From the NCBI GenBank assembly GCA_041736305.1, contig JBGSTX010000171.1, positions 1 through 35,530 on the forward strand: a stretch of 35,530 nt of DNA, written 5' to 3'. The stretch comes from Oligoflexus sp. GTDB lineage: Bacteria; Bdellovibrionota_B; Oligoflexia; Oligoflexales; Oligoflexaceae. The position numbers and the translations under genes are program-made. Of this stretch, positions 1 through 35,530 are shown one piece after another (the first letter of the stretch is position 1; every line of letters starts with the position of its first letter). Under the pieces are notes generated by a model that did no database searches, was not told the DNA's origin, and was given only the letters and a program-made list of their open reading frames with translations.

Positions 1-2
1 AA

Positions 3-887
3 ATCGAGGAGCATCTGACGGACAAGCTCCTGCCAAGGGCTCCCTATCGTCAGTATGTTCTAACATTTCCCCATAGTCTTCGCTACCGTCTGGCCTGGGA
101 CAGCCAGCTTCTGGCGGCTATCCACAAAACAGTCATCGATCGCATCTATCGATTTATTCGTGATCAACTTTCTGGAAAGTTCAAGAGAAAAGATCTGCGT
201 CCAGGATCGGTGAGTCTTATACAAAGATGTGGATCGCTGCTCAACTTAAACCTGCATTTTCATCTTCTGGTCCTGGATGGTGCCTTTATCTGCCGTGAAA
301 AAAAGCGTCCTTTTTTTCATAAGATTGAGGGGCCAAGCAGCGAGGCGATAGGCGAACTGCTCGCATCCATCATCGAAGCTGTGGAACTTTGTCTCGGCAA
401 ACGTGGGCTCCTGGAAGAGGATGCTTCGATTGAAATTGAAGATGAGTTACTCAGCGTCGAAGCGGCCAGCCGCGCGTCGGTGGGGCAAACCAACGCCTTT
501 GGTGAGCGTCGAGGTCAGCGAGTCAGACGAATCGGTTTTCCAAAGCAAGGCGAGCTCATGGAGTTCAAAGGCCCGCAGTGTGTCGCTCGATCCGGGTTTA
601 GTCTACACGCCGCGCGTCAAATCCATCGTGAGGATCGGTAGGGCCTCAGTCAGTTGATAAATTATATGGCGAGGCCACCGATTGCCGAGGAGAGGCTCAC
701 AAGAAATGCATCGGGTGATATTGAGTATAGACTGGGGCAGCCTTGGGCTGATGGGACAACGGGGATCAAGCTGAGCCCTTCGGAGCTGATCGAAAAGTTG
801 ATCGCTTTGATCCCGCCACCGCGTAACCCACTTATTCGTTTCGGCGGTGTATTTGCGCCGAACTATTCGCGGCGCGAGGAAAGTTAA
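3..887 (+). pseudogene. IS91-family (rolling-circle HUH/Y2) transposase pseudogene, cut by the window start
   Basis: The frame from nt 3 reads EHLTDKLLPRAPYRQYVLTFP...NLNLHFHLLVLDG (HUH motif)...GFSLHA...YMARPP...LIPPPR. A single in-frame TAG at 639-641 separates ORFs 210..641 and 654..887. The C-terminal part is missing after 887. Confidence 0.9.
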
Positions 888-1005
888 ACGCCTTGATGGC
901 CATAGGCGAGCAGCGAGAAGAGTCTTGAAGTCCTAAAGCGCGATAAGTTTGCCTTGAAACCGAGATGAGTCACGCACAGGAGGGGTGAAAAATAAAAGGT
1001 AAGAT

Positions 1006-1026
1006 GCTTTTGGATTTCCTACTCCC
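1006..1026 (+). mobile_element. Candidate IS91/ISCR oriIS end
   Basis: GCTTTTGGATTTCCTACTCCC lies ~120 bp downstream of the transposase. It resembles the ISCR-type oriIS pattern GnGTTTGAAnTTCCTAT (recalled) and the motifs at 33501 and 35330. Confidence 0.55.
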
Positions 1027-1161
1027 CTATGGAGCGGCAGCGTGATCCCCTCTATAAGTGTTCATTGCCATATTTGAGAGTGAGATGTAAAAATCCTTGC
1101 GGATCAGACCTCGAGTTTGCCGCCACCCCCAGGACAAACTCAATAACCACAAAGATACTCC

Positions 1162-2226
1162 ATGCTCATCCCTTATCCAGAAACCAAAGCTCAGTGGATC
1201 GATAGGACCAAAGGCACCTTCGCCATACGAACGCCTTGGATCGAGATCAACGCAGAGATCGACCCCCAGGAAGCAGTGCCTTTACAGCGCGCACTTGATA
1301 GTGTGAACAATTTTCACCTAGGCCCCTCCCCAGCTCAGGCGAAGGAAGCCCATTATTTGCTCGAGCAATTCTCTGAGCACCCTATCGCCTACTCCCGACC
1401 AAGACCTCTAGGGAAATTCTCGCCTCCACCAGTCAACAGCAGTCGATTGGCTGAGTTGAATTCTGTACTCGCACAGCTACCAAGCCCACCTCTGTGGGAT
1501 CATGAAGCCATTCTCAATCGCTGTCGAATCGAACATACCGATCTATTCGATGCCGTTAGTGTCATAGGCTGTTTACGTCGCCATCGACTGGTCGATACCG
1601 CTGCCAATAAGCATATCCAGAAGCAAGTTGCCGACCTAGGACAGTTGAAGAACCTAGATAGGCCACTCTTTCTAAGCATCATGCGCCGGGTTCTGGAGCA
1701 TTCGCTGTATATCACCAGAAGCGCGGTCCCGTCCCTGGAAGGAGCCTTGGGACTCCTCGATGCCGCCGATAAACTTCTGAAAGACTTCATCCGCTCAGAA
1801 ACCGGCCATGACATCCTAGTGAGCAAGAGCTTAAAGGCTCTCGGCGGTTACCACACTGATCTAGAAAACCACCTCCTAGAAGAAGTGCTCATCCTTGTGC
1901 GTACCTTACGGATGAGCGCGTCCCTTAGTCTCTTGACGCTTGCAGGTTTGATCGAAGGCTTTGAAGGTGTGAGTTATGACGAAGAACCAAATAATATCTG
2001 GCACCTCCTCGATAATATCGAGGAGTTTCCGAAAGCAGCGCGGGGGGTGCGGGAGCACCAGCGCATCAATGATCAGCATCATCATGCCGACATCTGTATC
2101 CAACTGGCTGCTCTATTAGCACCTGTGACGCGTGAAGAAGCTCAACTGGCCCTGCGTATCGCCGAAGGTTCGGAGAGCCTCCGGACGAGGCTCTTCGAAA
2201 AGCTTTATAGCTCTATCGGCCTGTGA
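1162..2226 (+). CDS. Heme-oxygenase-like diiron oxidase (HDO; CADD/PqqC/TenA-like fold) with an extra N-terminal region
   Basis: 354 aa, helical. Candidate ligands are SETGHD (ExxH), GFEG and EHQRINDQHHH, in the order typical of HDO diiron sites. No signal peptide. Confidence 0.65.
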   Translation: MLIPYPETKAQWIDRTKGTFAIRTPWIEINAEIDPQEAVPLQRALDSVNNFHLGPSPAQAKEAHYLLEQFSEHPIAYSRPRPLGKFSPPPVNSSRLAELNSVLAQLPSPPLWDHEAILNRCRIEHTDLFDAVSVIGCLRRHRLVDTAANKHIQKQVADLGQLKNLDRPLFLSIMRRVLEHSLYITRSAVPSLEGALGLLDAADKLLKDFIRSETGHDILVSKSLKALGGYHTDLENHLLEEVLILVRTLRMSASLSLLTLAGLIEGFEGVSYDEEPNNIWHLLDNIEEFPKAARGVREHQRINDQHHHADICIQLAALLAPVTREEAQLALRIAEGSESLRTRLFEKLYSSIGL

Positions 2227-2531
2227 TAGCTGCAGTAATCGTTCTCAGGGACCCGACTGGTTTTGCGCTTGACGAAATAGGTGGGGCAGCTCCCATCTTC
2301 TTCGACTTCGCAGCTTTTGTAGTAGCAGTAATCGCCGTCGATCACGTCAGCCGAGACAAACTCTTCCGTACAGACCTTGGCGTGAATCGGTAGAGTTGCC
2401 GACCTAAGGACGCAGATATCGCGCTTCATTGTACGATCTTGAGTCTTATCATTGCTTTCGCTTGACTGACCATAGGAAGCCATAGACATACCGACCACTG
2501 CCGCAAGAACTAAAGCATTTTTATTTTCCAT
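2205..2531 (-). CDS. Small secreted cysteine-rich protein
   Basis: 108 aa with RBS GGGGAG, a Sec-type signal (NALVLAAVVGMSMASYG) and 6 Cys in the mature part. Its 3' end overlaps the HDO gene by 22 nt. Confidence 0.7.
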   Translation of the reverse strand: MENKNALVLAAVVGMSMASYGQSSESNDKTQDRTMKRDICVLRSATLPIHAKVCTEEFVSADVIDGDYCYYKSCEVEEDGSCPTYFVKRKTSRVPENDYCSYHRPIEL

Positions 2532-2590
2532 ATTCTCCCCTAAAGTGTCCTATTGAAAGACGAGCGTGGGCCTAAATCCCCGAGAAAAGC

Positions 2591-3892
2591 TCACTTGAAC
2601 TGCGGCTCATTAAGAATACCTTGGAACAGAATGCTCCCCGTCTTGGTATCGCGCAAACTAAAGAAAAATGGCTCATCGGCTATAAACTCAACATAGGGTT
2701 GGTCGTCAGGCTCGATTTCTGCCGATACTGTCTCCGCTATAATAACAGCCGTCACGGCCGCAGCCTTGAAGCCGTTCTCATCCATCTCAACCGCAGTTTT
2801 CTGCAGAACATCGGTGAAAAAAATAGGGGTACTAGCAAAGGTACGGCCTAGCTTATCCAGCTGGGCAGTCTTAGAAAAAACTCGCTTCATCCCTAAAGCC
2901 TGGAGCTGCTGCCTCATTGACTGGGTAAAGTCTAATTTGAATTTTGGTATTTTTACTAAGTTGACTTTGGTCGAACGCTGCGATTTCTGCAACTGATCGT
3001 AGTTATCACGGCTGAAAGAATTGAGGCTAGCCGTCTTTTTACTTGGGAGAACGAAATCTAATTGATAGCGGCCGTAATTAGTAAGGGAACGGAACCTGAG
3101 ACTCATCATCTTAAAGGTCCCGTCGTCGACATAAGGCGTACGCAGATCGGTGTGACGAAGAGTGTCGGCTTGAATCATGCGCCCGTCACCCAGGTAGAAA
3201 GGCTCAGCAGACGTTTCATCCCGTGAAAACTGCGCATCCCATTGCCCTTGGAAGAAAAGCGCGTTGAGCAGGACGGCAACTGTATCGTCTTCGAATTTTT
3301 CAAGTATGGTGGGGATCATGCCGCCGGTGCTTTCCTCAACCCAATTATTCATGGCTTGGAGGGTCTTCGGATCGCTAAACGGCTCGTCGCGCGCCAAGTC
3401 TTGGTCAGGCAGGATGCTATAGAAAGTATTGGCCTGCATTCGAAATTGTGGGCTCAGCTCAAACCGCTCACTGTCGACCCAAATCGAATTGGCGATATGC
3501 AGCGTCTCATCGTTTTCTGCCCCTGAGGAGCGCAGGGATTTGGTCAGGGCCTGAGCGCGTAGGTTCCAGTCATTTATGGGGTCCTTGCCGAGACCTAGAA
3601 CGGACTTCATTTCAGTGAGGGTTTCGGCATTCGCGCCATTGCTCGACATGGTTAACACCAGCCAGGCACTGAGCGGCGAAAAGAGCAGGTTTTCAGGAAC
3701 AGTCTTTTTTTCGCTCTCAGCCCGTATCCTATTGAATACCGTCCAACCAAATTGATTAGAGGCATTGGCGGCCAATTGTTCTGGATTCAAACGTGCTTGG
3801 ATTGAGACGGGACTGGCACCCTCTGCTAGGGCAGTGAGGGGAATAGACAAAGCCAGGGCGAGCAGGGACAGAATGTTGGTTTTCTTAAGCAC
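2591..3892 (-). CDS. Secreted serpin (serine protease inhibitor)
   Basis: Signal peptide; NLLFSPLS, ANSIW, MNNWVEESTGGMIP, LLNALFFQGQW, PKFKLD; hinge/RCL EMDENGFKAAAVT; C-terminal FIADEPFFF...ILFQG. GTG start with AAGGA RBS. Confidence 0.95.
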   Translation of the reverse strand: MLKKTNILSLLALALSIPLTALAEGASPVSIQARLNPEQLAANASNQFGWTVFNRIRAESEKKTVPENLLFSPLSAWLVLTMSSNGANAETLTEMKSVLGLGKDPINDWNLRAQALTKSLRSSGAENDETLHIANSIWVDSERFELSPQFRMQANTFYSILPDQDLARDEPFSDPKTLQAMNNWVEESTGGMIPTILEKFEDDTVAVLLNALFFQGQWDAQFSRDETSAEPFYLGDGRMIQADTLRHTDLRTPYVDDGTFKMMSLRFRSLTNYGRYQLDFVLPSKKTASLNSFSRDNYDQLQKSQRSTKVNLVKIPKFKLDFTQSMRQQLQALGMKRVFSKTAQLDKLGRTFASTPIFFTDVLQKTAVEMDENGFKAAAVTAVIIAETVSAEIEPDDQPYVEFIADEPFFFSLRDTKTGSILFQGILNEPQFK

Positions 3893-3972
3893 GGGTGATT
3901 CCTTTATAAAAGTGTTTGATAAAAACTGAGTTTCAATACCTTTTCAAAATCGCTATTCCAATAAGCTTAACT

Positions 3973-4497
3973 TCAATTCCGGACTCCCATCCCCGCGACT
4001 GGCGCGGGTTCCTGTGCCTCCTCCGCTGATTCTTGGTGAACTCCTTCAGCGTTGGGGCGGCATACTAAAGTCGTGCCAGCTTGAGCTAGTAGAGCCTTAT
4101 AGACTTGGTTTCGGTAGGCGGTGATTTCTGTATCGGACATACTATGAGACGGGAGCTGGCTGGGATCGAAGCTTAAGGTAAGAGTGAGCGGCTTATTTAT
4201 ATTTTTTTGAGAAGCCTGTGCTGAGGAAGCTTTGTTGGGAGTCGCCCCTTCGGAATTACTTGGTAATTTCTGAGCCTGCACCTGATCTGCAGATGGAAAC
4301 TCTGCAAGGATAATAGCTTTTTCGAGCTTGAATCCAGGCGTGGCAACTAGTTCTAGCGTGGCGAGTAGGCTTTCAACTGTGGATGTGCCTTTTTGGTTTA
4401 CAGCAATCGTCACGCTATCACAATCAGGGGTTTTTGCCTGCCCGGTGACACCGTGGAAGGTCATGAACAAGACGAAGCTCAGCGGCTTGAAGTTCAT
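3973..4497 (-). CDS. Hypothetical secreted protein
   Basis: 174 aa with AAGGA RBS, an N-terminal signal peptide and a Cys pair. Co-oriented with the serpin. Confidence 0.7.
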   Translation of the reverse strand: MNFKPLSFVLFMTFHGVTGQAKTPDCDSVTIAVNQKGTSTVESLLATLELVATPGFKLEKAIILAEFPSADQVQAQKLPSNSEGATPNKASSAQASQKNINKPLTLTLSFDPSQLPSHSMSDTEITAYRNQVYKALLAQAGTTLVCRPNAEGVHQESAEEAQEPAPVAGMGVRN

Positions 4498-4564
4498 AAA
4501 AGTTTCCTTTAACTTGATGGAGTCTCAAATCTGCGACCGATCTCAGTTTCGGCAAAATTTAGAG

Positions 4565-4617
4565 TTTCGTATACAGAACTTGCAGCGGTTGCCAAAGAAA
4601 GCGTTCGATATGAGAAC
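4565..4617. promoter_or_regulatory. Two copies of (G/T)TTC-N7-GAAC, candidate operators of the TIGR02147 regulator
   Basis: TTTCGTATACAGAAC (4565-4579) and GTTCGATATGAGAAC (4603-4617) lie in the divergent intergenic region. Confidence 0.4.
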
Positions 4618-4634
4618 TGTCTTAGTTGGAATAT

Positions 4635-5480
4635 ATGGAAACTGAAATATATCGAATTTTCCAGACTAATAACGACATCTCGTCTGTGCTTAAAGGCCTG
4701 TTCGACCTGGCCCGCAAGGAACAGCCCAGCCTGACTTTGACTAAGCTATGTCAGGCCAGTGGCTTGGCTTCTAAGGGCTACATGTCAGAAGTTTTAAGAG
4801 GCATGCGCCTCCCCAAGCCCTATGTGGCTGATTCGGTCGCACAAGCTCTAGGACTGCAGGGACTGGCTTTAAAATATGTAGTTACATTGGCCAAGCGCGA
4901 CTGTACTGAAGCAGGCCTCAAACGAATCCAGCTGGAAGTGGAACTGGCCTCAATCCGCAAGGGACTCGAAGTCAGCATTATTCCCCATCCGGAGAGCCAG
5001 GGCTTTTCTGGCTTTACAATGGAAGTCTTTTGCGCCTTTGGCCTCTATGGAGGACACCCGACCCGGGCCATGCTGGTCGACTATTTTGGCCGCGATCGAG
5101 CTTTTGAAGTCGATGATTCGCTCCGTGAATTAAACAAGGCAGGTTTTATTGCCGAGGAAGAGGGTGGCTTTAAACTGCTTGAGTCCTCCACCCATTATGC
5201 CTTTAGCGAAGGAGCCGATGGGTTTCAACACTTGGAATTCTTGCGGCAGGCTATTTATGCTTCAGTCCAGGCCGCGTCGACCTGGTTTTCACGCAAAGCT
5301 GATAGTCACTTTGAGTCTATGATCCTAAGCGTCCGCAGCAGTGAGTACCGGGTCGCTTTACAGAAATTAAAGGCCGACCTTCTGGCCTGGGAGGCTGGAC
5401 TGGAAACCCAAGAAGCCGATAGCTTGATTCGAGTTAATGTGCAGATCCATCCCCTGGGTGCGCCAAAGTCTAAGAATTGA
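4635..5480 (+). CDS. TIGR02147/DUF4423-family HTH protein (putative regulator)
   Basis: N-terminal XRE-like HTH (LTLTKLCQASGLASKGYMSEVLRG), a winged segment (LRELNKAGFI) and C-terminal LIRVNVQIHPL. ~280 aa. ATG at 4635 (ORF track starts at 4626). Confidence 0.85.
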   Translation: METEIYRIFQTNNDISSVLKGLFDLARKEQPSLTLTKLCQASGLASKGYMSEVLRGMRLPKPYVADSVAQALGLQGLALKYVVTLAKRDCTEAGLKRIQLEVELASIRKGLEVSIIPHPESQGFSGFTMEVFCAFGLYGGHPTRAMLVDYFGRDRAFEVDDSLRELNKAGFIAEEEGGFKLLESSTHYAFSEGADGFQHLEFLRQAIYASVQAASTWFSRKADSHFESMILSVRSSEYRVALQKLKADLLAWEAGLETQEADSLIRVNVQIHPLGAPKSKN

Positions 5481-5550
5481 ATGACCATTCAATCTTTGAG
5501 CTAAGATCAAGAATCACTGCCATTGTCATTAATGCAGTACCAGCCCTTAG

Positions 5551-5895
5551 GGCATGTTCTTGCTCTGGATGGCGTTTACGCCCGACACCAGGAAGTCCCG
5601 CGCTTTTACAACGGCGAGCCGATCAGCGATTGCGAAGTTGGGCGCCTCATCGAAGGGATCGCGCGGAAAGTAATCGATCATTTGAAAAAGAAGGGCTATC
5701 TGGATCAGGACGGAACGCAGGTTCTGCACCCGCAGTCCGACCCTCTCTTCGGAGATAACGAGGCCATCCGCGAGGCCACAGTTTCATCCATCGCTGGGAA
5801 AATCGCCTTCGGTCCAAATGTCGGAAAGTACGTGACGCGTATTGGGTGAGGCTTTGGCTATGAAGAGGAAATTCCCCTGGCCAAAGGCCGACTAC
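5551..5895 (+). pseudogene. IS91-family transposase internal fragment
   Basis: HVLALDGVY...SIAGKIAFGPNVGKYVTRIG*GFGYEEEIPLAKG is homologous to HLLVLDGAF...NAFGERRGQRVRRIGF in the first element. In-frame TGA at 5847-5849. Confidence 0.85.
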
Positions 5896-5923
5896 ATTTC
5901 CGCCTCCGTATGAGGGGCGTCTC

Positions 5924-5945
5924 GATTGCTTGAACGTCCCATCCC
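5924..5945 (+). mobile_element. Degenerate oriIS-like end
   Basis: GATTGCTTGAACGTCCCATCCC lies ~30 bp after the IS91 fragment and resembles TTTGAACTTCCTAT. Confidence 0.35.
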
Positions 5946-6028
5946 ACAATCTTACGACTGAAAATATCGAGAAATATGTACAGATAATAGAAGCGGCCAC
6001 GGACGTCCGACTTTAGATAAGAGATGTC

Positions 6029-6091
6029 GAGAATCGCAGGCTAAAGCAGCTCGTTGCGGATCAGGCCCTGGATAACCAGGCCCTACTAAAG
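6029..6091 (+). pseudogene. IS3-family OrfA C-terminal fragment
   Basis: Translates ENRRLKQLVADQALDNQAL, the leucine-zipper end of IS3 OrfA. Confidence 0.75.
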
Positions 6092-6100
6092 AGTAAGAGT

Positions 6101-6370
6101 CTATTTCGCTATTACAGCTTTTTCAAGCAATGCCAATCGACGCTCAATTTCCTGAATTTTCGCAGCATCCCATCTGTCTCGATTCAGAAACATTTCGCGA
6201 AGCTTTTGATGCAGGAAGGTTTGATAGCCTTTAGATGAACCTGTCTCTTTTCGAGTCTCTTCTCTTATCGCCTCAAGCAGATCACCATCTATCCACATCG
6301 AAATTTTAACTTTTGCCTTTTTGAAGTCGAGTTCGCTCTCAATAATGTCCACTTCTTTTCGCTTAGACAT
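6101..6370 (-). CDS. BrnA-like (RHH) antitoxin
   Basis: MSKRKEVDII...KVKISMWIDGDLLEAIR...GYQTFLHQKLRE, followed by a short coiled coil. ATG at 6370 overlaps the upstream stop (ATGTCTAA). Confidence 0.75.
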   Translation of the reverse strand: MSKRKEVDIIESELDFKKAKVKISMWIDGDLLEAIREETRKETGSSKGYQTFLHQKLREMFLNRDRWDAAKIQEIERRLALLEKAVIAK

Positions 6371-6600
6371 CGAAGTAGTCCTCCCAGGCCCCAATAATAA
6401 TATCCCGGTTCTGTTCACAGAACTTCTGGATCTTTTTTAAGTCGTTGGCGCTAAAGTTTTTTGAGTCAACCACCTGGATTTTGCCTTCCATGATCACTTT
6501 TGCAGTCGGCTTCCGCTTTTCGAACATAAATATGAATCGGCCGGTGCTCGTTCGAATAGAAAAAGAAATCAATCCCGTTAACTCTCAATATGACTGGCAT
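6363..6600 (-). pseudogene. DUF4160-family protein with a +1 frameshift
   Basis: MPVILRVNGIDFFFYSNEHRPIHIYVRKAEADCK continues in another frame as VIMEGKIQVVDSKNFSANDLKKIQKFCEQNRDIIIGAWEDYFDV. There is one extra base near the A4 run at ~6498-6501. Confidence 0.8.
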
Positions 6601-6786
6601 AGGCCATCCCGAGAGCCGGACGCTAACGGCATCGATTGACCTGCTACATACTGAATCCGTGGCTGAGTCCTTCACATGGCAGATGATCAAAGTGCTCAGC
6701 CGACGTCAAGTTCGTACTGGCTAAAGAGGGCGTGGCTCCTTAGTTTGAGTCCCAGTGAACGTACATACAATTCCTTGCCTTCTTAA

Positions 6787-6815
6787 CTTAATATCAGCTT
6801 TAGCCTCGCTTTACA
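6787..6815 (+). promoter_or_regulatory. Pho-box-like direct repeats upstream of phoD
   Basis: CTTAATA (6787), CTTTAGC (6798) and CTTTACA (6809) have exact 11-bp periodicity. Confidence 0.45.
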
Positions 6816-6862
6816 TGTTGCTCCTAAGCTCCGGCGAAAGCTCCCGCGAAAGGAGGGCATTT

Positions 6863-8449
6863 ATGAAAACAAAAAGAGACGGTGTCGATCGTCGAGAGTT
6901 GCTTAAGAGTACCTGGCTTCTAGGCAGTGGATTCATAGGGGGATCCACCATCTTGGGCCAGCTTGCACAGTCAAGCCCCATGCGCATTGGGAGACCCCAA
7001 GGCCGACCCTTCTTGCCCTGGGGTGTGCAGCTCGGCGATATCACATCGAGTGGTTTGACTCTCTGGAGCGCCACCGATCGACCCGCACAGATGCTGGTCG
7101 AGGTCGCGGACAATAGTGCCTTTCAAAGTGCCATGCGTTTCACCGGGGGAATCGCTTTGGCTACGCAGGATTTCACAGCAAGGGTGAACCTCCAGGGCCT
7201 GCCGGATGCTGAGCTTCTGCATTATCGAGTCAGCTTCCGCGACCTTGATAAGGCCGGCCTGAGCAGCGAGCCTTTTGTCGGAACGATACGGCCTCTAGCG
7301 CAGAATCCGCGGCGTCTTCGTTTCTGCTTTTCCGGGGATACTGCCGGTCAAGGCTGGGGCATCAACTCGGAGTTTGGCGGGATGAAAATCTACAGCGCCA
7401 TCCTCAAACGGCAGCCGGATTTCTTTGTCCATTGTGGGGATTGCATCTATGCCGATGGACCCATATCCTCGGAAGTCATTTTAGACGACGGAAGCCTCTG
7501 GAAAAACCTGGTAACGGAAGCCAAATCCAAGGTCGCAGAGACTCTGCAGGAATACCGCGGGAACTATCAGTACAATTTGCTGGATGATAATGTCAGGAAG
7601 TTCAATGCCAGCATCCCACAGCTCGTCCAGTGGGATGATCACGAAACACTCAATAACTGGTATCCTCAGGAGATCCTCGACGATAAGCGCTACACGGAAA
7701 AAAGTCTGGCTGTGCTGTCCAGTCGAGCCCGTCAGGCCTTTCTGGAATACACGCCGATCAATCCAGTCTGGAGCGAGCAGAAACAGATTTATCGGGCGTT
7801 TTCCTACGGCGGCCTTCTCGACATTTTCATGCTGGATCTTCGCAGTTATCGAGGCCCGAATAGCCCCAATCGTCAGGATGCGCGCTCACCGGAAACAGAC
7901 TTTATGGGTTTAACCCAAGTGGAATGGCTCAAACGTTCGCTCTCTGCGTCCAAAGCGATCTGGAAAGTCATCAGCAGTGACATGCCGCTTGGTCTGCTTG
8001 TGGCCGATGGGCCGTCTGATTTTGAAGCCTGGGCGAATGGAGATGGCCCGGCACTCGGACGCGAATTGGAACTCGCCGACCTTCTGCAGTTCATTATGGA
8101 GCAGAACATTTCCAATGTTGTCTGGATAACGGCCGACGTCCATTATGCGGCCGCGCATTACTACAACCCAGCAAAGGCGCAAGTCAAAAACTTCAAACCT
8201 TTCTGGGAATTTGTTTCGGGCCCAATGCATGCCGGGACTTTTGGTCCCAACGCACTTGACAATACGTTTGGCCCGGAGGTGAAGTGGAAGGGAATCCCGG
8301 ATGATTTGAAAGCCAATCGCTCCCCGGCGGATGGCTATCAATTTTTTGGAGAAATCGAAGTGGACACGGAGACTCGAAGGATGACTGTGAGGCAGTTTAA
8401 CATCCGCAGCGAACAAGTTTTCTCGATCGATCTCGAAGCGGAAAAGTAA
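6863..8449 (+). CDS. phoD: Alkaline phosphatase D, Tat-exported
   Basis: Twin-arginine RRELLK; SGDTAGQGWG, HCGDCIYADG, QWDDHE, LDLRSYR, TADVHY. AGGAGG RBS precedes ATG 6863. Confidence 0.95.
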   Translation: MKTKRDGVDRRELLKSTWLLGSGFIGGSTILGQLAQSSPMRIGRPQGRPFLPWGVQLGDITSSGLTLWSATDRPAQMLVEVADNSAFQSAMRFTGGIALATQDFTARVNLQGLPDAELLHYRVSFRDLDKAGLSSEPFVGTIRPLAQNPRRLRFCFSGDTAGQGWGINSEFGGMKIYSAILKRQPDFFVHCGDCIYADGPISSEVILDDGSLWKNLVTEAKSKVAETLQEYRGNYQYNLLDDNVRKFNASIPQLVQWDDHETLNNWYPQEILDDKRYTEKSLAVLSSRARQAFLEYTPINPVWSEQKQIYRAFSYGGLLDIFMLDLRSYRGPNSPNRQDARSPETDFMGLTQVEWLKRSLSASKAIWKVISSDMPLGLLVADGPSDFEAWANGDGPALGRELELADLLQFIMEQNISNVVWITADVHYAAAHYYNPAKAQVKNFKPFWEFVSGPMHAGTFGPNALDNTFGPEVKWKGIPDDLKANRSPADGYQFFGEIEVDTETRRMTVRQFNIRSEQVFSIDLEAEK

Positions 8450-8457
8450 GATCAGAT

Positions 8458-8476
8458 CAACTAACTGCGTTAGTTG
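8458..8476 (+). terminator. Hairpin after phoD
   Basis: CAACTAAC-tgc-GTTAGTTG, 8 nt after the stop. No clear U tract. Confidence 0.35.
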
Positions 8477-8765
8477 GCCGTGGCAATTTTAGCAATCGCG
8501 ATCACAGGACACTACTGGAAAAGATGAATGCAATGATCGCGTCGACTTTGGGCCAAGGAAAGCAGGGCTTTCTCCTTGTCGCGGATGCCTAATATTCTTC
8601 TGCTGCCGTTCTCGACTCCATGGCGGCTCAAAACGGATCCATGCTCGTGCGTGTGAGGAACAATGCAGTCATTCGACTTTATCACGCGCAGTTCGGAATC
8701 TTGAGCACAGATTATTCAAGCTCGCTAATCCTCGTCTCCTGAGAAAAAGATGCCCTTCTATGCCT

Positions 8766-8862
8766 CTGTCGAACGGTAAAATCGAGGCCTGGCATAAGTC
8801 TCTGAAGAAGGAATGCGTGCGCCTCTCGGCCCCGCGATCATACAAGGAGGGTCAAGAGGCTG
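8766..8862 (+). pseudogene. IS3/IS481-type integrase-core transposase fragment
   Basis: Translates LSNGKIEAWHKSLKKECVRLSAPRSYKEG, the helix carrying the catalytic E of the DDE triad. Confidence 0.8.
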
Positions 8863-8997
8863 CTTCAATGCTTTGGTGAATAATAATGATGATCCAAATT
8901 ATTGAGCGGGATCTCCAGTCACTGGATGGCAAGATAGACGACTCCTTCAGCTGTCAAAGCCAAAGGATTCGCGTTCCTTCAAAGGATTCTCAGGATC

Positions 8998-11286
8998 TTA
9001 GTGACTTTTAAGGTCGAAACGCCCGAGGGACATGACCTTGCCCCAAGCATCAGCAAAGTCAGCGACAAATTTACGTTTTGCATTCTGATCGGCATAGGTA
9101 AAAGCCAACATGCGCAGTTCGCCGCTGGTTCCGAACATCAGATCCTGGCTGGTAACTTTCCATTTTTGCTTGCCAGTCTTGCGATCAACGCCATCGAAGA
9201 TTCCTTTTTGCTCGCTCGATTCTACCCACTTTGTGTTGTTATCAAGCAGATTGATAAAGTAGTCATTGCTTAATGTGCCACGGTTTTGAGTAAGCTCGCC
9301 AAACGGGACGTTGTTGTGATTAGCTCCTAAAACCCGAAGACCACCCGTGAGGGCAACCATCTCTTTACGCGTTAGGTTGAGCATATCAGCGCGCTCAACA
9401 AAGGCTTTCTCTGCCGTCAGATAGCTTTCACTCGCGTTATGATAGTTTCTAAACCCGTCCGAGGTAACTTTAATGACGTTAAAGGATGCAATATCCGTTT
9501 GCTCCTGGCTGGCATCGCTGCGGCCGGGAGTAAAAGGAATATTGATCTCATATCCAGCCGCCTTCGCTGCCTGCTCAACAGCTGTGTTACCAGCTAAGAC
9601 GATGAGATCGGCAAGGGAGACCTGTCGTGTTTTACGAGCTGCGTTAAATTGGGATTTAATCGTCTCGAGTTGCTTCAGGCTTTTTTCAAGCAGTTGAGGT
9701 TCGTTAACTTCCCAGGATTTCTGGGGCATAAGCGCAACGCGAGCTCCATTCGATCCACCGCGCATGTCGGTCTTGCGAAAAGTTGCAGAAGAGGCCCAGG
9801 CTGTTTTAACCCAATCAGAAATGGATAGATCACATTTTTTGATCATATCCTTCAGTGCCCTGATGTCAGCGGCATTGATCATTTCATAGTTAGCAGCGGG
9901 AACTGGATCCTGGAAGCTATAGTCTTCCTTCGAAAAATCATTGCCCAGGTAACGCGATTTTGGCCCTAAATCCCGATGAATCAGTTTAAACCAGGCTTTG
10001 GCAAAAGCATCACCAAACTCCTGAGGATTGTTCAAATAGCGGGTAGTGATCTCCTTGTACTTTGCATCAGTCTTGAGCGCAATATCGGCCGTTGTCATCG
10101 TGATCGTTACTTTTTCCGAGGGATTGTGAGCATCAGGCGCGAGATCTGCCTCGTCAATGTTTTCTGGGAACCACTGAAACTTGCCGCCAGGACCTTTAGC
10201 AACTTTCCAATTATACTTGTAGAGGTTGCTTAGATATTCATGAGTCCATTGAACGGGCTTTGATGTCCACGATCCTTCGATACCACTTGTGTTTGCATTT
10301 GCACCCTTTGCCTGTAGGCAATTGCCTTTAGAATCTTTACACTCTTCTGGCGCTGGTTTTCCGTGCATCTTGCCGAAAGTGTGTCCGCCGGCAATCAATG
10401 CCACGGTCTCTTCGTCATTCATGCCCATGCGGCCAAAGGTAATTCGTATCCGTTCAGCCGAAAGTGCTGGATCTGGTTTGCCATCAGGACCTTCTGGATT
10501 TACGTAGATAAGCCCCATCACAGAAGCAGCGAGCGGAAGCTGCAAATTGCCTTTTTCGTCAAAGCGCTCACTTTTCAGAAACTCGTCTTCAGGTCCCCAA
10601 TAAACCATATCAGGAGCCGTATCATCCACTCGTCCCCCTGCGAACCCAAGAGTCTTAAACCCCATATCCCTCATGGCTATATCACCAGCCAGGACCATAG
10701 CATCCGCCCACGAAAGATTCGGATAATACTTGTCGACGACAGGCTGGATCAGCAGACGAGCCTTATCTAAGTTGGCATTGTCTGGCCACTGCGCGAGGGG
10801 ATAAAAACGCATCTGACCGCCGTCCGCCCCTCCCCGACCATCGATAGCACGGAATGTACCTGCGCTATGCCAAGAAAGGCGAATAAAGAGAGGCCCATAG
10901 TGGCCATAATCTGCCGGCCAAAATTCTTTTGAATCCCTCAGGACGGCCGTCATGTCCGCCTTAACCTGCTCGAAGTCGAGTTTGGCAAAAGCTTTGCGAT
11001 AATCGAAGGCAGAGCCGAGTGGATTGTCGGGACTTTCATTCTTAAGCAATGGAGCAAGATCAACCACAGGTGTGGCTGATGGCCCTTCAATGATCAATCG
11101 AGGAATCGTTTGATCAATAGAGGAGCTTAAATCGCGAACGGCGGCAGGTATCGCAGGGCTTGTGGCGGGAGGTGCTTTTGATCTGGCATTATGAGCCTCT
11201 TCTTTCCCATAGCCTGGGAAAGAATAGCCAGGTGCCATCATGAAGATAGACGAGCTTAAAATAAAGCGATTGGTAATTTTCTTCAT
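8998..11286 (-). CDS. katG: Catalase-peroxidase with an N-terminal signal-like extension
   Basis: RLSWHSAGT, MGLIYVNPEG, GRMGMNDEETVALIAGGHTFGK, WFKLIHRD, plus the duplicated C-terminal domain. AAGGA RBS precedes ATG 11286. Confidence 0.97.
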   Translation of the reverse strand: MKKITNRFILSSSIFMMAPGYSFPGYGKEEAHNARSKAPPATSPAIPAAVRDLSSSIDQTIPRLIIEGPSATPVVDLAPLLKNESPDNPLGSAFDYRKAFAKLDFEQVKADMTAVLRDSKEFWPADYGHYGPLFIRLSWHSAGTFRAIDGRGGADGGQMRFYPLAQWPDNANLDKARLLIQPVVDKYYPNLSWADAMVLAGDIAMRDMGFKTLGFAGGRVDDTAPDMVYWGPEDEFLKSERFDEKGNLQLPLAASVMGLIYVNPEGPDGKPDPALSAERIRITFGRMGMNDEETVALIAGGHTFGKMHGKPAPEECKDSKGNCLQAKGANANTSGIEGSWTSKPVQWTHEYLSNLYKYNWKVAKGPGGKFQWFPENIDEADLAPDAHNPSEKVTITMTTADIALKTDAKYKEITTRYLNNPQEFGDAFAKAWFKLIHRDLGPKSRYLGNDFSKEDYSFQDPVPAANYEMINAADIRALKDMIKKCDLSISDWVKTAWASSATFRKTDMRGGSNGARVALMPQKSWEVNEPQLLEKSLKQLETIKSQFNAARKTRQVSLADLIVLAGNTAVEQAAKAAGYEINIPFTPGRSDASQEQTDIASFNVIKVTSDGFRNYHNASESYLTAEKAFVERADMLNLTRKEMVALTGGLRVLGANHNNVPFGELTQNRGTLSNDYFINLLDNNTKWVESSEQKGIFDGVDRKTGKQKWKVTSQDLMFGTSGELRMLAFTYADQNAKRKFVADFADAWGKVMSLGRFDLKSH

Positions 11287-11724
11287 ATACGCGCTTCCTT
11301 TCAATCGAGGTGGACTGGATTATTCGTGATGGATTCGGAAGGGAGCTGCCCTTAGTTACAAAGTACCTGCGTGATCTAAGTTTTATTATTATCCGATGCG
11401 TCATAAGTGATTTCTGGCTGATGGGTAATATCAAGTGTGCGAAGCCCGAGAGCTTTCACAGAAAAGCTGGCGCGCGATAGCTGGTTTTGTTGCGTTTGCA
11501 AACGCTGAGCAAGAAATTAGCTGGATTCGCGAGGTATCATGCAGCCATTGAATGGAAGATTTCAGCCGAGTTTATACCCTCGGCTCGGCTCTTAAAGGTG
11601 ACCGCAGTGTGGATAACCTAGAGACGCGGAATTCGGACAGAAAAAGTGGTACTCTTTAGTTTATAAAGAAAGAACCACCAAAACAGGCAGAACGGCCTTG
11701 CCCACATTTCATTTGAGGACCAAT

Positions 11725-12813
11725 ATGTTTTCTCTCAGATTCTGTGCAAGCACAACGTTTATAGCTGCGATTCTCCCAAGTGCTTGCCAATCTACCGGTA
11801 GCGGAAAATCAAGCATTAAAGATGATGTAGAGCTTAGTGCACCGGACTGCCCTGCGGGGACTGATTATGTTCCCTTGTCCTTAGCGGAGCCGCCTGATCC
11901 CAATGTCGAGTTCACCCCTAAAGAAACTATAAAAGACGGCACTCCACATCTATGGCCTACCGGATATGAGACGGCTTTACAGCTCCGGGTTGATGCCTGC
12001 ATAGATAACAACGATAATTTCAAGGTCTTACGCATCATCAGCAGACAATACATCAGCGGCGTGGGCGTGTCTATATATAGAGAATACAAGGCAGACTCAG
12101 GTATAAAGGCAGAAGGCATCATAGAAGCCCTCAATGGCGATGTTTCAAAACTCCTCATTTTTGTCCCGAAATCAGAACCAGGAGAATCAAGCTTCAAGAT
12201 CACTGGGACGGTGGTAGGCGGAGATCAGCTGACGTACATCTTCGAATCTTCGGAATCTGATCCAGAAAAGGCGGAAGGCCGCATTTTCACATTTGGCACT
12301 TTAATTTCTGCCAACCCCTGGGCTGGTAAAGGTGAAGGGCCTTGTTCGGGAGACAAAACACTCCAACAGTACAGGCACCTCGTTAAAACATCAAACGGGG
12401 AGATTGACTTTACCGTCGTCGGCTGTGAGTTCTATAGTTATGGGACTAGACGCCTCGAGTGGCGCAAGGCCTGGTTGAAGGACAGCGGAGCGCCAGCTGG
12501 ATTCGCCAATAAAGTTTTCACCTTCTCCCCGGATGCGAACTCTAAAGAGAGCCGCTTCGACTATAGTTTCACTCATCATAACGCTTGCGAGTGGCACTCC
12601 TTCATACTCCCGCATGCAAGCTATGGGATGACCGCTGCTATTCGTCCAGGCAATATAGGGGGCAATTCAACGGAATGCGAGCAGAAGAAGTTCGCCCCAA
12701 GGACCAAAATAGAAGAAAACAAAGGCTTCGCCTTTGCCTATGGTGGCCAGCCGACCTTTATTAAAAATGTCGATATTAAAATAGAAAAAAAGGCATTAAA
12801 GGCCATACCCTAA
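11725..12813 (+). CDS. Hypothetical lipoprotein, Cys-containing and beta-rich
   Basis: GAGG RBS then ATG 11725. Hydrophobic stretch ends in a lipobox-like PSAC; several further Cys; THHNAC motif. Confidence 0.7.
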   Translation: MFSLRFCASTTFIAAILPSACQSTGSGKSSIKDDVELSAPDCPAGTDYVPLSLAEPPDPNVEFTPKETIKDGTPHLWPTGYETALQLRVDACIDNNDNFKVLRIISRQYISGVGVSIYREYKADSGIKAEGIIEALNGDVSKLLIFVPKSEPGESSFKITGTVVGGDQLTYIFESSESDPEKAEGRIFTFGTLISANPWAGKGEGPCSGDKTLQQYRHLVKTSNGEIDFTVVGCEFYSYGTRRLEWRKAWLKDSGAPAGFANKVFTFSPDANSKESRFDYSFTHHNACEWHSFILPHASYGMTAAIRPGNIGGNSTECEQKKFAPRTKIEENKGFAFAYGGQPTFIKNVDIKIEKKALKAIP

Positions 12814-12932
12814 ACGCTTCACAGCCTTGAGCTAAGCTTTTCTCACTTCTGGGTCCTTGTTTTGCGCCCTTTTTTTCTTAGATCGATAGAGGCTTTGTAT
12901 CGTTTGCAAGACTAATTATCAGAGGAATCACT

Positions 12933-15266
12933 ATGATCAGCACACACGCGTGGCTCCCCCTTTGTTTAATAGTTGGATCCACCTTTATAGCATGCAAGAA
13001 ACCTACAAATAGCGCTAGCAAAGCTTTAGCAGCTGGCCCCTACACCCACACTCTGAGCGATCTCAATGAATACTATGCATACGCTGGTCGCTCCGGCAGC
13101 TCAACCGTTGTCAAGTTTACAGTCGACATCAAGGCCGAAGGCGCGCCGATCTATTTTCAGAACACGACCCGCTACCCTTTCCACGCCGACTTTTTGACTG
13201 AAAATCTGGCCAAATACAAAAATATGTCCTTCGAGGAATACGTGAAATTTGTCTTCGGTGGTCCTGATGCCGAAGGCAAGGAGCTCTCTGCAGGCGCCGT
13301 CATGTATTCGGAATCCTACCAACTGACTCCGGACCAGGTGAATGGGACCGTAGCCTTTGAGTATTATCTAGGGGAGGAGGGCAAGGCTGCTTCGGCTGAG
13401 GACTACCAGAAGCAATTTCCATTTATAGAACAGGCTTACAAAAATATTGTCGTGGCCATGCCTTTTGCCAAAGATCGCATCGCCATCTTCTTACCTAGTA
13501 AGATTCGCTTCAGCGCGGCGTCTACTATCAAGCTGTTCAAAGATGCGAAAATACCCATCCTTTGGGACTCAGAAAAGTTGCGTAAAGATTTTTTCAAGAC
13601 TGGCGACGTGGAAGTCTACCATCCAGCTAGCTCTTATGGTTACCTTCGCATAATATCGGCTGAAGATCTTGCGGCAGGTAATTACTCATCGAAGGAAATT
13701 CTGGTGATGAGCGATATTCCCCTGGATATCGGTCCAGTTTCCGGCATCATCACCTCTATTCCCCAGACTCCCCTTGCCCATATCATGCTGCGTGCGGTGA
13801 ATCAGAATATTCCCGATATTTTTCTGCTTGGAGCCCTTGAAAATGCTGACATCGCGCGCAACGTCGGCAAGCTGGTGCAGTTCGTCGCTAACGCTGACAA
13901 GACTTATACTATTAAGGGTGAAGCCGAGCTTGGTGCCGAGCTTAAGCAGCAGGCCGAAGCTTACTTCAAAGGTAGAGTGCCCCAGCTTCCGCCTTTGGCT
14001 TCCAACCTCTCAGAAAATGGACTGATGTCCTGGGTAAGTGCTCCTGTCGCTCTTCCTCAGGTGAGCTCCTATGGAGCCAAAGGCGTGAACTTCGCCCTAC
14101 TCGACCTGGCCCTTCGCAAGAGCGGCGTTGATCGCACGGACTATGACGGCGGATTTTTGATACCTTTTTCTTTCTATGATCGGCATACTTCAAACAAGTT
14201 CACAGCTGAAATGTGTACAAAGTCCCTTAAGGATTGCAAAGAAGAAACGGGCCTAAGCTGTGATCTTCCCTTTGCAAAGTGCTCTGAACTTTCATCAAAA
14301 GGCACAAGCCTAAAGGACTTTGTCAGCTCCATGATCAACCCTGTCTCCACTCCTGAGATGAATGACTACAAGGCACGTCGTCAGTATCTGGCCTTTATTC
14401 GAGTACTATTTGAAATAGCTCCGATGAACAGCCAAGATCTTGCACTGATCAAGGCGCAGATGACCAAAGGCTACCCCGCCACGACCCGCATTCGCTTCCG
14501 TTCGAGCACCAATGCGGAAGATCTACCTGGCCTCAACGGTGCCGGTCTCTATGAGTCCAAGTCGGGTTGTGTTCAGGACGATATCAATGAGGCAATGAAC
14601 CTTGGTAAGAATGAAGCTTCGGCTTGCCGCACCCCGCTTGAACTCAAACGCATCAACCAGCGCCTACCTAAATTGGATGCTGAAAAAGACGCCGCGACAA
14701 TTGCTGATCTTAAGAAGGACCTCACTCAAAAGTATCGAGTCGATAAAAACATTAAGAAGGTTTGGGCTAGCCTTTGGACTGACCGCGCTTACGTTACACG
14801 GGACTATTACAATCTTTCCCACGACCAAGTTTATATGGGAATTCTTGTTGCTCCGGCTTTTGTGGACGAATCAGCCAATGGGGTGGTTGTGGTAGGAGAT
14901 ACCGCAGAAGGGGTTGAGATCACTGTTTCGGCACAATTCGAAGACTTCAGCATCACCAACCCTATCATCCGGGGAGCATCACCTGAGTATTTCATGGTCG
15001 TGCGCAAGGCGGACGGCAGCTTGAGCCCGACGGTTTATTATCGCCGGAGCAATCTGGTCTCGGGCAAAGTTCTGAACGATGAGCAAGTGAAGAGCCTCGC
15101 TTTCCAGGTCTCTATTGTACATAATAATCAAAAGGCCAACTTGGGTGATCGCTTTACTGGTAAGACCGACCTAGAATTTATTGTCGATGCGAAAGGGCAA
15201 GTGTTGATCAAACAGGCCCGTTCACTGCCTAAGTCAATCGATGGAACTTTCAGCCGTGATCAATAA
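12933..15266 (+). CDS. Lipoprotein with phospho-His swivel and PEP synthase/PPDK-type ATP-grasp domains
   Basis: Lipobox FIAC-KK; GIITSIPQTPLAHIMLRA (phospho-His-like); YGAKGVNFA, RFRSSTNAEDLPGLNGAGLYES, KKVWASLW, DLEF...IKQAR (ATP-grasp). No pyruvate-binding barrel. Confidence 0.85.
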   Translation: MISTHAWLPLCLIVGSTFIACKKPTNSASKALAAGPYTHTLSDLNEYYAYAGRSGSSTVVKFTVDIKAEGAPIYFQNTTRYPFHADFLTENLAKYKNMSFEEYVKFVFGGPDAEGKELSAGAVMYSESYQLTPDQVNGTVAFEYYLGEEGKAASAEDYQKQFPFIEQAYKNIVVAMPFAKDRIAIFLPSKIRFSAASTIKLFKDAKIPILWDSEKLRKDFFKTGDVEVYHPASSYGYLRIISAEDLAAGNYSSKEILVMSDIPLDIGPVSGIITSIPQTPLAHIMLRAVNQNIPDIFLLGALENADIARNVGKLVQFVANADKTYTIKGEAELGAELKQQAEAYFKGRVPQLPPLASNLSENGLMSWVSAPVALPQVSSYGAKGVNFALLDLALRKSGVDRTDYDGGFLIPFSFYDRHTSNKFTAEMCTKSLKDCKEETGLSCDLPFAKCSELSSKGTSLKDFVSSMINPVSTPEMNDYKARRQYLAFIRVLFEIAPMNSQDLALIKAQMTKGYPATTRIRFRSSTNAEDLPGLNGAGLYESKSGCVQDDINEAMNLGKNEASACRTPLELKRINQRLPKLDAEKDAATIADLKKDLTQKYRVDKNIKKVWASLWTDRAYVTRDYYNLSHDQVYMGILVAPAFVDESANGVVVVGDTAEGVEITVSAQFEDFSITNPIIRGASPEYFMVVRKADGSLSPTVYYRRSNLVSGKVLNDEQVKSLAFQVSIVHNNQKANLGDRFTGKTDLEFIVDAKGQVLIKQARSLPKSIDGTFSRDQ

Positions 15267-15456
15267 TGCGGAGCTTCCTTTTATCAAGCTTGCACTAGGG
15301 GCCGGGTACCTGCGAGGTATAAAAAAAAGTGGCTTTTCACTTAGGGTAATTCCTCTTTACTTCCGGTCACTTAAATGGAGCATCTAGCACTTCCTAAAGT
15401 CAGAGCAGCGCCGAATCGATAAGGAGAGAGGCCGCAAACTAAACGATACGAGTGGA

Positions 15457-16698
15457 GTGACAATCTTTATGCGCGTAAGTTTACGAGTACTCTCGCTCTT
15501 CGTTGCCCTGGCAGCTTGCAAGGGTGGCCTGCTGAAGCCTAGAGGAAATGATGTCGAGAAGAGCAGTCAGAGTGAAGTTGAAGGAAGCAGCAAAGAAGAT
15601 CCCCACCGTCAAGACGCTGCTTCTCAAACCGCTTCCGAAGCAGACGGAATTAAACTACTTGAAAACGCTTTGGCAAACATTGGTGTAGATGGCTCATCTG
15701 CTGGTTCACATATCGCGGTGACATACTCCAACAATGAAGAGGCCGAGCTAGAAAAAGCCTTTTTCTCGGCCTTTTGGAACGGACGGTATGAGCAAATCGA
15801 GGGTCTTAAACAGAACTACCTAGATTATAAGGAGAAGCATCCACCTAGCGCCTTCATCGAATCCCGACTCGGCTATATCAACCTTTGGAAATGGCAGGAA
15901 CGTTACCGTAAAACGGTACTCGACGGGAGCTTGCCTAAATCCGTGAGCGACTGTACCAAACATTTCATGGCAGCCTTTGAGCTCGCTCCTAAAAACATGG
16001 TTATGCGCGGTTTCGGCTCTAATTGCCGCATGTTCAAAGCTCTTATGGAACAAAATAATCAGGAACTTTACGAAGCCACTCAGACTGGAGTTGAAGCAAT
16101 CAAAGGTCTGAGCGAATACGCACCCTTTGCTCTCAGCTATTCATTTCTGCTGGCCTCCAGTGATTCTCCGCGCTTTAAAATTGGTACGGCCATGCTCCAG
16201 AGGGTGCTCGATGTCTGCTTTGCACGCAATCTCGATCGAGAGAATCCTGATATAAGAGATTTGCAAAAATCGCCAGAAGTTCTGGGGCGTCCCTATCAGT
16301 ACTTCTGTCGCAACACTCTCATGGCGCCGCATGCTACCGAGGGCTTTCTCTTCACTATTGGCGATGCACTCGTCAAAGCTAATCAGCTCAAAGCCGCTGC
16401 CGTTATGTATGAAAACGTCCGAGCCAGTTCAGGCTTTGCGACTTGGCCCTTCCGCTCGCTTGTGGAGCAACGTTTAAGCGAACTCGAAGCCAATCATAAG
16501 GATTTTAATCTACCCCTTAGCATGCTGGAAAGACCAAAGCATCTGACGATGGCTGTGGGGGGAGCTGTGGCCTGCACGATCTGTCACCATGCTTCACCAG
16601 AGGAGATTCCACTTATCCTGCAAAACTTCGACTCCGCAGTTCAGACTAAGGGAACAATGTCGGGAAGTATATTTCTCAATCCTCCAGCCGCCGAATAG
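15457..16698 (+). CDS. Helical lipoprotein with a C-terminal CxxCH (putative monoheme cytochrome c)
   Basis: Lipobox LAAC, TPR-like helices and ACTICHH near the C-terminus. The start may be ATG 15469. Confidence 0.7.
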   Translation: MTIFMRVSLRVLSLFVALAACKGGLLKPRGNDVEKSSQSEVEGSSKEDPHRQDAASQTASEADGIKLLENALANIGVDGSSAGSHIAVTYSNNEEAELEKAFFSAFWNGRYEQIEGLKQNYLDYKEKHPPSAFIESRLGYINLWKWQERYRKTVLDGSLPKSVSDCTKHFMAAFELAPKNMVMRGFGSNCRMFKALMEQNNQELYEATQTGVEAIKGLSEYAPFALSYSFLLASSDSPRFKIGTAMLQRVLDVCFARNLDRENPDIRDLQKSPEVLGRPYQYFCRNTLMAPHATEGFLFTIGDALVKANQLKAAAVMYENVRASSGFATWPFRSLVEQRLSELEANHKDFNLPLSMLERPKHLTMAVGGAVACTICHHASPEEIPLILQNFDSAVQTKGTMSGSIFLNPPAAE

Positions 16699-16869
16699 AA
16701 ATCAGCTGAAATTAAGAATCCTGCTCAAAAAGAACGATCTCTCCGACAATAGGGAAGCCGCTTATCTTCCCTTTCGATTCTTTGCCAATTTTCAAGATTA
16801 GCTAGCTAGCCTCGTTCCGAGAGAAGCTGTAAACCAGTGCTGTCTCACCTGCTCGATCACTTCTAAGGT

Positions 16870-17307
16870 ATGAGGAATTACTCTATGCTAGGCAAATTTG
16901 TGGTTTCATTGTCTTGTCTCGTAATTAGTAGTCTTATTGGCTCCTGGGCATTTGCCGATAGTGACACAAAAGTTGGAGAAAGCACTTCCTGCTCAGATAA
17001 TCCTGAGTATCTGTTTCCTTCCATCAATGCTGTCCCATTTGCTAATGTTGTCGTGGGTGAATCGCGCGAGTTTGAAGTCACAAAAACGGAGGATGGACTT
17101 AAGATCGTGCATGTAGGGAATGCCGCTAGCGTTCGCTTTCCTTCTATTGTGGCAGTTAATAGATCAGTCGAACTGATTCTCGATCAGCCGGGCACGGACT
17201 ACTGCATAATCTCAGCTGTGGCGAGTTGGAACGGTACAATCAAAATCGACTCTCGTTTTAAAGATAAGATAAACATCGTGTCGCGCGTTGGCGCCATCGA
17301 ATTTTGA
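16870..17307 (+). CDS. Hypothetical secreted protein
   Basis: 145 aa; signal peptide ending AFA; beta-strand-rich. Confidence 0.7.
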   Translation: MRNYSMLGKFVVSLSCLVISSLIGSWAFADSDTKVGESTSCSDNPEYLFPSINAVPFANVVVGESREFEVTKTEDGLKIVHVGNAASVRFPSIVAVNRSVELILDQPGTDYCIISAVASWNGTIKIDSRFKDKINIVSRVGAIEF

Positions 17308-17369
17308 TCTTCGGCTTTTGGCTCTTGATAAAACTCTTATCCGAACAATGAAATTACTACAAGGATATC

Positions 17370-18257
17370 TCAAGGAATAGCTTCCACTACAGTCCGAAAG
17401 TAAGCCGGCAACTCAGGACGCATATACCACACCAGGGAAAAGTCGACGAGCAGCTTTTGTTTCAGTTTAAGCTTTTCCAACTTGAACTGACTTGATACCG
17501 CAGAGGCGAAGTCTTCGGCCAAGACCGAGTAGCCTAAGCCGGCTCCAATCATCGATGCCAGCGCATCAGTATTATTGGCAAAGTGCCTATCACCACCAAT
17601 CGGCTCGATTGCAGAAATCTGTCTTATAAAATCAAAGGTGAACTGATCGCTTTCCGAAAAGTCAACGATGCTTTCGTTAGCGATGATGTCGTCGACAGTT
17701 CTCTTTTTCCAGGCTTCTGGAACATAGAGGGCGAAGGATTCAGCTTTGAGCACTTTCCTGTCGAGTTCTTTCGGCGCCAGATGGCTTGGAATGATCGCGA
17801 GCTGAGTTTGCCCCGCGCGCAGCTTGCTGAGGCCAAGCTCAACCGAATCTTCAATCTCAAAGGTAAAGCGCAGCTGAGGGAAGCGCGTAACAAGCGGACT
17901 GCAGCTCGGGATAACCCGAGATCGCATCATGCTCGATGGACCAGTGATAGACAGCCTCTGGATCACCCTTTCTTTGATGCTACCCGATGTTTTACCCTCT
18001 CCTTCGAGGGCAGCCAGAGTCTCGCCCTCGATTTCGAGAACCCTTTGACAATACCGCAGCAGAGCCTCTCCTTCGGAGGTGAGGCGCATGCCCTTGCGAG
18101 AGCGCTCAAATAAAGCCAGTCCCAGCTGGCTTTCCAGACTCTTGATGCGCTGAGTGACTCCAGTTTGAGTAATAAGAAGCAAGTTGGCCGCCTGATGCAC
18201 GGTTCCCTTCTGGGCAACGGCGAGAAATGCTTGCAACTGCGGGCTCATGAGACTCAT
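17370..18257 (-). CDS. LysR-family transcriptional regulator
   Basis: LQAFLAVAQKGTVHQAANLLLITQTGVTQRIKSLESQLGLALFER HTH plus a substrate-binding domain. 295 aa, divergent from 18426. Confidence 0.95.
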   Translation of the reverse strand: MSLMSPQLQAFLAVAQKGTVHQAANLLLITQTGVTQRIKSLESQLGLALFERSRKGMRLTSEGEALLRYCQRVLEIEGETLAALEGEGKTSGSIKERVIQRLSITGPSSMMRSRVIPSCSPLVTRFPQLRFTFEIEDSVELGLSKLRAGQTQLAIIPSHLAPKELDRKVLKAESFALYVPEAWKKRTVDDIIANESIVDFSESDQFTFDFIRQISAIEPIGGDRHFANNTDALASMIGAGLGYSVLAEDFASAVSSQFKLEKLKLKQKLLVDFSLVWYMRPELPAYFRTVVEAIP

Positions 18258-18425
18258 AGACCCTCGACCGAAGTATGTTGAAAGACGTCCTGGATTAAGC
18301 GTGGTCTATGACCACATTTAGTCATCATATAGTGATATAAATGAATTATCCATATCATGACGAAAAGTATACTGTGAGCCTTAGCAAGGTGAGCTTGAAA
18401 CCTTCGCCAAATAAGGACAAATAAA

Positions 18426-19232
18426 ATGAAGAACCTTTCCCTCTGCTTCGCCTCGGCCCTAGCCCTCACTGCCTGTTCACTCGATTCGAGCAGCGGCTCT
18501 AAACAACCTTCATCTACTCTGAGTCAAAATCAGGAGCATGGGAATGGAGCTAAGGCCCCACCCGGAGTTCACGGCATGGTAATCTTTGGCGAAAATGAAA
18601 TCTTCGCTTCGCACATTCCCATGTTTATGATTCCGCATGATTGGCAAGCTCTCTTTAAAGTCACGCTCAGCCACCCTTCCGTCGATGCCATGGCTGTCTA
18701 TAAGAAGGCGCGCGCTCGCAACGGAAGTCTCTTGACGGTGCAGCCTAAGCCGTTTGTCTTGCCTCCACTTCTAAAAGGGGAGACAAAATCTTTTGAAGCT
18801 AATCTTTTCCTTGGAAACTTCGAGGATGGAGGTAAAGAGATTCTCTCTGGCATCACGGTCAGGGTCGAGAAAGTTTTAGAAGTGCACCATCTCTCGCCGG
18901 ATAACGTAGCTTTGACTTCGCTCAACTATTACCTTGTACAAGATGGGAAGACCGGCTACCTCGTTCACCAAATCAGCGCTCCCGACAATTTTGATCAGAT
19001 TATTGCCGTCGACATGCCAGCTCAATTTTCTCTTCCCGCTTCTGAAAAGCTACCCGTCTTGAATCTAGAGTATGCTGACAATCTCGATACCAAGCTCAAG
19101 AATGGCCAATCTTTCACTCTTACACCCGAAGGCAAGCTAATCCAAAATTCGATGCCAGGAGCCTCAACTCTAAATGTAAAGAGTGCTTTCTACTGCACCG
19201 TAGGCCCCGATTTTTTTAATCGCTGCGACTAA
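18426..19232 (+). CDS. Hypothetical lipoprotein with His/Met motifs
   Basis: Lipobox LTAC; GVHGM, ASHIPMF, PHDWQ; C-terminal Cys pair; AAGGA RBS. Confidence 0.8.
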   Translation: MKNLSLCFASALALTACSLDSSSGSKQPSSTLSQNQEHGNGAKAPPGVHGMVIFGENEIFASHIPMFMIPHDWQALFKVTLSHPSVDAMAVYKKARARNGSLLTVQPKPFVLPPLLKGETKSFEANLFLGNFEDGGKEILSGITVRVEKVLEVHHLSPDNVALTSLNYYLVQDGKTGYLVHQISAPDNFDQIIAVDMPAQFSLPASEKLPVLNLEYADNLDTKLKNGQSFTLTPEGKLIQNSMPGASTLNVKSAFYCTVGPDFFNRCD

Positions 19233-19245
19233 GGATAGCACCCAG

Positions 19246-20097
19246 ATGGAAAGATCAAGCTTAAAAATAGCGGCTTTCTTGCTTTCGCTGTCTTCGATGG
19301 AAGCCAGAGAACCTCTTACGGCCGCGGATGCTGGGGAGGCCACCCTGCAGATGCAACGCTTCGGTGAGAACGTGCTAATCCTGCGCCAGAGCAAGAGCGT
19401 GCATTACGAAGCCCCCTTTATGTATCTGCTGTTCGGGAAGGAGAAGGCTCTGCTTCTCGATACGGGAGCTGAAGTAGATTCTGGTTTTCCTCTTTGGACA
19501 ACGGTCGAAACTCTGATGCAGGAGCGTTACGGCGCAAGTCGCCAATCCGTTGAACTCATCGTCTCCCACACTCATGGGCACTCCGACCACATCGGCGGAG
19601 ACGCACAGTTCGCTTCGAAACCAGGGGTCCGCCTCGTCAGCCCGAATGAGGCTCCGCAATTTTTTGGAATTAAGAACTGGCCATACGACATCGGCGGTAT
19701 CGATCTTGGAGATCGCACTATTGATGTGATTCCCATCCCTGGCCACGAAGGACGCGATCTGGCTTTTTACGACGAAACATCGCAACTGCTCTTCTCTGGT
19801 GACAGCCTTCTGCCGGGGCGGATATACATCAGAAACTGGCCGCTGTTCCGTCAAAGTCTCGATCGCCTTGTCAATTTTCTTGGAACGAAGCCAGTAGAGT
19901 ACATACTCGGTGCCCACATTGAACTCGGTCTAGGTGGGCGTGAATATCCTGCCGGAACTCTAGTTCAAGAAGAAGAACTTCCCCTCATCCTTCGCAAGTC
20001 CGACCTGCTACTCATGCAAAAGAGAGTAAGGGCCCTCGAGCCTAACCCGAAGCGCGAAGTTCAGCCGCATTTTATTCTCGTTCCCGTCCCTAGCTAA
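19246..20097 (+). CDS. Secreted metallo-beta-lactamase-fold hydrolase
   Basis: LLDTG, HTHGHSDHIGGD (HxHxDH), PGH, FSGD, GAH; N-terminal signal-like sequence. Confidence 0.92.
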   Translation: MERSSLKIAAFLLSLSSMEAREPLTAADAGEATLQMQRFGENVLILRQSKSVHYEAPFMYLLFGKEKALLLDTGAEVDSGFPLWTTVETLMQERYGASRQSVELIVSHTHGHSDHIGGDAQFASKPGVRLVSPNEAPQFFGIKNWPYDIGGIDLGDRTIDVIPIPGHEGRDLAFYDETSQLLFSGDSLLPGRIYIRNWPLFRQSLDRLVNFLGTKPVEYILGAHIELGLGGREYPAGTLVQEEELPLILRKSDLLLMQKRVRALEPNPKREVQPHFILVPVPS

Positions 20098-20313
20098 ATC
20101 AAAGGAATGCGTTGCTTATTCGTGGGACGAGCCATCAGCCTGTGAAGCGTTAAGCAGGTGTCAAGAAGTTTGGCAGTCCACATCCACCCCTAAGAGAGGT
20201 CGAGAGTCTGCGCTTGAGAAGCTAATATCTCGATTGTCAAATGTCTGGCCAAATTTGAGCCTGCTAGAGCTTCAATTCTGTTTTGAAATCCCTTCCTTCC
20301 GTCCCCGGAGTCC

Positions 20314-20329
20314 TGGCACCTCACTTGCA
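20314..20329 (+). promoter_or_regulatory. sigma54 -24/-12 promoter
   Basis: TGGCACCTCACTTGCA (GG-N10-GC), ~60 bp before ATG 20392. Confidence 0.75.
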
Positions 20330-20391
20330 ATCTCAAGCGAACATTCGCTAGACGAATCGTCGACCACAGAAAATTAAAGGGAGCGAGAGAG

Positions 20392-22797
20392 ATGCTGAAG
20401 CGGGCTTGTATCGGAGGAACCTTGTTGCTTTTCATTCTGGCGGCCGCTTGCAAGAAGAATAAAGCTTCGGACTTGACCGAAGAGCTAACTGAGGACGAGC
20501 GAGGCGATGGGATGCGGTTGGCGCTGCTTCAGCTCCGTGAGGGATTGACCGAAATGCCCATGGAGCAGCTGCTTAATTCAGGCGCTTTGAAGCCAAGCGA
20601 TCCAGTGATCGATCAGACTCTAACGCGCAACCTCCGCGAAGGTCTCGTGGGCAGCGCCCGCTACCTGCAAAGCATTCGCGAAGGCGAAGCGAGGGTGATG
20701 AGAACGGATCGCTATGCGGTCGAGCTTTCTCAGGGACCATTTAAGATTAAGGGCTGGTCCGGGGAGTTTCCCTTCGATCTCAAGGCCGGTGGACACATTG
20801 AAATTTCACGTCCCTTCCCAAGTCGCGAAGCGGCTGGTTCAGCGGCCCGTCCTTCCCTGGATGAGCTGCCTTATTCAGTTGAGAATGTCTTGCGCCTGGA
20901 TCCCGGTACCTATGTTTCCATTCCGGTGACGGGCCGTCTGGCTCTTGAGGCGAATGGTCGCACCCTCTCACAGGCTTTTCAACACGCTGATGAGCTTGCT
21001 AAATTTATCACAACCTCAGCGACAGGGACCCTCTCGGGCGCTGCTCAGGGGACTATGGTCGGAAGTGGCTTTTTTCAACTTCAGCTCGTGCGTTTGGATG
21101 AGAACAAAGTCCGTGTGCGCGTTACTTCTGGATCCGACTGGAACGGTGCGGCCAGTGGCAAGCTTGATCTCGCTGGTGGCTTCCGCTATGTGTTTCTGCC
21201 TTCGGCACCATTGCAGAAAATTCGTGATTTTAAGGAAAAAATTGAGCAGGGCATCAAGCACAACCCGGCACGTGACTCCCTGACTAACGTACGGCAGAGA
21301 ATCGAGGCCTTTAAAAAGGAAGCCTCGAACGAAGTTCGGGCGGTCATCGACAGTGTTCCGGGCGAAGTGAAAGTTCCGGCACTTGAACAATTGCTCAATC
21401 AAGCGAACCAGGCTGTCGACACTGCAGTCGCCCATGCCGAGCAAACCGAGGCGAGTCTGGCCAAGCTGGATCAAACTATCTTTGGACGAGCCGATGCAGC
21501 TGTAGAACAGGTGAATTCTGCTTACCAGTCGAAACTTGCTCCAACGGTGGACGCGCTCAAGTCGCATTCTAACCGCGTGCTCGATATGAAGGCAGCACTC
21601 GAGCTTCGGGCTGACTTCAAAGATAAGGTTCGCAATATTGCTGATTATGTCTTTGACCTCAGTTCGCCTGAGGGGCGTCAGGCCTTTGAACGCGCTTTCT
21701 TTGGTCGGACCGTTTGGATGTCGGCTGCTGCCGAGCCGACATCCCAGAAACTGAGCGGCCAGCTTTTCTATGACCTGACGGCGGCTGAGTCGATCGCTGC
21801 AGAGGACGAAGGCAAAGCTTCCCGCCGCGTCGAGCGGCTGGCGACCGTCATGGGTGAGCTGCGAGAAGATCACATTGGACTTGGCTTTCAGAGCGTTTAC
21901 TTCAAGGCCGGTACGGACCGCTATCTGAAAGAGAATCGGGTGGCGCTACGTGATAGCAAAGGTCGCCACGAGGACTGGCTGTCTCGCGTCTGGGAATTCA
22001 ACCACGATGTGAAAATCGGCAACTTGGGTGCTAAGGAAACCTATGCCAGCGGTTTTCTGACTCCGGTGCAAGATGATAAGCTTGCTTCTGGCGCATACTG
22101 GTTCACCTGGAAGGGTGCTTTTGGTACTCGGGAGAAGGCTCCCGTGAAGCGCTCACTGGAAACAGCTCATATGCTGCTTGGGCCACTCGCCGTGCGGCAC
22201 GGGGTGCCGGCACTCTATGCAGGCGAACATCCGGGACAGGTGGACGCACGCTTCAGTGTGGTATTTCATGGTGAAGCTCTTTCTGCCATTTTTGATGCGA
22301 ATAGGGCCACCGATGCTCTGCTGTGGAAAGCTATGGCGCATCTAGCCCAAACTGTAAATGCTGAGGAGATTGGTCTGCCTTTCGCCGATACCGCGATGCA
22401 ACCCCAAGGCCTGGCAACGATCCCCGGTGCAGTGGAAGCTTGCGAGGTGGTGGCTCTCTACTGGGGACGCCTCTACTGCTCGATCTTTCAGGAAGACTTC
22501 CTGAAGAAACTCCATCAAGTGCGGCGGAGCACGGACCCAGTGGCTCGCTTGGCGTTTTTTGAACAGTATTATCGAACCGGCTTTCTCTTCAATCGCTTGG
22601 GAGCCAAACTTCTGGTTCGCTTCATGGCTGAACTTATGGAAAGGCTGGAGCTCAGTGATAGGGTGGAGCTGGATGTGTCAATTGTCAATAATGATAATCC
22701 TTCGATGGCGGCCAGCCCCAGTCTAAAAAGTGGGAAGTCGCGAGAGATTCAGATGCTTGATTCACTTGATCTGCTTGAGGTAGGTCCGGTGCGGTGA
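20392..22797 (+). CDS. Large hypothetical lipoprotein
   Basis: 801 aa; lipobox AAAC-KK; beta-rich segments flank a long helical insert. Confidence 0.85.
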   Translation: MLKRACIGGTLLLFILAAACKKNKASDLTEELTEDERGDGMRLALLQLREGLTEMPMEQLLNSGALKPSDPVIDQTLTRNLREGLVGSARYLQSIREGEARVMRTDRYAVELSQGPFKIKGWSGEFPFDLKAGGHIEISRPFPSREAAGSAARPSLDELPYSVENVLRLDPGTYVSIPVTGRLALEANGRTLSQAFQHADELAKFITTSATGTLSGAAQGTMVGSGFFQLQLVRLDENKVRVRVTSGSDWNGAASGKLDLAGGFRYVFLPSAPLQKIRDFKEKIEQGIKHNPARDSLTNVRQRIEAFKKEASNEVRAVIDSVPGEVKVPALEQLLNQANQAVDTAVAHAEQTEASLAKLDQTIFGRADAAVEQVNSAYQSKLAPTVDALKSHSNRVLDMKAALELRADFKDKVRNIADYVFDLSSPEGRQAFERAFFGRTVWMSAAAEPTSQKLSGQLFYDLTAAESIAAEDEGKASRRVERLATVMGELREDHIGLGFQSVYFKAGTDRYLKENRVALRDSKGRHEDWLSRVWEFNHDVKIGNLGAKETYASGFLTPVQDDKLASGAYWFTWKGAFGTREKAPVKRSLETAHMLLGPLAVRHGVPALYAGEHPGQVDARFSVVFHGEALSAIFDANRATDALLWKAMAHLAQTVNAEEIGLPFADTAMQPQGLATIPGAVEACEVVALYWGRLYCSIFQEDFLKKLHQVRRSTDPVARLAFFEQYYRTGFLFNRLGAKLLVRFMAELMERLELSDRVELDVSIVNNDNPSMAASPSLKSGKSREIQMLDSLDLLEVGPVR

Positions 22798-22888
22798 GTA
22801 GCGTCGGTAAGGTCGTGCTGCATCTTCATCGAGCAGCACATCTTTCACTTTGACGAATTGCCAGTTAATAAGAGCCCACGGCGCAACT

Positions 22889-22929
22889 TCCCGGGCTGTT
22901 TCACGCCTGTGAGACAGCCCGGGATTTTT
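22889..22929 (+). terminator. Rho-independent terminator
   Basis: TCCCGGGCTGTTTCAC-gcct-GTGAGACAGCCCGGGA (16-bp stem with one G-U pair) followed by TTTTT. Confidence 0.75.
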
Positions 22930-23069
22930 ATCGTCTTGAAATCATTGTATTATATAGACATCAAAATAAATCATCAAATAGTGAAAATAATGAATTATTC
23001 AATCAGATAGGTTTGCTGATATTCCATCATCTGTCAGTAGAAACAAAGCACTCACTAAGGATGAAGCCC

Positions 23070-24155
23070 ATGAAAAGCCTATTGAATAGTCTCGCTAAAC
23101 CTCTCAGTCTCAGTCTATTCCTTGCTGCAGGCTCCGCGCAGAGCGCAGAGCTGATCCCCCAAATTGACTGCAGCGGCAGCATCAAAGTTCTGAAAACCAG
23201 CGAAGCTTTTGGTAAGGCTGATGCTTACGGAAATTATCAGATTCTCCGTCCCGGCTTAGTAAGTTTCAAAGCAGAGGTAGAGTTTGCTCCCATCACAGCT
23301 GCTTGCGAAGACGCAGTGAGCCAGCTAGGAATAAAGCCCTATGTAAAGTCTGAGATGGTATTTCAAGGAACGCTGGCCCAAGGATCGACTAACATTGCCC
23401 AGAAGCTGGCTGACGAAATTGTGGGACAGACTCTCTCATATCAACTTGTCGTCAAGGCAAATGAAACGGGCCCTAACTTCCCGACCAAAATTTTGGCCGC
23501 TAAGGTAGGACCTGAAGTTAAGTTCGTGGGGAGCAGCGATTTGGGCCCAATTTCTCTAAGCTCGTTTGCTAGTGAGAACATCGTTCTTTCCTCTGCTCAC
23601 GCGCCAAAGGCATTTAGCAGTCTCAGCGATGCCGATAAGCTGGCTGACGCTACTCTGATTTTTAACGAGCCAAAATTTTTGGCGAATATTGGTTCTGAAG
23701 CTGGGCTGTTGGAGAGCTTTCTCAAGAAGACTCTGATTCCTGAAGGTTCGGCCGCGAAGAAAGCCTATCTTGATCTGGTGACTTCTGCTCTTTTAACGAA
23801 GATTGCTCCTGATGATCAATATCTTGTCTTGAACTTAGATGGTGATAAAACCATCGGCGATTTGATCAGCAAGCTGGCGAGTGGACCCGGGGTTTCGACA
23901 ACGGAGGAAAAAGCTCAGCTGCTGCTTACCTTTCCAGGTGTCCTTTATGGGTATGAGACTTGCCTCGCTGAAGACGCAGACGTGTTGCTCGGCTTTTTGT
24001 CTAAGGCACAGGCTTTTCAAGCAGCCTGGACAGGTCATGGAAGTAGCTTAGAAGTTGTACTGGAAAAGCTCGACGAGGGTGGAACCTGTGTCTACCAATC
24101 GAGCCTTAATGACGAGATGCAAGGGCTTATCGGAAGCGCACTAGGGAAAATTTGA
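23070..24155 (+). CDS. Hypothetical secreted protein
   Basis: Signal peptide ending AQSA; two Cys pairs. Start at 23061 or 23070. Confidence 0.8.
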   Translation: MKSLLNSLAKPLSLSLFLAAGSAQSAELIPQIDCSGSIKVLKTSEAFGKADAYGNYQILRPGLVSFKAEVEFAPITAACEDAVSQLGIKPYVKSEMVFQGTLAQGSTNIAQKLADEIVGQTLSYQLVVKANETGPNFPTKILAAKVGPEVKFVGSSDLGPISLSSFASENIVLSSAHAPKAFSSLSDADKLADATLIFNEPKFLANIGSEAGLLESFLKKTLIPEGSAAKKAYLDLVTSALLTKIAPDDQYLVLNLDGDKTIGDLISKLASGPGVSTTEEKAQLLLTFPGVLYGYETCLAEDADVLLGFLSKAQAFQAAWTGHGSSLEVVLEKLDEGGTCVYQSSLNDEMQGLIGSALGKI

Positions 24156-24300
24156 GCAAGGCCCATAGAGAACTCGAATATGGGTTCTCATTTGAATATG
24201 GTGCCCTACTTTGCCCAATAAAGCTCTTGCTCTGCTTCTATGGCATGTAGTACAGATGTGCTACTCGATTAGTGAGAAAAATCACCGCTAAGGAAAAAAA

Positions 24301-24801
24301 ATGAAGCACACATCGATCTCGGTAAAATCTGGTTTTTTCGCTGCCATGGTCCTGACGTTAAGCCTAGGTGCCTGTAGCAATCAGGAATCAGATAATTCTC
24401 TCCTGGCAACAGCCCCAGCTGCTAGCCTAGCTAAATTCAGTATCGATCATAGGGTTACTGGGCAACTCCCAACTGCCCCCGCTGGGATCGAAGGCGAAAC
24501 CTTCATTTTTGCTAAGAGTGACGATGGGGTCCAAATGAAATCAGGAAGCGGCTCGTACCAGACTGAATGGGGTACTAGCGCCATCAATATGCAAACCCTT
24601 CTTATTACGAATGAGGATTTTCAATATGGCTCCAATGAATACTCGCCCGAATCTGATCTAACTCTATGGTGTGATCAGCTCGTATCCACTGTCATTTCGT
24701 CCCTAAATTCCGCAATGGCTGTAAGTCCTGAGCAAGAGCTAGTAGCTGCAGGAAGCTGGTCGGCGGCTCTCAATTCACTTTATAATCAAAAATGTAAATA
24801 A
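24301..24801 (+). CDS. Hypothetical lipoprotein
   Basis: AAGGA RBS; lipobox LGAC; 166 aa. Confidence 0.8.
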   Translation: MKHTSISVKSGFFAAMVLTLSLGACSNQESDNSLLATAPAASLAKFSIDHRVTGQLPTAPAGIEGETFIFAKSDDGVQMKSGSGSYQTEWGTSAINMQTLLITNEDFQYGSNEYSPESDLTLWCDQLVSTVISSLNSAMAVSPEQELVAAGSWSAALNSLYNQKCK

Positions 24802-24887
24802 TAGGCATCTCATAGATATTTGTGAGTGGGGTGGGGGTGAAGAGTCCCCCGATCTCATCCCACTTTCTCCGGAGCCTTAATTCAGAC

Positions 24888-25877
24888 TTAGGGCGTTTTT
24901 GCCTGCTCATACTTCACTTCGACCTTGGCACCAGCTGCCAGAACACTAGCCGAGAGGAACGAGATGGCATTGTTCTTCCCATCATAAAACCAGAGATCTC
25001 GCGTCGCCGGTTTTTCATTCACATTCACGGTAATGGTCCTGGGGTCTGCAGGCTTTTCGGCAAGTTTAAAGCTCAGATTGCGCTTGGTGATCTCGCTTGT
25101 CAGCGTGGTAAAAATCTGAACGAAGTTGGCGCTGCAAACGTCAATGAGCGAGCCATTCAACTTCTTACTCAATTCGATGTACTCTTGGCCTACAGCTTCG
25201 ATCGTACACTCATCAGACTCTACTGAGTCGGCCATAGCAACAACAGCGCTGACATTAGCTTTGAGGGCGTTGGCAGGATCAAAGTCGACCGCTAGATTTC
25301 CGTCATCTTCCCCGTTCCCCGTGGAAAATAGCACCACCTCAAGCTTTGCACCTGGCCGAAACGCCAAAGGAGCTGCGAGAGCATCACCTGCTGCGTCCAC
25401 ATACTGCTCGGCAAATCCATTGGCAAACAATGTACCGAGGAGACCGATGATGTCGGTGGGACCAACGGCTTGATCGATGAAGCCGATTTTTGCGGCCGCT
25501 AGATCAGGTAGTACGAGGGGCTCATTAGTCATGAAGTGAATCTGAGTATCCATCGCTGTGGATAGCGCTTTGCCCAGAATATTCAACTGCGCTGCGAGCA
25601 CATCGATTCCTCGACCATCACCCACCGCTGCATCTGTAGCGATGACCAGATCCAATTTTTGATCAACCGTGAAGGCATTAGTTAGTAGCACTTTTTCTGG
25701 CTCTTTTGGGGTTTCTGCGGGAACGATCTCAGGCTCTTTCTCCAAGACGACAGCACTTTGGTCGGCACTGATTCCCGTGGCATCAATCCTTTCAGCCTTC
25801 GCCGGTGGCTTTGAGCAAGCAAAACCTCCCAGTGACACAAGGGCGAGCGAACGGACAAATAGATTGGTCGCTTTCAT
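24888..25877 (-). CDS. Lipoprotein with a degenerate vWA-like domain and C-terminal beta-sandwich
   Basis: Lipobox GFAC; KLDLVIATD, LEVVLFST, GQEYIELSKKLNGSLIDVC; ends VEVKY. Confidence 0.75.
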   Translation of the reverse strand: MKATNLFVRSLALVSLGGFACSKPPAKAERIDATGISADQSAVVLEKEPEIVPAETPKEPEKVLLTNAFTVDQKLDLVIATDAAVGDGRGIDVLAAQLNILGKALSTAMDTQIHFMTNEPLVLPDLAAAKIGFIDQAVGPTDIIGLLGTLFANGFAEQYVDAAGDALAAPLAFRPGAKLEVVLFSTGNGEDDGNLAVDFDPANALKANVSAVVAMADSVESDECTIEAVGQEYIELSKKLNGSLIDVCSANFVQIFTTLTSEITKRNLSFKLAEKPADPRTITVNVNEKPATRDLWFYDGKNNAISFLSASVLAAGAKVEVKYEQAKTP

Positions 25878-25930
25878 GGCTTTACCTCTAAAGTGCGATG
25901 GTCGAGTCTCTTAGTCTGCAAACCCGCTTT

Positions 25931-25946
25931 TGCAACTCATATTCCA
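25931..25946 (-). promoter_or_regulatory. sigma54 -24/-12 promoter
   Basis: Minus strand TGGAATATGAGTTGCA (GG-N10-GC), ~55 bp before ATG 25877. Confidence 0.65.
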
Positions 25947-26480
25947 CTCGACGCTTTCATTTTGAACGAGGCTCAAGCGGTGAAATCAACTCAGCTTTTA
26001 AAATCATACGAAATTGTAACTATTTAATTTTATTAGTTTAGTAAGGGTTTTACGAAACAGAGTTTCGGCAATGTCTCACTCTTGTCGAGGCTTTAGAAAA
26101 TGTTTAGCGAAATCGAGGCAGAAATAACAATGTTAGGCGCTCAACAGGAGGATGAATTTATAGGGCCCATAGCGCGCTCGGGCTCCAGCGAGAGTCTATG
26201 TTGGAAAGCGGCGCTGTTGATTTCAGCAGCCACACTCCAGCCTGAAGCCGCCAATGAGCGATATCGGCTCGCTGTCGTTAGTCGCGATTTCAATGAGATA
26301 AGGTCTAGTAGAAAGAGTTAGTTCGAGTTCGTTCGATTGCCTGCGTAGCTAAAGCGGACGGCTGGCGCCTTTACGCTGAGCTTAATAAACTTTAGCCAGG
26401 GTTACAAAGGCGAGGTGCAAAAGACGTATGACGTGCGGCTGCTCGCCTTCGTGCTGCTGTTGCACGACAGCATACGACTC

Positions 26481-26524
26481 CTGCATGCAAACCTCCCATC
26501 TTCTAATGGGAGGTTTGCATGCAG
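26481..26524. repeat. Perfect 19-bp inverted repeat
   Basis: CTGCATGCAAACCTCCCAT-cttcta-ATGGGAGGTTTGCATGCAG, 25 bp past the stop of the 26550 gene. Confidence 0.9.
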
Positions 26525-26549
26525 AAGCTCAATTAAAGATTCTAGCTTC

Positions 26550-27128
26550 TCACATGGAAGCGGCAACGATATCTTCCACAGCCTTGCGGATGCCGTCTAG
26601 ATCGGCATCCATGGCCGCTGCCACGAGATCTTTTACAGCATCAAGGATAGCCGCTACATCGGCCGCTCCAGCAGCATCGACAGCAGCAAGACCAAATCCA
26701 CCGAAACTTTGACCGATAGCGGTAGAGGTAAGATTGCTACGCGCAGTCGCAATGCTCTGAGCATTTTTAGAGTCTACTGCCACAAGTAAATTGTTTACAG
26801 AGTCGTTGAGAGCAGATTTACGATTTGCAGGAAGCTGAGAGGCATCAATGATGCTACGCGAAGCACTCGTGGAGCTTTCAAGGGTAGCGAGAGCTTTCGG
26901 AGCAGGGCCTGTGCCTGCACCTATTGGATTACTAACCTGACCGGCATTGGCGGAGCTTTCGTCTCCAGTCTCGCTTTGGCTAAGATTTTCAGTGTTTGTT
27001 TCGACTTGTTCGTTCTGAGCAGTGGGTATCTGAGCTTTGCCACTGGTGCCGCTGTAATTACTTCCATTGCTGCCACAGGCGGTCAGAGCTGTGAGCATGA
27101 TTCCATGGACAAGAAAAGCTATACGCAT
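26550..27128 (-). CDS. Hypothetical lipoprotein (low-complexity linker plus helical domain)
   Basis: GAGG RBS precedes ATG 27128; lipobox LTAC. Confidence 0.8.
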   Translation of the reverse strand: MRIAFLVHGIMLTALTACGSNGSNYSGTSGKAQIPTAQNEQVETNTENLSQSETGDESSANAGQVSNPIGAGTGPAPKALATLESSTSASRSIIDASQLPANRKSALNDSVNNLLVAVDSKNAQSIATARSNLTSTAIGQSFGGFGLAAVDAAGAADVAAILDAVKDLVAAAMDADLDGIRKAVEDIVAASM

Positions 27129-27172
27129 AATAAATACCTCTTCACTGGGAGACGGTGATTGCACTTTCCTCT

Positions 27173-27188
27173 TGCATCGACTGTTCCA
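27173..27188 (-). promoter_or_regulatory. sigma54 -24/-12 promoter
   Basis: Minus strand TGGAACAGTCGATGCA (GG-N10-GC), ~45 bp before ATG 27128. Confidence 0.6.
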
Positions 27189-27710
27189 CGGAAATAGCCA
27201 GTAAAAGTAGGGAGTTATCTTCAAAGAAAAGCACGTTTTTATAGACAGGCTCGAGGGCTAAGTAAGAATTAGCGAACTTAATGCTTGAAAAATATTACTT
27301 GAAGAACATTTTTGGGGGATTTCTGGCGGCGCCTAATCTGTAGCCACTCTTTCTGCGTCTCTTGAGATCGAACCCCAACTTAATGCAAGCTCTTCATGAC
27401 ATCCACCACGCACGAGGCCGCCGATATCCAGCTGAATTGCGCGAGCTGGTTCAGCAGGGGAGATTGTCAGGCATTCGTCAAATCGATTTAAAGCAGAAGC
27501 ACGTGAGTAGCATGTAGCGGTGAGCAATCTCAAATCTGACTAGAAAATGATAGTTCGCAAGAATTTATACACAGGTGGCTTGACAATTTCCTCTGTAGAA
27601 GTGACCGCTTCCGATTCAAACCACTTTTCTTAATCTCCAGTAGGCCATAATTATTGCGAAACTCTAAGCCCGAATAAAGTTGGCGCGAGCCTGGACACTT
27701 TCACTGAGTC

Positions 27711-27726
27711 TGGTACGCGTCTTGCT
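27711..27726 (+). promoter_or_regulatory. sigma54 -24/-12 promoter
   Basis: TGGTACGCGTCTTGCT (GG-N10-GC), ~55 bp before ATG 27780. Confidence 0.75.
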
Positions 27727-27779
27727 CAACTGCCTGGGTAGCACACAATCACTTTAAATCCATGAAAAGGGGAAGTTTG

Positions 27780-28754
27780 ATGCGTTTGATTTATGTTTTA
27801 GTCCTTAGCACGGTTGCCGGAATCTCTTGTCAAAAAAGCAGTGGAGAAAAAAGCTCGTTTCAATCTACAAAATTATCTGTAGGCGTTGAGGAGTTGAATT
27901 CCTCCTTAAGCCTCAATGCAGAGAGCCAAGCAGCGCCTCCTTTTGTCACTAAAGCTGATCTCTGGTGTAACAACAAATTTGTGTCGAGTCTAGAATTCGG
28001 TCCCGAGCAACAGTCGGTCGAACTCTACTCTTCCCTTGAGAACTGTGAACTTCGATTGATTGAATTCGTAAACGTCGTAGAATACACGATAGGCAATTTA
28101 TTCAGCGAAGGCATTTACGAATTCAACATAAAAGATCCTGGAACGTCAAGGTTTGCTGATAAGCGGCTCGTTCGATCTATTCAAGCTATCAGTGATGTCA
28201 GCGAAGAAAAATGCAAGGCAGCATGTGCGTTGAAAGAGATAAATGTAAAATTTCTTCATAGTATTCTGGAATTCAAGAACGAAATCTTGGTTGGTGACAT
28301 CAATGTTAACGAACTGAATGCTCTCATAGAAAAAGAAGATGCCCCCAGCTGCGAATCTTTGAGCGGCAGATTTATTGAAAGTGGAAGTTCCAACACACCA
28401 CCTTCCCTAGAAATAGTACTTAAAAACTGTACCAACACCATCGGGACAGGCGAGCTAGAATTTGGTTTTGGCCCCGTAACTCTCGATAAATTTGGTCAGC
28501 TGCCATCTCCCATCGATATCACAAATGTCATGGGTGCTATCGACAACTTTCCTATCATTCCAGCAAAAGATGGTAATAACTACACTATTCGCCTGAGCTT
28601 CGAACAACTCAAAGCCTTATTCGGTGAAATTCAAGTGAGCACGATAGAGATTCTGACCTTTGACTTTGCGGTTGCAATCCGCAACAAGCAAGGAATTTCA
28701 GGGCTCATCTATCTAATCGATAATCAGTGCAAAGCGAAAGTCTCAGGTCTCTAG
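27780..28754 (+). CDS. Hypothetical lipoprotein, Cys-rich
   Basis: Lipobox GISC and several further Cys. Start at 27762 or 27780. Confidence 0.8.
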   Translation: MRLIYVLVLSTVAGISCQKSSGEKSSFQSTKLSVGVEELNSSLSLNAESQAAPPFVTKADLWCNNKFVSSLEFGPEQQSVELYSSLENCELRLIEFVNVVEYTIGNLFSEGIYEFNIKDPGTSRFADKRLVRSIQAISDVSEEKCKAACALKEINVKFLHSILEFKNEILVGDINVNELNALIEKEDAPSCESLSGRFIESGSSNTPPSLEIVLKNCTNTIGTGELEFGFGPVTLDKFGQLPSPIDITNVMGAIDNFPIIPAKDGNNYTIRLSFEQLKALFGEIQVSTIEILTFDFAVAIRNKQGISGLIYLIDNQCKAKVSGL

Positions 28755-28765
28755 GAGTATCTGCA

Positions 28766-28786
28766 AGGGACCCATGACGGGTCCCT
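28766..28786 (+). terminator. Hairpin after the lipoprotein gene
   Basis: AGGGACCC-atgac-GGGTCCCT, 11 nt after the stop. Confidence 0.45.
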
Positions 28787-29011
28787 AAAGCCAGACTGAT
28801 CAGCCTACTGTTTTCTCACCCTAGAACCATTCTCAAGTTTCAAAAGCTAATGTATCTATAATTAATGGGCCGGGCGTGAGCCACAGTATAAGCTGGGTTG
28901 GATTCTCAAAAGAATCCTGCCGTGGAAGGTGGAATTGTCGGATCTTTTCAAGTTGCACTAAAAAAGCTTATACTCACATGCACTCTGATTGACATCAAAC
29001 ATGGATCCTTC

Positions 29012-30559
29012 ATGCCAATCATTATTCTATTGTCCATTTTTTTTTCTTTCTCAACGGCGTTCGCTTCCAATAAGGAGCCGCTAGCTCTAGTTCAAGATGT
29101 CCGAGGAGATGTCACTGTCCTTAGAAACCCACTGCGGCAGAAGTCTCTAGAGTTCGAGAAGCGTGTCAATTCAGGGGTGCATCTGGCTACAGCTTATCTA
29201 GGCTGGTTTTGGGAAACCTATCCTATCTATCATTTGTCTCAACTACAGTATGGTGATCTGATCAGGACCGGAGCAAAGTCCTCAGTTCAAATGAGAATCC
29301 AATCGAGGCATGAGATCACTCTATCTGAGAATTCGTACGTTCAGATTGTACCCAATTTCAATCAGCTACTGCTGAAGAAAGTCGCGGAGCCATCCGTCTA
29401 CATTATTGCAGGAACGATGCGAATCAAAGTGCGGGTGAGTTCTAGTCCTAATGAACTTACGGCTCGGTCGGCGTCCATGATAGCGAATATTAAGGGTGGG
29501 GACCTACTGTTTGCTGTAAAAGGCAAGATCAGCCAGGCAATAAGTATAGGTGGCGATATCCCCGTAAGGGTCTCAAAGGAAGATCAATCTCTGTACTCGC
29601 AATCTCTCGAACACTATAGAAGCCGAAACTTCCGAGAGCTGAGCAGGCTGACAGCCCTGAACCTTAGGCAGGCGGAAGTAATGTCTGCAGAGCTCTCACT
29701 GGGCAATAAAATCGAAGCATGGGAGCCTATTACTCAGGCAGATCAATCTAATCTTGCTCGCCTCTTGGGATTAGAGAAAACCAGGTTCTACTTGGAAGGA
29801 GCAGCGCGTTTTAAAGCGACCGCCGTTAGCGAAAGTGAATTGAATGACTTTTCTGACCTTTTGCCTGACTTCCAAAAAATCAAGGAAAAGATGACTTTTG
29901 CTAATATCACTGATGAGGAGATCGAGGAAGTCCTTAACTTCGACGCAGAGGCGCGAGGCGATGCAAGCAGTTGGGAAAAACAACATTCCTTAATCTCACA
30001 AGAGGGCCCTCGCTATAAGCCAATATCCATTCGTCTGGGGTACGCGGAAGTCAGAAATATATTTGAAGAGCGATACTTCTTCACAGGCAGATCTCTGGCA
30101 CTTGAACTAGAGTTCCGGCCCTGGACTCACTTGTACTCCTATCTCGCCATTTCCAGTGGTGCAGCAGATGCTGAAAAGATGGCTAACTTTCTTGGGCAAG
30201 GTGCACCGCAAAGTCTGAATTCATATTCTCATTTAGCACTGGGGTTGGGTGGACAGGTGATTTTGTGGAAGCAGCTTGCCTTGTCGATAGGAGTCGGTTT
30301 GATAAGCATTCAAAAAATGTCGATTCAGTATGAAGACCTGCCAAGCAATGTAAATCGAATCTACACTATAGCACTGGACCCCATTCCTATCATTGAAATT
30401 GGCGTTGCTACACATCTTGTGGAAGACTTGGAGCTCTTACTTCGTTATGGATCGGGATCGAGTTCCGCCCGAGTTGAAGCTAAAGATATCACTGATGCCT
30501 ATCAAGCTAAGAGTTCACTTTCTTATTGGACTATTGGTTTGGGCTGGAGAACTAGATAG
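29012..30559 (+). CDS. FecR-like domain fused to a C-terminal outer-membrane beta-barrel
   Basis: Signal peptide (..TAFA); VQDVRGDVTV...LQYGDLIRTGAKSSVQM...LSENS (FecR-like); amphipathic strands ending WTIGLGWRTR. Confidence 0.75.
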   Translation: MPIIILLSIFFSFSTAFASNKEPLALVQDVRGDVTVLRNPLRQKSLEFEKRVNSGVHLATAYLGWFWETYPIYHLSQLQYGDLIRTGAKSSVQMRIQSRHEITLSENSYVQIVPNFNQLLLKKVAEPSVYIIAGTMRIKVRVSSSPNELTARSASMIANIKGGDLLFAVKGKISQAISIGGDIPVRVSKEDQSLYSQSLEHYRSRNFRELSRLTALNLRQAEVMSAELSLGNKIEAWEPITQADQSNLARLLGLEKTRFYLEGAARFKATAVSESELNDFSDLLPDFQKIKEKMTFANITDEEIEEVLNFDAEARGDASSWEKQHSLISQEGPRYKPISIRLGYAEVRNIFEERYFFTGRSLALELEFRPWTHLYSYLAISSGAADAEKMANFLGQGAPQSLNSYSHLALGLGGQVILWKQLALSIGVGLISIQKMSIQYEDLPSNVNRIYTIALDPIPIIEIGVATHLVEDLELLLRYGSGSSSARVEAKDITDAYQAKSSLSYWTIGLGWRTR

Positions 30560-31057
30560 CATAATGTCACCTGGCTCTCTGGCCCGGGACCTCGCGATCG
30601 ATGGTCACTGCATGCCGATGCTCACGGCCGGGTCTGCACCGAGGCTCAAGGCTGGTGGACGTCGGCCGCCGTCCCCGACGCCAGCCAACTCGAGATTTTG
30701 CCTCGAGATAAGGAAGTACTGATGTGGTATTCACTTCGGGAAAGTATTGACAGTTGGTATAAACCTATAGTTAGCCAAGGATTTCGTGTCTTTGCCAGCG
30801 AGCACATTTAGGCCAAGGGGATCGGTTTCATCCTCCAATTTTGAAATAAATTTGTAAGTAGAGAAAATTTAAGAATTATAGGTAGAGAGTCAAACTTTTC
30901 GACACTTCGCCATTTCTTACACCATCATTACCCTTTCGCCTCAGCCGAAAGCTTGGGCCGCAGGGGAGCCCCTCCCGGCAGCTGCCTTCGGTAGTTTCGG
31001 TGTCTTGGCCACCCTAATTTGCTCCGCCCTTCCCTTAGCTAGGAAGATTCTTTCCTC

Positions 31058-31073
31058 TGGTACGATACCTGCT
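31058..31073 (+). promoter_or_regulatory. sigma54 -24/-12 promoter
   Basis: TGGTACGATACCTGCT (GG-N10-GC), 65-80 bp before the start. Confidence 0.65.
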
Positions 31074-31154
31074 AAGTATTCCCTCAGATAGAAAAGTACT
31101 TCGAAGTTGAGCTGAATAGCTGGTAAGTGTATCCAATGGATGGGGACTGTAGAG

Positions 31155-33086
31155 ATGAAAGCGGTATTGATTGCTATCTTCCTAGTTGTAGCTGCATGTA
31201 GGCCTGGAGATCCGCATTATGGTCAGCAAGCTGCCGACAATCTCGCTGCTGGCCAGAGCGAGGAGAGCTCCGATCTAAGTTCTTCTGAGGCAGTTTCGGA
31301 ATCCACTCCAGGGCTTGATGTCTCTTCGGTCGAAGGTCAAGCTGCTATCGCTAGCATAAATCAGCAGGCGCTACAGATCCTCCAGCGCGAATGCGCCTCT
31401 TGCCATAGCCCAGCCAATCCTCAAGGTAATTTCGGTTCTGTGACTCAAGTCGGTGAAATGGTGGCGAGTCAAAGATTTATCGTGCCTGGATCACCTGATC
31501 AGTCGACACTCATCACTCATCTAGCACCCCTAGGCAACATGCCCCCTGCAGGATCCTTGCCTCCAGAAGAAATCTCTCTTCTCAAGACTTGGATTGCTCA
31601 GATGCGCAAGCCTGAGATCAAACCCCTGTCCGAAACTGCTGTCGTCGCCCTCATACGCAAAGATCTGGAATCCAATGTCGCTGCTGCCGAGCGACCCACC
31701 ACGCGCTATTTCACGCTGCATGTCCCTAACAATCGTAAAGCCTCGGCCGAAGTGATGACGGCCATGCGCCTCGGATATAGCAAAATGATCAACAGCATCT
31801 CAAGGAATCCCGCGATCGTAAAGCCTATCGCTATCGACGAGCAGCAGCTCGTATATCGGCTCAATCTCAGTAGCATCAATATGCCCAATAATATCTTCGA
31901 TTCGGTCATCGCCGACTTCTATCCCTACTCTCAGAGCTTCGTCTCTCTTGAAGAAGATCAGTCGTCGCAGATCGTCGCAGCCAACCACGCCTTCAATCGG
32001 ACGGCACTCACGGTCGAACGTTATCTGATACGTATCGACTGGTTTCTGGCTTCGGCACCGCTGCCGACCCTCTACTCGCGCCTTTTGCGCCTGGGGATAG
32101 ATCAGAACTCTCTCGATGCGCAGCTGGGCGTCAACGTTTTCTCCAATATCATCAATAATCGAGTGATGCGCTCAGGCTTCAAAAACTCGAACGTCTCGAG
32201 TCAGAACCGTGTGATGGAGCGGCACACGCAGCGCAACGGTCGAAGCTATTGGATCAGTTATGATTTCGCGAGCAATGAAGGTTTGGCCAATATCTTCTCA
32301 GTACCCCTCGGACCTTTGGGTATCGGTCAGGATCAGCGCGCATTCGTGCACGACGGTGGTGAAATCATCTTTCAGTTGCCCAATGGACTCTTCGCCTACT
32401 ACCTCTCCGATGCAGCAGGTACTTCGATCGATAAAGGACCTCTGGCCATCGTCAAACAAAGCGATGCACCGGCCCAGTTTTTGAGCTCTATCGTCAATGG
32501 CGTCTCGTGCATGACTTGCCACAATCAGGGATTGATCTATAAGAAAGATGAGATGAGGGCATTCTTTACGGCGAATCCGAACAAGTTGGGAGCTCAGGAA
32601 ATGAATAAGCTCTTGGCCCTCTATCCTGAGGAAAATGCCTTCAAAGCACAGATGGAAAAGGATAACGAGATCTATACCAAAGCACTGCGGGAAGCGGGGC
32701 TCGATCCGGCCCGTCCAGATCCGATCATCAACGCCTATCGCTACTACAACCAGAACCTCACCAAAGAGGACGTAGGCGCCGAACTTGGGATCGACGAAGC
32801 GACCTTCACGAGAATGGTATCGCTTGAACCCTACCGAAGCCGCTGGCCCGGGTTAAGCCAAACTGGAGGCTTTATCAAACGCGACGAGCTCAATATCGTG
32901 TTACGTCGTGCGGCGGAGCAATTCAAACCCAACATCAACACCCTTGCTCACCGCCTCGGTGACATGATTTTCACTCCCGTATGCATGGCTGCTAACGCTC
33001 TTTTCACAGGCGATTGTTTGATTGAACTCGTTCGTCAGGAAGCCCTCGCTGATCAAGCCGCTGTCATAAATCCTCCGCCCCCTTGA
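31155..33086 (+). CDS. Diheme c-type cytochrome lipoprotein (planctomycete-type cytochrome c domain plus large domain)
   Basis: Lipobox VAAC; ILQRECASCH...IVPGSPDQS...NMPP...LKTWI; second CMTCH; HDGGEIIFQLPNG. Start at 31140 or 31155. Confidence 0.88.
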   Translation: MKAVLIAIFLVVAACRPGDPHYGQQAADNLAAGQSEESSDLSSSEAVSESTPGLDVSSVEGQAAIASINQQALQILQRECASCHSPANPQGNFGSVTQVGEMVASQRFIVPGSPDQSTLITHLAPLGNMPPAGSLPPEEISLLKTWIAQMRKPEIKPLSETAVVALIRKDLESNVAAAERPTTRYFTLHVPNNRKASAEVMTAMRLGYSKMINSISRNPAIVKPIAIDEQQLVYRLNLSSINMPNNIFDSVIADFYPYSQSFVSLEEDQSSQIVAANHAFNRTALTVERYLIRIDWFLASAPLPTLYSRLLRLGIDQNSLDAQLGVNVFSNIINNRVMRSGFKNSNVSSQNRVMERHTQRNGRSYWISYDFASNEGLANIFSVPLGPLGIGQDQRAFVHDGGEIIFQLPNGLFAYYLSDAAGTSIDKGPLAIVKQSDAPAQFLSSIVNGVSCMTCHNQGLIYKKDEMRAFFTANPNKLGAQEMNKLLALYPEENAFKAQMEKDNEIYTKALREAGLDPARPDPIINAYRYYNQNLTKEDVGAELGIDEATFTRMVSLEPYRSRWPGLSQTGGFIKRDELNIVLRRAAEQFKPNINTLAHRLGDMIFTPVCMAANALFTGDCLIELVRQEALADQAAVINPPPP

Positions 33087-33500
33087 ATCCTGCTGCTCGC
33101 AGAATAGAGGCGGCTTGGATCCTCGGACGGAGAGCTGAGGCTTATGGCTGCTGAGCTGCGGTTTCCGCTGAACGATCAGCTTCGCTGAGGCCCGGTCCGC
33201 AGGCCGGTGAAAGAAAGGCCAGCGCCAAGATCACGCCGGTTAAGAAGCCTCGGCGCGCTTCTCCATCCCGGAAAAAGTTCACTAGAGTGGATGAAGGGGC
33301 TAGATAGCTAGGGGGCATACTAGGGCCTTTCAGTAGTGAGTGCCGGGGTGTTGCAGACTCCAGGCACTACATGGTTCCTTCTTACAATACCGGTACCGGT
33401 CGGAAAGAGGCTCCACTCGAAGGCGATGAAAAAAAATCAGTGACGGAGGCTTAGCAGATTGCGGAGATCCGAAGCTGGCTTTCATTTTACAGCTTGCACG

Positions 33501-33522
33501 GCACGTAGGAATTTTAAACCCA
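33501..33522 (-). mobile_element. oriIS-like end / left inverted repeat
   Basis: Minus strand TGGGTTTAAAATTCCTACGTGC; 18/22 inverted match to 35329-35350. Confidence 0.6.
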
Positions 33523-33788
33523 GGATTTGGCCGTATCATGGGCGACTTCCAGAGCCTGCCTCAAGGCTAAAATAGCTCACATTGACATAAAGTCAGCTAG
33601 ACAGCTCGCAGGGCGATCACTTCGCGGCAGAGCTCTTTGCCTTCATATAAAGCGCCAGCAGCGACGCTGCTTTAAACTCCGGCAGCCTAAGACGAAAAGC
33701 TCGACTTCCCAGGAAAAACTGCGTATAGCTAGCGCGCAATGAGAGCAGTGCTTTGATCTGATAACTTTCACGGGACAAGGTTGTATTC

Positions 33789-34169
33789 ATGCGTGTAGTA
33801 GGCCTTAGGTTTTGGGCACTTATTCTGACGGTTGGGTGCGGTTCTCGAACGCTCCCAGCAAGCCAGATGCTAGAACAAACTCATGACTACTACGCGGGCC
33901 TCGAAGAGCTGCCGGCTGCAGCTAAAGCAAGTTACGATTTTAAGAAATTGCAAAAAGCTGAGCCGAAATATTTGAAACGCTTGAAGGAGCCTGTGACTAT
34001 TCGTCTGGATCCTCGAGTTATTGAGTATTTTAAGGCATTGGCTCTGAAAACGGATATTCCTTATCAGAGTCTCGTGAACTATGTGCTGCGTGATTACGCC
34101 TTACTTGGCTTGGAACCAAGTGCTAATTGGACTTCGGCAAAGCCAAAGACTAAACGCAAAGCAGTCTGA
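33789..34169 (+). CDS. BrnA-family antitoxin fused to a lipoprotein-signal fragment
   Basis: C-terminal KASYDFKKL...KEPVTIRLDPRVIEYFK...IPYQSLVNYVLRDY is BrnA-like. N-terminal FWALILTVGC is a lipobox. Confidence 0.75.
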   Translation: MRVVGLRFWALILTVGCGSRTLPASQMLEQTHDYYAGLEELPAAAKASYDFKKLQKAEPKYLKRLKEPVTIRLDPRVIEYFKALALKTDIPYQSLVNYVLRDYALLGLEPSANWTSAKPKTKRKAV

Positions 34170-34217
34170 GAGACTTGCCCATATCGGCGTCAGAGTGGCT
34201 GGACTTTTTCGGTCTGC

Positions 34218-35162
34218 CTACGCTGTATGAACAGGCACACCCGACCCCCGGTATCGCAGGAGCGCGTATGCGATCTTGCAGAAAAATGTAATGGCCAAAG
34301 GCAGAAGGTAGTAGACCAGGCGAAAGAGCAGAATGCTGACGACGAGCTGATGGGCGTTGGCGTAGGGACTCAGAAAGCGCAAGAGAAGGCCGTCGAGCAC
34401 TCCGAGTCCGCCAGGGACTTGACTTAAGAGGCCCAGCATCTGCGCGATGAGAAAATAGGCGAGGAAGTGATCGTAGCTGAGGGATATTCCCGCAGGCAGC
34501 AGCGTATAAAAAACTGCGGCGCAAACGCAGAGGTCAAGCGTCCCGAGAGCTACTTGTTCGAGACTCATACGCAAGCCAGGAATTTTGAGAGTCCATCGAC
34601 GAATGCTGATAATCTTTCCGCCCCAGGTCGCAGAGAGAGCAAAGTAAGCGGCGCTGAGGAGGGCTACGATTATGCCCCAGTTTCTCGGCGAAAGTCCGAA
34701 GGCATCGAGCTTCGGCGCAGGAGGGCCGAAGAGAAGGGCGACGGCGAGAAGAAAGGCAAAGCCCACCCAAAAGGTGAGAGTATTGAAGAGCCCAAGAGCA
34801 GCGACCTCCGAGAGAGACAGACCGGCCCTGGCATATCTCTGCAAGCGCACCGAGCTACCGGAAAGCAGGGAATGGCCGACGATATTGCTGATCGAAAAAG
34901 CCGCAAACGAAGTGAGGAAGATTTCCTTGAGAGGAAGCCTCTTACCCAGATGCCTCAGACTAAGAAAGTCGTAGCCGGCGAGCGCGACAAAGCTGCAGAA
35001 GGTGAGGGCAACAGCGACTTGGAGATCAGACCTGGGCCAGCTCTTAAGCTCGCGCCGAAAGTCGTCGAAGTTGACCTCTGCCAATTGACGATAGAGCAGA
35101 TAGATCGCTAGCATGAGGAAAAAATAGGGTAACAATTGCAGAAGATGCGTACGAGTCTTCAT
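34218..35162 (-). CDS. Stand-alone MprF/LPG-synthase transmembrane (flippase-like, UPF0104/YbhN) protein
   Basis: Multiple TM helices; ALAGYD, SNIVGHSLLSGSSVRLQRY, SQVPGGLGVLD, FRLVYYLLPL. No cytoplasmic synthase domain. GGAG RBS precedes ATG 35162. Confidence 0.88.
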   Translation of the reverse strand: MKTRTHLLQLLPYFFLMLAIYLLYRQLAEVNFDDFRRELKSWPRSDLQVAVALTFCSFVALAGYDFLSLRHLGKRLPLKEIFLTSFAAFSISNIVGHSLLSGSSVRLQRYARAGLSLSEVAALGLFNTLTFWVGFAFLLAVALLFGPPAPKLDAFGLSPRNWGIIVALLSAAYFALSATWGGKIISIRRWTLKIPGLRMSLEQVALGTLDLCVCAAVFYTLLPAGISLSYDHFLAYFLIAQMLGLLSQVPGGLGVLDGLLLRFLSPYANAHQLVVSILLFRLVYYLLPLAITFFCKIAYALLRYRGSGVPVHTA

Positions 35163-35328
35163 AAAGGGTCTCCGCAGGGCGATCGAGGGAACCACCATAT
35201 CCTTCTTGCAGAGGCGAACCTATAAAAAAAGCGAGTCTTCCGAAGGCAGAGGCAAGTATTTCAGAGTGCTGAAGCGCACAGGCCAAGCTAATTTAGCTGA
35301 AATAGCTGCAGATAGCTGAAAGCGGTGA

Positions 35329-35350
35329 TGTGTTTGGAATACCTACGTGC
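35329..35350 (+). mobile_element. oriIS-like end / right inverted repeat
   Basis: TGTGTTTGGAATACCTACGTGC; 35327-35346 is 16/20 identical to 1003-1022. Confidence 0.6.
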
Positions 35351-35450
35351 TTTCGCACGCGCTGTCCCGCTCGCTCACCGAAGGCTATTCGCTGGGCTAG
35401 CAAAGCCTGACTGGCAGCCTGCACACTCGCCAACTCTTCGTCTACACATC
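35351..35450 (-). pseudogene. IS91-family transposase fragment
   Basis: DEELASVQAASQALLAQRIAFGERAGQRVRK aligns with DELLSVEAASRASVGQTNAFGERRGQRVRR of the first element. Homology stops at the oriIS-like motif. Confidence 0.8.
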
Positions 35451-35530
35451 CCGCAGCTTGCGCATGCAAAGGCATGCCGTCAACGTCGGCCGATAAATCT
35501 TGAGCAAAGGTGATTCCGCCCTTGGCTCGA

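Follow-up and report, generated by a model that had tools for sequence, protein, structure and literature searches.

Dikinases built around a swivelling phosphohistidine domain are normally intracellular, where ATP is, and to our knowledge all characterised members act in the cytoplasm or the plastid. In plant glucan water dikinase (GWD), the chain runs from an acceptor domain through the phosphohistidine domain and on to ATP-grasp. GWD is recognised by a CBM45 module coupled to PF01326 (PMC6260743, in excerpt), and rifampin phosphotransferase follows the order ATP-grasp, rifampin-binding domain, His domain, with Lys22, Arg117 and Thr136 required for activity (PMC4844700, in excerpt). A third relevant enzyme is TalE (accession MK644118), a PEP-synthase homologue and N-P-bond-forming kinase that phosphorylates the N-terminus of Leu-Trp. 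Its gene lies in the phosphoramidon tal cluster, where an ATP-grasp ligase and a transporter of the MFS type are also encoded; its tagged form runs at about 79 kDa (PMC6482885, in excerpt).

Against this background, we analysed a gene for a predicted exported dikinase in a 35,530-nt stretch of Oligoflexus sp. DNA (contig JBGSTX010000171.1; hereafter, the window). The dikinase gene is single-copy in the source genome (5.0 Mb, 92.7% complete), and the nearest named relative of its product, at 69% identity, comes from an Oligoflexaceae genome. The features of the locus are collected in Table 1.

Table 1. Features of the dikinase locus, with positions counted from the first letter of the window.
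Feature	Position	Strand	Basis
Candidate partner lipoprotein (362 aa), upstream and co-oriented, with a conserved His-His-Asn motif at 12574-12582	11725..12813	+	homologues, fusions
AGAGGA, ribosome-binding-like, 6 nt 5' of ATG	12921..12926	+	sequence
Predicted exported three-domain dikinase gene, 777 aa	12933..15266	+	open reading frame, AlphaFold model
Predicted lipoprotein signal peptide, lipobox FIAC, Cys21 codon 12993-12995	12933..12995	+	sequence and homologues
N-terminal alpha/beta domain, residues 30-224, presumed acceptor site	13020..13604	+	model, conservation
Conserved residues of the N-domain: Lys61 (13113-13115), Asn/Asp77, His84 (13182-13184), Gly121			
Phosphohistidine swivel domain, residues 226-348, His283 at 13779-13781	13608..13976	+	fold match, conservation
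PEP-synthase-type ATP-grasp, residues 360-764	14010..15224	+	PF01326, fold match, conservation
Conserved residues of the ATP-grasp domain: Lys383, Arg523, Glu529, Asp530, Ser542, Glu748, Gln761, Arg763			
Helical insert with four Cys (428, 435, 443, 450), limited to the near clade	14214..14282	+	alignment, model
Further Cys pair (546 and 565), limited to the near clade	14568..14627	+	alignment

The preliminary description of this DNA, made from its letters, had proposed a phosphohistidine followed by an ATP-grasp region of PEP synthase/PPDK type, in the permuted order substrate, His, ATP-grasp known from GWD and with no pyruvate-binding barrel. An AlphaFold model of the protein (95 sequences, pLDDT 92.9, pTM 0.87) bears out this architecture: it comprises three domains, none of them a barrel, which take in all modelled residues, the swivel domain precedes the ATP-grasp domain, and the chain stops 14 residues past Arg763. 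Residues 226–348, which carry the proposed histidine, match Enzyme I in its phosphohistidine domain (Z 9.7; 113 residues aligned at rmsd 3.7) and PPDK in its carrier (phosphohistidine) domain (Z 7.6), and residues 360–774 match the ATP-grasp domain of rifampin phosphotransferase (5hv1; Z 26.5, rmsd 2.8, 290 aligned). PPDK_N was the sole match in a Pfam scan, even with E up to 1 (residues 464–764, E 1.2e-13), and PF01326 scores 51.5 bits on the dikinase versus a cut-off of 27.

Conservation was assessed in an alignment of 203 rows (156 search matches, 42 locus proteins and 5 further matches), which were selected by similarity to this dikinase, making all of the following figures upper bounds. 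Among the rows having a residue at the position, His283 is invariant (196/196), as are Lys383, Arg523, Glu529 and Asp530 (198/198 each) and Gln761 (192/192), and Glu748 is kept in 193 of 194. Judging from the starts of the aligned ranges, Lys383 appears to be in register with Lys22 of rifampin phosphotransferase, and Arg523 and Ser542, under a numbering offset that we infer, align to its Arg117 and Thr136. On sequence and model, the protein possesses two features of the PEP-utilising swivel phosphotransferase superfamily: a PPDK_N-type ATP-grasp domain with its Lys and Arg, and a swivel domain with a conserved His. A four-Cys insert had also been pointed out; it is present, but belongs to a set of six (Cys428, 435, 443, 450, 546 and 565) that is limited to the near clade (76–84 of 203 rows). 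Disulfides may form among these cysteines.

The nearest solved ATP-grasp domain is that of rifampin phosphotransferase (5hv1, 5fbs); counterparts of its three required residues are kept in the dikinase, from which the rifampin-binding domain is missing. Identity with rifampin phosphotransferase/PigC is ruled out by architecture, and the respective NCBIfam score is 26 bits versus a cut-off of 999. The source genome contains one other PPDK_N gene (contig C227, a 919-aa frame), in which the rifampin phosphotransferase/PigC-type order is recognisable by eye. PEP synthase and PPDK have the PPDK_N ATP-grasp and swivel His domain in common with the dikinase; identity with these enzymes is ruled out by the absence of the barrel, the position of the His domain before the ATP-grasp domain, and a score of 37.8 versus 598 bits. 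Public records call relatives of the dikinase PEP synthase, a name that is wrong by architecture. The dikinase is a variant of the PEP-utilising swivel enzymes, odd for its predicted export, and has an N-domain without a clear solved relative.

The call for export rests on motif, hydropathy and the fused domains of relatives. Cys21 is the last residue of the lipobox FIAC recognised in the preliminary description, and 5/5 full-length close homologues likewise have a Cys after a hydrophobic stretch, suggesting that the dikinase is lipidated. The signal also recurs further afield: by a simple hydropathy rule applied to 179 full-core rows, an N-terminal hydrophobic stretch is found in 139 of the 164 relatives outside one signal-less clade versus 0 of the 15 inside it. 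Most of the 25 rows that fail the rule resemble truncated gene calls, and they include P0002, which fails despite a clear lipobox. Surface-type domains (Fn3, cadherin, Ig, Calx-beta, lamin-tail, T9SS tail, cell-wall binding) were recorded in 18/35 and 20/32 hand-picked, mostly long relatives, counting the best five families per protein. Because of these leaders and surface-type domains, export is predicted to be the usual state across the family, not a peculiarity of this gene.

The family is widespread. In a search of 1.84 billion representatives, 398 clusters passed an E limit of 1e-30; relaxing it to 1e-3 gave 2181, a figure that takes in ordinary ATP-grasp relatives. The N-domain profile also matches 128 of the 150 search matches listed. 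Family matches occur in 35/131 genomes of the class of the source, some of them with multiple copies, and in 7/301 genomes of the phylum of a Flavobacteriaceae genome. Members are found in Bacteroidota, Streptomyces and others, and are not restricted to predators. Beyond the associations described below, the gene neighbours of exported members are not conserved in the fetched loci.

The signal-less rows offer a separate view of the likely acceptor. All fifteen form one clade (support 1.0) that aligns with the exported type throughout the three domains (617 columns at an hhalign probability of 100). In a tree of 54 rows without outgroup, its sister group is a pair of exported proteins (SH-aLRT 99.8); from its sequences, this branch is predicted to be cytoplasmic. 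Of 10 Oligoflexia loci, 9 have a member of one MFS family next to the gene (the remaining locus stops at a contig end), as do 3 of 3 Streptomyces plasmid loci, for a total of 12 of 13. Since the transporter stands beside the cytoplasmic branch, a small molecule is favoured over a glycan or a protein as the acceptor, and it is to a small molecule that these gene arrangements appear to be pointing. The acceptor of the cytoplasmic clade need not hold for the exported members, however, because neither the source genome nor any of the fetched loci of exported members has the clade-linked MFS.

In Streptomyces, which supplies the majority of the named entries in the best 120 of 1063 matches, the clade is common, and here it invites comparison with TalE. 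Two of the three Streptomyces plasmid loci have an annotated ATP-grasp ligase upstream of the dikinase gene, such that the combination of ligase, PEP-synthase homologue and MFS known from the talopeptin-phosphoramidon system, as far as excerpts of its description go, is found again in these signal-less members. The proteins of the clade (120 counted) have masses of 72.9–75.4 kDa, compatible with the size of tagged TalE given in the same excerpts. No glycosyltransferase is annotated beside the gene in the three plasmid loci, the third record carrying no annotation. TalE does not figure among the fetched proteins and loci, the listing of matches covering the best 120 of 1063. Unlike the exported dikinase, it is presumably cytoplasmic, and we treat it, by analogy, as a lead to a possible relative of the family.

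Taken with the invariant residues of the core, the sequence and the model indicate that the dikinase is very probably an exported, active swivel enzyme. For its activity, we tentatively favour, with somewhat less than even confidence, a complete reading as an envelope-anchored ‘X, water dikinase’ that uses outside ATP and a small organic acceptor. Under this scheme, the ATP-grasp domain of the anchored protein would bind ATP, and His283 would be pyrophosphorylated with release of AMP, after which, by analogy with rifampin phosphotransferase, water would take the gamma-phosphate as Pi. The His domain, still carrying the beta-phosphate, would then swivel to the N-domain, where a site formed by Lys61, Asn77 and His84 would hold both the acceptor and the moving phosphate while the latter is transferred. 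The net reaction would be ATP -> AMP + Pi + phospho-acceptor, taking place outside the cytoplasm. Both the acceptor class and the source of ATP are conjectural here: the acceptor would most likely be a soluble organic compound of small size, or else the end of a peptide, offering an amine or a hydroxyl, and the ATP could come from lysed or leaking cells, the preliminary description having suggested prey or lysate as its source. The window reveals no evident source of ATP for the envelope.

The N-domain is presumed from the model to be the acceptor site. Modelled alone (pLDDT 95.9), it is an alpha/beta domain of 195 residues, not a beta-sandwich, with a helix beginning at His84; this histidine is kept in 181/182 and Lys61 in 158/175 aligned rows having a residue. 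The domain had been described as unassigned, and so it stays after structural comparison. Foldseek gave zero matches at E up to 0.001, and VIA-align against 48,161 chains gave a best Z of 5.4, or 5.6 on a second look, both with XisH-type structures, which we read as a common arrangement; these searches do not by themselves prove a new fold. With an E limit of 10, the sequence profile of the domain matched 0 sequences in the PDB, and it revealed no shared Pfam family.

Another function for this domain, that of a phosphohistidine phosphatase, would turn the protein into an ecto-nucleotide hydrolase (ATP -> AMP + 2 Pi) serving to scavenge phosphate or to clear ATP from outside the cell. We consider this unlikely. 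The catalytic-site residues of human PHPT1 include Lys21 and His53 (PMC4817053, in excerpt), and an alignment of the model with this protein (2nmm; model 29–157 on chain 18–121) has a starting register that would put Lys61 on Lys21, with His84 at its helix start; a PhoD phosphatase gene located 4.5 kb upstream of the dikinase gene also fits such a role. The alignment, however, has a Z of 3.6 (rmsd 4.1, 85/113 residues) and ranks 25th, in the noise band. The failure of the profile to match PDB sequences likewise argues against the hydrolase, as do the 0/36 members matching the Ocnus family and the silence of PF05005 at the locus. Moreover, the Lys/His pair would equally suit an organic acceptor, and hydrolysis is a poor fit with the dedicated MFS beside the cytoplasmic clade.

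A link to polyphosphate comes from other genomes. CotH kinases, although they have a fold unrelated to that of the dikinase and perform one-step gamma-phosphate chemistry, are secreted, and provide a precedent for exported ATP-dependent kinases. They occur with VTC and DUF4956 genes, and CotH, a polyphosphate-polymerase domain and DUF4956 make up a set already documented at Pel loci (10.1101/768473 and 10.1101/2024.04.20.589940, both in excerpt). Such a set (VTC-DUF4956-...-CotH) is present in the source genome, on the separate contig C124. Of the 18 class genomes having both a VTC and a family gene, four (G031, G036, G037 and G099) have them within 3 kb of each other or fused; in G099, DUF4956 is followed by a single ORF joining VTC to the His/ATP-grasp unit. 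These arrangements would allow a predicted extracytoplasmic phosphoryl-energy circuit in which polyphosphate, putatively exported by VTC/DUF4956, would be the donor, passing phosphate through the N-domain to His283. The ATP-grasp domain, running in reverse, would make envelope ATP from AMP and feed CotH-like kinases, or the phosphohistidine would feed partners such as the His-His-Asn lipoprotein encoded upstream of the dikinase. We find this circuit, and a polyphosphate-linked role as such, decidedly unlikely. The linkage between VTC and the dikinase is real in certain lineages but not general: three of the four linked genomes are from one family, the remaining 14 of 18, the source genome included, are unlinked, and 17 of the 35 family-matching class genomes lack a VTC match. 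The G099 fusion, furthermore, is without the N-domain, the DUF4956-type neighbour in 2/7 Bacteroidota loci (one Pfam-confirmed, one recognised by eye) is oriented tail-to-tail with the dikinase gene, hence no operon, and the nucleotide site of the dikinase is wholly intact.

Action on a surface or food polysaccharide, in the manner of plant GWD, is suggested by the domain order, which GWD and PWD have in common with the dikinase and which comes with ATP -> AMP + Pi chemistry presumed to be alike. GWD1_pHisD (PF22973) matches 4/24 relatives (best E 1.9e-4, 102/115 positions) compared to 2/24 for the PEP-utilizer mobile domain, all of these matches being below the cut-offs; in the dikinase itself PF22973 has no match, and it rises above the cut-off in 0/5 genomes. 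The dikinase differs from GWD and PWD in being bacterial and, by prediction, exported, and in having the 195-aa alpha/beta N-domain in place of CBM45; no carbohydrate-binding module, CBM45 included, was detected in it at E up to 1. A glycan kinase is therefore improbable to us, given these differences, the lack of a beta-sandwich in the N-domain, and the presence of a transporter, not of glycan genes, beside the cytoplasmic relatives. The family may be bacterial kin of the starch dikinases, and the dikinase resembles GWD in layout, yet, judging by sequence and model, it is not one.

The upstream lipoprotein raises the further possibility of a protein phosphorelay, with the dikinase as an ATP-driven analogue of Enzyme I whose His283 would hand its phosphate on to one of the lipoprotein's histidines. 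The lipoprotein has no match in Pfam, and nothing usable was returned for it by the ESM Atlas; its homologues flank the dikinase gene in L003, L006, L008 (on both sides) and L017. Two relatives, P0015 (E 1.4e-19) and P0009 (E 4.5e-9), are fusions of the dikinase with the lipoprotein's C-terminal His-His-Asn domain, the motif of which is kept in 8/8 aligned copies. Exported-type dikinases are found in 10/13 genomes having the lipoprotein versus about 25/131 overall, a comparison in which the related genomes are non-independent. Of 37 places in the class where the lipoprotein occurs, however, only six adjoin a family gene, and five of these are seeds of the profile. Elsewhere its homologues are mostly free-standing, with 15 copies in one genome, and most exported members have no such partner nearby. 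A second C-terminal tail family, present in nine relatives, does not align with the domain of the upstream lipoprotein (hhalign probability 0.2). We regard such a relay as quite improbable; the lipoprotein is likely, from these sequence associations, to be an optional partner. Lastly, the notion that the dikinase is unexported, or a catalytically dead nucleotide-binding or adhesion module, draws on a signal n-region without Lys or Arg and on the scarcity of ATP thought to prevail outside the cytoplasm, but is highly improbable given the invariant catalytic residues and the recurrence of signals, lipoboxes and surface domains in distant lineages.

The preliminary description had allowed that the family might already be characterised. 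We found no description of the exported dikinases in the open literature, outside of which subscription papers mostly lie, and the family is not described in the available parts of 10.1101/2023.11.21.568195, 10.64898/2026.09.25.754361 and PMC6429109. A widespread exported family with intact catalytic residues would imply either that many bacteria have usable ATP or another high-energy phosphate in their envelope or surroundings, or that an undescribed supply route exists. In addition, the N-domain is probably a new acceptor site, and the Streptomyces clusters of ligase, dikinase and MFS genes predict phosphorylated metabolites not yet known.

Several minor observations complete the picture. 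Scans for promoters and terminators gave chance-level results (7 vs 4.0 and 6 vs 5.0, respectively), and of 7 pattern matches in viral contigs none was confirmed. One freshwater RNA run contains four short contigs that are 95–99% alike to the locus, two on each gene; these possibly represent carried-over DNA and are not taken as evidence of expression. A metagenome scan produced 361 matches, leading to one locus, and in the ESM Atlas the dikinase falls in with unnamed PPDK_N clusters.

The signal-less dikinases, a leader-less sister clade of the exported dikinase that adjoins one MFS family, occur on Streptomyces plasmids (L043, L044 and L045) in a three-gene cluster encoding an ATP-grasp ligase, the dikinase and an MFS protein, preceded by a divergent gene for a PAS-type regulator. 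Many named Streptomyces species have close relatives of this dikinase among the best 120 of 1063 matches, and the product of the cluster may be a phosphorylated dipeptide. Ten loci in Oligoflexia genomes (L046-L055) carry the signal-less dikinase without the ligase; the same MFS family adjoins it in nine of them, and the tenth stops at a contig end. A HAD-like gene lies downstream in two of these ten, recognized in one by a weak Pfam match and in the other by eye.

In some lineages, family members are linked to the VTC/DUF4956 polyphosphate module. At one locus (L058), DUF4956 is followed by a single 1469-aa ORF that unites VTC with a hydrophobic segment, a long portion without assignment, a His domain and an ATP-grasp; an ORF from a second genome (L107, 4188-7937), truncated by the contig end, is 37% identical to this fusion. 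The source genome has an operon-like run containing VTC and DUF4956 on contig C124, separate from the contig of the dikinase gene. In this genome (92.7% complete), we found only two PPDK_N genes, the window dikinase and a gene on contig C227 with the rifampin-phosphotransferase/PigC domain order, and no canonical PEP synthase or PPDK.

Nine dikinase relatives (P0010, P0011, P0021, P0027, P0033, P0043, P0045, P0046 and P0049) are fused to a second C-terminal domain of about 200 aa, unassigned, with a conserved His/Asn/Trp motif. In two giant surface proteins (P0108 and P0123), the dikinase module occurs together with domains of sulfatase or glucose/sorbosone dehydrogenase.

For the upstream lipoprotein, the candidate partner, the closest match is P0158, with 84% identity to window 11725-12810; its record assigns it to Daphnia pulex as a hypothetical protein, but it probably comes from bacterial contamination in the Daphnia assembly. 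Source-genome contig C84 has an incomplete copy of the lipoprotein gene (10924-11295), with stops close to both ends, that is apparently a remnant. In one genome, G059, the His-His-Asn lipoprotein family has 15 copies, and 6 matches to the dikinase are present as well.

A Pfam scan of other window genes gave no match for most of those scanned. Serpin, PhoD phosphatase and catalase-peroxidase genes all lie near the dikinase gene.

Coordinates of gene clusters, fusions and window genes
Feature	Location	Positions
Ligase/signal-less dikinase/MFS cluster	L043	10577-15404
Ligase/signal-less dikinase/MFS cluster	L044	10583-15263
Ligase/signal-less dikinase/MFS cluster	L045	about 8400-13200
DUF4956, then single 1469-aa fusion ORF	L058	1506-6674
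Operon-like run: VTC, DUF4956, phytase-like protein, unassigned exported protein, CotH	G000 C124 (L108)	4535-9379
Serpin	window	2591-3892
PhoD phosphatase	window	6755-8449
Catalase-peroxidase	window	8998-11304
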